Assembly (NCBI GenBank): GCA_963741205.1
Contig: CAVUHW010000027.1
Coordinates: 64,001-128,000 of the forward strand
Source: Nitrospirota bacterium
Lineage (GTDB): Bacteria; Nitrospirota; UBA9217
Reading direction: 5' to 3'
DNA length: 64,000 nucleotides
Position numbers and translations under genes: made by a program. The notes under the pieces were generated by a model. It had not been told where the DNA came from. It did no database searches and saw only the letters and a list, made by a program, of their open reading frames with translations. The first letter of the stretch is position 1. Each line of letters begins with the position of its first letter. Below, one piece after another: positions 1 through 64,000 of this stretch.

Positions 1-2
1 GA

Positions 3-233
3 TGGGACAAGCTGTCGGACCAGTGTGATTATGCGCTGTTCGATGCCGCGGCGCAGCTCAATCGGGCAGTGTCGACCTTGAGCTACGTGGTAAACGAGTG
101 CCGGGACGAACTGAAGACCTATTGCTCCGACATCTACCCCGGCGAGGGACGGCTGCTCCAGTGCCTCGAAAGGAACGATGAGAAGGTCAGCAAGCGGTGC
201 AAGCAGGCACTGAAAGATACGGGTTTGAAATAG
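3..233 (+). CDS. Cys-rich (GLG1/Cys_rich_FGFR-like repeat) protein, 5'-truncated by window
   Basis: Manual translation WDKLSDQCDYALFDAAAQLNRAV...ECRDELKTYCSDIYPGEGRLLQCLERNDEKVSKRCKQALKDTGLK*; close paralog of 6482..6895. Confidence 0.8.
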   Translation, partial: WDKLSDQCDYALFDAAAQLNRAVSTLSYVVNECRDELKTYCSDIYPGEGRLLQCLERNDEKVSKRCKQALKDTGLK

Positions 234-523
234 CGGCCGATGGATTCCGAATGCTTTTCTTTGTCCCTCTCCGGAAGGGAAGGATGTAGATGATGGTTCG
301 AATCTGTCCGGTGTCGGCATGCTGAACACCCGAGGATAGCAACCGGTGACAGTGTTTTTTCTCACATTGACTCTTAAAGCCGTGCATGATACAGTCAACA
401 TTAATTCTTCCTCACGTTTGATCAACTGCCATCATGCCGAGGAACTTTCGTTAATCAAGGCCTGCATGGTTGGGAGATTGCAGGTTCGGCGTTCAAAATA
501 ATTTATCCTCCGGGAGGTGTTCC

Positions 524-1759
524 ATGAGTTGTACTACGCAGCAACTGAAAAGCAACAGGTCCCTATTCCCGATCGTTACGCGGACCATACTTGGCCTTGT
601 CGCACTGGTTGTTGCAGGGACGCTGATCGCCGGCTGCAAGAAGGAAGTGAAAGTCAGCGGGCCGACGGACGTTGACGTGGCGGAGGCCGTCAAGCAGGAC
701 GTCCAGGTGGTCAGGGAGTGGGTGGGCAGCATGGACGGGTCGGTCAACGCCGTGATCCGCGCCCAGGTCCAGGGTTACCTCATAAAGCAGATGTACACGG
801 AGGGGCAGCTTGTCAAAAAAGGACAGGCAATGTTCCAGATAGACCCCCGGACCTTCCAGGCCGCCCTGGCCCAGACCAAGGCAGACGTGGCGCAGAAGAA
901 GGCGCGCTGGAACACGACCAAGGCGAACCTTGCGCGCGTCAGGCCGCTGGCCGAGCAGCATGCGGTGAGCATAAAGGATCTTGATGACGCCATTGGGAAC
1001 GAGCAGTCGGCCCATGCCGCCTACGACTCGGCAAAAGCTGCCATGGACAAGGCGAAGCTCGACCTCGGATTTACGCAGATCGCCTCGCCCATAGACGGCA
1101 TCGCGGGCATCGCCAAGGCCCAGATCGGTAATCTCGTCGGGCCGGGCCAAACCGAGGAGCTCACTACCGTTTCGGACGTCAATCCAATCAAGGTCTGGAT
1201 CCCCATCAGCGAGCAGGAGTTCCTTCATGCCCAGGCGGGCAAACCAATGAAGGGTCAGCCGAAACGTCAGATCGACCTGATTCTTGCCGACGGGAACGTC
1301 TATCCCCAAAAGGGTGAGTTCGCCTTTGCGGACAGGCAGGTGGACCCCTCGACCGGTACACTCAAGATCGCGGTCCTTTTCCCGAACCCGGAGAATGTGC
1401 TCAGGCCGGGCCAGTACGCCAAGGTCCGCGCGGTCATGGAAACGATCCCGGGGGCCGTGGTGGTTCCCCAGCGCGCCGTGAACGAGCTGCAGGGCAACTT
1501 CCAGGTGGCTGTCGTCGGACCTGACAACAAGGTCTCGGTCCGGACCGTGAAGGCGGGTCCCAAGACCGGGTCCCTGGTGGTGATCACGGAGGGGCTCAAG
1601 CCCGGAGAACGTATTGTGGTCGAGGGGCTCCAGAAGGTGAAGGACGGGATGACGGTCAATCCAAAACTGGTGTCCCCGGAGACGCCGGAGGCAGCTCCGT
1701 CTGCACCGCAACCCGCGCCCACCTCCGGCGGAAAACCCGTCGCGGGCCACGAACAATAG
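524..1759 (+). CDS. RND efflux periplasmic adaptor (membrane fusion protein), probable lipoprotein
   Basis: GGAGGT RBS before ATG 524; LIAGC lipobox; IRAQVQGYL, IASPIDGIAG, VDPSTGT, LRPGQYA motifs of AcrA/MexA family. Confidence 0.93.
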   Translation: MSCTTQQLKSNRSLFPIVTRTILGLVALVVAGTLIAGCKKEVKVSGPTDVDVAEAVKQDVQVVREWVGSMDGSVNAVIRAQVQGYLIKQMYTEGQLVKKGQAMFQIDPRTFQAALAQTKADVAQKKARWNTTKANLARVRPLAEQHAVSIKDLDDAIGNEQSAHAAYDSAKAAMDKAKLDLGFTQIASPIDGIAGIAKAQIGNLVGPGQTEELTTVSDVNPIKVWIPISEQEFLHAQAGKPMKGQPKRQIDLILADGNVYPQKGEFAFADRQVDPSTGTLKIAVLFPNPENVLRPGQYAKVRAVMETIPGAVVVPQRAVNELQGNFQVAVVGPDNKVSVRTVKAGPKTGSLVVITEGLKPGERIVVEGLQKVKDGMTVNPKLVSPETPEAAPSAPQPAPTSGGKPVAGHEQ

Positions 1760-1771
1760 GAGGCGATTGCC

Positions 1772-4700
1772 ATGGTTAAATTTTTTATCAACCGGCCCAT
1801 CGTTGCGATCGTCATCTCGATCATCATCGTCATCGTCGGCATCGTCTCGATCCTCGGCCTTCCCATCGCCCAGTACCCGAACATCGTGCCGCCTGAAATG
1901 GTGATCGACACGACCTATGTGGGCGCCGACGCCCAGACCGTTGAGCAGTCCGTAGCCACGCCCATCGAACAGCAGATGAGCGGCGTGGACAACATGAACT
2001 ACATGTACTCGCTCAACGCGAACAACGGGCAGATGAAGATGTACGTCAACTTCGACGTGAAGACGGACCCGAACATCGACCAGGTGCTCACCCAGATGCG
2101 CCAGGGTCAGGCCGCCTCCCAGCTTCCGTCCGACGTGCGCAACTTTGGCGTCACCGTCAAGAAGTCCACGTCGTCGCCGCTCATGGTCGTCTCGCTCACT
2201 TCGCCCAAGGGGACCTACGACGAGGTGTTCCTGGCGAACTACGCCAATATCAACATCAACGACCAGTTGACGCGCGTCCCCGGCATCGCCAGCGTCACGG
2301 TCTTCGGCGCCGGCCAGTACGCCATGCGCGTCTGGGTGCGTCCGGACCGGCTCGCGACCCTGAACATAACGATCCCGGAGATCACCGCCGCCATCCAGAA
2401 GCAGAACACCGTTAATCCTGCCGGCAAAGTGGGCGCCGAGCCCGCGCCTCCCGGCATGGAGTTTACCTACGCCGTCCGCGCCCAGGGGCGGCTCATAACA
2501 CCGGAGGAGTTCGGCCAGGTGGTCCTGCGGGCCAATCCCGACGGCTCGCTCGTGCGGCTCAAGGACGTGGCGCGCATCGAGCTAGGCGCCCAGACCTACG
2601 AGATGAAAGGCAGGCTCAACGGGAAGCCGGCGGCAGTGCTCGGCCTCTACCAGCTGCCGGGTACGAACGCGATCAACGCCGTGGACGGCGTCAAGAAGCT
2701 GATGAAGGAGGTCAGCAAGAACTTCCCCCAGGACCTGGAGTACAAGATCGCCCTGGACACGACCGAGGCGGTGCGGGAGGGCATCAGCGAGATCATCAGT
2801 ACGCTCATTGAGGCGATGATCCTCGTGATCATCGTGGTCTTCATCTTCCTGCAGGGCTGGCGGGCCACGCTCATCCCGGCGCTTGCCGTGCCGGTCTCGC
2901 TCATCGGCACCTTCGCCTTTTTCCCGGTGATCGGCTTCTCCATCAACACGATCGCGCTCATGGGCATGGTGCTGGCCATCGGTCTCGTCGTTGACGATGC
3001 CATCGTGGTGGTGGAGGCGGTGGAGCACCATATCGAGAAGGGCAAGACGCCCAAGGAAGCGGCCATGAAGGCCATGGAAGAGGTTGCCGGCCCCGTGGTG
3101 GCGATCGGCCTCGTGCTCTCCGCGGTCTTCCTGCCGACCGTATTCATCCCCGGCATCACCGGCAAGCTCTACCAGCAGTTCGCGGTCACCATCGCCATCT
3201 CGATGATGATCTCGGTCTTCGTGGCGTTGTCGCTCAGCCCGGCGCTCTCGGCCCTGATCCTGAAGCCGAGGAAGCCGGCCCGCGGTCTGCTTGGAAAGTT
3301 CTACGCGTGGTTCAATAACATGTTCGGCAAATCCACGAACGGGTACGTCCGGTTCTGCGGAACGCTCATCCGGAAGTCCGCCATGAGCCTCATCTTCCTC
3401 GGCATTATCACGCTGCTGGTCGGGGTCCTGGGCAAGGGGCTGCCGGGCGGGTTCCTGCCCGAAGAGGACCAGGGCTACTTCTATGCAGGCATCCAGCTTC
3501 CGAACGCCTCTTCGCTCCAGCGGACCGACGCTGCGGTGAAGGACATGGAAAAGATCATCATGGATACGCCGGGCGTCGAGTACTGCACAAGCATCATGGG
3601 ATACAGCATGCTCTCCGGCGTGGTGAACACCTACAGCGGTTTCTTCTTCGTTACCCTGAAACCATGGGGCGAACGGAAAAGCGCAGAAGAGAAATACAGC
3701 AATCTCCTGGCGGGCCTGAACGCCAAACTGGCCAAGATGCCGCAGGGCGTGGCGTTCGCCTTCTCGCCGCCCGCCATCCCGGGCATCGGCACCGCGGGCG
3801 GCGTGACCTTCCTGCTCGAGGACCGGGCCGGCAAGGACATCGCCTTCCTGGCCCAGAACACCCAGAAGTTCATGGCCGAAGCGGTAAAGCGGCCCGAGAT
3901 CGCCCGGGCGACCACGACCTTTCTGCCTACGGTGCCGCAGCTCTTCATCAACGTGGACCGCGACAAGGTCCTGAAGCAGGGCGTGGACCTGCAGAACGTC
4001 TATGGTACCCTTCAGGCCTTCATGGGCGGCGCCTTCGTGAACTACTTCAACCGGTTCGGCAGACAGTGGCAGGTCTACGTTCAGGCCGAAGGCGACGCGC
4101 GCGTCCGCGCCGAGCAGCTTGGACAGTTCTACGTGCGGAACAGCAAGGGCCAGCCCGTACCGCTCTCGGCGGTCACGAGCATTGAGCAGCGCTCAGGCCC
4201 GGAATTCACCATGCGGTACAATCTTTACCGTTCAGCCCAGATCAACGTTGTGCCGAAGCCGGGCTACAGCTCGACCCAGGCTATGCAAGCACTGCAGGAG
4301 GTCTTCAAAGCGACCATGCCGACGGAGATGGGATATGACTACCTCGGTATGTCCTTCCAGGAAAAGAAGGCCCAGGAAGGTGTTCCTGCGTGGGTGGTCT
4401 TCGCGCTGTCGCTGCTCTTTGTCTTCCTGATCCTGGCGGCGCAGTACGAGAGCTGGTCGTTGCCCTTCAGTGTGCTGCTCGGCACACCGATCGCCGTGTT
4501 CGGCGCCTTTGCCGCCATCTTCATCGGCCGGATGGAACTGAACATTTATGCCCAGATCGGCCTTGTCATGCTGATCGGGCTGGCTGCCAAGAACGCCATC
4601 CTGATCGTCGAGTTCGCGAAAATCGAATACGACAAGGGCAAGAGCGCCGAGGACGCTGCCCTGGAAGGCGCTAAACTTCGGCTGCGGCCGATCCTGATGA

Positions 4701-4924
4701 CCTCATTCGCCTTCATCCTCGGGTGCGTGCCGCTTGCCACGGCGTCGGGTGCCGGCGCCCTGTCGAGGAACGTCATGGGTCTCGGGGTGATCGGCGGCAT
4801 GCTCGCCGCAACGGGCATTGGCGTGTTCCTGATCCCCGTGGCCTTCACCGTGGTCGAGAAACTGTCCCACAAAAAGAAACCGCACAGCGGATCGCAGGGA
4901 CCGGGAAAGGAAGGACACGAATAA
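1772..4924 (+). CDS. RND efflux permease, HAE1 (AcrB/MexB-like)
   Basis: 1050 aa; FFINRPIVA start, AIGLVVDDAIVVVE, AKNAILIVEFAK, RLRPILMTSFAF. Confidence 0.96.
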   Translation: MVKFFINRPIVAIVISIIIVIVGIVSILGLPIAQYPNIVPPEMVIDTTYVGADAQTVEQSVATPIEQQMSGVDNMNYMYSLNANNGQMKMYVNFDVKTDPNIDQVLTQMRQGQAASQLPSDVRNFGVTVKKSTSSPLMVVSLTSPKGTYDEVFLANYANININDQLTRVPGIASVTVFGAGQYAMRVWVRPDRLATLNITIPEITAAIQKQNTVNPAGKVGAEPAPPGMEFTYAVRAQGRLITPEEFGQVVLRANPDGSLVRLKDVARIELGAQTYEMKGRLNGKPAAVLGLYQLPGTNAINAVDGVKKLMKEVSKNFPQDLEYKIALDTTEAVREGISEIISTLIEAMILVIIVVFIFLQGWRATLIPALAVPVSLIGTFAFFPVIGFSINTIALMGMVLAIGLVVDDAIVVVEAVEHHIEKGKTPKEAAMKAMEEVAGPVVAIGLVLSAVFLPTVFIPGITGKLYQQFAVTIAISMMISVFVALSLSPALSALILKPRKPARGLLGKFYAWFNNMFGKSTNGYVRFCGTLIRKSAMSLIFLGIITLLVGVLGKGLPGGFLPEEDQGYFYAGIQLPNASSLQRTDAAVKDMEKIIMDTPGVEYCTSIMGYSMLSGVVNTYSGFFFVTLKPWGERKSAEEKYSNLLAGLNAKLAKMPQGVAFAFSPPAIPGIGTAGGVTFLLEDRAGKDIAFLAQNTQKFMAEAVKRPEIARATTTFLPTVPQLFINVDRDKVLKQGVDLQNVYGTLQAFMGGAFVNYFNRFGRQWQVYVQAEGDARVRAEQLGQFYVRNSKGQPVPLSAVTSIEQRSGPEFTMRYNLYRSAQINVVPKPGYSSTQAMQALQEVFKATMPTEMGYDYLGMSFQEKKAQEGVPAWVVFALSLLFVFLILAAQYESWSLPFSVLLGTPIAVFGAFAAIFIGRMELNIYAQIGLVMLIGLAAKNAILIVEFAKIEYDKGKSAEDAALEGAKLRLRPILMTSFAFILGCVPLATASGAGALSRNVMGLGVIGGMLAATGIGVFLIPVAFTVVEKLSHKKKPHSGSQGPGKEGHE

Positions 4925-6399
4925 TGATACAGCGAGCGATCATTGTTACGACGACCCTGCTCCTGTTCGCAGGATGCGCCATCGGGCCCGATTACCGCAA
5001 GCCGGAGATCGCATCGCCGCCGGCATGGATGGTCGACATGCAGAAGGCGAAGGACACGGCGAACACAATGTGGTGGATGCAGTTCAATGACCCCACACTG
5101 AACGACCTGATCACGACCGCGCTCAAGGAGAACTATGATCTCCGTACTGCCACTGCGCGTGTCGAAGAGTTCTATGGCCGGTACGGCGCGACGCGGGCGG
5201 ACCTCTTCCCGCAGGTGGGCTACGGCGCGTCAGGGAGCAGGGTGCAGGCGAGCCAGAAGGGCCCCCTCGCGCTGGCGCCGGGCACCAGTTCGCTCTACGA
5301 CTCCTACGACGCCCAATTCACCGCGAGCTGGGAGATCGACCTCTGGGGCAAGGTCAGGCGCGCGACCGAGGCGGCAAAGGCAGACCTCATGGCTGCCGAA
5401 GATTTTCGGAGCGGCGTGATCCTGTCGCTCGTCACCTCGGTGGCAACAGCATACATAGACCTCCGCTCCCTCGACCAGCAGCTTGAGATCGCACGGCAGA
5501 CCGCGAAGAGCAGAGAGGAATCGGTAAAGCTCTTCGATCTCCGTTTTAAGGGCGGCAATATCTCAGAGATGGAATTGAGCCAGGTCAAATCTGAATATTA
5601 TGTCGCCCTGGCCGCGATCCCGGACCTGGAAAAGCGCGTCCGGCAGCAGGAGAACCTCATCAATTTCCTGCTCGGCAGGAATCCCGGTCCGATCGTGCGG
5701 GGCAAGGTTATCAATGATATCACACTGCCTGAAGTACCTGCCGGACTTCCATCGGACCTCCTTGCCCGGCGTCCCGACATCCGGCAGGCAGAACAAGCGC
5801 TCATAGCGGCGAATGCCCGTATCGGCGTTGCAAAGGCGCAATACTTCCCCACCATCTCGCTCACGGGCCTCTTCGGCTCAGTCAGCACGGACCTTAAGGA
5901 CCTGTTCACCGGGCCGGCACAGGCCTGGAATTATGCCGGCTCCCTTGCAGGACCGATCTTCACGGCAGGCAAGATCAAGGGGAACGTGAAGGCCGCCCAG
6001 GCCGCACAGAGAGAAGCCCTGTTCGGGTACGAGAATGCGGTCCAGAACGGGTTCCGCGAGTTCGAGGACGCACTCATCGACCAGGACCGGACGCGTGTCC
6101 AGCTCGAGGCGCAGAAGAACCAGGTCGAGGCGCTCGCCACCTACGCCCGGCTGGCGCGGCTCCGCTATGAGAACGGCTACACAAGCTACATCGAGGTGCT
6201 CGATGGCGAGCGCAGTCTCTTCAGCGGCCAGCTGACTTACGCCCAGACGCAGGACCTGCTCCTCCGCGCACTGGTGAACCTTTACAAGGCAACGGGAGGC
6301 GGATGGGTGATGGAAGCGGACAAACTCTCGCAACCGCCGGCCCCGGAGTCACAGCCCGGAGGGACGCAGCCCGCGCCAACGACCGGAAGCAAAAAATAA
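4924..6399 (+). CDS. RND outer membrane factor lipoprotein (NodT/OprM family)
   Basis: ATG overlaps permease stop; FAGC lipobox; SWEIDLWGK, PAGLPSDLLARRPDIRQAE, LYKATGGGW. Confidence 0.94.
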   Translation: MIQRAIIVTTTLLLFAGCAIGPDYRKPEIASPPAWMVDMQKAKDTANTMWWMQFNDPTLNDLITTALKENYDLRTATARVEEFYGRYGATRADLFPQVGYGASGSRVQASQKGPLALAPGTSSLYDSYDAQFTASWEIDLWGKVRRATEAAKADLMAAEDFRSGVILSLVTSVATAYIDLRSLDQQLEIARQTAKSREESVKLFDLRFKGGNISEMELSQVKSEYYVALAAIPDLEKRVRQQENLINFLLGRNPGPIVRGKVINDITLPEVPAGLPSDLLARRPDIRQAEQALIAANARIGVAKAQYFPTISLTGLFGSVSTDLKDLFTGPAQAWNYAGSLAGPIFTAGKIKGNVKAAQAAQREALFGYENAVQNGFREFEDALIDQDRTRVQLEAQKNQVEALATYARLARLRYENGYTSYIEVLDGERSLFSGQLTYAQTQDLLLRALVNLYKATGGGWVMEADKLSQPPAPESQPGGTQPAPTTGSKK

Positions 6400-6481
6400 C
6401 AGAACATGAAAAACGGGGTCTGTTGACTCGAATATTAGTCCAGAAAGCAGTCATCAAACATCATGAAAGGAGGAAGTAAAC

Positions 6482-6895
6482 ATGCGGTATGCAATGGTAT
6501 GGATGGTGGTAATCGGTATGGTGCTGGTGTTCAGTGGGGGCGCCTCGGCTCAGCAGGCGCTGATCCAAAGTGTGACAAAGGGGTGTGAGAAGGAGCTTAA
6601 AACGTACTGCAAGGATGTGACGCCCGGTGAGGGACGGGTTCTCGCCTGCCTCTATGCCCACGAAGACAAGCTGTCGGGCAAATGCGAGTACGCGCTCTAC
6701 GACGCCGCGGCGCAGCTCGAGCGGGCGGTGAACGCCCTTGCCTACATGGCGAATGAGTGCGCAGACGACCTGAAGGCCAATTGCTCCGGCATCAAACCGG
6801 GCGAGGGGCGGCTGCTCCAGTGCATCGAGAAGAACGACGCGAAGATCAGCAAACGGTGCAAGGATGCGCTGAAGGACACGGGATTGAAAAAATAG
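6482..6895 (+). CDS. Secreted Cys-rich GLG1-like repeat protein (two repeats)
   Basis: AGGAGG RBS; signal peptide; two C-x7-C..PGEGRxLxCL..C repeats. Confidence 0.8.
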   Translation: MRYAMVWMVVIGMVLVFSGGASAQQALIQSVTKGCEKELKTYCKDVTPGEGRVLACLYAHEDKLSGKCEYALYDAAAQLERAVNALAYMANECADDLKANCSGIKPGEGRLLQCIEKNDAKISKRCKDALKDTGLKK

Positions 6896-6911
6896 CTCGC
6901 TGAACGATTTT

Positions 6912-6943
6912 CTTCGTCCCTCTCCGGGAGGGGAGGGACGAAG
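6912..6943 (+). terminator. GC-rich hairpin after Cys-rich gene
   Basis: CTTCGTCCCTCTCC...GGGGAGGGACGAAG inverted repeat; no strong U-tract; related sequence at ~255-290. Confidence 0.45.
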
Positions 6944-7101
6944 GCATTGTCCTGACAGGAAATGATAAGGGCAAACGCAGCGGTTCTCTTTTCTATCGGA
7001 GTCCTATGAGCATGCCGCCGAATGCTCAGACCGGGGAGTGAAAGTTCCAGACGCCGCGCTTGGGTGAGGCGGCGTACCGCGGCTGCAAGGAGGGAATACC
7101 T

Positions 7102-7515
7102 ATGAAACGATCAATTCTTATGGCACCGGCAATGCTGATGGGAACATCAGTGGCTTTCATACTATTCATAGCTGCGCTGCCTGTATTCGCGCAGACAATA
7201 ACAACCCCCTGTACCAATGACTTAAAACAATTCTGCGGCGATGTCACACACGGCGGCGGCCGCCTGGTCAGCTGCTACCAACAGAAGAAGGACCAGATGT
7301 CCGCGGCCTGCCGGGTCTATGCGGACGGAGCGATAGCGAACGCAGCCGTTCTGAAGAAGGCGTGCTCCAAGGAAATAGATGCACGCTGCAACTTCGAAAA
7401 AGGCGACCCCCTGGAGATGCTTGACTGCCTCCAGGGGAACTATATCGATCTGTCGGGTGAATGCAGAGACAGTCTGAATGAATTCAAGGGCAGATATCGG
7501 AAACCCGTACAATAA
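7102..7515 (+). CDS. Secreted Cys-rich GLG1-like repeat protein
   Basis: AGGAGGG RBS; signal peptide; CTNDLKQFCGDVTHGGGRLVSC and CSKEIDARC..MLDCL repeats. Confidence 0.75.
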   Translation: MKRSILMAPAMLMGTSVAFILFIAALPVFAQTITTPCTNDLKQFCGDVTHGGGRLVSCYQQKKDQMSAACRVYADGAIANAAVLKKACSKEIDARCNFEKGDPLEMLDCLQGNYIDLSGECRDSLNEFKGRYRKPVQ

Positions 7516-7689
7516 CCGCCTTGAGCACCGAAGAAGATCGGCAGCGCGCTACGGAGAGCTCCAATGCAAGGAGTCCGGTATTGAAGAAGCAGTGCGTTGA
7601 TACAGTTTTCGCAAAGTTTTTTGCACTTCCTCACGCCGTTCGAAACGGATTGACCGCGGAAGCAGGAGCATCAAGAGGAGGCTCCCGGA

Positions 7690-10061
7690 ATGAAGAAGGT
7701 CACCTATATGGTTCACTCGTTTCTGCTTATCACCGCTTTGGCGATGAATGCTCTTCCTCTTGCCGTAGCTGAGGAGGAGAGTGCCTGCCTCCAATGCAGT
7801 GGCCATCGACGAGGGCTGGCCGCGGCAGAAACAGCAGGACGGCAATACGCTCATCTACTATCAGCCCCAGCTGGACAGCTGGCAGGACCAGAAAGTGCTG
7901 AAGGCCCGCATTGCCGTAGAGGTCACGCTTCAGGGGCAGAAGCAGCCGATCGCCGGCGCGGTCTGGATCAAGGCGGATACCGATGCCGACCTCGAGAGCC
8001 GGACCGTCACGCTCGACGACATCGAGGTCGAAAAGATGAGCTTTGCGGTGCTCGACACCGCCCTTTCGAGCGCGGCGGAAAAGGCCGTCAATGCCATGAT
8101 CGGCCGCAAACCGCTGGTCGTTGCCCTCGATCGCATCCTGGCCGGGCTCCGGCAGACGGAGCTGGCCGCGGCAAAGAACATCGAGCTCAAGAACGACCCG
8201 CCGAAGATCATCGTCGTCTTCGAGCCTGCGCGGCTCCTGATCTTCGACGGCCAGCCGGTGTTCGCCAAGATCGAGGGCACGAACCTGAAGTACGCGATCA
8301 ACACCAACTGGACCGTGCTCACTGAAGAGGCCACGTCCAACTACTATCTGCTCGACGGTACGACCTGGCTCTTCACGAACAAGCTGGGAGGCAAATGGAC
8401 GCTGGCCAAGTCCCTTCCCGGCGACCTCGCCCGGCTTCCCGCGGACGACAACTTCAAGGATGCCCGGGAGAACGCGCAGGCGCAGAAGCCCCAGTACAGC
8501 AAGCCCCCGAGGGTCTTCGAAGTCACCGATCCGGCTGAACTGATCGTGATCGATGGAAAGCCAAATTACCAGTCCGCCGGGCCTGAAGGCCTGCATTATG
8601 TTGCGAACACCGAGGCGGACCTCTTCTACAATGATGGCGACAAGAGCTGGTACTTCCTCGTGGCCGGCCGCTGGTACCGGACATCGAAGTCGCTCGAAGG
8701 ACCGTGGAGCTTTGCCACGGGCGATTTGCCGAAGGTCTTTGCCTCGATTCCGGCAGGGGGGCCCAAAGGACGCGTGCTCTATTCGGTGCCAGGCACTCCC
8801 CAGGCGCAGGAATCGGTGCGCGCTGCCGGGATCCCCCAGACAGCAAGGATCAAGCCCGGTGACGTGAAACTGAACGTGTCGTACGACGGGGACCCGAAGT
8901 TCGAGCCGATCACGGGCACGACCCCGCCGCTCCAGTATGCCGTGAACGCATCGGTCCCGGTGATCAAGGTGAGCAACACTGCATACTACGCCTGCGAGCG
9001 CGGTATCTGGTTCGCCGCTGCCGAGCCGAAAGGTCCGTGGGTCGTGGCGTCCACGGTACCGCAAGCGATTTATACCATCCCCCCCAGTTCACCGCTCTAC
9101 CCGGTAACGTACGTGGTCCAGTACCAGCAGTCGCCGTCTTCTGACGAAGTGGTGGCGAGCTACACATCGGGCTATACGGGTTGTTACGTAAGCTACGGCG
9201 TGTGCCTGCTGGGGCACCGGCTACTACTATCCTCCGTACTGGGGCTATCCCCCCTACGGCTACCCCATTTACTATCCCCGTCCCTATACCTGGGGCGCTC
9301 ATGCCTGGTACAACCCGGCAACCAGCACTTATTACCGGGGCGGCGGCGCTTACGGACCGTATGGTGGTTTCGGAGCAGGTGCGTCCTATAATGCGGCCAC
9401 GGGAACGTATAAACGGGGATATGGCGCATACGGCCCTGCCGGCGGGTACAAGGTCGGTCAGGCGTACAACTCCCGGACCGGGGCTTGGGCAACGGGCGCT
9501 GCAGCCTACGGGCCCAACGGATCGGTCCGCGCGGCCCAGGGATACAATCCGTCAACGGGAACGCGATTTGCGGGCGCGCAGGGTTCGAACGTGTACGGAA
9601 GCTGGGGCGCCGGGGTCGTGTCGCGCGGCGACCAGTGGGTCAAGGGCGGCTATGTGAGCACCGGTCAGGGTACGGTGGGGGGCATCAGGACCTCGGAAGG
9701 ATCAAGCGTAGTCAAGGGGCAGAACAACACCTATGTGGGCAATGACGGCAATGTCTACCGCAAGAACGAATCGGGCTGGTCCAAGTACGAGAACGGAGCG
9801 TGGAATTCTGTTGACCGGTCACGGGGAAACACAGCCTCGCAGCTTCCGGCAGCTGATCGCGCGGGTCAGGCCGGAAGCAGGGACGTGACCAGTGATCTGA
9901 ACCGCGAGAGTGCGAACCGGTCCGCCGGAGATCAGCGCACCAGCCAGTGGAACAGTCAGTATAATCAGCGCAGTGCGCAGCCCGCTCAGCTGAGCGCTCC
10001 GGCAGCCGCTCCGCGCGGCGGCGGAGGCGGGGGCATGCGCGGAGGCGGGGGACGCCGCTGA
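7690..10061 (+). CDS. Large secreted protein (~790 aa) with Gly/Tyr-rich YNPxTG repeats; two apparent indels (~7780, ~9205)
   Basis: Signal peptide in 7690 frame, body in 7781 frame (WPRQ..IYYQPQLDSW), tail in 9591 frame ending in Gly/Arg run. Confidence 0.7.
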
Positions 10062-10165
10062 AAAAAATGATTCATGGTAGCTCCAAAAAAAATAAAGTTC
10101 GAGCGTAAGTCTGGCGATGGGGAAAAAGGAGAGAGTATCCTGCAGTATCTGGTACCCTGAAGGCA

Positions 10166-11146
10166 TTGATGATAAAAACTGTGATCAATGAACAGAGAAT
10201 ATCAGAAAATCGTCACCTCGGCAGAAGGCATTTCAGTCGATGGATAGCGGAGAGCATGGCAGTTGCCATTCTCACTCTGCTCCTCGGTATCGCTGGGACA
10301 GCACAGGCGCAGCAGCTCGAACCCCGGGCCTACTCGCCGGCGCCCATAGGACTGAACTTCCTCGGGCTGGCTATGCTTTACACAAGCGGGGGGGTAGTCA
10401 CCGACCCTGCCGCGCCGGTCCAGAACGTTCAAGCCAGGGTCTACAGCATGGCACCCTATTACGGACATACATTCGGTCTCTTCGGGCGTCTGGCGAATTT
10501 TACCGTGGTGACGCCCTTCGCGGAAGCCAAGGCCCATGGCGATGTGCAGACGGTAAGCCACAGCATCGATCGTACCGGAATGCTCGACCCGCAGGTGCGG
10601 TTCGCTGTGAACCTGCTTGGCGGTCCTGCGCTGAAACCGCTGGAATTCGTCCGGCACAAGCAGGAGACCACCTTGGGCGCGAGCCTCACCGTCACTGCCC
10701 CCTTTGGCCAGTATGATTCGGCGAAGCTGATAAACCTCGGCACAAACCGATGGGCATATAAACCTGAGCTGGGGCTCTCCCAGCCGGTCGGCAATTGGGT
10801 ATTCGAGCTCTACGCCGGGGTCTGGTTGTTTGAGGACAACAAGGACTTCTTCGGCGGCCAGGTCAAAAGGCAGGACCCTCTTCAGTCATATCAGGCGCAC
10901 ATTGGGTACGATGTGCGGCCGCGTCTGTGGGCAGCCTTCGACTTCACCTATTATACCGGTGGGGAGACTACGATCAATGGCCAGCCCAAGAACGACCGGC
11001 AAGAAAATACCCGCGTCGGGCTGACGCTCTCGGTCCCGGTCAAGCAGAACCAGTCCTTGAAACTGAACTGGTCGCGGGGAGCAACGGTCCGTATCGGCTC
11101 TAATTTCGATACCCTCGGCGTGGCTTGGCAGTTGACCTGGTTCTGA
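10166..11146 (+). CDS. Outer-membrane beta-barrel transporter (MetA-pathway-of-phenol-degradation/SphA-like); probable start 10256
   Basis: AQQLEPRAYSPAPIG, APFGQYDSAKLINLGTNRWAYKPELG, C-terminal WF. Confidence 0.78.
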   Translation: MMIKTVINEQRISENRHLGRRHFSRWIAESMAVAILTLLLGIAGTAQAQQLEPRAYSPAPIGLNFLGLAMLYTSGGVVTDPAAPVQNVQARVYSMAPYYGHTFGLFGRLANFTVVTPFAEAKAHGDVQTVSHSIDRTGMLDPQVRFAVNLLGGPALKPLEFVRHKQETTLGASLTVTAPFGQYDSAKLINLGTNRWAYKPELGLSQPVGNWVFELYAGVWLFEDNKDFFGGQVKRQDPLQSYQAHIGYDVRPRLWAAFDFTYYTGGETTINGQPKNDRQENTRVGLTLSVPVKQNQSLKLNWSRGATVRIGSNFDTLGVAWQLTWF

Positions 11147-11227
11147 CCCTGCGGCCGCATTCCCGCCTGAGGCGGGCTCGAGGGCAACCATTATTGATTT
11201 TTGTTTTTCACTTTACATGAGGAGGGT

Positions 11228-11628
11228 ATGAACATGGGAAAAGATATTCGCTCGGGCAGATTGCTGCTGGCTGCGTATTCGCTCTCGTCTGCGTCATTGC
11301 ATCCGTGCCGTCGGACGCTGAGATCACCGGACCATGTGCTGAAACGATTACCAAATACTGCGGGGACGTGACACCGGGAGGCGGACGGACCATGAAATGC
11401 CTCAGCGATCACCGGGACGACCAGAGCATCGCTTGCAAGGCCTGGTTGGAGGATCAGAATAAAAGCTTGAAGGGACTGAACTCGGCGTGTACCGAGGAGA
11501 TAGCTAAAATGTGCAACTTCGATAACCCTGACATCATGCGTATCTATCAATGCCTGAACGATAATTACGTGTCCCTAAGGCTCGACTGCCGGGAAAAACT
11601 TCGGGAGATCAAGGACCGGATGCAGTGA
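11228..11628 (+). CDS. Secreted Cys-rich GLG1-like repeat protein; one indel in the signal peptide
   Basis: GGAGGG RBS at ATG 11228; CAETITKYCGDVTPGGGRTMKCL; paralog of 7102..7515. Confidence 0.72.
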
Positions 11629-11722
11629 CGGAACGCGCTCGATCCGGGCGGGGCGCTGTTTAATTGACCGAAAGGTTGTCGATATTATGATTATCATGAG
11701 AAAATGCGGAAGGAGAACTATC

Positions 11723-12593
11723 ATGCATACCTTATTGTTCATTGTTCGTAGTTTGCTGACCCTCAAGAAGCACAAATAGCTTTTTCCGCTTCCTGTTCGC
11801 GGTTACTGCCGTTGCGGCGTTCGTGATGATCGGCGCTGTTCAGGCGGGCGCAGAAGAGGAGAAGCTTCCGGACCGGTTCATGGTTCGGCTGGGCGGCTAT
11901 GCCATCAATAGTGCCAACACAATCATGCGTCTTGACGCAACGAACCTTCCCATCGGCACCTACATTGATTTCCATGATACACTGGGCGGCGACACCCGGG
12001 GGACATTCGTCAGGTTGGATGGGCTATACCGTTTTAACGAACATCATGCTCTTGGCTTTGCCTGGTATGATGTGAAATTCACCGGTTCCCGGGTGCTGGG
12101 CAGAGACTATCGAGTGGGGCGGTCAGACGTACCCGATCAGTACCCAGGTTGACAGCGAACTTGATTTCAGAGTGTATAAGCTGAACTATCAATATTCCCT
12201 GTTCCATAATGAGGAGGCTGAACTGGGAGCATCGTTCGGATTTCATATCATGCGCGTGTCCGCCGGGATCAGCGCCAGCGGCATCAATCAATCCCAGGGT
12301 GAAGTGGTAACAGCGCCGCTGCCCGTTTGGGGCCTGTTCGCGGACTATAACTTCACACCCCGCTTCTCCGCCTTCTATAACTATCAGTTCTTTTTCGTCA
12401 ATTACCAGGACAAGTCAGAGGCGGGCTCCAGGATTTCGTCATCGGGACGGAGTACCGGCTCTTTAAACATGTCGCCCTGGGTGTGGCGTACAACCGGTTC
12501 GGCATGACTGCAAAAATTAAAAAGGATGTGGCCACGCTCAACCTTGAGACCAATTGGAACGGCGGGATGTTGTACGGAGCGGTCTATTTCTAG
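11723..12593 (+). CDS. Outer-membrane beta-barrel protein, several apparent indels
   Basis: AAGGAG RBS; fragments RFMVRLGGY, YRFNEHHALG, APLPVWGLFADY; ends GGMLYGAVYF*. Confidence 0.6.
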
Positions 12594-12710
12594 AAAAAAA
12601 TGAGGAGAAAACAGTCTGCCGGTCTGTCAAGGCCCTCGGCAGGCTTCCGAACGGCACGCCCTGAATGGGACGGGAATATGGATATGTCCACGTGGATAGG
12701 AGACATCAGG

Positions 12711-13829
12711 ATGCCGATGCGATCAACAGTTTTATTTTTACTCTGTGCGGCAATCATGTTTGCACCGTCCGCGATATTCGCTGCTGATACGCCGAAAGCG
12801 ACGTCTCCCCGGGCCGCTCCGGCAGTAGTCTCTGCAACGACCACTACGGAGAAACAATCCGAGTCGCCCTGGCTGCTCATGCCCACGTTCTCATCGAATC
12901 CAAAGCTCGGCACCTCGATCGGGTTTATAGCCACCTATATGCATTATTTCGACGAGAAGTCTCAGGTGTCAATGTTCGGCGTAAACGGCATGTACACCTC
13001 GACGGATTCCGCGATAGTCGCGCTTCTCGCTAAAGCATCGTGGAACGCAGACCACCACCGTCTTCTCGTGATCGCCCCCAACGGGCTCATCAAGAATGAC
13101 TACAATGATTTCCTCGGCACCGGCAAGCCGCTCAAGTCCGAGGACAATCTTCACGCTCTGGTTTCACGCTATCTGTATCGCGTGACGGGCGACTGGTTCG
13201 GGGGCCTGCAGGGGATATTAACGAACTACCAGGTCATTGGTCAGAACGCCCTGGATGAAGAGATGCTGCAAACGCTCGGACTGACCGGTTTCAAGGCCGG
13301 CGGCATCGGCCTGGCCGTATTGCACGATTCCCGGAACATCGAGTTCAGCCCTACACGGGGCTGGTATCTGAACGTGAACAACGTCGCCTACCGGGATTGG
13401 ATTGCGGGCGACAATAATTTCGACGTTTATCGGCTGGACATGAAGGGCTTCTGGAAGCATTGGGGCGATCAGGTGCTCGCCGTGCGCCAGAGCAACCAGT
13501 GGACCGTTGATGCCCCGCCGAGCGCCTTTGCTCCGGTCGTCCTGCGGGGCTACAAGATGGGACAGTATCTTGGAAAGAACATGTCCGCCGTTGAGGCAGA
13601 AGAGCGGCTGCGGCTTGCGAAGAGCTGGGGCGCGACGATTTTCGCGGGCGTGGCCTGCCTCTATGGGAACGGCCAGGATTGCACGGACAGCAAGAACGTC
13701 TATCCTTCCTATGGAGCGGGGTTCCAGTACATCATCAAGCAGAAGGAAGGCATTGTGGCGAGCCTGGAGTACGCCCAGGGCAAATGGGACAATTACGGTA
13801 TCTATCTCAAGATGGGCTATGGATTTTAA
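12711..13829 (+). CDS. Omp85/BamA-like surface-antigen beta-barrel protein (no POTRA evident)
   Basis: Signal peptide; PTFSSNPKLGTSIG, HDSRNIEFSPTRG, LRGYKMGQY, C-terminal GYGF. Confidence 0.72.
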   Translation: MPMRSTVLFLLCAAIMFAPSAIFAADTPKATSPRAAPAVVSATTTTEKQSESPWLLMPTFSSNPKLGTSIGFIATYMHYFDEKSQVSMFGVNGMYTSTDSAIVALLAKASWNADHHRLLVIAPNGLIKNDYNDFLGTGKPLKSEDNLHALVSRYLYRVTGDWFGGLQGILTNYQVIGQNALDEEMLQTLGLTGFKAGGIGLAVLHDSRNIEFSPTRGWYLNVNNVAYRDWIAGDNNFDVYRLDMKGFWKHWGDQVLAVRQSNQWTVDAPPSAFAPVVLRGYKMGQYLGKNMSAVEAEERLRLAKSWGATIFAGVACLYGNGQDCTDSKNVYPSYGAGFQYIIKQKEGIVASLEYAQGKWDNYGIYLKMGYGF

Positions 13830-13856
13830 GAACAGGGGCAGCATAAGGAGCTCTCC

Positions 13857-15488
13857 ATGAGAACGTTACTGATCGTATTTTCGATTACCCTGTCAATCGC
13901 GAACGGACAGATCGCGCTTTCTTCGGCTTTCGCGCAGGGTGCCGCTGACAGGGACATGGTTGTGGAGACAGCGCCTGTCAGGGTCGATGGAGCGGTACTC
14001 TTTACGGTCAGGGGAATTACGGCGCATCCGGCCAGTGAGCGGGCCGATGCCATCGCCGAACGGATTATAGCGCTTGCCGATGACCCTTCAGTAAAAGCCG
14101 ATTCCGTGGTTGCCGTCGAATCGGATCACAGCACCGACATAATGGCCGGCGACCGGTTCATCATGTCTGTTTTTGACATCGATGCCGAACTGGACAAGGT
14201 GCCCCGCCAGGTGCTGGCCAAGGCTTATGTGACAAAGATCCGCACTACTGTCGAATCATACCGCCGTGACCGCGGTTCCCGGAGCATTCTCTGGGCAGGC
14301 GCCACTGCGTTGGGCGCGACGCTTGGAATCATCGCGCTGATCCTGCTGCTCAGATGGGGATTCCGCAGGCTGACCTCATTTGCCGAGGAACGGTTCACGG
14401 CAAAGATGAGAGAACTGCAGGCACGTTCTCATGATATTGTCCAAACAGAATGGATATGGTCGACCCTCAAGGGAGTGCTGAAGACAGCCCAGATCATCAT
14501 TGCCCTGTTCATCATTTTCCTCTATATCAACCTTGTCCTGAGCCTCTTTCCCTGGACAAGGACCTACGCAACACCTCTGCTCGACATGGTCCTTACGCCT
14601 CTTCGCAGCATCGGCATTGCCATCCTTGATTATCTTCCGAAGCTCGTTTTTTTGATCATCCTCTTCTTTGTCGCGAAGTACGGTCTCAATCTTCTGCGAG
14701 CGTTCTTTCTGGGTATCGAACGGGGGAGTATCAAATTTTCCGGGTTCGACGCCGATTGGGCGATCCCGATGTACAAGGTCGCGAGGCTGATTGTGATCGC
14801 CTTCATGGTCGTGGTGGCCTATCCGTACATCCCCGGCTCCGAATCTCCGGCCTTCAAGGGTGTGTCGCTCTTTCTCGGCGTCATGTTCTCCATCGGGTCC
14901 TCGTCGTCCATCTCGAACATCATCGCGGGGTACATGGTTATCTTCCGCCGGGCCTTCAAGGTGGGGGACAGGGTGAAAATAGGATCCCAGGCGGGCGATG
15001 TCATCGAGATTCGGCTCCAGGTCACACACCTTCGGACGATCAAAAACGAGGAGATCATCGTCCCCAATTCGCTCATCATCAACAGCGAGGTGGTCAATTA
15101 CAGTTCTTTGGCCCGGCAAGGCGGACTGATCCTCCATACGACCGTGACCATCGGCTATGACACGCCCTGGCGTCAGATTCACGCCATGCTGCTCCTGGCG
15201 GCAGAACGCACTCCGGGGTTGTTCAAGGAGCCGAAGCCCTTCGTGCTCCAGACGGCGTTGGACGATTTTTACGTGAGTTACGAGCTGAACGCCTATACCG
15301 ACCGGCCTCTGGAGATGGTGAAGATCTATTCGGACCTGCACCGGAACATCCAGGACGCCTTCAACGAATTCGGCGTCCAGATCATGTCGCCCCACTACCT
15401 CGGGGATCCTGCGCAGGCCAAGATAGTGCCCAAGGAGCAGTGGTATCAGCCGCCGGCAAAGCCGGGTGATGAGGAGGGATCACTGTAA
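13857..15488 (+). CDS. MscS-family mechanosensitive channel with periplasmic N-terminal domain
   Basis: SNIIAG..RAFKVGDRVKIG, IIVPNSLIINSEVVNYS, IQDAFNEFGVQIMSP. Confidence 0.9.
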   Translation: MRTLLIVFSITLSIANGQIALSSAFAQGAADRDMVVETAPVRVDGAVLFTVRGITAHPASERADAIAERIIALADDPSVKADSVVAVESDHSTDIMAGDRFIMSVFDIDAELDKVPRQVLAKAYVTKIRTTVESYRRDRGSRSILWAGATALGATLGIIALILLLRWGFRRLTSFAEERFTAKMRELQARSHDIVQTEWIWSTLKGVLKTAQIIIALFIIFLYINLVLSLFPWTRTYATPLLDMVLTPLRSIGIAILDYLPKLVFLIILFFVAKYGLNLLRAFFLGIERGSIKFSGFDADWAIPMYKVARLIVIAFMVVVAYPYIPGSESPAFKGVSLFLGVMFSIGSSSSISNIIAGYMVIFRRAFKVGDRVKIGSQAGDVIEIRLQVTHLRTIKNEEIIVPNSLIINSEVVNYSSLARQGGLILHTTVTIGYDTPWRQIHAMLLLAAERTPGLFKEPKPFVLQTALDDFYVSYELNAYTDRPLEMVKIYSDLHRNIQDAFNEFGVQIMSPHYLGDPAQAKIVPKEQWYQPPAKPGDEEGSL

Positions 15489-15537
15489 TGACAGCGAACA
15501 TGATATCAAACACGAGAGGAAAGAGGAGGATTCTGCA

Positions 15538-16314
15538 ATGAAGAAGGTCAGGGGAATATTCTATTCGATGCTGTTTGTCGCAACCGCGGCAATGATGGCC
15601 GTTCCGCTTGCCGCGGCTTCAGAAAAAAGCACTGCCGTACATGATTGGTCCTACGAAGGTGAGCATGGGCCGACCCATTGGGGCGACGTGAAGACGGATT
15701 ATGCCGTGTGCAAGACCGGGAAGAACCAGTCGCCCATCGACATCACCGGAGCAGTGAAGGCCGATCTTCCATCCATCCAGTTCGCCTACAAGCCTGCGCA
15801 GCTCAGGATCATCAACAACGGCCACTCCATCCAGGTGAATTATCCCGAGGGGAGCTTCATAACGGTTGGCGGAAAACAATATCAGCTCGTGCAGTTCCAT
15901 TTCCATCATCCGAGCGAGGAAAAAGTCAACCACAAGAGCTTCGACATGGTGGCCCACCTGGTCCACAAGGACGCGGAGGGCAGGCTCGCCGTTGTGGCGG
16001 TGCTCATGCGGAAAGCGCAGGCGAATGCATTCATGAAGACGCTCTGGGAACACCTGCCCAAAGAAGAGGGTCGTGAAGAGGTCCCCACAGGGGTGACGAT
16101 CGATCCCTCACAACTTCTGCCCGCACAGCGCGGATATTACACGTACACCGGTTCTCTTACCACGCCGCCCTGCTCCGAAGGCGTCACGTGGTTCGTGCTG
16201 AAAACACCAGTGGCGATATCCGATGCCCAGATAGACCGGTTCATGCAGTTCTACAAGCATAATGCGCGGCCTGTCCAGCAATTGGGCGGGCGCACGGTGT
16301 CCGAAAGCCGCTGA
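15538..16314 (+). CDS. cah: Periplasmic alpha-carbonic anhydrase
   Basis: WSYEGEHGPTHWG, QSPIDI, NNGHSIQV, QFHFH, GSLTTPPCSEGVTW, NARPVQ. Confidence 0.93.
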   Translation: MKKVRGIFYSMLFVATAAMMAVPLAAASEKSTAVHDWSYEGEHGPTHWGDVKTDYAVCKTGKNQSPIDITGAVKADLPSIQFAYKPAQLRIINNGHSIQVNYPEGSFITVGGKQYQLVQFHFHHPSEEKVNHKSFDMVAHLVHKDAEGRLAVVAVLMRKAQANAFMKTLWEHLPKEEGREEVPTGVTIDPSQLLPAQRGYYTYTGSLTTPPCSEGVTWFVLKTPVAISDAQIDRFMQFYKHNARPVQQLGGRTVSESR

Positions 16315-16408
16315 CGAGAGAACCGCGCTTCCAACCGTGTGCGCCAAAGGCGCCCGTGGTTTACATTGGCATGGTTCCGGTTTGTCCGGATCAAGGAGGA
16401 AATGAATA

Positions 16409-16954
16409 ATGAACAGATACGCATGGTTGGCAACGGCAGTGCTGATCGCGGTGATCGGATGCGCCACTCCGCTCCCGGTGAATTACGACTACGACACGGC
16501 AGCGGACTTCACGGCAATGAAGACGTTCAACTGGATGCCTCCCACAGGCAATGCTGTAGGCGATGACCTGCTGGTGAAGAGGATCAGAAACGCCGTGAAC
16601 ACCCAGCTTCAGGCAAAGGGTTGTACGGAGGCCTCGGAAAACCCGAATTTCCTGATCGCGATGCAGCTTTCAGGCAAGACCACTTACGGCGGCTCTACAT
16701 CGGTTGGCGCTTCAGTCGGAATTCCCGTGGGCAGGGCCGGGACAATTAACGTGGGCGGAGCAAAGAGCAAGCCCAAAGAAAAGACGGAGGGCACGCTGGT
16801 CATGGATTTTCTGGACGCAAAGACACAATCCCTGGTCTGGCGCGCGACGGTAACCGCCGCGGTCGAGCCCAAGGTCTCACCGGAAGAGCAGCAGGCGCGG
16901 ATCAACGGGGTGGTTGCAACTATGCTTGCGCAATTCCCGCCGAAAAAAAAATAA
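16409..16954 (+). CDS. DUF4136-like lipoprotein
   Basis: VIGC lipobox; DYDTAADF..TFNW; EGTLVMDFLDAKTQSLVWRA; QFPP end. Confidence 0.8.
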   Translation: MNRYAWLATAVLIAVIGCATPLPVNYDYDTAADFTAMKTFNWMPPTGNAVGDDLLVKRIRNAVNTQLQAKGCTEASENPNFLIAMQLSGKTTYGGSTSVGASVGIPVGRAGTINVGGAKSKPKEKTEGTLVMDFLDAKTQSLVWRATVTAAVEPKVSPEEQQARINGVVATMLAQFPPKKK

Positions 16955-16978
16955 TTCGGCTGGTGGAGGAATTTGCTC

Positions 16979-17632
16979 ATGAAGAGTATTTCGAATACCG
17001 TACGGCTGATCGCAGCAGGCAGTCTGCTCCTGATGTCCAGCCTGGTGATGGCCGGCTGCGCGGCTACCAAGGTACAGCGGGTCTGGACGGACGACACTTC
17101 CAGGGGCGTGCGCCTGAACAGTGTGCTCATTGTCGTACTGGTGAGGGAACCGTCAACCAGAAGGATGTTCGAAAGCGAGTTTGCAAGGTATTTCAAATAC
17201 CGCGGGATCAAGGCAATTGAAAGTTTCAGGGATTTTGAAATAGAGTCGCTCTATGATAAGGGTTCTCGTGATGCGATTCTTGCAAAGATGAAGGAAAAGG
17301 GCAGTGATGCGATCCTGATAACCAGAATAGTGGACCGGCGCACGAAAGAGGAAATCATCCCCGGGATGACCATCACGACGGGGATGGGGATGTGGGGCGG
17401 TTCTAGTGCTGTGGTTGCCTCTTTCCCCGGACCTTCTGCGCCGACCACACAAAGTTACTCGCACGAACAGACCTTCCTGGGACTCGAGACCAACGTGTTT
17501 GATGCCCGGACCGAAAAACTCCTCTGGTCAATCCGGACCGAGACGCGCGTCTCTGGCCCTCCACAGGAAGAGATCAAGCCTTACGTCGCGCTCGTCGCGG
17601 ATAAGTTATTCAATGCGAAACTGTTCCCATGA
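16979..17632 (+). CDS. Lipoprotein, DUF4136-like fold
   Basis: MAGC lipobox; RRMFESEF; LETNVFDARTEKLLWS. Confidence 0.7.
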   Translation: MKSISNTVRLIAAGSLLLMSSLVMAGCAATKVQRVWTDDTSRGVRLNSVLIVVLVREPSTRRMFESEFARYFKYRGIKAIESFRDFEIESLYDKGSRDAILAKMKEKGSDAILITRIVDRRTKEEIIPGMTITTGMGMWGGSSAVVASFPGPSAPTTQSYSHEQTFLGLETNVFDARTEKLLWSIRTETRVSGPPQEEIKPYVALVADKLFNAKLFP

Positions 17633-17750
17633 TAACATCAATCGTGATGTTGAGATCGCGACCTTGCTGAAACCGGGAGTGTGACTGGTGGCCGAGCGCC
17701 TGCTTGCCGGTCCAATGCCAACCTTCGAGGGCGATTACAGGAGGGTGACC

Positions 17751-20016
17751 ATGATAAAGAAACTGCTGACGCAACTTAATGGGCGTGCCGCCTGGAAGAG
17801 GGCAGGTGGACTCCTGGTACTGGCCGTGGTCCTCGGTGCGATCGCGCCTGCCAGCTTCGCCGAGAACACCGGTGGCGCCGCAGTTGCCAAACCCCGGCCG
17901 CGCATCGGCCTTGTCCTCTCAGGAGGAGGCGCCCGTGGAGCAGCGCACATCGGCGTTCTGAAGGTGCTGGAAGAACTGCGCGTGCCCGTTGATTATATCG
18001 CCGGCACCAGCATGGGCTCGATCGTAGGAGGCTCCTACGCCTCGGGCAACACCATAGACCAGATGCTGATCGACATCAGCACCATCAAGTCGGCTGCCCT
18101 GGCATCGGACGCGCCTCCCCGGCAGGACGTCTCGTTCCGGCGCAAGCAGGATGATCTGAAAAACTTCGTCGGACCAGAGGTGGGCATCCGCAAGGGATCG
18201 CTGCTCCTGCCGAAGGGCGTCGTGACCGGCGTGGGGCTGGAAGCCGTGCTGCGCGATCTGGCCAAGGTCAAGGGATCCGTTAACTTCGACAACCTGCCGA
18301 TCCCGTTCCGCGCGGTGGCAACCGACATCGGTACCGGAAAGATGGTAGTATTCCGCTCGGGCGACCTGGCTGCAGTCATGCGCGCAAGCATGTCGGTGCC
18401 GGGCGCGATTGCGCCGGCCGAAGTGGATGGTAAGTCGCTTGTGGACGGCGGCTTGACGCGTAACCTGCCCGTGGACGTGGCGCGCGATATGGGGGCCGAC
18501 GTGGTTATCGCGGTGAATCTCGGCACGCCGCTCATGAGGCCTGACCAGATCAGCTCGCTTCTCGGCGTTACGGGCCAGATGATCAATATCCTGACCGAGC
18601 AGAACGTCCAGGCCTCGCTTGCCTCGCTCAAACCGGGCGACATCCTCATCGTGCCCGAACTGGGGGATTATTCCTCCACGGATTTCGACCACATGCCGGA
18701 CACGGTGCCCATCGGTGAGGCCGCCGCGCGCAAGGTAGCGGACCTGCTTTCACGCTACAGCCTGACGCCGCAGCAGTATGAGGAGCACCGGCGCCGGCAG
18801 AAGGGTGATACGGTCGCCGACACCAGGCCGGTGAATGAGATCCGCGTCGAAGGCCTGAAACGGGTCAACCCCGAAGTCGTTGATCGAGATCATGGAAACG
18901 CAGGTGGGAAAACCGCTGGATACCAAGGTAGTGGATGCCGATATGCGGCGCATCTACGGGCGGGGGGATTTTGAGCACGTCGGATACCGAATCATCGAGG
19001 AGCCGGAGAAGCGGATTCTGGTGGTCGATGCAGTGGAGAAATCCTGGGGTCCCGACTATCTGCGTTTCGGCCTCGGCCTGTCCACCGACTTCAGCGGCGA
19101 CTCTTACTTCAATGTGCTCGCGAGCTACCGCCGCACGTGGCTCAACAAGCTGGGCGGAGAATGGCGAAACGATCTGCAGTTCGGACAGGCGACGCGATTC
19201 ACATCGGAGTTCTACCAACCATTGTTCGTCAGCCGGTATCTCTTCGTGGCGCCGGCAGTAGATTATAACGAGTACCTCCAGACTGTATTCCAGGGGGCTA
19301 CGCCGATTGCCAGCTACCGCAACCGCAGCACCGCAGTCGGGTTGGATCTGGGCAGCCAGTTCACCAAGTACGGAGAATTGCGGGTAGGTCTGGTGGGAGG
19401 CCCGCGCACGTTCACACTCGCCTCAGGCTCTTCATCCCTCGCGCCGCCGCCAGGAAACGTAGACATCGGCGCAATGCGCGTCCGCTTGCGTATCGACCAG
19501 CTTGACAGCATCAATTTCCCTCGCAGCGGCTATGCGGCCACGTTGCAGATACTTGGCTCAAGTACCGACTTGGGCGCCCGTGACACCTATAACCGCTGGG
19601 AAGGCGATCTCCTTGCAGCAGTCTCCTTCGGCGCTAATTCCGTTCACTTGGCGCTCAAGGGCGGCGGGGCGATCGGAAACAAGCCGTTGCCAGCCTACGA
19701 CCAGTTTTCCTTTGGCGGGTTCTTGCAGTTGTCGGGTTACAAAACCGGAGAATTTTACGGCGAGTCTCTTGAATTCGGGCGGCTGGTGTATCTCTATAAG
19801 CTGTCCGAAGGGATGCTGACGGAAGGCATGTATGCCGGCGCTTCATTCGAGGCGGGCCGCATAGGCGGCCCGTTGGTACCGGGCAGTCCGACCAGAACGC
19901 TGACGTCAGGCGCGCTTATCCTGGCCGCCGACACGGTGCTGGGCCCGGTGTATATCGCCTACGGCATTGCGGAGAACGATAATAGAAGCTTCTATTTCTT
20001 TCTCGGCAAGCCATGA
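17751..20016 (+). CDS. PlpD-like patatin-POTRA-beta-barrel protein (type Vd secretion); one indel ~18880
   Basis: GLVLSGGGARG, GTSMG, VDGG patatin motifs; linker/POTRA; barrel EKSWGPDYLRFGL...FYFFLGKP. Confidence 0.85.
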
Positions 20017-20079
20017 TCCCGACGTTCCACCGGGGACCATTGAGATAATAAAATATCAGAAGAGGGGGACTTACCGTTC

Positions 20080-20706
20080 ATGAATTCAATACGTATAGTG
20101 TTTCTCGCCACGATAGTGCTGATTGCGGCAGCGGTCCCTGGTTACATTTATGCCGCAGATTTCGAGATAACTCCCTTTGCCGGATATACGTGGGGAGGAG
20201 AATTTCAAGATTCAACGACAGGCACTAAGCTGTCAGTCGATGAGAAGGCCAGTTACGGGATCATGCTGGACTTCAAACAAACCGACGACTCCCAGATTGA
20301 ACTGTACCTAAGCCGTCAGGCGACACGGCTACAGGCCAAACAAAGCAATGCGTTCACCAGTACACCACTGTTCGATCTGGATATCGATTATATTCACATC
20401 GGCGGGACATATGGCACGGATTCCGGGAAGGTGAAGCCGTTTATAGTGGGAACTCTCGGCGTAACTCATTTTGTCCCGAAAGGAGAAGGGCTCGATTCTG
20501 CGACGAAATTCTCGCTTAGCCTGGGCGGCGGTGCAAGAATATTTTTCACCGATCGTATCGGATTAAGACTCGAAGGACGGTGGTTCGGCACCTTGTTCGA
20601 CGGAAGCGGCCAGGCATTCTGTAGCTCGGGTCAATGCTTGATAAAAGTGCAAGGTGATTTGTTTTCGCAATTTGTAGCGAACGCAGGGGTCATTGTCACT
20701 TTTTAG
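20080..20706 (+). CDS. Small outer-membrane beta-barrel protein
   Basis: Signal peptide; FEITPFAGY; GLRLEGRWFGT; C-terminal F. Confidence 0.75.
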   Translation: MNSIRIVFLATIVLIAAAVPGYIYAADFEITPFAGYTWGGEFQDSTTGTKLSVDEKASYGIMLDFKQTDDSQIELYLSRQATRLQAKQSNAFTSTPLFDLDIDYIHIGGTYGTDSGKVKPFIVGTLGVTHFVPKGEGLDSATKFSLSLGGGARIFFTDRIGLRLEGRWFGTLFDGSGQAFCSSGQCLIKVQGDLFSQFVANAGVIVTF

Positions 20707-20823
20707 CGTAACAACGCATATAAGGCAAGGACCCATTTCCCCCATCTTGCAACTTTTCTCAGTTCACAGTATAGTTTTGCATATTTTATTGTTTTGGGAG
20801 AGAACCATAAGGAGGGTTTTGCT

Positions 20824-21426
20824 ATGAACCGTGTCAGAGTGATAGTATGGTGCCTGCTTTTATTTTTCTCGATGGGAACGTCATCATACGCGCAGACAGT
20901 GCTGACGGATGTCTGGAAAGACAAGGAGTATCGCGGCCCGGCAAAGAAAATCGCGGTCTTCTGCATCGTTCAGGATAGGGCCCGCAGGATTTTGCTTGAA
21001 GATGCGTACATTAGCCAGCTGAAAGCCAGGGGGACGGACGCATTGCCGGTATACGTCGTCATTCCGCCCGATAAGATGGTTGATAGTGAAACCGCTTTAA
21101 CAAAGATCAGCAACCTCGGGGCGGATGGCATCCTCACCGTACGGCTTGTCGACAAATTAACAGCCCAAACACAGATTCCGGAACCGGGAAAAGGCCCCAC
21201 GGAGTCTTCACGCTGGTCCGGCTATTATCACTACGTTTATGATGCGCCAACGAGAAACGAGGATGAACCGGCGTATATAGAAACAAATCTGTTTGATGTG
21301 AAAACAGGGAACCGGGTTTGGACAGCTCGATCGGTAACCAAGTTTGATGTAATCAACCAAAAACTAGGAACGGATTTTATCAGGTTTATGATCGACCGAT
21401 TGGCATCAGACAAGATGATCAAATAA
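20824..21426 (+). CDS. Secreted protein, paralog of 16979..17632
   Basis: AGGAGG RBS; signal peptide; RRILLED, IETNLFDVKTGNRVWTARS. Confidence 0.7.
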   Translation: MNRVRVIVWCLLLFFSMGTSSYAQTVLTDVWKDKEYRGPAKKIAVFCIVQDRARRILLEDAYISQLKARGTDALPVYVVIPPDKMVDSETALTKISNLGADGILTVRLVDKLTAQTQIPEPGKGPTESSRWSGYYHYVYDAPTRNEDEPAYIETNLFDVKTGNRVWTARSVTKFDVINQKLGTDFIRFMIDRLASDKMIK

Positions 21427-21632
21427 GGATTCATGATAATGCCCGGGTCAAGAAAGACAAAAGCGTAAGCCCTTCTTGATGATGAAAATAATGTGATTGC
21501 ATTTCGCTGCGAGGATGTCTATGATAGGCGGCAAATCCTTGGCTCGATCCCTTTCTGGAGACGCCATAATCGCATGAAGAGGGTAACATTGAAGACATGC
21601 CGTGCTTTTTTGTCAATCTGCGGTTTTTATCC

Positions 21633-21661
21633 TTGACAAACCCCCTGAAATCTCATAAAAT
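21633..21661 (+). promoter_or_regulatory. sigma70 promoter for tRNA-Val/thrS
   Basis: TTGACA-N17-TAAAAT, 30 nt upstream of tRNA. Confidence 0.75.
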
Positions 21662-21691
21662 TCGCACTTGTTACCAAAACGGCAAAACCAT

Positions 21692-21766
21692 AGGCTCGTA
21701 GCTCAGGGGGAGAGCGCTACCTTGACACGGTAGAGGTCGGCGGTTCGATACCGCCCGGGCCTACCA
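21692..21766 (+). tRNA. tRNA-Val(GAC)
   Basis: Acceptor AGGCTCG/CGGGCCT, D-arm TAGCTCAG..AGAGC, anticodon arm CTACC-TTGACAC-GGTAG, T-loop GGTTCGATACC, encoded CCA. Confidence 0.96.
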
Positions 21767-21815
21767 TGATTTCGCTTTATGTGCGGCAACACCATCTATC
21801 TATGACATCTATCTT

Positions 21816-23736
21816 ATGAGTGAAATACAACTCAGGCTGCCTGACGGTCAGGTGAAAAGTATGCCATCCGGCATCACCGGTCAGGAAGTTGCCGAGAAAA
21901 TCGGCTCTCGCCTCGCTAAAGACGCGCTTGCCATAAAAATAGACGGTCAACTTCAGGATCTCAACATCCCTGTTGAACGCAGTGCTGCGATCGAAATCGT
22001 TACCTTCGGCGCGGCCGAGGGCCGGGAAACGTACTGGCACAGTACGTCGCACCTCATGGCGCATGCGGTGAAGCAGCTTTTCCCGCAGGCCAGGCTTGCC
22101 ATCGGTCCGGCCATTGAAGAAGGGTTTTACTACGACTTCGATCTTGAGCGCCCCCTGACGCCGGAAGATCTCGTCAGGATCGAAAAGCGGATGGCGGAGC
22201 TGGCCAAGGCGGGGACGCCGATCACCAGAAAAAACATTTCCAAGGCAGATGCCTTGTCGTTCTTTAACAATAAGGGTGAGTCCTACAAGGTCGAGCTCAT
22301 CAGCGAACTGCCCGACCGAAGCGATCTCGATCTACGAACAGGGAGATTTCGCCGATCTCTGCCGCGGTCCGCATGTTTCTTCCACGTCGAAGATCAAGGC
22401 CTTCAAGCTTCTTTCCATTGCCGGCGCCTATTGGCGGGGCAGCGAGAAGAACAAGATGCTCCAGCGGATTTACGGCATCGCGTTCCCGGCAAAGGACGCG
22501 CTGGATGCCCATCTGGCGAAGCTCGAGGAGATCAAGCGGCGCGACCACAGGAAGCTCGGCAAGGACCTCGACCTTTTCTCCCTGTCCGACGAGGTGGGCG
22601 GGGGGCTGGTCCTGTGGCATCCCCGGGGCGCTCTCATCAGGAAGACGATCGAGGACTTCTGGCGCGACGAGCACCAGAAAAACGGCTACGATTTCGTGTA
22701 CTCGCCGCACGTCGGTCGCGGGACACTCTGGGAGACATCGGGCCATCTCGGTTTTTACCGGGAGAACATGTATTCGTCCATGGAAGTGGAAGGGCAGGAG
22801 TTTTATGTGAAGCCCATGAACTGCCCGTTCCACATCATGATCTACAAGAACAAGCTCCGTTCCTACCGGGAGCTGCCGCTGCGGTACGCCGAACTGGGCA
22901 CGGTATACCGGTTCGAGCGGTCCGGCGTACTGCACGGCCTGCTTCGGGTCCGCGGCTTTACCCAGGACGACGCTCATATCTTCGTGGCGCCCGAGGACAT
23001 GGAGTCGGAGGTCATCCGGGTAATCGAATTCGTCGGTACAGATGCTCAGGACCTTCGGGTTCGAGGATTTCAAGGCCTATATCGCGACCAAGCCCGAAAA
23101 GTCCGTTGGCGACGACACGCTGTGGGAACAGGCGACGCAGGCCCTCAAGGTCGCCGCAGACAAGGTCAAGTCTGGGATACGAGATGGACGAAGGCGGCGG
23201 CGCATTCTACGGTCCCAAGATCGATATCAAGATCAAGGACGCCTTGGGAAGGCTCTGGCAGTGCTCGACGGTTCAGTTCGATTTCAACGAGCCGGAGCGG
23301 TTCGACATGAGCTTTATCGGCGTCGATAACCAGGCCCACCGGCCCTACATGATCCACCGGGCGCTTCTGGGGTCGATCGAGCGGTTTTTCGGCATGCTGA
23401 TCGAGCATTACGCAGGCGCCTTCCCGGTCTGGCTCGCTCCGGTGCAGGCGAAGGTGCTGTCGATCACGGACAACCAGCTCGATTACGCGAAAGGCGTGCG
23501 GGACCAGCTTCTTGCCGCGGGGATCAGGGCGGAACTCGATTCCCGTTCTGAAAAGATCGGGTTCAAGATCCGCGAGGCCTGCGATGGAAAAGGTCCCTTA
23601 CATTCTCGTGGTCGGCGACAAGGAAGTGCAGCAGAACGCGGTGGCCGTGCGGGAGCGCGGAGGCAAGGACCTGGGTGCCATGCCGCTTGCGGAGTTCATC
23701 GATAAGACGCAAAAAGAGATCCGTGAGAAACGGTAA
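21816..23736 (+). CDS. thrS: Threonyl-tRNA synthetase (3+ apparent indels)
   Basis: [64 protein letters not shown]. Confidence 0.96.
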
Positions 23737-23810
23737 CGGCTTTTTGAATTTAAATTTCCAATTCACGAGTTTCAATTTCCCGCAAAGCGGGATCAAGGGG
23801 GTGATTGTTT

Positions 23811-24470
23811 ATCACTAAAATTACGACAAGAATCAATTTTCTGATCAAGGTGAAGGAAGTCCGGGTCATCGACGCAGACGGAGGCCAGCTCGGGATCCTC
23901 GATACCCGTGAGGCAATCAGAAAAGCCGAAGAGGCGGGACTCGACCTGGTCGAGGTGGCGCCCACGGCTAAGCCGCCGGTCTGCCGCATCATGGATTTCG
24001 GGAAATACAAGTACGAGCTTGCGAAAAAGGCCGCCGAATCCAGGAAACATCAGACCGTCATCGTTGTCAAGGAGATCAAACTCCGGCCGAGGACGGACGA
24101 GCACGATGTGAACTTCAAGGTGAACAACATCAAGCGGTTCCTCGAAGAAGGCAACAAGGTCAAGGTGACGATCATGTTCCGGGGACGCGAGATGGCCCAT
24201 ACCGAGCATGGCAGGGCATTGCTTGAACGGATCGTCACGGAACTGCAGAATGAGGCCGTCGTTGAGCAGACGCCGCGCATGGAAGGCCGGAACATGACGC
24301 TGTTGCTCGGCTCCAAGGCCAAGACGCGTAGGATCTGCCGGATTCCGGCAACGTTTATCCACGACGATGATGCGGAGGCAGATCGTCTCCGCTTTCAATA
24401 TACGCTGGAGCTGAAAACTAACGATTTTGGAAGGGGAATGAGATATGGCAAAGACAAAGGTGAAAATTAA
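23811..24470 (+). CDS. infC: Translation initiation factor IF-3; probable ATC start; 3' end uncertain
   Basis: EVRVID, LDLVEVAP..PPVCRIMDFGKYKYE, KVTIMFRGRE; SD GGGGGTGA 6 nt before in-frame ATC. Confidence 0.92.
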   Translation: MTKITTRINFLIKVKEVRVIDADGGQLGILDTREAIRKAEEAGLDLVEVAPTAKPPVCRIMDFGKYKYELAKKAAESRKHQTVIVVKEIKLRPRTDEHDVNFKVNNIKRFLEEGNKVKVTIMFRGREMAHTEHGRALLERIVTELQNEAVVEQTPRMEGRNMTLLLGSKAKTRRICRIPATFIHDDDAEADRLRFQYTLELKTNDFGRGMRYGKDKGEN

Positions 24471-24666
24471 ACTGAAGACCAACCGAAGCGCCGCCAAGCG
24501 GATCAAAGTGACGGGCTCCGGCAAGATCATGAGACGCAAGGGCTGGAAGGGCCATCTGCTCTCGGGCAAGAACGCCACGCGCAAGAGGCGGCTGACCGGC
24601 GATTTTGAAATCGATAAGAGCGAACGGGAAAATTTCCAGCAGATGCTGCCGTACGGAGTGAAGTAA
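24445..24666 (+). CDS. rpmI: 50S ribosomal protein L35
   Basis: KLKTNRSAAKRIKVTGSGK..HLL..RKRRL; position after infC. Confidence 0.93.
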   Translation: MAKTKVKIKLKTNRSAAKRIKVTGSGKIMRRKGWKGHLLSGKNATRKRRLTGDFEIDKSERENFQQMLPYGVK

Positions 24667-24667
24667 T

Positions 24668-24757
24668 ATAGTTCAAGGTTCAAAGTTCAGAGTGATAAGG
24701 ACTTGCTGACTATGAACTGAGAACTATGAACTATGATATTGTGAACTATGAACTGAG
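24668..24757. repeat. Inverted heptamer arrays (AGTTCAA/GGTTCAA vs GAACTAT/GAACTGA)
   Basis: Seen directly between rpmI and rplT. Confidence 0.75.
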
Positions 24758-24771
24758 GAGGTTTCAAAACA

Positions 24772-25126
24772 ATGCCGAGAGCTAAAGGCGGCCCCAAAAC
24801 GAGGGCCAGAAGAAAACGGGTGCTCAATCTTGCCGAGGGATACTGGGGAGCAAAATCGAAACTGTACCGCTCCGCTACCGAAGCGGTTGACCATGCACTT
24901 CAAGTACGCATACCGTGACCGGAAGGCCCGCAAGCGGGATTTCCGCAGACTCTGGATCGCGCGCATCAACGCGGCAGCGCGCCTGAACGGTGTGACCTAC
25001 AGCAGGTTCATGGCCGGGCTTACCAAGACCGGCGTGGCCATCGACCGCAAGATCCTCGCCGATCTCGCGGTGACCGATCCGGCCAGTTTCACCAAGCTGG
25101 TTGAGACGGCGAAGACCGCGTCGTAG
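24772..25126 (+). CDS. rplT: 50S ribosomal protein L20 (one apparent indel ~24895)
   Basis: [18 protein letters not shown]; [26 protein letters not shown]; [10 protein letters not shown]. Confidence 0.95.
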
Positions 25127-25310
25127 AAGCTCGTTGAACCACGGGTCCCGACATGCTCGGGACACACGGATTAACACGGGTCAAAACGATAAGAACATCT
25201 CGATCATTATTTTATTCTCTGTTCTGCCGTGTGTCCGCCTCCGTCCCGCATCCTATCTGATTGGATACGGAGCGGGGAAGCGGACTGTGGTTATAATTAA
25301 GATCTTTCTC

Positions 25311-25337
25311 GGCCCCGGACAACCGGGGCCTTTTTTT
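25311..25337 (+). terminator. Rho-independent terminator
   Basis: GGCCCCGG-ACAA-CCGGGGCC followed by T7. Confidence 0.85.
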
Positions 25338-25381
25338 GTTGACAATACGCTGCAATTCGGTTAAAAAACATCAGGAAAATT

Positions 25382-27203
25382 ATGCGAATACGCGGCCGTT
25401 CCTGTATCGCGGCCTTCATGGCTTGCGCCATCCTGCTGTTTGTTTCCACAGCCGCACACCCGTCCTACGACACCGAAGCCGGGCGCAAGTATACTATCGC
25501 CTCCCAGCGCCTCGCGGACCTCAAAAAATCCAGCAAAAAAAAGAAATATCGCTCCTACTGGATCGACTGCATCCGGACCTTCGAACTCGTGGAAAAAAAA
25601 TACCCCAAGAGCCCGAGCGCAGCGGACGCGTCTTTCGACCGTGCAGCGGTCTATCAGGAACTCTACCAATACAATAAAGCAGTCAAAGGACATCGACGAA
25701 GCCCTCCGGGGCTACGGTAGATTCCAAACTTCCTATCCCAGACACCCGAGGGCGCCCGAGGCGCTGTACCGCATCGTCTGAAATATCTCTCGAGGTCAAA
25801 GAAAGACAACGCTGCCGCAGCCGAGGCATACGCAAAGCTTGCCGCGGCGTACCCCGAAAGCGCCTGGACGGAAAAGGCAAAGGCCCTTGTCAGCCCGTCG
25901 CACCGCGCAAGAAGCGAAAGCAGGAGCCGGAGATCAAGAAGATGCCGGTGCCGGTGATCGCGGCCGCCGGAAAAGCGGCACCAGACGGCGTGGTGAACAA
26001 GATCCGGTCACTGGTCCGAAGGGGCTTATTCCCGCATCGTGATCGATCAGAGCGCGTGCGGTAAGGTTCCAGGTCCAGGAGCTCAAGAACCCGGACCGGC
26101 TGGTCTTCGATCTTTACCATGCCCGCGTCGGCGCCTCCCTGGGCAAGGACCCGCTGCAGATCAACGACGGCATCCTGAAGCAGGTCCGCGCGAGCCAGTA
26201 TGCGCCGGGCGTCGTCCGGGTGGTGCTTGACCTCGCGAGCATCAAGAGTTATGCCGCGTTCCCGCTCCACGACCCCGAGCGTCTCGTCATCGATGTAACC
26301 GGGGAAGGCGGCAAGAACGATGAGGCCCGGTCGCCTGCATCCGACAACCGGTACGGATCAGCAGGCGGAAAGCATGGCAGACCGATACGACCGCGGCAAA
26401 GGTCGAACCGCAGCGGCAGGTCATCCCGATCCCGCTGATGCCGGAGGTGAAGGATAATGACGGCGCGAAATTGTCGCTTTCCAGCCAGCTGGGGCTCAAG
26501 ATACAGACCATCGCGATCGACGCCGGCCATGGCGGTCATGACCCGGGTGCAATCGGCAGGAGCGGATTGAAGGAAAAAACCATTACCCTCGACATCGCGA
26601 AGCGGCTTGCCGCTCTCGTCAAGGACCGTCTTGGGTGCAAGGTGGTCATGACCAGGGACACGGACGTGTTCATCCCCCTCGACCAGCGGCCGTTCATCGC
26701 GAAATCTCACGATGCCGACTTGTTCGTCTCCATTCACGTCAACGCAAACCGGAAGAACAGGTCGCGGGGGCATCGAAACCTATATCCAGAGCCTGCGGGC
26801 TTCAGACCGGGAAGCCATGGCGACCGCTGCCCGTGAAAACGCGATGTCCACGAAAAAACTGAGCGAATTGAAAACCGAGGTTGAAAAAATTCTTGAGGCG
26901 CTTGACCGGGACAATAAACTGGAAGATTCACTGCAGCTTGCGCATGCCGTGCAGGGATCGCTCGTCGATACGATGAGACCGGCCCAGCCGCGTATCGTCA
27001 ATCTGGGGGTAAAGCGGGCGTTTTTTTATGTCCTGATGAATACGAAGATGCCGAGCATCCTGGCGGAAGTCGGCTTCATCAGCAATCCGGAAGAGGAAAA
27101 ACTGCTGCGTAAGGAAGCGTACCGGCAAAAAATCGCCGAGGCCCTGTATCAAGGGGTCAAGCGATTTATCGATGCGCGATCGCCGCAAATGGCGGGAATA
27201 TGA
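25382..27203 (+). CDS. N-acetylmuramoyl-L-alanine amidase (TPR-like + AMIN + Amidase_3; AmiC-like), multiple indels
   Basis: RVVLDL/PERLVIDV AMIN motifs; IAIDAGHGGHDPGAIG, DLFVSIHVNA, MPSILAEVGFISNPEEE. Confidence 0.88.
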
Positions 27204-27207
27204 ATCG

Positions 27208-27290
27208 AGAAGCGCATAGAGCATGGAGCAAAGCGCATAGCGTAAAGTGCAAGGGATTTAAACGCCATGCGCCATGCGCTCTGCGCCTTA
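27208..27290. repeat. Inverted heptamer arrays (AGCGCAT / ATGCGCC-type) between convergent genes
   Basis: AAGCGCATAGAGCATGGAGCAAAGCGCATAGCG ... CGCCATGCGCCATGCGCTCTGCGC. Confidence 0.7.
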
Positions 27291-28426
27291 GTTTGCCCCT
27301 GACTCCTGGCCCTTAACTATCGTCCCGGTTCCCGCTATCAAATATGCCTCGATGAACTGGTCGAGGTCGCCGTCCATCACCGAGGTAACATTGCCCGACC
27401 TCGATACCCGTACGGTGGTCCTTTACCAGCTGGTAGGGCTGGAACACGTACGACCTGATCTGGCTCCCCCAGGCAATGTCCTTCTTCTCGCTCATGAGCT
27501 TTCCCGAGCTTCTCGTCATGTTCTTTCTTCCTGAGTTCGTACAAGCGTGACCGCAGCACCTTCATGGCGACGTTCTTGTTCTTGAGCTGGGAGCGCTCGT
27601 TCTGGCACTGGACGACGATGTTCGTGGGCAAGTGGGTGATGCGCACGGCCGAGTCGGTCTTGTTCACGTGCTGGCCCGCCGGCGCTTGACGAGCGGTAGG
27701 TGTCGATGCGGAGGTCCTTCTCATCGATCTCGATATCGATATTGTCCTCGACCTCGGGATATACATAGACGGAGGCAAAGGACGTGTGCCTGCGCTTGTT
27801 CGCGTCAAACGGGGAGATCCGCACGAGCCGGTGCACGCCGGCCTCGGCCTTCATCCTGCCGTAGGCGTAATCGCCGGAAACGGTAAAGGTGACGGACTTT
27901 GACGCCCGCTTCTTCGCCGGCCTGATAGTCGAGGATTTCGGTCTTGTAACCGCGTTTTTCCGCCCAGCGCAGATACATGCGCATCAGCATCTCGGCCCAG
28001 TCCTGGGCCTCGGTGCCGCCCGCCCCGGGATGGATCGAAACGATGGCGTTCGAGTCGTCCTGCTCTCCGGAGAGGAGCGCCGCGACTTCGGCGGACGCGA
28101 TGTCCTTCCCGATGACCTCGATCTCCCGCTCGAGCTCCCCGCGCATGGATTCGCCGCCTTCTTCGGATGCGAGCTCGGCCATGGCTTCGAGGTCGCTCAG
28201 CCGCTTGGCAAGCGAGTTCCAGTCCCTGAGCGCGCGCTCGAGAGAGGCCTTTTCCTTTAAGACCGTATTTGCCTTGTCCTTGTTGTCCCAGAAACCGGTG
28301 GTTTCCGTGAGGCGGGTGAGTTCTTCCAGGCGGGATTCCTTGGCAGGGGTGTCAAAGATGCCTCCGCAGGGTTTCGAGCCTGCCTTTGACATTGTCGAGC
28401 TGCTGTTTGAGGTCTTCTAGAAGCAT
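27288..28426 (-). CDS. prfB: Peptide chain release factor 2 with programmed +1 frameshift (plus several assembly indels)
   Basis: [49 protein letters not shown]. Confidence 0.95.
28351..28366 (-). promoter_or_regulatory. prfB programmed frameshift site
   Basis: Minus strand GGAGG-CAT-CTT TGA C after 24 codons. Confidence 0.92.
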
Positions 28427-28924
28427 TCCGCTCTCCTGTACGCTGATGAAATTGGGCGGATTATACCATAGAGAAAAGAAACAATCAAAGGCAAAACATA
28501 AGAACCGAAGAAGAAAGCTGTCTTGACAGGCAGCGTGCACGCGTGATGGTCTTTGATACCGGAGTGATCCCCATCGATGAGGATAAGGTTGAACAATTCA
28601 GCAGGCTCACCAACCTGCCCGTTGAACGACGGCGGATCAGCCTGGACCATCTCCTCGAGATCGTAACCTGCTCTGACCTCTGACCAGGTTGGTTGCTAAA
28701 CGGGAAAAGCGACGTTATCCGCCCTGTGATCGAGAGGACCCGAATAGCAGCCAGCCCCGATGATCAACGGGCAAGGCTGGTGCTGGAAAGAAAGTAGTTC
28801 CCGAGACGAAGAAGATCTCAGAGGAGGCAGATACGGGGCCTGCCAAGTGTAAAATACATCTTTAAAAGTAAATTGACTTTGCGCGATACCGGTGGTATAC
28901 ATGTAACACTTATACATAATAGAG

Positions 28925-29097
28925 AGACATTCAAGCCAAGGGAATCCCGTGAAAATCGGGAGCGGACCCGCCGCTGTAATCCTGACCCCGTCCAAAGGGG
29001 GCAAATCCTTTACTACTCAATGCGCCACTGACCGCAACCGGTCGGGAAGGCCGGTAAAGGGGGGAGAGCCAGAAGACCTGCTTGGATACTGTTCGCA
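28925..29097 (+). ncRNA. Cobalamin riboswitch 1
   Basis: AGGGAATCCCGTGAAAATCGGGAGCGGACCCGCCGCTGT, GCCACTG..GGGAAGGC, B12 box GAGCCAGAAGACCTGC. Confidence 0.92.
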
Positions 29098-29142
29098 CAT
29101 TCTTCGGCGTTAAGATCATGTGTGGATTAATGCATTCTTTTA

Positions 29143-29179
29143 ATCCCCAGTCTTGAGTAGAAGACCGGGGATTTTTTTG
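29143..29179 (+). terminator. Terminator after riboswitch 1
   Basis: ATCCCCAGTCTT..AAGACCGGGGAT + T-run. Confidence 0.75.
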
Positions 29180-29257
29180 TTATCGGCAGGATACCGTAAG
29201 CACGGCGGGATGAGCACGGCAATCACGGCACCGTACGAGCTGAACGTCGATGTTTTG

Positions 29258-29401
29258 AGAATGAGAGAACGGAAAGGGGTGCGATTCCCCTGCTGTCGCG
29301 CAACTGTGATGGAAACGAAAGCCGACAACGCCACTGTCCCGCTTTCAACGGGATGGGAAGGCCGGCGAGTAGGATGTCCTGAGCCAGGAGACGTCTCATT
29401 C
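29258..29401 (+). ncRNA. Cobalamin riboswitch 2
   Basis: GGAAAGGGGTGCGATTCCCCTGCTGTCGCGCAACTGT, GCCACTG..GGGAAGGC, GAGCCAGGAGAC; closing stem GAATGAGA/TCTCATTC. Confidence 0.88.
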
Positions 29402-29622
29402 AATTTTCCCGCGGAAGGAGCAAAAAGCATGGTCAAAAAAAATATCCTTGTGCGTCATAAACGACGGAAAGATGCCGTCAGTCATGGGACAGGCAGCCGT
29501 GACTTTCTCGTTTTTTCAGAGGACGAGGCGGCGCATAGAAAGAACAGTAACCTGCCCCGGCTGCCCGGATCGGCCATATAAGCCGGAACGCTGAACTGGG
29601 CATTATTCAAGGAGATTCCACA

Positions 29623-30668
29623 ATGAACAATATACGAAATACAATATAAGCGGTGAATGGAACGCTCGCCGCAGAGGCCCAGAAAAGGCTCGATAACCTA
29701 ACGAAGCCGCAGGGGAGCCTCGGCAGGCTCGAAGAGTTTGCCCGCAGGGTCGTGGCGATCACCGGCGACAAAATGCCGCGTGCTCGACAAGAAAGTCGTC
29801 TTCACCTTCGCCGGAGATCATGGGATCGCCAATGAAGGCGTATCAGCCTATCCCAAGGAAGTAACGCCCCAGATGGTGCTTAACTTCCTGCGCGGCGGCG
29901 CGGGCATCAATGTGCTCGCCCGGCACGTGGGCGCTGACGTTGTTATCGTCGATATCGGGGTCGACTACGACTTCGGCGATGTGCCCGGTCTCGTCTCCCG
30001 TAAAGTGGTGCGCGGCACCGCGAACATGCATAAGGGGCCAGCCATGACGAGGCAGCAGGCGGAGCAGTGCATCCAGGTCGGGATCGACCTTGCCCGGGAG
30101 TACGCAAAGAAAGACTACCGATCTTCGGCACGGGCGACATGGGAATCGGCAACACAACGCCTTCGAGCGCTATCGCATCGGTGATGACAGGGACGCCCGT
30201 TTCGGCGTGACCGGAAGGGGCACGGGGATCACCGAGGAAGCCCTCAAGAGCAAGATCGCGATCATCGAGGAATGCATAAAGAAGAATCGACCCGATGCGA
30301 AGGATCCCATCGACGTGCTCGCGAAGGTCGGCGGTGCGGAGATCGGCGGTATCGCCGGACTGATCCTCGGTGCGGCCTCGGAACGCATCCCCGTGATCGT
30401 AGACGGGTTCATATCAACGGCCGGAGCGATGATCGCCTTCGGGATCGAGCCGAAAACCGCGGACTATATGTTTGCCGGACACTCCTCGGTCGAGATCGGC
30501 CAGCAGTGCATGCTAGACAAGATGGGCCTCTCGCCAATCCTCGATTTTAACCTCAGGCTCGGAGAAGGCACCGGCGCTGCGCTCGCAATGCTGATGATCG
30601 AGGCAGGGACAAAGATCTACCGGGAAATGGCGACCTTCGGCGAAGCGGGCGTGTCGGAGAAGTCGTAG
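29623..30668 (+). CDS. cobT: Nicotinate-nucleotide:dimethylbenzimidazole phosphoribosyltransferase (indels)
   Basis: [49 protein letters not shown]. Confidence 0.93.
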
Positions 30669-30889
30669 TTTGTAAACAGATCGGATACGCCCTGCACTCG
30701 CGCATGCTCACTCCTAAGCGCTGTATGCAGGCGAAAGTCGCAAAATGTTAAACCGCGCAGTTTAAAAAAGGGAAACAGTCGTTTTGTTTTTCTTCGCGTT
30801 CTTCGCTTCTTCGCGGCAACTATTCTTTACCTGTTTCGAAATATAAGGTGTCGATGCCGGGGGATACTGGGAATTACCGATGGTGACGA

Positions 30890-32470
30890 ATGGCTAAAGC
30901 GTTAATGATACAGGGGACTGGGTCCGGCGCGGGTAAGAGCCTGATAACGGCCGCGCTGTGCAGGATCTTTTCGGACAAGGGATTGCACGTCGCTCCCTTC
31001 AAGGCACAGAACATGGCCCTGAATTCCTTCATCACGCGTGAGGGCGGAGAGATCGGAAGGGCACAGGCGCTCCAGGCCGATGCGGCGCGGATAAATCCCG
31101 ACCGTGGACATGAACCCCGTCCTGCTCAAGGCCTCTGGAGAAATGGGCTCACAGGTCATCCTTTGCGGCAGGGCCCATGCCCACATGAATGCCCGTGAAT
31201 ATTACGCGTTCAAGAAAGAGGCCTGGAATGTCGTCACGTCATCGTACGACCGGCTCTCCCGGAACTACGACCTCATCATCATGGAAGGGGCGGGAAGCCC
31301 CGCGGAAATAAATCTGAAGGACGTGGATATCGTCAACATGTCAGCGGCGAAATACGCAAAGGCCCCTGTTCTCCTGATCGGGGACATCGATAAGGGGGGC
31401 GTCTTTGCGTCCCTCTATGGAACAGTCAAGCTCCTCGGCAGGGACAGCGGGCGCATCAAGGCGTTCATCATCAATAAATTCCGGGGCGATCCTGAGATAC
31501 TCAGGCCCGGGCTCTCCATGATTAAAGAAAAGACAGGCAAGCCGGTGATTGGAGTACTGCCTTACATCCAGGGAATAGGACTGCCCGAAGAGGACGGGCT
31601 TGGGCTTGATCAGCAGTTAGAAGTCAGAAGGCAGAAGTCAGAAGATGAAAATATAAAAATCGTTGTCGTAAGGCTCAAGTATATTTCCAACTTCACCGAT
31701 TTCGATCCCCTGTCATGCGAACCCGGCGTCGAGGTCGTCTATTCCCGGAACCATGCGGTCATCGAGCATGCGGATATGGTCATCGTTCCCGGCACGAAAA
31801 ACACGGTCAAGGACCTCCTCCTTTTAAAGGAGCAGGGACTGGATGAAAGCATCAAGCGGGCAAACGCAAAAAAAATACCGATCATGGGCATGTGCGGCGG
31901 CTACCAGATGCTCGGCAGAAAGATCTTCGATCCTCACGGCGTCGAAAGTCCGCACCGGGAAATCGACGGTATCGGCCTCCTGAATATCGAAACAGTATTT
32001 CAAAAAGAAAAAACGACCTGCCAGGCGGAGATCGTCGGTAGTGCGGCGTTCACCCTGCACTCGCGCGAGCACTCGTCAGCGCTGGGTGCAGGCGGAGTGC
32101 CGAGTGGAGAGTGGAATGGCAGTGAAGCACTATGGGCTACGAGATCCACATGGGCACGAGCACTGGCGACATCGGATTATTCAAGGTAAGAAGGCTGTCT
32201 TCAGACTCCGCACTCCCAACTCCTAACTTCGAGCTGATTTTGGACGGTTCGATGAACGGCAACTGCTGGGGGACCTATCTGCATGGCATATTTGAAAACG
32301 ATTCGTTCCGCAACGTTATTATCAATTCCGTCAGGGAACGAAAGGGTTTGCCCCCCGTGCAATCATTTGTGAGTTATTCAGGCTTAAAGGACCGGGCGCT
32401 TGACAGACTCGCGGAAACAGTCAGGGAAAACCTTGATATGAGATTTATCGAAGGAATGATCGGGCTATGA
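30890..32470 (+). CDS. cbiP: Cobyric acid synthase (indels)
   Basis: [63 protein letters not shown]. Confidence 0.94.
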
Positions 32471-33892
32471 ACCAGGCGAGGGGGCGGGGCATAATCATCG
32501 CCGGGACCCACAGCGGCTGCGGCAAGACGACGGTGACGCTCGGCATCCTTGCGGCCTTCGAGGAAAAAGGGCCTCGCGGTGCAGCCCTTCAAGGCCGGCC
32601 CCGATTTCATCGACTCGGGCCTTCACCGGCTTGTATCGGACAGACCGTCGCGAAACCTCGATCAATGGATGTGCGGGCCGGAGTATGTGCTCGAGTGTTT
32701 CAGGAGGCATGCGGCGGGCGCCGACATCGCGGTGGTCGAGGGCGTGATGGGCATGTATGACGGCGATTCGAGCACGGCAAGCCTGGCCAGCCTTCTGCAT
32801 GTGCCGGTCATTCTCGTGGTCGACGCGTACGGCATGGCCGAGAGCGCGGGGGCGGTGGTCGAAGGATTTGTCAATTTCGGATTGCGGATTCCGGAATGCG
32901 GAATGGAGACGGTAAAATCCGAAATTCGCAGATTCGAAATCCGCACTGAAATTCGCCGGTGTGATCTTCAACCGGGTCGCTTCGGAGAACCATTACAAGA
33001 GGCTCAGCGACAGCGTCCGTGACGTGCCGGTCCTGGGTTATCTCCCGAGGGAACTGAACTTCGAGATCCCGCACCGCCATCTCGGCCTCAGCATTGCGGA
33101 AGAAAACCCGATCTGCCGGGGAGAATATCGACAGGCTTGCCGATGCGGTCATCCGTCACGTCGATATCGATGCGATCATTCGAGTCAGGCAGACATCCCG
33201 GACGCGGAACATCACGCACCACCCACAGTCAAGGGGCCGGACAAGGAGGGATCCGGGAGCATTCAGGCTCGCCGTTGCCTATGACAAGGCGTTCAGTTTT
33301 TATTATGAGGACAACCTGGATCTGATGCGCGATGCAGGTGCGGAGATCATCCGGTTCAGTCCGCTCGTTGACCGGGCCATCCCGGACCGGGCCGATGCCG
33401 TCTATATCGGAGGCGGGTATCCCGAGCTCCATGCCGAAGCGCTGTCCCGCAACAGGTCCATGCTCGCGTCGGTCCATGCATGGGCCAATGCCGGAAAACC
33501 GCTGTATGCCGAATGCGGCGGGATGATGTACCTTTCGAAGGGCATCCGTGATTTCGACAACAGGTTCTTCGCCATGGCCGGCGTGTTCCCCTTCGAAACG
33601 AGAATGACGAAGAAACCGCGCCTCGGCTACCGCGAGATCCTGCTGAACGAGGACTGCATCATCGGCGCCCGGGGCGAGAGATGCCGGGGGCACGAGTTCC
33701 ACTATTCGGAGATCCGGGAAGGCGCGCCGGGGCAGGTCTATTCGCTGTGCGACAGCCGCGGCAAGGTTCTCCCGGCCGAGGGGTTCCGGTACAAGAACAC
33801 CCTCGCCAGCTACGTCCATGTCCATTTCGGCAGCAACCGGCGTATCGTCGGAACATTTTGCAGGTTTTGGCAAGGGAGAAAGAATCGCATGA
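32467..33892 (+). CDS. cbiA: Cobyrinate a,c-diamide synthase (indels)
   Basis: [51 protein letters not shown]. Confidence 0.92.
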
Positions 33893-34893
33893 AGGAAAGC
33901 ATCCTGCTTCTTGGGCACGGAAGCCCGAAAAAAGACGCCAACAATCTGGAGCGCGTCGGAAAGATGCTGCACGGCATGCTGCATGCCGGGTGCACGGAGG
34001 ATTGCGTCAAGGTCGCCTACCTGCAGTTTGCCGAGCCTGGCATCATCGGAGACCATCAAGACTTGCGTGGAGCGGGGTGCGAAAAAGATCATTCTTCATC
34101 CTTTTTTCCTGAGCGCGGGCATGCATGTGACCAAGGACATTCCCGGGATGATCGAGGAGGCGCGGGGGCTTTATCCCGGCGTGAACTTTATCTATACCGA
34201 GCCGCTCGGCGATCCATGAGAAACTGGCCCACATCGTAATGGAACGGATCAGCGCAGCGGAGGATCTCGCGCCGGCTGAAATAGAAAAGAGGAGTTTCGA
34301 TATCCTGTCCGCCGAGGCCGATCTGAGCGCTATTCCTTCCGACCGCCTGCCTATCGTCCAGCGCGTGATCCATGCAACCGCGGATTTTGAGTTCAAGAAC
34401 ACGCTGACATTCCACCCGGACGCCGTCGCCTGCGGGACTCAATGCGATCAAGTCGGGAAAGGACATTCTGACCGACGTGGAAATGGTAAGAACAGGGATC
34501 AACAAGAAGCTGCTGTCCCGATGGGGAGGAAAGGTCATCTGCGGAATACAGGAGTCCGGAACCGGGAGCCAGGAGTCAGGAAACAAAGACCAGAGCGGAA
34601 CGAGGGGATCGAAAAGGCGTTACAGGAGAATGACAACATCGGCATCATCGCCATTGGAAACGCGCCTACGGCGCTGATCAGGGCGATAGAGATTTTAAAC
34701 AACCCGGAACTCGCGACGCCGTCTCGCAACCGCTTGTTGTCGGTGTCCCCGTGGGCTTCGTGAAGGCCGTTGAATCAAAGGCACTCCTGGCGTCCCAGCG
34801 GTTTCCGTTCATCACTGCCCTGGGAGGAAAGGCGGCACGCCCGTGGCCGTGGCGATCGTGAACGCATTATTGAAAATGGCAGGCGAGAAGTGA
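33889..34893 (+). CDS. cbiC: CbiX (cobaltochelatase) - CbiC (precorrin-8X methylmutase) fusion (indels)
   Basis: LLLGHGS, AYLQFAEP, PFFLSAGMHVTKDIP then in continuity HEKLAHIVMERI..PAEIEKRSF, RVIHATADF, AIGNAPTAL, PVGFV. Confidence 0.85.
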
Positions 34894-34996
34894 AGAATTC
34901 AACATTCACGATTCAAAGTATGAACAGCTGCGGGATTTTGCTTGTTTCCTGACTACTGGCTACTGGCTGCTGGCCACTGCCTCCGACGCTCATGCC

Positions 34997-35672
34997 ATGC
35001 ACATATCTGAAGGCATTTTGCCTTTTAACTGGGCGGCGCTCTGGTTTCTCGTTGCCCTGCCGTTTGTCGCGATATGGATTAAACCGGTTGAAGAAGATGT
35101 CTTCGGCCGACCTGTCGTTCAAGCCCCTCGTCGGCCTCATGGCTGCGGTCGTCTTTATCATCTCCTGCATGCCGGTACCGGTGCCTACCGCCGGAACCTG
35201 CTCCCATCCCTGCGGGACGGGAATATCAGGGATACTGCTTGGTCCTGCTATCAGCGTACTGATCACGGCTGCGGCTCTCCTGATTCAGGCGCTTTTTCTC
35301 GCCCACGGGGGGTTGAGCACCTGGGGTGCGGATATCGTGTCCATGGGCGTGGTCGGTTCCTTTGCCGGATACTTCACCTTCAAGGCTTTGCGCGCTTTAA
35401 AAATAAACATGGCGGTTGCGGGATTCGCGGCGGGGCTCTTTGCCGACTGGGCGACCTATCTTACCACGTCCGTGGAACTTGCCTCGGGCATACGGGGGGA
35501 CTCGCCGTTTCTCCCGCTCTTCTGGAAAATCGTGATCGCTTTTATCCCGACTCAGCTTCCGCTGGGGATACTGGAAGGAGCGATGACATCCGGCATGGTC
35601 GTCCTCCTGTATAAAAAGCGGCCTGATCTTCTCGTCAAAATGGGCGTGGTAAAAGCGGGGGAAGCGATATGA
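34997..35672 (+). CDS. cbiM: Cobalt ECF transporter S component (indel)
   Basis: MHISEGILP, TCSHPCG, ALFLAHGGLSTWGA, TQLPLGILEG. Confidence 0.93.
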
Positions 35673-36056
35673 AGGGCCAAAGGTCAGAGGTCAAGGGTCA
35701 GAGGTACAGAAACAATACGGCAATTTAGCGGTGCTACGTTTCGTCTGTCTTGCTGCTTGCTACTTCTGTCATCGATGCCTTCCGCCGCTGAAAAATGGCA
35801 GGGCGCCGACGAAGCCGTGGTCGAGAAGTTCGCAAAGGAACACGGCAGGGAGGCGCGGGAACCGTTCATCAATACCAACCAGGGAGATCTTCTTCTTTTC
35901 GTTTTTCTGACCGCGGGAGCGATCGGAGGTTTTGCTGCGGGTTATTATTGGAGAAAACTGACAGAGGCCGGGACAGAGAAAGATAACAGCCATGGACATG
36001 CTGACCGAATATCCAAGAAAAAGATCATATCCTTTCAAGGGTCGATGCGCGGTTAA
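35669..36056 (+). CDS. cbiN: Cobalt transport accessory membrane protein (CbiN-like); ends uncertain
   Basis: WQGADEAVVEK, GDLLLFVFLTAGAIGGFAAGYYW; position between cbiM and cbiQ. Confidence 0.7.
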
Positions 36057-36745
36057 AATACTGCTTGCCCTGGTCCTTTTGGCAATGGTCTTGAGTTGCC
36101 GCGGATTCATGTTTCCCGCCGCAACGGCGGGGCTCGCGTTTTTATTGTGCATCACGATAAGGGTCCCTTTGCGGATTTTTGTTCTCAGATTTTCCGAGCC
36201 TCTGTTTATCGCCGCTATCGTGCTCGTCCTGAAGCTATTTTCCTCCGGACATGACGCGCTATTTTCCCTGAACATCTTCGGCCTCCATCTTGTCGGGCAC
36301 CGGGACGGCCTTCTTGAAGGACTTATCATCTGCAACAGGATCATCGGCGCTGTTTCCATCGTTGCCCTGCTCGGATTTTCCACTCCCTTTACCGAAATCA
36401 TGGCAGGCCCTTTCCTGGCTCAGGGTCCCGAAGGGTTTCATAGAGATTCTAATGTTCGCCTACCGATATATCTTCATGCTTTTTGAGGACGCGATGGTCA
36501 TCTACCAGGCTCAGAAAAACCGTCTCGGTTATTCTACGATCAGGAGAGGGCTGAGCTCATTCGGTACACTGGCGGGGTCTCTGATAATCAAGGCTTTTGA
36601 CCACAGCCAGAGCACCACCGTCTCAATGGTCCAGCGGGGGTACGACGGCACCATCCCGACGCTCCGGCACAAGCCTTTCCGGTCTTCGGAGGTGCTGGCG
36701 TCCGCGCTCTTTCTGCTTGTCATGGGGTTTGTATGGAGGCTATAA
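35992..36745 (+). CDS. cbiQ: Cobalt ECF transporter T component (indels)
   Basis: DARVK-like start, STPFTE, FAYRYIF, AQKNRLGY, MVQRGYDG. Confidence 0.88.
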
Positions 36746-37571
36746 TCAGGCTCTCGGTCGTCCTGAGTTCCTTTTCCTACGCCGACGGGACAGAAGCCCT
36801 GAGCGATATCAGGCTTGACATCAGAAAAGGCGAGTTCACAGGCATTCTAGGCTCGAACGGCTCGGGTAAAACGACGCTCCTCAAGGTGATGGACGGGCTG
36901 ATTAAGGATTACCAGGGCAGCGTTCTCCTCGACGGGGCCGACATCAGGAAACTGTCTCCGAAGGAGATCTACCGGAAAGTCGGCCTCGTGTTCCAGAATC
37001 CCGATGACCAGCTCTTCGCCCCGACCGTGCTGGAAGACGTCTCCTTCGGCCCCATCAATATGGGCTTTTCCGAAGATGAGGTCGTCGGCGGGTAAAGGCG
37101 GCACTGCAGGACGTGGAGATGGAGGGCTTCGCGAAGAAGTCCATCCATAACCTGAGCTTCGGCCAGAAAAAACGAATCTGCATCGCCGGTCTCCTGGCGA
37201 TGGGGCATGAGATCCTGCTCCTGGATGAGCCGACAGCCGGACTGGACCCCATGGGCGAATACAGGATGATGGACCTTTTGACAAGGTTGAACAGGGAAAA
37301 AGGCGTAACCGTGGTCATGGCGACCCACAGCGTCGACCTTGTTCCGTTGTTTCTCGACCGCCTTTATATCCTCAGCAAAGGACGCATCGCACGCAGCGGG
37401 CCTCCGGAAGAGGTTTTTACGGCGCCCGAGGACATGGCCCAGGTGAAACTCAGGCTGCCCCGGATCGCGGAGCTGATTTACCGGCTCAAGCATGAGGACG
37501 GGATGCCGTTCGGAAAAATCCCGCTTACCGTCGGCGAGGCGCGGCGGGAGATTCTGAGAATTGCGAAATGA
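36733..37571 (+). CDS. cbiO: Cobalt ECF transporter ATPase (indel)
   Basis: GSNGSGKTT, VFQNPDDQLF, LSFGQKKR, LLDEPTAGLD. Confidence 0.92.
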
Positions 37572-37637
37572 AAATTGAAATGTTTAAATTAGAAATTACC
37601 CATCTGCAATTTCCCATTTACAATCGAGCGAAGCGAC

Positions 37638-38156
37638 ATGCGTAGAGGATACATTCAGGTCTATACCGGAAACGGAAAAGGCAAGACTACCGCCGCGCTT
37701 GGACTTGCCATTCGGGCGGCGGGCGCAGGGCTCAGGATATTCATAGCCCAGTTCATCAAAAAACGAAAATGCAGTGAACATGTCCTCCTTGAGGAGCTAA
37801 GCGACCGCATAACCGTCAAGCAATACGGCAAGGGTTTCATCATGCGGGCAAAGCCGTCAAAAGCGGATTTTCAGGCCGCGCGGGACGGGTATGAGGAAGT
37901 CCGGAACGTGATGCTCTCGAAACAGTACGACGTCGTTGTCCTCGATGAGGCAAACGTGGCCGTGCATTACGGGTTGATTTCGGAACATGACCTTCTGGAG
38001 CTTATGACGGAAAAGCCCAAGAGCGTGGAACTGGTTATTACCGGCCGGTACGCGGGCGAAAAGGTCATGCAGGCGGCGGACCTCGTAACGGAGATGCGAG
38101 AGATCAAACATTACCGGGAACAGGGAGTAACGGCGAGGCGTGGAATCGAAAAATAA
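37638..38156 (+). CDS. cobO: Cob(I)yrinic acid a,c-diamide adenosyltransferase
   Basis: YTGNGKGKTTAALGLA, VVLDE, ELVITGR, ADLVTEM. Confidence 0.94.
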   Translation: MRRGYIQVYTGNGKGKTTAALGLAIRAAGAGLRIFIAQFIKKRKCSEHVLLEELSDRITVKQYGKGFIMRAKPSKADFQAARDGYEEVRNVMLSKQYDVVVLDEANVAVHYGLISEHDLLELMTEKPKSVELVITGRYAGEKVMQAADLVTEMREIKHYREQGVTARRGIEK

Positions 38157-39258
38157 AAAACTCCGGTCCGGATTTACGACCGGCGCCTGCGCTGCGGCGG
38201 CTGCCAAAGCGGCGGCGATGCTTTTGTTGCGGAATGAAAAACAGATCGAACAGGTGGAGATTCCGTTTCCGGATGGGAGCAGGTTTACGTTCAAGATTCA
38301 TGATGCAGGATGCAGGATTCAAGATAATACCGCATTCGCCTCGGTCATCAAGGATGCCGGAGACGATCCCGATGTAACGAATGGCGCGGAGATAGTGGCT
38401 ACTGTTCAGGGTTCAGAGTTCGGAGTTCACAATGAAATAATGCCCCTAATCATCATCAATGGCGGCAAGGGAGTAGGGACGGTTACCAAACCGGGTCTCG
38501 CCATCCCTGTTGGTGAGCCGGCAATTAACCCGGTTCCGCGGAAGATGATCACAGAAGCCGTAGCCGAAGCGATGAGAGAGCTCAATCCGCAATCCGCAAT
38601 CCGAAATCCGCAATTGGAAGTCACCATCTCCGTCCCGGCAGGCGAAGAGCTGGCAAAGAAAACCTTGAACCACCGGCTTGGCATTGTCGGCGGCATCTCG
38701 ATCCTCGGTACCACGGGTATCGTACGCCCCGTATCCGCCGAGGCCTGGACAGCGACCATCACGGCGTCCATGGACGTGGCAAAGGCGGCCGGTCTCAGCG
38801 CAGTGGTCATCTCTTCGGGGCGGACTTCCGAAAAGGCGCACATGAAGAAATATCATTTCCCCGAGGAAGCTTATGCGATGATGGGCGATTACCTTGAATT
38901 TTCGCTGAAAGACGCGAAACAGCACGGATTCCGCGAGGTCCATCTCTGCGCTCAGTGGGCCAAGATGCTCAAAGCCGCCATGGGCACGCCGCAGACCCAT
39001 GTACGGAACGGCGCCCTGGAAGCGGCCGAGGCCGCGGATTTTTTATTGCGTCTCGGAATCGATCTCCCCCGTGATAAGACGTTCAACACGTCACGAGAGA
39101 TCTTCGATTACATTCAATCCGCAGTCCGCAATCCCCAATCCGCAATGAAAACGGTTTGTACTGCGGCGAAGCGCTATGCCGAGGGGATCACCTTGGGGAT
39201 CCCGGTCATCGCCCATCTCGTATCCTATGAGGGAGACATCCTTGCAGAAAGCGAATAA
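38140..39258 (+). CDS. cbiD: Cobalt-precorrin-5B C1-methyltransferase
   Basis: LRSGFTTGACAAAAA, KDAGDDPDVT, AINPVPR, RLGIVGGISILGTTGIV. Confidence 0.95.
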   Translation: MESKNKKLRSGFTTGACAAAAAKAAAMLLLRNEKQIEQVEIPFPDGSRFTFKIHDAGCRIQDNTAFASVIKDAGDDPDVTNGAEIVATVQGSEFGVHNEIMPLIIINGGKGVGTVTKPGLAIPVGEPAINPVPRKMITEAVAEAMRELNPQSAIRNPQLEVTISVPAGEELAKKTLNHRLGIVGGISILGTTGIVRPVSAEAWTATITASMDVAKAAGLSAVVISSGRTSEKAHMKKYHFPEEAYAMMGDYLEFSLKDAKQHGFREVHLCAQWAKMLKAAMGTPQTHVRNGALEAAEAADFLLRLGIDLPRDKTFNTSREIFDYIQSAVRNPQSAMKTVCTAAKRYAEGITLGIPVIAHLVSYEGDILAESE

Positions 39259-40531
39259 ACTCTCCGTCGTCGGTATTGGCTATCGCCCCCTCGGAAAGCG
39301 CGCGCAAGAGCTCGTGCGCGCAGCAGACGTCATTCTTGCATCATCCCGGCTCTTTGAGGTCTTTCAACAATACGCTGAATTCGAGGCGGTCAAAGACCGC
39401 ATCAAAGTAATCAACAAGGTGCCTGATACAATCGCCTTTATCCGGGAATGGTTTTCACAACCGGCTGTGCGACCCTTCGTACTTCTCGCGTCGGGAGACC
39501 CCTTTTTCTTCGGGATCGGCAGGAGGATGATCGAGGAGTTCGGGAGCGAACTCGTGGAGATCTTCCCTGACCTTTCGAGCGTTCAAACGGCCTTTGCCCG
39601 GATCAACGTACCGTGGGACGACGCTTTCTTCATCAGCCTGCACGGCGGGCCTGACATCGCAAAGAGGCGCAAGCTTCCCTACGAGATTTCGGACATTCCA
39701 TGGCTGATCGAGCGCCACGGCAAGATGGGAATTCTTACCGACAGGGAAAATAATCCCTCAGTCGTGGCGAAGGCCTTGCACTCAGCACGACGAACCCCGC
39801 ACTCCGAACTGATCATGCACGTCTGCGAACGGCTCGGCTACCCCGATGAAAAGATCACCCGGGGAACCCCCGGCGAGATAGCGGGCAAGTCTTTTCCCGA
39901 TCCGAATGTGGTGATTATTATACGACAGGAGTCAGGTGCCCCCGACCGGGGGGCAGGCAGAAGAGTACGATTCGGATTGAAAGAGGATGATATTCAACAT
40001 GAACGGGGATTGATAACCAAGGACGAAGTTCGGGCAGTGACAATTCACAAACTTTGTCTCCCTCAGGACGGCGTTCTCTGGGACATCGGGTCCGGTTCGG
40101 GCGCGGTTTCGCTCGAGGCCGCGCGTCTCTGCCCGGGACTTCGGGTGATTGCCGTCGAGAAAGAGCGAGAACGGACCGAGACGATCAGAACGAACATAAG
40201 ACGCTACCATGCAGGAAACGTGGAGATCGTCCACGGCCCCGCGCCCGATGCGCTGAGGGACCTGCCCGCTCCGGACCGGGTATTCATCGGAGGCAGCGGA
40301 GGGAACCTGGGCGATATCATCAGGCGTGTGAATGAGAAGATGTCTGCGGGGATAGTCGTGATCAATGCGGCAAGCCTTGATACGCTGGGCGCCGCACTGG
40401 CAGCCCTGGATGCGAACGGGTTCTCAGCGGAGGTGGCCGAGATATCGGTGTCCCGGTCGAAGGTCGTTGCAGGCAAACGGTTGATGAGCGCGCTTAATCC
40501 CGTGTTCATCATACGGGGAGAGAAAGGCTGA
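39227..40531 (+). CDS. cbiET: Bifunctional CbiE/CbiT methyltransferase-decarboxylase
   Basis: VVGIG, LASGDPFFFGIG, LITKDEVRA, WDIGSGSGAVS, PDRVFIGGSGG, ALNPVFI. Confidence 0.92.
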   Translation: MRETSLQKANKLSVVGIGYRPLGKRAQELVRAADVILASSRLFEVFQQYAEFEAVKDRIKVINKVPDTIAFIREWFSQPAVRPFVLLASGDPFFFGIGRRMIEEFGSELVEIFPDLSSVQTAFARINVPWDDAFFISLHGGPDIAKRRKLPYEISDIPWLIERHGKMGILTDRENNPSVVAKALHSARRTPHSELIMHVCERLGYPDEKITRGTPGEIAGKSFPDPNVVIIIRQESGAPDRGAGRRVRFGLKEDDIQHERGLITKDEVRAVTIHKLCLPQDGVLWDIGSGSGAVSLEAARLCPGLRVIAVEKERERTETIRTNIRRYHAGNVEIVHGPAPDALRDLPAPDRVFIGGSGGNLGDIIRRVNEKMSAGIVVINAASLDTLGAALAALDANGFSAEVAEISVSRSKVVAGKRLMSALNPVFIIRGEKG

Positions 40532-40532
40532 T

Positions 40533-41278
40533 ATGGCGGGAAAACTGTTTGTCCTCGGCATCGGGCCCGGCGATCCCGAACTCATGACCTTGAAGGCAGT
40601 TCGAGTCCTGAAAGAGGTCCCCTGCATCATTGTCCCGAAAGGGCGGGAAGAGGGGAGCAGCCTAGCACTTTCCATCGTCCGGAGAATCCTCCCCCTTGAG
40701 GGCAAGGAAATCGTAGAAGCGCACTTCCCGATGGTAAAAACAGTCCAGAGTTGCGGAGTCGGGAGTCCGGGGCGAGATGTGCGGACGAACTCGACTCCAA
40801 ATGGAACGAGATCGCGGAAGAGGTCTTGATGAGGGTGGAAAAGGGAACGGACGTCGCCTTCATCACCATCGGAGATCCCGGCATCTACAGCACATTCTTC
40901 TACCTGTACGACAAACTGCTCCAGCGCAAGCCGATCGCTGGAAATTGAGATTGTCCCCGGCATATCCTCCATCAATGCCGCTGCGGCAAGGGCGGGACTC
41001 TCTCTCGGGCTCGGCAACGACAGGATCGCGATCCTTCCGGTGAACTACCTGGACAGCCTGCAGGAGACGCTGGAGAAGTTCGACACCGTGGTGCTCATGA
41101 AGGTAGGCAAGGTCTTCGATACGGTCAGGGATACACTGACCAGGATGAACCTTGCAGACTGCCGCGACCTTCGTTGCGCGGGCGGGCATGGACGACGAGC
41201 GGATACGGAAGGACATCCAGACAGGTGAGGGAGGAAGACCTGAATTATTTTTCCCTGGTGATCGTGAGGAAACGATGA
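40533..41278 (+). CDS. cbiL: Precorrin-2 C20-methyltransferase (indels)
   Basis: GIGPGDPELMTLKA, FPM, ITIGDPGIYSTF, VVLMK, YFS. Confidence 0.9.
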
Positions 41279-42034
41279 AGACGTTCGTCTATTTCGTGGG
41301 CGCGGGGCCGGGAGATCCCGAGCTCATCACCGTGAAGGGCAGAAAGGCTCTCGATGCCGCCGACGTGGTGATCTACGCCGGAAGCCTCGTGAACCCCGCG
41401 CTCCTTGACGGGATCAAGGCAGAGATCTTCGATTCGGCCAAGATGGATCTTGGCGAGATCGTCGCGGTCGTGAGGAAGGCGGTCGCGAACGGCCAGACCG
41501 TGGTGCGGCTTCATACCGGAGATACGTCTTTCTACAGCGCCATTTCGGAACAGATCGAACGGCTCCGTGAACTGAATATTCCTTACGAGGTAATTCCCGG
41601 CGTGTCATCGGCCATGGCAGGGGCCGCGATCCTCGGACAGGAACTGACCATCCCCGAAATCAGCCAGACCGTCATCTTCACGAGGATGGAAGGCAGGACC
41701 CCGGTACCGGCATCCGAGCGGCTCGGCTCCCTCGCTTTGCATCGCGCAACCATGGCTATCTTTTTGAGCGCGGGAATGATCGAAAAAGTGCGGGACGAAC
41801 TGCTGCAGGGCTATCCTGCTGACACTCCTGTTGTGATCATCGAAAGGGCCACCTGGCCTGACCAGAAGGTTGTCCAGGGGCGCGTTGCAGGACCTCGCCT
41901 GCCTGGTGAAGGACGCGGGCATCAGGAAGACGGCGCTGATTTATGTCGGCGAGTCGCTCCGGGCTTCGGAAGAATCTCTCGGGAAAGAGTCCAAGCTTTA
42001 TCACAAGGACTTCAAGCATGAATATAGGAAATAG
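41275..42034 (+). CDS. cbiF: Precorrin-4 C11-methyltransferase (indel)
   Basis: [45 protein letters not shown]. Confidence 0.93.
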
Positions 42035-42036
42035 TA

Positions 42037-42120
42037 CCCATCCCCCTCTCAATCTCCCCCTTGAAGGGGGAGAAGTTTAATGCTCCTCCCCTTCAAGGGG
42101 AGGCTGGGTGGGGATGGGGC
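42037..42120. repeat. REP-like palindromic element
   Basis: CCCATCCCCCTCTCAATCTCCCCCTTGAAGGGGGAGA ... TCCTCCCCTTCAAGGGGAGGCTGGGTGGGGATGGG: two inverted units, each with an internal hairpin. Confidence 0.75.
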
Positions 42121-42134
42121 TCACGGATTGCGGA

Positions 42135-43965
42135 ATGAAGAAAACGGCGATCATTTACATTACAGATAACGGTCTGAAATTAGCGGAGCGGCTCAAGATG
42201 TGTCTTCAGGATGCTGAGATAGTCCGGTATGCTTCCGGTCTCGTTCCTGATTTCTGGGCAGCACATGAAGCCCTGGTTTTCATCATGGCTTCCGGCATCG
42301 TCGTGCGGACGATTGCTCCTCTCTTGAAGGACAAGAAGACCGATCCGGCAGTCGTTGTTCTCGACGATGCGGGCAAGTTTGCCGTTAGCCTTGCAGGCGG
42401 ACACCTGGGAGGCGCCAACGAACTGGCGCGGGAGATCGCGCAATTCCTGGGGGGAGAGGCGGTCATCACGACAGCTTCGGACGTGAACGGTCTCCCGTCC
42501 CTTGACCTTTGGGCTAAGGACCACAATCTGATCATCGAGAATTGGCACGACCTCCCTCAGGTCGGCACGCGATACGTGAATAACGGCGGGCTGCGGATCT
42601 ATTCCGACATCCCTTTTATTTTTCCCGATGAATTCCTGAAGGTCGCCGATCCCCGGTTCGCCGATGTCATCATTACCAATCGCAGGGACGTGTACGCCGG
42701 CTCTCCGAGATGTACCATAACCGGAGAAGGATGTTCCACGGATGCCTGTCGCGTAAAAGGGCAGGTTTACCTTAGGCCGATCAACCTTGTTGTCGGCATC
42801 GGCTGCAACAGCGGCACGTCCCAGGACGAGGTCGAGAGTGCGGTGCTCTCGACGCTCGAAGAGCACAACCTTGCATTCTCGTCAGTTCATGTACATCGCC
42901 ACCATTGATATCAAACGTGATGAGCCTGGCCTAAAGGCTTTTGTTCAAAAATATAATTTCCCCCTGCGCACTTTCAATTCCCAGGAGCTGAACCGCGTAG
43001 AGGGAATTGTGAAATCGGCCACCGTAATGAGGGCGACGGGTGCTTTCGGAGTTGCGGAGCCGGCAGCGCTCCTTGCCGCAGGCGCGGACAGGCTGCTCGT
43101 ACCGAAGCAAAAAAAAGGAAATGTGACCGTGGCGATAGTTGAAACTAAGAATATGCCAAGTTCAGGGTTCGGAGTAGAGAGCGAAAAAGAAGTAATGTCA
43201 GGTCCGGGAACGGGCAAGATATTCATTGTCGGTACAGGGCCGGGAAGACTGGAGCATATCACGCCTGCCGCGCGGGAAGCTATCAGGAAATCCGACGTCG
43301 TCGTGGGATACGGCACCTACCTGGATTTGATCGAGGAACTCCTGCAAGGCAAAGAGGTGCTCTCGACGGGAATGACACAGGAGGTGGACCGGTGCCGCAA
43401 GGCGATGGAACTCGCACGCTGCAACAGGACCGTATCTGTGATCAGCGGGGGTGATCCCGGCGTCTATGCCATGGCGGGGCTCGTGTTTGAACTTTTGCGC
43501 TCGGAGGAGGGAAAGGGCGGGACACTACCTGACGTTGAGGTGATTCCCGGCATCTCGGCCCTCAATGCAAGCGCATCTCGGCTCGGCGCTCCGCTCATGC
43601 ATGATTTTGCCTGCATCAGTCTGTCCGACAGATTAACGCCATGGGAAGTGATCGAGAAGCGGCTTGCGGCTGCTGCAGAGGCTGACTTCATTATTGTCCT
43701 GTACAACCCCAGAAGCAAAGGCAGGGCCGGCCATATCAACAGGGCGAGGGAGATCATCCTGAAACACCGCCGACCTTCAACGGTTGTGGGCATTGTCAAG
43801 GGCGCGATGCGGGATCATGAAACGGTCATCGTGACTGACCTGGAGAAGATGCGGGACAGTGATATAGACATGCAGACCACGGTGATCATCGGCAACTCAA
43901 AAACATTTGTATGGAACCATCTGATGGTAACGCCCAGAGGGTATGAAAACAAGTTTGAGATCTGA
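42135..43965 (+). CDS. cbiH: CbiG - CbiH fusion (indel ~42890)
   Basis: KDKKTDPAVVV, GGHLGGAN, VITTASD, VGIGC, GVAEPAAL, then VGTGPG, SGGDPGVYAMA, DFACISLSDRLTPW, TPRGY. Confidence 0.9.
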
Positions 43966-45208
43966 TCTGCATGACCGGCACTGCAAAGCCGCGCTTCTAT
44001 GGGACGAGTCCTTCCTGTGGGGCATCATGGCATACAAGGCCCTCAACGCCTGCGGCTTGGCCTGCGACCTCGTCCGCTCGGAGGACGTAAGAAAGGGAAA
44101 GCTGTCCGATTATTCCTTGCTGTTCGTCCCGGGCGGGTGGGCGTCGAATAAAATAAAGGCCCTTGGCAACGACGGCGTTGAAGAAATAAAAAGGTTTGTG
44201 CATGACGGCGGCGCCTACCTCGGATTCTGCGGCGGGGCCGGGCTCGCGACCATGGACGGTATCGGCCTCGTGCCAGTCAAGCGAAGGCCGACGAAGGACC
44301 GGGTGCCGAGCTTCAGCGGCAGAATCGCGCTCTCTGCGTCGCCTCATCCCTTGTGGAAGGGGATATCGGAGCCCGTGTTCCATGCCTGGTGGCCGTCTCA
44401 ATTCGTGATCGATGGGCCGGTGAACGTGCTCGCTACCTATGCTGAAGCGCTTCTTGACTCCTTCAGCTCCGACGTGAACGTGGGGGACGCGGCAGCCGCC
44501 GGAAGCTGGGCCGAGCTGGAGCGCCTTTACCAGATCAATCTGGACCCGAAGCGGCTTTTTGGCGAGCCCGCCGTTATCGAGGGCCGGTTCGGAGAGGGGA
44601 AGGTGCTGCTTTCCCTTGTTCATTTCGATACGCCGGGAGACGAAAACGGGGCAAAGGTGCTCGGCAATATCTGGCGCAATCTGGGCTGCGACCAGCAAAC
44701 TACGCGTGCAGACGTGTTTCAGAGCCAGGACTGGCGTGTTCAAGGCCTATCATGTCATCCCCTTTTGACGGAACTGGAGACCGCGGTGATCGGACTCATC
44801 GGCCTTGGGCTTCGGAACTTTCTCTGGTTCCGGCGGAATTCCATGCTCCTGCAGTGGAGGCGGGGAGTGCGGGGTCTTGAATATTGTACGCTCTATGTCA
44901 TGGTGAGCGAGCTTGCAAAGCTTTTGGAAACGCATTCCCAGAAGCGGGAAATATCCGGCCTTGACAGCAGCCTGGCACGGATCAGGGAACTGCTGCTGCC
45001 TTTCGTCGAAAAAGCACAGGGCCTCCTGGTACGGGAACGCTTTGCCATGCAGAACGGGTACATTACCTATGACAAATGCGATGATCCCGAAATTCAATCG
45101 ATCAGGGAAGAACTATTTTCCCATTCCAAAAGTTACGGCGGATTGTTTAAAAAGCTTATCGATGAAATAGACGGATTGTTGTTCAGGCTGCTTGTACAAG
45201 CCGGTTGA
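43943..45208 (+). CDS. BPL_N / class I glutamine-amidotransferase-like domain protein
   Basis: LLFVPGG, IKRFVHDGGAYLGFCGGAG, GEGKVLLSLVHFD; overlaps cbiH stop. Confidence 0.7.
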   Translation: MKTSLRSDLHDRHCKAALLWDESFLWGIMAYKALNACGLACDLVRSEDVRKGKLSDYSLLFVPGGWASNKIKALGNDGVEEIKRFVHDGGAYLGFCGGAGLATMDGIGLVPVKRRPTKDRVPSFSGRIALSASPHPLWKGISEPVFHAWWPSQFVIDGPVNVLATYAEALLDSFSSDVNVGDAAAAGSWAELERLYQINLDPKRLFGEPAVIEGRFGEGKVLLSLVHFDTPGDENGAKVLGNIWRNLGCDQQTTRADVFQSQDWRVQGLSCHPLLTELETAVIGLIGLGLRNFLWFRRNSMLLQWRRGVRGLEYCTLYVMVSELAKLLETHSQKREISGLDSSLARIRELLLPFVEKAQGLLVRERFAMQNGYITYDKCDDPEIQSIREELFSHSKSYGGLFKKLIDEIDGLLFRLLVQAG

Positions 45209-45216
45209 GGAGACTG

Positions 45217-45415
45217 ATGACAGAAGACAAGCCTTCAAAAAAAATTTTGTGTCCCGATTTGCAAGAAAGAAGCGGCCTGGCGTGACAATCCGTTTCGGCC
45301 TTTCTGCTCCGAGCGGTGCAAGTTGATTGATCTCGGAAAATGGGCCGCGGAGGACTACCGGATCCCCGCAGAGAAGAAGGACCAACCTGAAAGGGAAGGG
45401 GAAGAAAATAATTAA
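45217..45415 (+). CDS. yacG: DNA gyrase inhibitor YacG (one indel; absent from ORF track)
   Basis: Manual translation [33 protein letters not shown]; GAGGAG RBS. Confidence 0.88.
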
Positions 45416-45587
45416 AACAGAGCGGTAGATAATTTTTAGGAAATATATTACAATAGGTCGAATATGCAGCAGAAGACGAACCACTGAACTCATCGCGAGC
45501 AGCACCAGGTTTCCCGCCGCCTTGCATTATCGTTGAACAACGAGGGGCAGGAAATTCTGCAGTAAATCCCCCAGGAGGCCGCCCAGG

Positions 45588-46946
45588 ATGGAAGTCCGGT
45601 GTGAAAGCTGTAACAAGCTTTTCCGTGTTTCAAATGACAAGATTACCGGCAAGGGCATCAAGTTCACCTGCACGCGCTGTGGTGAATATGTGAAGATCAC
45701 ACGGGAAGCGTTCGAGGACTATACGCTTGCCCAATTTACAGTCTCCGCGCTCGACGTGTTGGAGAACCGACAGGCCTCGCCTCCGGCTGGGCCGGTCCCG
45801 GGACCGGAACCGGCTGATGCCGGAATGACCGCAGCCCTTGCTTCCGTCGGGGCGGAATCGGTCGTCGCGGAAGCGATCGGATCAGAGCAGAAGACCGACG
45901 AGCTTCCGTCTCCGCTGATGCCGGATTTCCTGCAGGAGCGGGAAGAAACTCCTTCTCCCTTCGAAGACTCAACTCAGAATACCGAGTTGCAGCCTCCACA
46001 CGAGCAGGCGTTTCCCGACGAGCCGGTCCAGGAAGAACTGCGGGTAGAGCTGGAAAACGAGCCGTCGTCCCCCGTTGGGCCGGAACCGCAGCCAGAAGCA
46101 GTCATTGCAGCGGAACCGAAAAAAGAACCTGTCCCCGAACCTGAAATGAAGGAGCAAGCCCAAACGGAATCCGCGCTGAAATCCGAGCAGGTCCTGGAAC
46201 CGACGTCAGAGCAAAAACCAACGGCAAAACAGGAAGACATTGCTGGGCTTATGACGGGAGCCGCCGGTCCGGAGTTCGAGGCAAAGCCCGCGGCAACAGC
46301 CGTTCCCGTTGCCGATGTTTCGGTTGCGGCCCCCAAAAAAGAGCCTGTCCGTCAGTCTGGGACGATGCCGCAGAAAACTGTAACAGCAACAATCCCGGCT
46401 GAAGCCGCACGTTCCGGCAGTTTGGTAAAGGTACTGTTGGCGGCGCTCGTCATCCTGGGCCTCGGCGGGGGCGGAGCATATCTGTATATGCGGTCATCTC
46501 CCTCCGCAAAGCAAGAATCCCAAACCGGAATGGTTTCAGCAGAGGGTTTGCAGATCGTCAATGCGGTAGGTTCTCTGCAGGAAAACGGCGATCTTCTAGT
46601 ATCGGGCGAGCTGGAAAACACGACCGACAGGCCGCGGGACGACTGGTACATCGTCGTCGATGTTTTAGACGCCACGGGTGTGGTGCTGCACAAGATTCGC
46701 ATGCTGAACGGCAAGCAGATATATACGAGAAGCGACTACGAGATTCTGGCCAAGCGGGGCGCGAATGTGCAGGACTTGAAGGAAAAAGCGCTTCAGCCGC
46801 ATGGCGTTGTTTTACCGCCGAAGGGAAAGGCGGCCTTCGAGATGAGATACTTGCAGCCGCCGGCCAGTATAGCCAGCTTTAACGCTGCGCTTCAACCTTT
46901 CAACCCTGCACTCCTGCTCAAGGAGATCGCGGAAGATACGAAATAA
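45588..46946 (+). CDS. Zinc-ribbon (MJ0042-like) / acidic linker / TM / DUF3426-like membrane protein
   Basis: CESC..CTRC N-terminus, Pro/Glu-rich linker, single TM, LLVSGELEN C-domain. Confidence 0.75.
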   Translation: MEVRCESCNKLFRVSNDKITGKGIKFTCTRCGEYVKITREAFEDYTLAQFTVSALDVLENRQASPPAGPVPGPEPADAGMTAALASVGAESVVAEAIGSEQKTDELPSPLMPDFLQEREETPSPFEDSTQNTELQPPHEQAFPDEPVQEELRVELENEPSSPVGPEPQPEAVIAAEPKKEPVPEPEMKEQAQTESALKSEQVLEPTSEQKPTAKQEDIAGLMTGAAGPEFEAKPAATAVPVADVSVAAPKKEPVRQSGTMPQKTVTATIPAEAARSGSLVKVLLAALVILGLGGGGAYLYMRSSPSAKQESQTGMVSAEGLQIVNAVGSLQENGDLLVSGELENTTDRPRDDWYIVVDVLDATGVVLHKIRMLNGKQIYTRSDYEILAKRGANVQDLKEKALQPHGVVLPPKGKAAFEMRYLQPPASIASFNAALQPFNPALLLKEIAEDTK

Positions 46947-46973
46947 CCGTATCGGCTGATTTCGCGGACAGTC

Positions 46974-47010
46974 AAAGCGCCATCCTGTCACCGCAGGGTG
47001 GCGCTTTTTT
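46974..47010 (+). terminator. Rho-independent terminator-like hairpin
   Basis: AAAGCGCCATCCTG..CAGGGTGGCGCTTT + T-run. Confidence 0.7.
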
Positions 47011-47016
47011 ACTTCT

Positions 47017-48012
47017 ATGAACGGATTTATTATATTGTCGGCGTTTGTCCTTGATCGCCTCTTCGGCGATCCGCGATGGCTGCCTCACCCGATCCGGGGG
47101 ATCGGACTGCTGATCGAGCGGCTAGAGACGCTTTTCAGGCGATGGGCCAGATCGGCGTTCGCTGAAACATGCGCAGGCGTGGTCCTCGTCATAGTCACGG
47201 TATCGATCGTTTACTTCACGGCGCGGTTACTCGCACTGTCCGCCTTTCGATTATCACCGGCCTTCGGGTTCATCGTAGCGGCGATCCTGGCCTCTACGAC
47301 GATCGCGGCGCGGGGCCTTGCGGATGCCGCGCGATCCGTGTTTGACAAACTCGAAGGGGGAGATATCGCGTCGGCCAGACGCGAGCTTGCCATGATCGTG
47401 GGCAGAGACACGGCAGAGCTTGACGAACGTGAAATATCCCGAGCCGTGATCGAAACCGTTGCCGAGAACGCGTCGGACGGCGTCATTGCGCCTCTTTTGT
47501 ATCTGGCAATAGGCGGGCCTGCGCTCGCGCTCGCCTACAAGGCAGTGAACACGCTTGATTCCATGGTCGGTTACAAGAACGAACGCTACCGCCGTTTCGG
47601 CTGGGCCGCGGCGCGGCTCGACGACATAGCCAATTTCATACCTGCACGGATCACGGCGGTGTTGATATGCTTGACTGCCGATATTGCTCGCCGGTTGGCC
47701 CCCTCACCCCAACCCTCTGCCCAGGGGGAAGAGGGGGATTCCGCATTTCCGAGTCCCTGGAGCATCATGCTTCGCGACGGGAGGAACCATCCCAGCCCGA
47801 ACAGCGGGTATCCCGAAGCAGCCATGGCGGGTGCTCTCGGTGTCCGTCTTGGCGGCCCAAGCTCCTATGGGGGGCAACTGGGCGTCAAGCCGTTTATCGG
47901 CGACGCGATGTTCCCGATCGATAAAAAATACATTGAAAAGTCAGTCCGCTTAATGTATTCTACTTCCTTACTCGCCGCGTGCGGGGCGGCGTCGTTACGT
48001 TATTTCCTGTAA
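47017..48012 (+). CDS. cbiB: Adenosylcobinamide-phosphate synthase
   Basis: DRLFGDPRWLPHP, IVGRDT, AENASDG, YKAVNTLDSMVGY, SPNSGYPEAAMAGAL. Confidence 0.94.
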   Translation: MNGFIILSAFVLDRLFGDPRWLPHPIRGIGLLIERLETLFRRWARSAFAETCAGVVLVIVTVSIVYFTARLLALSAFRLSPAFGFIVAAILASTTIAARGLADAARSVFDKLEGGDIASARRELAMIVGRDTAELDEREISRAVIETVAENASDGVIAPLLYLAIGGPALALAYKAVNTLDSMVGYKNERYRRFGWAAARLDDIANFIPARITAVLICLTADIARRLAPSPQPSAQGEEGDSAFPSPWSIMLRDGRNHPSPNSGYPEAAMAGALGVRLGGPSSYGGQLGVKPFIGDAMFPIDKKYIEKSVRLMYSTSLLAACGAASLRYFL

Positions 48013-48025
48013 TAGATCTTTTCAC

Positions 48026-48053
48026 TTGACAAAAACTATGACTGTGCTATAAA
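48026..48053 (+). promoter_or_regulatory. sigma70 promoter for metK
   Basis: TTGACA-N16-TATAAA with extended -10 TG. Confidence 0.6.
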
Positions 48054-48093
48054 GACGGAATTTTCAAGGTCTTAAAGGCCGGGAGGACACTCG

Positions 48094-49255
48094 ATGAACA
48101 GTTGCAGCAGGAATTACCTTTTTACTTCGGAATCGGTTACCGAAGGGCATCCGGACAAGATAGCGGATCAGATTTCGGACGCCGTTCTTGACGCCCTTCT
48201 GGCGCAAGACCCCACGAGCCGTGTTGCATGCGAAACCCTTTTGACGACGGGCCTTGCAATAGTAGCCGGAGAGATCACCACGAAAGGCTACGTGGAGATT
48301 CCCGACATCGTCCGCCAGACGATCAAGGAGATCGGTTATACCAGGGCCAAGTACGGGTTCGATTACGAGACGTGCGGGGTCATCACCTCCGTCCACTCGC
48401 AGTCGCCCGACATCGCCATGGGCGTGGACACGGGAGGCGCTGGAGACCAGGGCCTCATGTTCGGCTACGCTTGCGACGAGACGCCGGAACTCATGCCCAT
48501 GACGATCATGCTCGCCCACAAACTGACGCGCCAACTCTCGGAGATGAGGAAGTCCGAGGTGCTCCCTTACCTGAGGCCCGACGGGAAATCTCAGGTTACG
48601 ATCGAGTACCGCGACGGCAAGCCGTATAGAATTCATACCATCGTGGTATCCAGCCAGCACAGCCCCGACGTCGCACTTGAAGAACCTGCGCGAGGACATC
48701 ATCGAGAAGGTGATCAAGCCGGTGGTCCCGAAGAACCTCCTCGACGAGGAGACGATCGTATACCACATCAACCCCACCGGAAGGTTCGTAACGGGCGGAC
48801 CCATGGGCGACACCGGCCTTACGGGCCGCAAGATTATCGTGGACACCTACGGCGGTGTGGGCAGCCACGGCGGCGGATGTTTCTCGGGCAAGGACCCGAC
48901 GAAGGTTGACCGATCCGCTTCGTATATGGCCCGCTATGTTGCCAAGAATATCGTGGCCGTCCGGCGTCTGCAAGCGAGGTCGAAGTGCAGCTCGCTTACG
49001 CGATCGGCGTTCCCGACCCCGTTTCGATCCACGTCGACGATTTCGGGTCCGGCAGCGTCGACCATGACAAACTGGTCGGGATCATCAGGAAGAATTTCGA
49101 CATGACGCCCAAGGGCATCATACAGACTCTTGAATCTGAGACGGCCCATTTATCAGAAAACCGCGGCCTACGGCCACTTCGGCAGGACCGAGCCCGAGTT
49201 CACCTGGGAGCATACGGACAAGGCGGCGGCGATCAAGAGAGACGCCGGACTATAG
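48094..49255 (+). CDS. metK: S-adenosylmethionine synthetase (3 apparent indels)
   Basis: [56 protein letters not shown]. Confidence 0.96.
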
Positions 49256-49371
49256 TGTCGCTGTGTGATTTATACTATTTGGCCGTGTAGAGCCGGAATT
49301 CAAGTGGGAAGCCACTGACAAGGCTGCCGCATGGAGCGCAGACGCAGGACTGTAATTCAAACATCAACACA

Positions 49372-49456
49372 CCCCGTCGAGGGGCGCTGCAGCAGTCACC
49401 GCAAGGTGGGTCTGTCAGGCTCGATGGGGGGTTCAACATGCAGCAACGGCGCCCAT
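49372..49456 (+). ncRNA. SAH riboswitch
   Basis: CGAGGGGCGCTGCAGC...CAGGCTCG...CAACGGCGCCC directly upstream of ahcY. Confidence 0.88.
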
Positions 49457-49480
49457 TCATTAACCTGAATGGAGAGCTTT

Positions 49481-50878
49481 ATGTCTAGTAAAGACTACGT
49501 TATCGCCGACATCAAACTGGCCTCATGGGGCCGCAAAGAAATCGCCATCGCCGAAACCGAGATGCCCGGTCTGATGGCGATCCGTGAAGAGTTCGCCAAG
49601 ACCCAGCCGCTGAAGGGCGCGCGCATCACCGGTTCGCTGCATATGACCATCCAGACCGCCGTGCTGATCGAGACGCTGAAGGCGCTCGGTGCGGAAGTCC
49701 GCTGGGCTTCGTGCAACATCTTCTCTACCCAGGACCACGCTGCTGCCGCCATCGCCGCGGCTGGCACGCCGGTGTTCGCTGTGAAGGGCGAATCGCTCAA
49801 GGACTACTGGGATTACACGCACCGCATATTCGAATGGCCGGACGGCGGCTACTCGGACATGATCCTGGACGACGGCGGCGACGCCACGCTGCTGCTGCAC
49901 CTCGGCAGCAAGGCCGAGAAGGACATCTCGGTGCTCGACAAGCCCGACAGCGAGGAAGCGACGGTGCTGTTCGCCAGCATCAAGGCCAAGCTCAAGCAGG
50001 ATCCGAAGTGGTACTCGACGCGCCTGGCGAAGATCAAGGGTGTCACAGAAGAGACCACCACGGGCGTGCATCGCCTCTATCAGATGCATGAGAAGGGCGA
50101 ACTCAGGTTCCCTGCGATCAACGTCAACGACTCCGTCACCAAGTCCAAGTTCGACAACCTCTACGGCTGCCGCGAATCGCTGGTGGACGGCATCAAGCGC
50201 GCCACCGACGTAATGATCGCGGGCAAGATTGCCGTCGTTTGCGGCTACGGCGACGTGGGCAAGGGCTCCGCCCAGGCGTTGCGCGCATTGTCCGCACAGG
50301 TGTGGGTCACCGAAATCGACCCGATCTGCGCGCTGCAGGCAGCGATGGAAGGCTACCGCGTCGTGACCATGGACTACGCCTGCGACAAGGCCGACATTTT
50401 CGTCACTGCCACCGGGAATTATCATGTCATCGACCACCAGCATCTGGTGAAGATGAAGAACCAGGCAATCGTTTGCAACATCGGCCACTTCGACTCCGAG
50501 ATCAACGTCGCCTCGTTGGAGAAATACCAGTGGGAAGAAATCAAGCCGCAGGTCGACCACATAATCTTCCCGGACAAGAAACGCATCATCCTGCTGGCCA
50601 AGGGCCGCCTGGTGAACCTCGGCTGTGCCACCGGCCACCCGTCGTACGTGATGTCGTCCTCCTTCGCCAATCAGACCATCGCCCAGATCGAACTGTTCAC
50701 ACAGACCGACAAGTACCCGGTGGGCGTGTACACACTGCCGAAGCACCTGGACGAAAAGGTCGCGCGCCTGCAACTGAAGAAACTGAACGTGCAGCTGACC
50801 ACACTGACCGATCAGCAGGCCGCCTATATTGGCGTGCCCAAGGAAGGTCCGTACAAGTCGGGGCACTACCGCTACTAA
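49481..50878 (+). CDS. ahcY: S-adenosyl-L-homocysteine hydrolase
   Basis: [56 protein letters not shown]. Confidence 0.97.
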
Positions 50879-50965
50879 GCGGGCTGCCGCTTCGCACGGA
50901 GCACTTCCGGGCCATGTCCCGAACAGAAGAAGTACCTCGCCTCGTGGGAAATGGGAACATAGGAA

Positions 50966-51061
50966 GAGCAGGAATCAGTAGTCTGTAGTCAGGAGCCAGG
51001 AGTTAGGAAGCGGAATTTGGAGGAAATTTATTCTGAATTCTGGCTCCTGACTACTGGCTCC
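50966..51061. repeat. Inverted heptamer arrays (AGTCAGG/AGCCAGG vs CTGGCTC/CTGACTA)
   Basis: Seen directly between ahcY and the DMT gene. Confidence 0.75.
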
Positions 51062-51072
51062 TTTTTTTATCC

Positions 51073-51936
51073 ATGAATAGCTACCTTAAAATCGCGGCAT
51101 CTATGCTGATCTGGAGCACCTGGGGCCTCATGATACGCTGGATGGCGCTTCCGCCAGTCGTGGTCCTTTTCCATACGTCCCTGATCGCCGGATTTATCGT
51201 TCCCCTCGTGCTGAAGGCGAGGGGGGATTTTCCCCGCAACCTCTCCGATTTCGGGTCCTGGCGACTCTTCGCGGCGCTTTCCGCCGCATCCCTTACGAAC
51301 AATCTCACTTATTTTTATGCCCTCGGGCACACCACCGTGTCGAACGCGGTTTTTACCCATTACACGGCGCCGGTGATCGTCGCAGCCCTGGCCCCGTTGC
51401 TCATCTCTGAACGGCTCCAGCGGGTGACGCTGATCTCCCTGCCGGCAGCCGCGGCAGGCATGGCCATGATCGTTCTGGCCGGGGGAGGACTCAGCCTGAG
51501 CAGCGCGGACCTGCCCGGCATACTCGCCGGAACAGCATCCGGCGCGGCCTATGCATTCGTGATCATCTACTCCCGGAGGCTCAGCCAGCTGCACTTGCAC
51601 CACAAGGCGATCGTGCTTCTTCTCTGGATGACCGTTATCGCGACCGCGCCGGCGGTGCTTGCCGCGGATTATTCCCTCAATATCCGGACTGCCGGCCTTC
51701 TGTTGGTCACAGGAGTCATGCACTCAACCACAGCGCCGCTCATGTATTTCAGCGCGCTCCGGCGCGTCATGGCTCAGCACGCCGCCATCCTCGGGTATAT
51801 AGAGCCCCTTGCGGCAATCCCGCTGGCCTTCCTGTTTCTTTCCGAGAAGCCGCCGTTTCTCGCTCTTCTGGGCGGTGTTCTGATCATTCTGTCCGGATAC
51901 CTGGTGGTTCGTGAGCGCCGCTCGGGGCAGGCCTGA
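51073..51936 (+). CDS. DMT/EamA family transporter
   Basis: ~10 TM segments; YTAPVIVAALAPLLISER; YIEPLAAIPLAFLFLSE. Confidence 0.88.
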   Translation: MNSYLKIAASMLIWSTWGLMIRWMALPPVVVLFHTSLIAGFIVPLVLKARGDFPRNLSDFGSWRLFAALSAASLTNNLTYFYALGHTTVSNAVFTHYTAPVIVAALAPLLISERLQRVTLISLPAAAAGMAMIVLAGGGLSLSSADLPGILAGTASGAAYAFVIIYSRRLSQLHLHHKAIVLLLWMTVIATAPAVLAADYSLNIRTAGLLLVTGVMHSTTAPLMYFSALRRVMAQHAAILGYIEPLAAIPLAFLFLSEKPPFLALLGGVLIILSGYLVVRERRSGQA

Positions 51937-52185
51937 GCCTGAAAACTGCGGTATGGCCGCTAATGCTTCTCTAAAGCTGCTAGGATCATTTCCCCTTCGG
52001 GCTTTTCTTGATTTCCCACAATTGTCTTGCCAGCCTTCGATGTAATCCCGGTTTAGATTTTTCACCCAGCGCCACGACCGTCTAGCCCATAACGCTCCTG
52101 CAATGCGCTGGTCATGGTGCCGCCATGGGAAGTGACGGATCGTCTATAATGTAAAAATAAATGTCGCAACGGCGGGAGGTATTCC

Positions 52186-52452
52186 ATGATCATTGCAAAC
52201 GAAGAAATCAAGGAACTGATCGCAGAGATCCCGGAAGGACACCGGCACTTGAGGACGACGATCGTCCTTCAGGACGGAAGAGAAATCACTTTTCAGGAGG
52301 CGACTATGGCGAATATGGTCCGCGCCTATATTACCGTCAAGACCCATCCCGAACGTAATGGTTTGCGACTGCGAGGCCGACGGCTGGCTTTACGAAAGGA
52401 GGGGTTTGCCGAATGGCAGCTTCTTGAGGCCGACGATGGACTGTCTCGGTGA
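52186..52452 (+). CDS. Hypothetical protein (88 aa)
   Basis: GGAGGT RBS; EIPEGHRHLRT..FQEATMANMVRAY; no family recognised. Confidence 0.6.
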   Translation: MIIANEEIKELIAEIPEGHRHLRTTIVLQDGREITFQEATMANMVRAYITVKTHPERNGLRLRGRRLALRKEGFAEWQLLEADDGLSR

Positions 52453-52664
52453 TCTTCACACATTTTTTTAACATTGACATTATTTTTTGCTATACTTAGC
52501 CATTAGTGAACTCCGATTGTTGCATTATCGTTTAACTAGGTGTCCGACAAGCAGAGGACTGTGGAAGAGGTTAATACCATATTGCCAAGGCCTCCGGAAC
52601 AGGTTAGCGCCATCGATTGTGCTATAATAAACCAATTAATTTTAAAACAAAGGAGAACGAAAGA

Positions 52665-52991
52665 ATGAAAAAAGTATTAGGGGGTTTCTTCATTGCACTG
52701 ATCATCTGCAGCACTGCGGCATATGTTTTCGCGGAAAAGGGATCTGATAAAACAGGTGAGGCAAAATTCAAGGCGCTTTGCTCCATGTGCCACCCCGATG
52801 GGGGAAACGTCATGAACCCGAAGAAGACCCTTCACAAACAGGACCGCGAGGCGAACAATATAAAGACCGTGGACGATATTGTCGGGAGAATGCGGAATCC
52901 CGGCCCCGGCATGACAAAGTTCGACGAAAAAACCGTCCCGAATAAAGAAGCGCACGCAATAGCCGAATATATTCTGAAGACTTTTAATTAA
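52665..52991 (+). CDS. Monoheme class I cytochrome c (c6-like)
   Basis: AAGGAG RBS; signal peptide; CSMCH, GGN..PKKTL, PGM ligand. Confidence 0.88.
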   Translation: MKKVLGGFFIALIICSTAAYVFAEKGSDKTGEAKFKALCSMCHPDGGNVMNPKKTLHKQDREANNIKTVDDIVGRMRNPGPGMTKFDEKTVPNKEAHAIAEYILKTFN

Positions 52992-53137
52992 CCTAAAAAA
53001 TGACCGCATAAAAATAACGAAATGCTGCCTCTATTTTAATCACACTTGAGCAGCATGCGGACAAACACGGATAAACGTCCAAGGAACTCCGAACTATGCG
53101 GCCATTCCTTGCCTCCATACAGTCGAGGTCATTCGAT

Positions 53138-53461
53138 ATGAATAAGAAAACAAGCTTCTTCATCATGTTCATCCTGATCGGAATCGGATCGTTTCTTATC
53201 ATCACCGGATGTCAAATGAACTCAAGGGGCGCAAAAGTATTTACGACAAACCGATGCCCCGAATGTCATATGATCGATGGAAAAGGAGGGAGCGTGGGGC
53301 CCAATCTCACTTATGTGGGGGGGCGGAGATCCCGTGCATTCATCATTCAGCAGATCAAAGATTCGAAAGTGAACAATCCTAATACGAATATGCCGTCATT
53401 TAGTAACCTTCCGGAACAGGACATCAATTCTCTGGCAGATTATCTTTCTGGTTTGAAGTAA
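53138..53461 (+). CDS. Monoheme cytochrome c, possible lipoprotein
   Basis: ITGC lipobox; CPECH; GPNLT; MPSF. Confidence 0.85.
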   Translation: MNKKTSFFIMFILIGIGSFLIITGCQMNSRGAKVFTTNRCPECHMIDGKGGSVGPNLTYVGGRRSRAFIIQQIKDSKVNNPNTNMPSFSNLPEQDINSLADYLSGLK

Positions 53462-53553
53462 TGTGTAAACGCGCTGTTGATCGATTTACATGGCGCCTGG
53501 TGTTCGGCCCTTTCTTGAGATTTAGAAGATATATTTTTTTTAAAAAAATCTGC

Positions 53554-53582
53554 TTGACAACACAAATATTGTATGATATTAA
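53554..53582 (+). promoter_or_regulatory. Probable sigma70 promoter of the hydrogenase operon
   Basis: TTGACA-N17-TATTAA with TG extension in an AT-rich intergenic region. Confidence 0.5.
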
Positions 53583-53795
53583 CAGTTAGCTGATCTACAA
53601 GGTGTTATTAACAGCTTCCGCAGTTTATTATATTCTTATATCTTTATAAACCTTATCTGCACATCATCTCAGCCGTGAGGTCGTTCAGAGCAACCTAAAT
53701 TAATCAAATAAAAATAGACAGTTATGTGATATTTCGGCTGCACGCTGCTCTGCTAAAAAGAAATTGTTTTTTATATTCCGCTTAAGGGGGCTGGT

Positions 53796-54911
53796 ATGAA
53801 GAAAAATGATTTCGTTTTCGTCAAAAAGCGACTCGGTGTATCACGCAGAGACTTTTTGAAATACTGCAGCGTTATCGCAGTCGGGATGGGCCTCCCGTTC
53901 GAGGCTGGCGCAAAGATTGCCGAGGCTGTCGTGGCCGCGAAACGTCCTCCGGTCATCTGGCTCTCGGCCCAGGAATGCACCGGTTGTACAGAATCCCTTC
54001 TCCGTTCCTCGCATCCAACTCTTGACCACCTAATCCTCGATCTTATCTCTCTTGACTACCACGAAACGCTCAGCACTCCTTCCGGCCACCAGGCTGAAGA
54101 AGCGAGGGCGGCGTCGATCAAGGAGAACAAAGGCAAGTTCATTCTCGTTGTGGACGGCTCCATTCCGGTTAAGGACAACGGCGTTTACTGCATGATCGCC
54201 GGGAAAACAGCCTTGGAATCTCTGAAGGAAACAGCCAAGGATGCGGCCGCAATCATCGCTATTGGCTCCTGCGCCTCCTGGGGTGGAGTTCCGTCGGCGG
54301 ACCCCAATCCGACAGGAGCGACTCCCGTGCATGAGATCATTAAGGATAAGCCCATAGTTAATCTTCCGGGGTGTCCGCCCAGTCCCTATAATTTTCTCTC
54401 CACTGTACTCTACTTCCTTACGTTCAAGAAACTGCCGGATCTCGATGACAAGGGAAGGCCGAAATTCGCCTACGGAAGGCTCATTCACGAGAACTGCGAA
54501 CGTCGGCCGCATTTCGATGCAGGACGGTTCGCCACGGAGTTCGGCGATGACAACGCCCGGAAGGGATATTGTCTCTATAAACTGGGCTGTAAAGGGCCCG
54601 AGACATTCAATAATTGTCCTTCCATCCTGTATGGCGATGCCGGATCCGGAGCATGGCCGGTGGGAACGGGGCATCCCTGTTTTGGATGCAGCGAGAAGAC
54701 CATAGGCTTCAATAAACCGCTCTTTGCCAAGGCAAGCCTTCATTTGGTGACGCCGCCCGATACCTATCCCCATATTGTCGAACGGCAGGGCGCGGGCATT
54801 GGCGCCTCTCTCGGCGGAGTGGCGGTCGCAGCCGCAGCAGCAGGCGCCGCCTTTGCGGCGGTGAACACGGTCGCCAAGAAACTCGATGATAAAGAGGATA
54901 AGAAGAAATAA
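53796..54911 (+). CDS. hybO: Hyd-2-type [NiFe]-hydrogenase small subunit (Tat substrate, C-terminal anchor)
   Basis: SRRDFLK; QECTGCTES, GSCA, PGCPP, HENC, CLYKLGCKGP, HPCFGC. Confidence 0.93.
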   Translation: MKKNDFVFVKKRLGVSRRDFLKYCSVIAVGMGLPFEAGAKIAEAVVAAKRPPVIWLSAQECTGCTESLLRSSHPTLDHLILDLISLDYHETLSTPSGHQAEEARAASIKENKGKFILVVDGSIPVKDNGVYCMIAGKTALESLKETAKDAAAIIAIGSCASWGGVPSADPNPTGATPVHEIIKDKPIVNLPGCPPSPYNFLSTVLYFLTFKKLPDLDDKGRPKFAYGRLIHENCERRPHFDAGRFATEFGDDNARKGYCLYKLGCKGPETFNNCPSILYGDAGSGAWPVGTGHPCFGCSEKTIGFNKPLFAKASLHLVTPPDTYPHIVERQGAGIGASLGGVAVAAAAAGAAFAAVNTVAKKLDDKEDKKK

Positions 54912-54931
54912 GGCCACGGGAGAACTGACCT

Positions 54932-55883
54932 ATGGAGATCAAGAGAAGAGATTTTTTCAAAGTGGCATCAGCGGGAGGGGTTCTGCTCGCGACAGGAGCC
55001 GGTCCGGCCCACGCACGTGAGGCGAAAACCCGGATCAAGGATGCCGTGGGCATGCTGTACGATTCCACGGTTTGTACCGGATGCAAGGCGTGTGAGTCGG
55101 CGTGCAAGCAGTACAACGATATGCCCCCGAGCTTTTCCTCAAACGACAAGCTCTGGGACAATCCCCTCGACGATGACGCGAAGACGTTGAATATTATCAA
55201 GCTTTATAAAGACGGCTCCGGTGCGGTCAAAGACCGTGAGAAGGATGGTTTTGCATTTGTCAAGCGGCAGTGCATGCACTGTGTGGATCCGGCCTGCGTG
55301 TCAGCCTGTCCCGTCTCCGCCTTGAAAAAAGATGAAAAGAGCGGCGTTGTTACCTACAACAAAGACGCCTGCATCGGCTGCCGGTATTGTCAAATCGCCT
55401 GTCCGTTCAATGTCCCCAAATTCGAGTTTGACAAGGCGTTCCCGCAGATCCGGAAGTGCCAGCTCTGTTCGCATCGGCTGGCTAAAGGACAAATCGCCGC
55501 GTGCGCCGAGTTCTGTCCAACAGGTGCAAACATCTTCGGCAGGGTGGAGGACCTTCTTGCGGAGGCGAAGAAACGGCTGACGTATACACCGGGCGAGTAC
55601 CGGAAATACCCTGTTGTACGGGTTGATGGAAAGGAGATGACCGAGCGCCTCGTGACTCCCTATGTCCCGCACGTCTACGGCGAACAGGATGGCGGAGGCA
55701 CCCAGGTGTCTGATTCTTGCCGGGATCCCTTTAGAGAAAATCGGGCTTCCGAAGCTCGATCCCACGCCGATAGCACAGCGTTCGGAAACAATCCAGCATA
55801 CGATTTATAAGGGCATGGTCGCACCGATCGTGTTCCTGGGCGGCCTGGTTTATCTCGTTCATAAGAACTCGAAGGATAAATAA
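54932..55883 (+). CDS. hybA: Hyd-2 4Fe-4S ferredoxin subunit (indel ~55705)
   Basis: RRDFFK Tat; CTGCKACESAC, CMHCVDPACVSAC, CIGCRYCQIAC; SETIQHTIYKG. Confidence 0.93.
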
Positions 55884-55904
55884 CTTACGCTTGAGGAGAG
55901 AGCT

Positions 55905-57086
55905 ATGTCGGTAGAAATAAAACCAATTGGCGGACGTATCATGACAAAGCCGTTCATTGTCCTCGTGGGGATGGCCCTTTTCGCCGGTCTGCTCGTGCTC
56001 ATCCGGTTTATCTTCGGATTGGCGTCGGTCGCGAACATGAACGACGGCTTTCCCTGGGGCATCTGGATCGCTTATGATGTGGTCGCGGGCACGGCGGTCG
56101 CCTGCGGCGGATATGCCATGGCGCTCATGGTCTACGTGATGAACAAGGGCGAGTACCATCATTTGGTGCGGCCCGCGCTGCTTGCCAGCATGTTCGGCTA
56201 TACGCTGGCAGGTGTTTCTATCTTCTTCGACGTCGGACGGTACTGGCAGGCATACAACCTGTTTCTGCCGAAGTATGCGAACTTGAACTCGATCATGTTC
56301 GAAGTGGCCTTTTGCATCACGACGTATATTTTTGTCCTCTGGATTGAATTCATCCCCGCCTTTCTGGAAGGGCTGAGAAAGCATAAATCCGGTCTGCCGA
56401 AATTCGTTCAGAATTGGGACTTCACGGGAATCGAAAAAATATGGAATAAGGTCCTGTTCTTCTTTATCGCTCTCGGTGTGCTGCTCCCGACCATGCACCA
56501 ATCCTCACTCGGCACGATGATGGTCATCGCGGGCCCCAAGCTGTCGCCGCTGTGGCAAACGAGCCTCCTGCCGCTTTTGTTCCTGATTTCGGCCATCACC
56601 ATGGGATACAGCATTGTGATTTTCGAGTCCATCTATGCGGCCCATGGGCTGAAACGTCCGATGGAAACAGCCATGCTGTCCAGGCTCTCGGCGGTGATTC
56701 CCTGGCTCCTCGGGGCGTTCCTCATTCTCAGGTTCGGCGACCTGCTCGTCCGGGGGGCCTTCGGCGCCTTGTTCTCTTTTAACTTCATCAGCTTCATGTT
56801 CGTCGTTGAAAATGCCCTGTTCATTTATGCCTTTGTCGTTCTCTTGCCGCCTGAGAAACGGACCAAACCGCGCACGATGTTTCTGGCCGCGACAGCGCTC
56901 CTCCTGGCCGGTTCCGTGTATCGTTTCAACGTGTATCTGGTCGGTCTGAGCCCGGCTCCGGGGTGGCACTATTTCCCGTCTTTCGGGGAGGTAATGGTGA
57001 CTTTCGGTCTGATCGCTTTCGAAATTCTGGCTTATCTGTATATCGTTAAAAAATTCCCGGTGCTTCCCGCGGCCGAGCGCGCATAA
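55905..57086 (+). CDS. hybB: Hyd-2 NrfD-type membrane subunit
   Basis: PWGIWIAYDV, DVGRYW, LPTMHQSSLG, YRFNVYL. Confidence 0.93.
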   Translation: MSVEIKPIGGRIMTKPFIVLVGMALFAGLLVLIRFIFGLASVANMNDGFPWGIWIAYDVVAGTAVACGGYAMALMVYVMNKGEYHHLVRPALLASMFGYTLAGVSIFFDVGRYWQAYNLFLPKYANLNSIMFEVAFCITTYIFVLWIEFIPAFLEGLRKHKSGLPKFVQNWDFTGIEKIWNKVLFFFIALGVLLPTMHQSSLGTMMVIAGPKLSPLWQTSLLPLLFLISAITMGYSIVIFESIYAAHGLKRPMETAMLSRLSAVIPWLLGAFLILRFGDLLVRGAFGALFSFNFISFMFVVENALFIYAFVVLLPPEKRTKPRTMFLAATALLLAGSVYRFNVYLVGLSPAPGWHYFPSFGEVMVTFGLIAFEILAYLYIVKKFPVLPAAERA

Positions 57087-57112
57087 AAATTTATCCATAA
57101 GGAGCGTCGACA

Positions 57113-58812
57113 ATGTCAAAGAGAATTGTAATAGATCCCATTACACGTATCGAAGGTCACCTTCGGATCGAGTGTGAAGTCGACAACGGAAAAGTGTCGA
57201 AAGCTTGGACTTCGGGCCAGATGTGGCGCGGAATCGAAAACATCGTCAAAGGGCGCGATCCACGGGAAGTATGGCTGTTTACTCAACGCATCTGCGGCGT
57301 CTGAACGTCTGTCCATGCCCTGACCTCGGTGAGGTCAGTCGAAAATGCCCTGAACTTGGAAGTGCCCCTGAACGCGCAGTATATCAGGAACCTCATTATT
57401 ACGGCCCATGGGGTCCATGATCATATCGTTCATTTCTATCATTTGGCGGCGCTTGACTGGGTAGACATCGTTTCCGCTCTCAAGGCGGACCCGAAAAAGG
57501 CTTCTCAGCTCGCGGAGAGCCTTTCTTCCTGGGACCAGAACTAGTACAAGCATTTAAAGGAGGTACAGGACCGGCTCAAGACTTTTGTCGGAAGCGGTCA
57601 GTTGGGCATCTACGCCAACGGATATTGGGGACATCCGGCGATGAAGCTGCCGCCCGAGGTCAATCTTATCGCAGCGGCGCATTACCTGCAGGCGCTTTAT
57701 TTCCAGCGCCGCATCAACATGGTGGTGACCATTCTCGGCAGTAAGACACCGCATATTCAGAATCTTGCGGTCGGCGGCGTCTCCAATCCGATAAATACGG
57801 ATAATCAGTCTGCGCTCAATATGGAGCGTCTCTATTACATAAAGACGCTCATTGACGAGGTAGGCAGCTTCGTCAAGAACGCCATGCTCGTCGACGTGGC
57901 CGCCGTTGCGGCCCTGTATGCGGACTGGACAAAGTACGGTGCAGGTGTTACGAATTACCTTTCTGTGCCGGACCTCCCGATGGATACCAAGGGGACGAAG
58001 TTCGCCCTGCCAGGAGGTTATATCCCGAATGGCGATCTCAGCAGTTTCCAGCCGATCAAGAGCTTTGACGACGCCTTCTTTAAAGATGGCGTCAAGGAGA
58101 GTATCAAGCACTCCTGGTATAAGGGTGACTGGAACAAGCATCCCTGGGATGAGACGACCGACCCGAACTATACAGGCATGAAGTATGACGACAAGTATTC
58201 CTGGGTAAAGGCTCCTACGTTCAAGGGCAAGCCGGCGCAGGTCGGGCCGCTGGCGAACGTCTTATGTATGTACGCGGCAGGCCACGCCGGTGCAAAGAAA
58301 TACGTCACCGATATGCTTGGCACGATCAGCGCAATAGCAAAGACCCAGGTTGGACCCGCAGCGCTTCACTCTACCATAGGACGCATCGGAGCCAGGGCGA
58401 TTCGCTGCGCGATCCTGTACGATGAACTCACAACCAGTGGAACGCCCTTATCGCGAACATCGCAACGGGCGACGTGAAGACATTCAATAACCCGGTATTC
58501 CCGAGCGGAGAGATCAGGGGAGTGGGCTTCCATGAAGCGCCCCGCGGGGTGCTCTCGCACTGGTCCGTGATCAACAACGGAAAGGTGAAGAACTACCAGT
58601 GCGTGGTGCCGTCGACTTGGAATGCGAGTCCACGGAACGGGGACAGTGCTCCCGGACCATATGAGGCGTCGCTGGTCGGAACGCCGCTGGCGGACCCGGA
58701 AAAACCGCTGGAAGTCCTGCGGACGGTCCATTCCTTCGACCCCTGCCTTGCCTGCGCTATCCACATGGTCGATGCAAAAGGCAGTGATATTGTAACGGTC
58801 AAGGTGTTGTAA
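57113..58812 (+). CDS. hybC: Hyd-2-type hydrogenase large subunit; in-frame TGA at codon 64 (candidate Sec), in-frame TAG at codon 144, indel ~58430
   Basis: [14 protein letters not shown][TGA][46 protein letters not shown] plus C-terminal extension. Confidence 0.9.
57320..57338 (+). promoter_or_regulatory. Candidate bacterial SECIS element
   Basis: Perfect 8-bp stem CTGACCTC/GAGGTCAG with GGT loop; loop starts 23 nt after the TGA at 57302-57304. Confidence 0.6.
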
Positions 58813-58838
58813 GAACTGTTTGCTTGAATCGAGAAACC

Positions 58839-58889
58839 AGCCCTCTGCTCCCGCAGACAGCTGTCCCCGGGGCAGAGGGCTTTTTTTTT
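58839..58889 (+). terminator. Rho-independent terminator between structural and maturation genes
   Basis: AGCCCTCTGCTCC...GGGGCAGAGGGCT + T9. Confidence 0.8.
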
Positions 58890-58907
58890 AGTAGGAGGCA
58901 TTTTTTC

Positions 58908-59405
58908 ATGTCTGAGCCGACCATCACCATCATGGGCTTGGGAAACATCCTCATGATGGACGAAGGCATAGGTGTACACACCATCAGGAGGTTTCTGGAG
59001 CGCTATTCGGTGCCGGGGCACGTTGAGATCATCGACGGTGGAGCCGCAGGCCTTGACCTGCTCCCGTTCATCGAAGGCCGCGAGAAACTGCTGATGGTGG
59101 ACGCAGTCAACTTCAATGAGGCGGCGGGCTATATCGGCGTCCTGGAGAACGACGCCATACCCGCCAAATTCAGTACGAAGGCTTCCCTGCATCATCTGGG
59201 TCTTCTGGATGTCCTTTCGATCGTCAAGCTTTCAAACGCTCTGCCGAAGGACATCTGTCTCATCGGCATTCAGCCCAAGAACATGGAACTCGGCCTTGAC
59301 ATGTCTTCGGCTATGTGGGATAAAATGGATGAGCTCATCGAGCTCATGGTTGCCAAGCTGCGGGAGTGGAGTGTTCCATGTGCCTTGCTATCCCCTCAAA
59401 AGTAG
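58908..59405 (+). CDS. hybD: Hydrogenase maturation endopeptidase
   Basis: GLGNILMMDEGIG, IDGG, VDAV, SLHHLG, IGIQP. Confidence 0.92.
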   Translation: MSEPTITIMGLGNILMMDEGIGVHTIRRFLERYSVPGHVEIIDGGAAGLDLLPFIEGREKLLMVDAVNFNEAAGYIGVLENDAIPAKFSTKASLHHLGLLDVLSIVKLSNALPKDICLIGIQPKNMELGLDMSSAMWDKMDELIELMVAKLREWSVPCALLSPQK

Positions 59406-59926
59406 TTTCCATCAATCACGGTATGGCCACGATCGACGTATACGGCGCCCGAAAGGACGTTAGCATCATTCTCCTGCCCGAGACGCCGAGACTGGGCGAT
59501 TATGTGCTGGTGCATGCCGGCTTCGCAATCCAGTCGATCAAAGCGGAAGCTTTTCAGACAGGCGAGATCATGCACGAGTCATCTATCGCACACAGCATTC
59601 TTGAAATTGTCGATGAGCAGTGCCGCGAACAAGCCTGCGCTTCGGTCACTGCGATCACGGTGAGACTCGGCAAGGCGACCGGAGTGATGCCCGAGGCGCT
59701 CCAATCCGCTTTTAACACGCTCAAGGAAAACACCGTTGCGAGGAACGCCGTATTGACCTTTGAGGTCGTTCCCGTCGGAGGGAGCTGCCATGCCTGCAAC
59801 AGAGACTTCGACGTCCCCGACATCCCCGATGCCCACCTGGTTTCCGCGTGCCCGCTTTGCGGGTCCGTGTCCTTCGAGATCAGCCGCGGCCGGGAACTGG
59901 AGATCATGGACATGGAGCTCAACTGA
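59378..59926 (+). CDS. In-frame HypC(HybG)-HypA(HybF) fusion
   Basis: MCLAIPSKV..GDYVLVHAGFAI continues without a stop into MHESSIA..CHAC..CPLC..GRELEI. Confidence 0.8.
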   Translation: MCLAIPSKVVSINHGMATIDVYGARKDVSIILLPETPRLGDYVLVHAGFAIQSIKAEAFQTGEIMHESSIAHSILEIVDEQCREQACASVTAITVRLGKATGVMPEALQSAFNTLKENTVARNAVLTFEVVPVGGSCHACNRDFDVPDIPDAHLVSACPLCGSVSFEISRGRELEIMDMELN

Positions 59927-60022
59927 CGGAAAGATCATTTTCCGCGGACGAACTGAGGGTTCGAAAGACAATGGCCCGAATAGTTACCGACCATAACGAT
60001 ACCGTCTGTTTAGAGCGCCGAT

Positions 60023-60430
60023 ATGATAAATTCGACTGTTCATAGAAAAGAGTTGCATGAAAAAGATGATTTCTTGTCCGTAGACCACATCATAGAGCAA
60101 CTGCGAAACGAAGGCTACGAAATCACCAAAAGGACCTTCCTCTATTACGTCCAACGAGGACTCCTCCCCAAGGGCACCAGAAAAGGTTACGAGAAGGGGG
60201 GGGTCCAGTTCTCGTATCCCGCCTCGACCGGCTCCCTCATCAAGATAATATTCGAGCTGAAGGCTAAGGGCCACAGTCTGAACGGCATAAAAGAATTGCT
60301 TGAGGCCCTTCGGAATTACCCGGAGGGGAAGCCACATCGTTCAGCATCCGCGGAAAAGGGGAGGAAAACGCCACGGGGTTTGTTTCACATTTCGCCGGGA
60401 AAGCGGGGTTCGATCTTCTGGACATGGTGA
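60023..60430 (+). CDS. MerR-type HTH domain; probably the N-terminus of a fusion with HdrC
   Basis: ITKRTFLYYVQRGLLP..Y..LIKIIFELKAKGHSLNGIKELL matches the MerR HTH pattern. Confidence 0.7.
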   Translation: MINSTVHRKELHEKDDFLSVDHIIEQLRNEGYEITKRTFLYYVQRGLLPKGTRKGYEKGGVQFSYPASTGSLIKIIFELKAKGHSLNGIKELLEALRNYPEGKPHRSASAEKGRKTPRGLFHISPGKRGSIFWTW

Positions 60431-60951
60431 TGCGGCAAACCCCGGGAGGCGATGCCTTGAAATCATGCTTGCAGTGCGGCACTTGCGGCGGTTCGTGCCC
60501 TTCAGCGGCCGACATGGACTACACGCCGCGCCAATTGTTTTCCCTGCTGAATGCCGGTCTGGCCCGCGAAGTGCTTTCGAGCAATACGCCCTGGTTCTGC
60601 GTCTCCTGTTATTACTGCACGGTGAGGTGCCCCCGGCAGATACCCATTACGGAAATCATGTATACGCTAAAAGAGCTGGCCGTGAAACACGGCCTGATGA
60701 AAATCACCGACGCATACGATTTTTCAAAAACCTTCGTCAATATGGTCGAAAAATACGGAAGGAGCTTCGATTTCGGCCTGTCGCTCCGGTACCATCTGAC
60801 ACACAACTCCATGAACGAGGACTCCTGGGGGACGTTGACCGTGAGGATGTATAAGAAGGAGAGGATGGTGACGGGGCCGTCGAAGATCAAGGATATCGAC
60901 GGGCTCTTCCGAATTCTGGAAAAGGCGAAGCAGATCGGGGGCGGGAAATGA
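60424..60951 (+). CDS. hdrC: Heterodisulfide reductase subunit C
   Basis: CLQCGTCGGSCP..MDYTPRQ; WFCVSCYYCTVRCP. Confidence 0.9.
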   Translation: MVMRQTPGGDALKSCLQCGTCGGSCPSAADMDYTPRQLFSLLNAGLAREVLSSNTPWFCVSCYYCTVRCPRQIPITEIMYTLKELAVKHGLMKITDAYDFSKTFVNMVEKYGRSFDFGLSLRYHLTHNSMNEDSWGTLTVRMYKKERMVTGPSKIKDIDGLFRILEKAKQIGGGK

Positions 60952-61892
60952 GGTACGCGTTTTATCCGGGATGTTCATCGGAGCATCTTGCGTCCGCGTA
61001 TCAGGATTCATGGAAGCAGGTCGCCGATTTATTTAAAATTGAACTCTCCTCCATCCCGGACTGGAACTGCTGCGGGGCGACCGAATACAGCTCAATGAAC
61101 CGGCTCGGCGCCTATGCACTGACAGCGCGGAATCTGGCCCTCGTTCCCGGCGGGTGCGATCAGGTAGTCGCCTCCTGCAGCGCGTGTTATCTGAATCTGA
61201 AAAAAACGGACAAGGTCATGTCCGAGCATCCGGATGTCGAGCGCGATGTCAACTTGGCCCTCTCGGCCGGTGGGCTCAACTACACTCCGGGGAAGTTCAA
61301 AATCAGGCATATCCTGGACGTCATCATAAACGATATAGGCCTTGAGGTCATCAAGGAAAGGGTCTCATCACCCCTCACGGGACTCCGTGTGGCCCCCTAT
61401 TACGGCTGCATGCTTGTCAGGCCGGGCAACGGCTTCGACCATCCGGAATATCCTGTTATGATGGACAGGCTGCTTTCCGTGCTTGGGGCCACGGTGGTCG
61501 ACTATTCAATGAAGGCCTATTGTTGCGGTGGCCACATGCCTCACATCAAGGCGATGACCGGATACGAAATTTTAAGGAGAATACTGAAGGACATCCGCAA
61601 CAAGAGGGCCGATATCATCGCGGTGATCTGCCCTGTCTGTCAGGTGAACCTGGATGCCTACCAGGACGATGTCAATAAAAACTTCGGAACGGATTTTAAC
61701 ATTCCCGTCCTTTTCTTTACACAACTCATGGGGCTCGCCCTCGGCATGACACAGGAGTCCATGGGGATCGGAAAGGAACTGGTATCCGCCCATGAAGTTT
61801 TGTCTGTCAAGAGGAAGACGACGGCTGTCGCCTCTCAGCCTGAAAGACCGGAGGAGGGCCTCCCTATGCCGGATTTGAAAAGGGGAGAATAA
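60948..61892 (+). CDS. hdrB: Heterodisulfide reductase subunit B
   Basis: FYPGCS, DWNCCG, CSAC, YYGC, CCGG, CPVCQVNLD CCG domains. Confidence 0.93.
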   Translation: MRYAFYPGCSSEHLASAYQDSWKQVADLFKIELSSIPDWNCCGATEYSSMNRLGAYALTARNLALVPGGCDQVVASCSACYLNLKKTDKVMSEHPDVERDVNLALSAGGLNYTPGKFKIRHILDVIINDIGLEVIKERVSSPLTGLRVAPYYGCMLVRPGNGFDHPEYPVMMDRLLSVLGATVVDYSMKAYCCGGHMPHIKAMTGYEILRRILKDIRNKRADIIAVICPVCQVNLDAYQDDVNKNFGTDFNIPVLFFTQLMGLALGMTQESMGIGKELVSAHEVLSVKRKTTAVASQPERPEEGLPMPDLKRGE

Positions 61893-63866
61893 ATGACTGA
61901 AAAGATCGGCGTCTATATCTGTCACTGCGGTTCGAATATAGCGGGAACTGTGGATGTCTCCGAGGTGGCGGAGTTTGCAAAGGGGCTTCCGGATGTCGTC
62001 GTATCGCGGGACGACAAATTCATGTGTTCCAGCGCAGGGCAGGAGCTCATCCAGCGGGACATCAAGGAGTCCGGACTGACCAGGATCGTGGTGGCCGCTT
62101 GTTCGCCCCATATGCACGAGCAGACGTTTCGCGCCGCGGCAGGCAGGGCGGGTCTCAACCCGTTTCTGTTCGAGATGTGCAACATCAGAGAACAGGATTC
62201 ATGGATTACCGACGACAGTCAAGCGGCAACGAACAAGGCGAAGGCGCTCGTTGCGGCGGCCGTTTACCGCGTCAGAAGCCACCGGCCCCTTGAGAGCGTC
62301 TCGGTCGAGATTCATCCCGAAGCACTGGTCGTAGGCGGGGGCATAGCGGGGATCCACGCCGCGCTGGAGATCGCCGACGCGGGCCATAAGGTCCACCTGA
62401 TTGAACGGGAACCGTCCCTCGGCGGTCACATGGCCCAGCTCGATACTACCTTCCCGACCCTCGACTGTTCTGCCTGCATACTCACCCCGAAGATGTTTTC
62501 CGCGGGACAGCATCCGAACATCAACCTCCTGACCTACAGCGAGGTCGTGTCGGCCAAGGGTTGTATCGGAAACTTTGAGGTGAAAATAAGACAAAAGCCC
62601 CGGTTTATCGATACCGCTCTTTGTAACGGCTGCGGCTTGTGCCAGCAGATATGTCCCCAGAAGGTCGTGGATACGGCCCATGAGGCAGGCCTCGGATACC
62701 GGAAGGCGGTGTACAGCCCCTTTATGCAGGCAGTGCCGAAATATCCCGTGATCGACACCGAAAACTGCATCTATTTCAAGACCGGGAAATGCCGACTCTG
62801 CGAAAAGATATGCCCGACCAACGCGGTCGACTTCGCTCAGGAGGAGAAGTTCATCGATCTCAAAGCGGGCGCTGTCATCCTCGCCACCGGTTTTCGTCTT
62901 TTCGACCCGAGGAGGGTCCCTCAATACGGTTACGGAAGATACCCCAATGTGTTTACGAGTCTTGAATTCGAGAGGATGCTCAACATGGCCGGCCCGACAG
63001 GCGGGAAGATCGTTCTGAGGGACGGCACGACCAGACCCGAAAGCGTCGCGATCATTCACTGCGTGGGAAGCAGGGACAAGAACTACCACGAATACTGCTC
63101 GAAGGTATGTTGCATGTATTCGCTTAAATTCGCCCACCTCATCAGGGAAAAGACCGGGGCCGAGGTCTTTAACTTTTACCTGGACATCAGGTCCGCTGGG
63201 AAAAATTACGAGGAGTTCTATCGCCGCGTGCAGGATGAGGGCGCCCATTTCATCAGGGGCAGGGCAGCCATGATCATGGACACCGCGTTTAGCCCGGCCG
63301 AGGAAGGGAAGCTTGTGGTCCAGGCAGAGGACACGCTTCTCGGCGTTCAGAGGCGGATACCGGTGGACATGGTCATCCTCAGTCCCGCGATGGAGCCTAA
63401 GGCCGACGCGCGGGAGATGGGGAGGCTGTTCGGCATGGGATGCGATGCCGCAGGTTTCTTTACGGAGAGACACCCCAAGCTTGCCCCGGTATCGACCATG
63501 ACCGAAGGGATCTTTATAGCCGGGACGTGCCAGGGACCGAAGGATATTCCCGAGAGCGTGGCCCAGGCGGGTGCTGCGGCAGCGCGCGTGCTCTCGCTCA
63601 TCTCGAAGGGCAGGGTGGAACTTGAGCCGATCAGGGCGATCATCGAGAAGGACCTGTGCAGCGGGTGCCATATCTGCAACGAGCTCTGCCCCTACCATGC
63701 CATAGATTTTGTCGAAGAGGAAAAGGTGTCGGAAATCAACCCGGCCCTCTGCACGGGGTGCGGAACGTGCGTTGCCGCCTGCCCGAGCCAGGCCATAACC
63801 GGTTGTCACTTCACCTCGGAACAAATCATGGCCGAGATCGAAGGTATCCTGTCGGATGTGAAGTAG
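61893..63866 (+). CDS. hdrA: Heterodisulfide reductase subunit A
   Basis: GVYICHCG, ACSP, GGGIAG, FPTLDCSACIL, CVGSRD, CSKVCCMY, GPKDIP, terminal ferredoxin motifs. Confidence 0.96.
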   Translation: MTEKIGVYICHCGSNIAGTVDVSEVAEFAKGLPDVVVSRDDKFMCSSAGQELIQRDIKESGLTRIVVAACSPHMHEQTFRAAAGRAGLNPFLFEMCNIREQDSWITDDSQAATNKAKALVAAAVYRVRSHRPLESVSVEIHPEALVVGGGIAGIHAALEIADAGHKVHLIEREPSLGGHMAQLDTTFPTLDCSACILTPKMFSAGQHPNINLLTYSEVVSAKGCIGNFEVKIRQKPRFIDTALCNGCGLCQQICPQKVVDTAHEAGLGYRKAVYSPFMQAVPKYPVIDTENCIYFKTGKCRLCEKICPTNAVDFAQEEKFIDLKAGAVILATGFRLFDPRRVPQYGYGRYPNVFTSLEFERMLNMAGPTGGKIVLRDGTTRPESVAIIHCVGSRDKNYHEYCSKVCCMYSLKFAHLIREKTGAEVFNFYLDIRSAGKNYEEFYRRVQDEGAHFIRGRAAMIMDTAFSPAEEGKLVVQAEDTLLGVQRRIPVDMVILSPAMEPKADAREMGRLFGMGCDAAGFFTERHPKLAPVSTMTEGIFIAGTCQGPKDIPESVAQAGAAAARVLSLISKGRVELEPIRAIIEKDLCSGCHICNELCPYHAIDFVEEEKVSEINPALCTGCGTCVAACPSQAITGCHFTSEQIMAEIEGILSDVK

Positions 63867-63925
63867 AATCTTTTTGAGCACCAAATGACACGCGCTAAAC
63901 TCGGAATTTTTGAGGATATCAGGTC

Positions 63926-64000
63926 ATGAAACGCGAGCCGGTCATCGTAGGTTTCCTGTGTAACTGGTGCTCTTACCGGGCCGCCGATCTCGCCGGGACA
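63926..64000 (+). CDS. mvhD: MvhD-type [2Fe-2S] subunit, 3'-truncated by window
   Basis: Manual translation MKREPVIVGFLCNWCSYRAADLAGT. Confidence 0.88.
   Translation, partial: MKREPVIVGFLCNWCSYRAADLAGT

Follow-up and report, generated by a model that had tools for sequence, protein, structure and literature searches.

An in-frame UGA at the bridging cysteine of a Hyd-2-type hydrogenase from Nitrospirota: a conserved site proposed to encode selenocysteine

In a 64,000-nucleotide stretch of a Nitrospirota genome (hereafter the window; GenBank assembly GCA_963741205.1, contig CAVUHW010000027.1, positions 64,001 to 128,000 of the forward strand), the gene for the large subunit of a [NiFe] hydrogenase carries an in-frame TGA at a codon where E. 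coli HybC has a cysteine. The locus raises the question of whether this TGA is an error, a true stop, or a recoded codon, and, if it is recoded, whether selenocysteine (Sec) or cysteine is inserted there. All features described below lie on the plus strand, and coordinates are those of the window.

A Hyb-type operon with a TGA in its large-subunit gene

Five genes follow one another in the order hybO-hybA-hybB-hybC-hybD. The hybO-like gene (53796..54911) encodes a small subunit with Pfam domains PF01058 and PF14720 and a Tat signal (TIGR01409, residues 15-33); its product scored 486 bits with TIGR00391 (NCBIfam), above the cut-off, and had the Hyd-2 small subunit as its top equivalog in NCBIfam. 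Downstream are a hybA-like gene for a 4Fe-4S electron-transfer subunit (54932..55810; NF008134 HybA, 366.6 bits, cut-off 263; Pfam Fer4_11) and a hybB-like gene for an integral membrane subunit of the NrfD type (55905..57086; NF008133, 515 bits, cut-off 450; Pfam NrfD), so that a ferredoxin-like HybA and a NrfD-type HybB take the place of a b-type cytochrome. The cluster ends with a gene for a hybD-like maturation endopeptidase (58908..59405; Pfam HycI; TIGR00072, 136 bits, cut-off 47).

The hybC-like large-subunit gene (57113..58812) is broken in this assembly by the TGA, a TAG and a 1-nt deletion, and hybO, hybA, hybB and hybD beside it are all intact. PF00374 was found on all four hybC pieces, with positions 1-25, 27-104 and 108-392 falling on successive pieces. 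When the gene was scored piecewise, NF007778 (the HybC equivalog) was the top model for the large subunit, with 670.9 and 177.5 bits for the pieces, and E. coli HybC (PDB 6ehq_L) aligned over residues 1-439 with residues 1-439 of the product (E = 1.2e-178). The locus resembles E. coli Hyd-2 (HybOABC; PDB 6EHQ) in its gene order, its RICGVxT and DPCLAC motifs, the Tat signal carried by the small subunit, and a C-terminal extension past the His for HybD cleavage. It differs from Hyd-2 in having TGA instead of a Cys codon at position 64, in HybC pieces that score below the equivalog cut-off of 969 bits, and in its host, here an uncultured soil or sediment anaerobe. With E. coli Hyd-2 as the best match in both NCBIfam and PDB, these results bore out the proposal of the first-pass annotation that the operon encodes a Hyb-type, membrane-bound Group 1 hydrogenase; the label Group 1c is a putative one, taken from the operon and the best matches.

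Frame 1 from the ATG at 57113 reads RICGV-TGA-TSVH, as first annotated, with the TGA (57302..57304) as codon 64, and homology to PF00374 resumes in the same frame. The TGA aligns with Cys64 of E. coli HybC, the second, bridging cysteine of the L1 motif, and is our proposed Sec codon (U64); Cys61 of L1 is present. In a four-Cys test (L1 RxCGxC plus L2 DPCxxC), L1 is complete solely when the TGA codes for Sec or Cys. The C-terminal L2 motif was likewise correctly described as DPCLAC (58738..58755), with TGC for both cysteines, the first at 58744-58746.

Conservation of the TGA and integrity of the gene

The recurrence of the TGA in relatives, which the first-pass annotation had singled out as a check, was examined in 401 sampled genomes of the phylum, with orthologs taken at 70% identity or more; this is the sole unbiased census available to us, and several complete genomes are among the carriers of the gene. 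Exactly one in-frame stop was present in 28 of 34 orthologs, and on inspection it was a TGA at codon 64 in 28/28; the remaining six have TGC or TGT at this codon. A Cys-type homolog (P0003) shares 85% identity. A degenerate pattern scan of public genome contigs returned at least 119 matches, and among the 80 scan loci listed, 47 encode hydrogenase large subunits and have TGA at the bridging position; by their MAG labels these belong to Nitrospirota, Chloroflexota, Thermodesulfobacteriota, Spirochaetota and other phyla. Contigs of two public runs (X1 rec1 and X2 rec6) span the TGA and the hairpin downstream of it with 0 differences; these are Logan contigs, assembled and not raw reads, with each run holding at most 27% of the sampled words, and they are not independent of the assembly because the runs may include its source sample.

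One could suspect that this codon is in truth TGC or TGT, misread in sequencing or assembly, given that the assembly has errors and that TGC to TGA is a single substitution. Such an error would have to be repeated in the 28 independent assemblies, the 47 listed public loci and the exact contigs of both runs, which in effect refute it, and we assign it a negligible probability. On the sequence record, the TGA of hybC is a conserved and probably programmed site and not an error.

The caveats raised at first pass about a TAG and an indel in the gene proved real. The TAG at 57542..57544 occurs solely in this copy; orthologs read WDQNS, with Ser at this codon, and 0/34 of them carry a second stop or a TAG. 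At 57543, the contig of a relative (X2 rec11, differing at 10 of 151 nt) has a C, which gives TCG, and no same-strain contig over the TAG was found among the Logan contigs of the runs. The frame changes near 58430, where a 1-nt deletion (58430..58431) is again confined to this copy: three runs (X1, X3 and X9) cover the position and 3/3 have an extra C after 58430. One of these contigs, X9 rec25, which comes from an RNA library and as such is not proof of transcription, is otherwise identical over the 150 nt at 58397-58546. Restoring the extra C yields DELTNQWNAL, which is also the sequence of the orthologs.

These lesions could also exist in the cell, in which case hybC would be a real pseudogene and the strain would be without a functional Hyd-2, whatever the TGA means in relatives. 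Three interruptions fall within 1.7 kb, beside intact neighbors, and the TAG, which no same-strain contig covers, arises from TCG by substitution, unlike the indels elsewhere in the assembly. This reading is opposed by the extra C in every covering run, by the otherwise identical RNA-library contig and by the lack of a second stop in the orthologs. It is further opposed by the state of essential or required genes, since in this 84% complete assembly of 50 contigs rpoC is split into three frame pieces, selA is frameshifted and fdhA, on contig C36, is fragmented, as expected of consensus errors. Given the broken frames of these three genes, the TAG and the 1-nt deletion in hybC are probably assembly errors that lie outside the biology, and we regard a genuine pseudogene as unlikely.

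The hairpin, the selenocysteine machinery and a second UCA tRNA

The perfect 8-bp hairpin reported at first pass is present downstream of the TGA. Its arms, CTGACCTC (57320-57327) and GAGGTCAG (57331-57338), enclose a GGT loop (57328-57330), and the proposed SECIS element as a whole (57320..57338, apical loop GGU) is seen both in the sequence and in the centroid structure of the fold. The stem starts 15 nt past the TGA, and the first loop G follows after 23 nt. The TGA-to-SECIS distance ranges from 16 to 37 nt in bSECISearch. The hybC stem occupies +16 to +34, and its GGU loop has the G at the first or second apical-loop position that is demanded of bacterial SECIS elements (PMC13582414).

Taken alone, the fold was not remarkable: over 65 nt it gave z = -0.82, and 42 of 200 shuffled sequences folded at least as well. 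Evidence beyond chance therefore has to come from conservation across genomes. Three registers of the hairpin were seen among clades, which rules out one SECIS model for all TGA-type genes; for this reason, pairs were counted in sets defined by taxonomy (A2) or by protein motif (A3), and an alignment of 43 Hyb-type TGA genes (A1), in which registers are mixed, was left out of the counts. In A2, comprising 16 same-family orthologs, 95.3% of the cells were paired, compared with 28-52% when the 3' arm was slid. In L178, a change of ACC to GTC is matched by the synonymous change of AGG to AGA, with one compensatory replacement of C-G by U-A. Within hybC's own family, one pair was changed on both sides, a score reached by 41 of 500 shuffles. 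In a sister clade, 91% of the cells were paired across 48 TGA-type genes, with compensatory changes in 28 cells, and none of 500 shuffles reached the observed score; the misfits of this 48-gene count include the A3 row L085, which is of the sister clade by the motif rule and of the Hyb type by the tree.

TGA-type and Cys-type genes were further compared for their best ungapped stem, quoted as medians only because related sequences make Mann-Whitney p-values overstate the evidence. In the Hyb-type clade, the median was 8 for 39 TGA-type genes versus 4.5 for 6 Cys-type genes, and in the sister clade it was 6 versus 5. The expectation that the hairpin would be kept in TGA genes with compensatory changes is strongly borne out in the sister clade and thinly in hybC's own family; most Cys-type orthologs appear to lack the hairpin, but L183 retains 7/8 of its pairs.

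The hairpin and the public gene records bear on the reading of the TGA as a true stop, which would give two polypeptides (63 aa and about 494 aa, the latter restarting at GTG 57329) or the truncated form alone. Public records of TGA-type orthologs do list 494-aa proteins whose first residues, VRSVENAL, are encoded from within the hairpin (P0067, a group of 21 sequences, and P0106); these records are, however, automatic gene calls. Termination would lose an essential metal ligand and part Cys61 from the rest of the site. The pieces share one frame, and the stop falls exactly on the Cys codon in all TGA-type orthologs of the census. Moreover, a conserved stem is more in keeping with a SECIS element than with translation starting inside an 8-bp helix. 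We consider a true stop very improbable.

All components of the Sec machinery that the first-pass annotation had proposed to look for (selA, selB, selD and the tRNA-Sec gene selC) were found in the genome. selA, which is frameshifted in the assembly, adjoins selB, selD holds an in-frame TGA of its own, and the tRNA-Sec has discriminator G. Past the Sec codon of selD lies a 7-bp stem (loop GUC), and past that of an fdhA-like gene a 6-bp stem (loop GGUCU); both resemble the hybC hairpin in form. The outcomes named beforehand as refuting the proposal, namely, reads with TGC or TGT, a genome without Sec machinery, or a TGA missing from relatives together with the hairpin in Cys homologs, were not observed.

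The genome also encodes a SelC*-like tRNA (L015, G000:C30:27060-27152). This tRNA is 95 nt long, its anticodon is UCA, its acceptor and D stems have 8 and 7 bp, respectively, and its discriminator, just before the CCA end, is U. It has the features by which tRNA-ReC is operationally defined, i.e., a length of 80 nt or more, UCA or GCA as the anticodon and U as the discriminator (PMC13582414), and the same source warns that UGA may be read as Cys in genomes with a tRNA-ReC-like tRNA. Because of this tRNA, Cys insertion at codon 64 is possible: the UGA would be recoded by the same hairpin and SelB, with Cys delivered by the SelC*-like tRNA always or at low selenium, and the product would be an ordinary all-Cys Hyd-2. 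A discriminator-U tRNA also occurs in two of five TGA-type relatives (L233 and L234). The other three showed none at E <= 1e-8, so that the TGA codon is kept without it, and this genome has the canonical tRNA-Sec, selA, selB and a Sec-containing selD. We judge this Cys reading improbable; the Sec and Cys readings can both hold in one cell.

Both the UGA and the hairpin are conserved, the latter with signs of co-variation, and the Sec machinery and the operon are present; on this basis we consider it quite probable that UGA64 is a site of programmed recoding via SelB and SECIS, at which Sec enters as the Ni-Fe bridging ligand of a HybOABC hydrogenase. The hairpin would work as a bacterial SECIS and recruit SelB loaded with Sec-tRNA(Sec), and Sec would be inserted at the second L1 cysteine site, the ligand that bridges Ni and Fe in other [NiFe] hydrogenases. 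The predicted product is a periplasmic, membrane-anchored H2:quinone oxidoreductase of the HybOABC type in which a selenolate bridges the metals and the C-terminal motif is all Cys. From the genomic pattern we infer the actual incorporation of Se, the bridging of the metals by Se and any catalytic effect.

Relation to known hydrogenases and significance

Classical [NiFeSe] hydrogenases (Desulfovibrio vulgaris HysAB and Desulfomicrobium baculatum; PDB 2WPN and 5JSH) are like the proposed enzyme in having one UGA-encoded Ni ligand, selABCD and a SECIS just downstream. In them, however, Sec takes the place of the first, terminal Cys in the C-terminal motif (DPUxxC), where hybC has DPCLAC, and they are soluble in the periplasm and lack HybA and HybB, both of which are encoded in the operon described here. 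Their best aligned stretch with the hybC-like product spans residues 5-118 only (E about 1e-51). The HysA model NF045518 gave 240.9 bits on the large subunit against a cut-off of 780, and both this score and the DPCLAC motif speak against membership in the HysA type.

Group 4 [NiFeSe] hydrogenases with an N-terminal CXXU, UXXC or UXXU motif have been described as rare, at about 0.2% (PMC13582414, 2026). They share with the present system an immediately downstream SECIS with G as the first or second base of its loop, an intermixing of Sec and Cys types over the tree, and co-occurring tRNA-ReC-like genes (PMC13582414). They differ in being energy-converting multisubunit complexes (PMC13582414), compared with a Group 1 uptake-type enzyme here, and in their rarity, since TGA is the majority form in our phylum sample. 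As for Group 1, the same article cites Baltazar et al. 2011 (Eur J Inorg Chem) for two CXXU sequences with a predicted Sec bridge between Ni and Fe; as far as the citing text describes them, they are variants of the hybC kind. Another article mentions "purported examples" of a substituted bridging Cys (PMC8020662). The first-pass view that such an enzyme had not been described was therefore too strong: it is a rare variant, in print before and not known to have been studied at the bench. Beyond those citations, no further report of Group 1 UXXU or CXXU forms was found in the accessible text of the literature, including PMC13188914, PMC4730141, PMC9961374 and PMC11291895, and supplementary files may list some.

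An engineered counterpart is available in E. coli Hyd-1 C79U, which has Sec at the equivalent N-terminal bridging position. This variant matures and oxidizes H2 at 13% of the native activity, the highest of four Sec variants, so that a bridging Se appears compatible with catalysis; its apparent KM for H2 is lower, and it is nearly inactive at 10% O2 (PMC8020662, 2021). Unlike the natural UGA of hybC, C79U is artificial, with Sec introduced via UAG with the help of EF-Tu, and the enzyme, of Group 1d, is O2-tolerant (PMC8020662).

The sister Group 1 clade, whose members are cytochrome-b-linked, has TGA at both L1 cysteines (RI-U-GV-U-T), an arrangement (UXXU) that searchable papers report for Group 4 only. 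The clades were placed in a FastTree phylogeny of 112 rows, from which rows of fewer than 300 residues were dropped and in which the U:C ratio is biased because the pattern-scan loci had been picked for TGA. Relative to the searchable papers, two things appear to be new: the commonness of the CXXU form and this sister clade.

A broader reading joins three suggestions, and we hold the chances for and against it to be evenly balanced. First, the Hyb-type uptake hydrogenase of Nitrospirota and several anaerobic phyla may normally be an enzyme with Se-bridged Ni-Fe. Second, the Ni of the sister clade may be bound by Se at both a terminal and a bridging position, the two Se ligands being specified by two UGAs 6 nt apart and a single hairpin. 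Third, where a SelC*-like tRNA is present, these codons might take Sec or Cys according to selenium supply, and one gene would then give two enzymes.

To our knowledge, all characterized [NiFeSe] hydrogenases have Sec at one terminal Ni ligand. The 2021 engineering study argued that the terminal Sec position is special (PMC8020662), and natural bridging-Sec enzymes, if confirmed, would be a direct test of that claim. They would also show how H2 affinity, catalytic bias and O2 sensitivity respond to a bridging selenolate when the enzyme has evolved with Se. Because gene callers cut these genes at the TGA, leaving the 494-aa public records as fragments that lack the L1 motif, surveys of soil and sediment hydrogenases are likely to misclassify or undercount the TGA forms. 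The presence of TGA in 28 of 34 orthologs suggests an enzyme form that is common in anoxic soils and not a curiosity.

The hyb operon and the interruptions of hybC

Gene order, Pfam and NCBIfam placed a hybO-hybA-hybB-hybC-hybD operon at 53796-59405 on the plus strand, with a Tat signal on the small subunit, HybA and HybB both exceeding their NCBIfam equivalog cut-offs, and a protease of the HyaD/HybD type. Its hybC-like large-subunit gene (ATG at 57113, end at 58812, plus strand) is interrupted three times in the present assembly, by a TGA at 57302-57304 (RICGV-TGA-TSVH), a TAG at 57542-57544 and a frame change near 58430, all on the plus strand. Upon alignment to E. coli HybC (PDB 6ehq_L, E = 1.2e-178, residues 1-439 on 1-439), the TGA fell on Cys64, the second L1 cysteine; the C-terminal motif, DPCLAC, is encoded by plain TGC codons, and a hairpin, CTGACCTC-GGT-GAGGTCAG, lies downstream of the TGA at 57320-57338 (plus strand). 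The first-pass annotation had thus described these features accurately. Its assignment to the Hyd-2 type stood with respect to the operon and to the similarity to E. coli Hyd-2, and by analogy the enzyme would work alike, but the four-cysteine definition, taken literally, excludes it, and the pieces of its large subunit scored under the HybC equivalog cut-off. A classical HysA-type [NiFeSe] hydrogenase was rejected, since both positions of the C-terminal motif are Cys and the score of the HysA model was far under its cut-off.

Several other features were recorded. Between hybC and hybD, a GC-rich inverted repeat followed by nine T (58841-58889, plus strand) resembles a terminator, though it lies inside an expected single operon. 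A 186-aa ORF at 59366-59926 (plus strand) carries a HypC domain (residues 5-64) and then a HypA domain (residues 69-184), being either a natural fusion or the result of a lost stop between two genes. ARAGORN called a 96-nt tRNA-Met at 36072-36167 (plus strand; anticodon at 37), longer than elongator or initiator tRNAs usually are. A second [NiFe] large-subunit-like gene, 1.4 kb past the window end (own-genome contig C27:129388-129735; 38% identity over residues 3-117) and preceded by a CCG-domain gene (60948-61892) and an hdrA-like gene (61893-63866), probably encodes an Mvh-type hydrogenase.

Both the TAG and the indel, raised earlier as a caveat, are present in the assembly's hybC translation. 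An extra C after 58430 was found in all three runs covering the frameshift, one RNA-library contig with this C being otherwise identical over 150 nt, and the resulting frame reads DELTNQWNAL, the same as in orthologs. Where the TAG stands, all orthologs have Ser, and the sole contig over it, from a relative (10 differences in 151 nt), reads TCG. In the same genome, rpoC (C13:85702-89702) matches in three frame pieces, selA (C26:~86275) has one frame change, and one fdhA (C36:13848-16316) is fragmented; since these genes are expected to be intact, consensus indel errors are indicated. On the other side, rpoB is intact, and no sign of split genes was found among the Pfam-scanned window ORFs or the operon's other genes. 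We read the deletion after 58430 as an assembly error and the TAG as probably another; that hybC is instead a real pseudogene in this strain appears unlikely.

Conservation of the TGA and the downstream hairpin

Using the read-through protein as the query against 401 genomes of the same phylum, we obtained 34 orthologs at 70% identity or higher. A single in-frame stop was present in 28 of them, and inspection of all 28 placed a TGA at hybC codon 64 in each; the remaining 6 have TGC or TGT there, and a TAG or any other additional stop occurred in none of the 34. Scanning a public collection (one genome per species) with the degenerate DNA pattern R-x-C/U-G-V/I-TGA-T-x-x-H gave at least 119 matches; among the 80 loci listed, 47 were hydrogenase large subunits and the others chance matches in other frames, the 47 belonging to MAGs labelled Nitrospirota, Chloroflexota, Thermodesulfobacteriota, Spirochaetota, Methylomirabilota and others. 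The TGA thus recurs in related MAGs. In addition, the window TGA and hairpin showed 0 differences in assembled contigs of two public runs (X1 record 1 and X2 record 6), which may include the assembly's own sample of origin. The TGA is therefore real in the sequence data, and a sequencing error for TGC or TGT is excluded by the 28 orthologs and these exact matches.

The proposed hairpin sequence is present after the TGA, but 65 nt of the window folded alone gave an energy no better than shuffles (z = -0.82), so the weight of the hairpin case lies in comparative evidence. Within the taxonomic family to which the window belongs, 16 orthologs had 95.3% of cells paired in the 8-bp helix, versus 28-52% when the 3' arm was slid by 1-3 columns as a control. 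In one ortholog (L178), the 5' arm changes from ACC to GTC and the 3' arm synonymously from AGG to AGA, with the pair kept. Covariation within this family, where diversity is low, is accordingly thin, being matched by 41 of 500 shuffles. Other Hyb-type clades carry a different hairpin, ACGCACUG-GCUU-CAGUGCGU, at +11 to +30, and a sister clade of cytochrome-b-linked Group 1 hydrogenases uses a third register. In 48 TGA-type genes of the sister clade, 91% of cells were paired and 28 were changed on both sides, a covariation score reached by 0 of 500 shuffles, and flanking amino acids co-vary with the stem preserved (AGC...GCT, TGC...GCA, GCT...AGC and GCC...GGC). These alignments argue strongly for a hairpin in the sister clade.

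As for the link between hairpin and TGA, the median best ungapped stem 3' of the codon was 8 in 39 distinct Hyb-type TGA genes versus 4.5 in 6 Cys-type genes (6 versus 5 in the sister clade). The link is incomplete, as the Cys-type ortholog L183 (76% identity, TGC at the codon) can still form 7 of the 8 pairs seen in the window-type hairpin, perhaps after a recent Sec/Cys switch in either direction.

A double-TGA sister clade and earlier reports

In the sister clade, the small-subunit gene is followed by those for the large subunit, a b-type cytochrome and a protease; the large subunit is about 52% identical to the window HybC and has 3myr as its closest solved structure. Many of its genomes have a TGA at both L1 cysteines (RI-TGA-GV-TGA-T) followed by one hairpin, and a C-terminal DPCMAC. 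The double TGA was seen directly in 26 loci of related genomes outside the window (L029:1093-2799, minus strand; L030; L031; and 23 among L058-L129), and 52 rows of the phylum census were marked as having two TGAs, 3 of which were inspected. Other sister-clade genes have TGA in place of just the second L1 cysteine, as seen in all 12 that were inspected. A FastTree tree of 112 large subunits, a sample biased towards TGA and with the root not inferred, required no fewer than 12 switches between the states CXXC, CXXU and UXXU (U, Sec at an L1 Cys position). The public protein records of TGA-type orthologs (P0067, representing 21 member sequences, and P0106) are 494-aa fragments starting from VRSVENAL, at a GTG within the hairpin, and thus without the L1 motif, so that the TGA form is hidden from protein-based surveys.

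The first-pass annotation knew of no earlier description of a hydrogenase with Se bridging Ni and Fe, and to call the form undescribed would go too far. In silico work has placed Sec in the N-terminal motif of 47 Group 4 sequences (PMC13582414) and, as that paper cites from Baltazar et al. 2011, of two Group 1 sequences (CXXU) and one Group 3 sequence; PMC8020662 refers to "purported examples" in which the bridging Cys is substituted. The window gene is therefore a further case of a form that others had noticed, though none has been characterised. In a table of a 2026 review of prokaryotic selenoproteins, hydrogenase subunits appear only as UxxC, or as CxxU for MvhD, with no CxxU uptake-hydrogenase large subunit; in the portions of the literature searched, UXXU is given for Group 4 only, and no report outside it was found. 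Novelty is modest for the window gene itself and larger for the frequency of the TGA form and the double-TGA clade.

Selenocysteine machinery and proposed function

The own genome (84% complete, 50 contigs) contains the Sec machinery: selA adjoining selB, selD with an in-frame TGA of its own, and a canonical tRNA-Sec with discriminator G. The Sec codon of an fdhA-like gene (C22:119268) is followed by a 6-bp perfect stem with the loop GGUCU and that of selD by a 7-bp perfect stem with the loop GUC; with their small G-led loops, both are similar in form to the hairpin of hybC.

A second tRNA(UCA) of 95 nt (C30:27060-27152; L015:1498-1592, minus strand), whose acceptor and D stems span 8 and 7 bp and whose discriminator is U, is SelC*/tRNA-ReC-like by the criterion of PMC13582414; as that paper relates from Vargas-Rodriguez 2018, a tRNA of this type allows a UGA with a SECIS to be decoded as Cys. 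Given this tRNA, Cys may be inserted at the same codon, alongside Sec, in the present organism. Of five TGA-type relatives checked, two (L233 and L234) have a discriminator-U tRNA of this kind; none was found in the other three, yet they retain the codon, which is thus maintained without it.

The operon and the recoding signals are present in the window, and comparison between genomes supports recoding at UGA64 well. The hairpin, 15 nt past UGA64, would recruit SelB with Sec-tRNA(Sec), placing Sec where the enzyme requires a Ni-Fe bridging thiolate. The large subunit would then be matured by Hyp proteins and HybD and exported together with the Tat-signal small subunit, and electrons from H2 oxidation would pass via HybA to the HybB quinone site. 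We infer selenium incorporation and any kinetic effect, and by homology the selenium would bridge the metals, as is predicted for CXXU Sec in PMC13582414. According to PMC8020662, engineered E. coli Hyd-1 C79U retains 13% of native activity, its apparent KM for H2 is lowered and its O2 tolerance is poor. If the natural enzyme behaves like C79U, we speculate that the gain would be in H2 affinity under anoxia and not in O2 tolerance.
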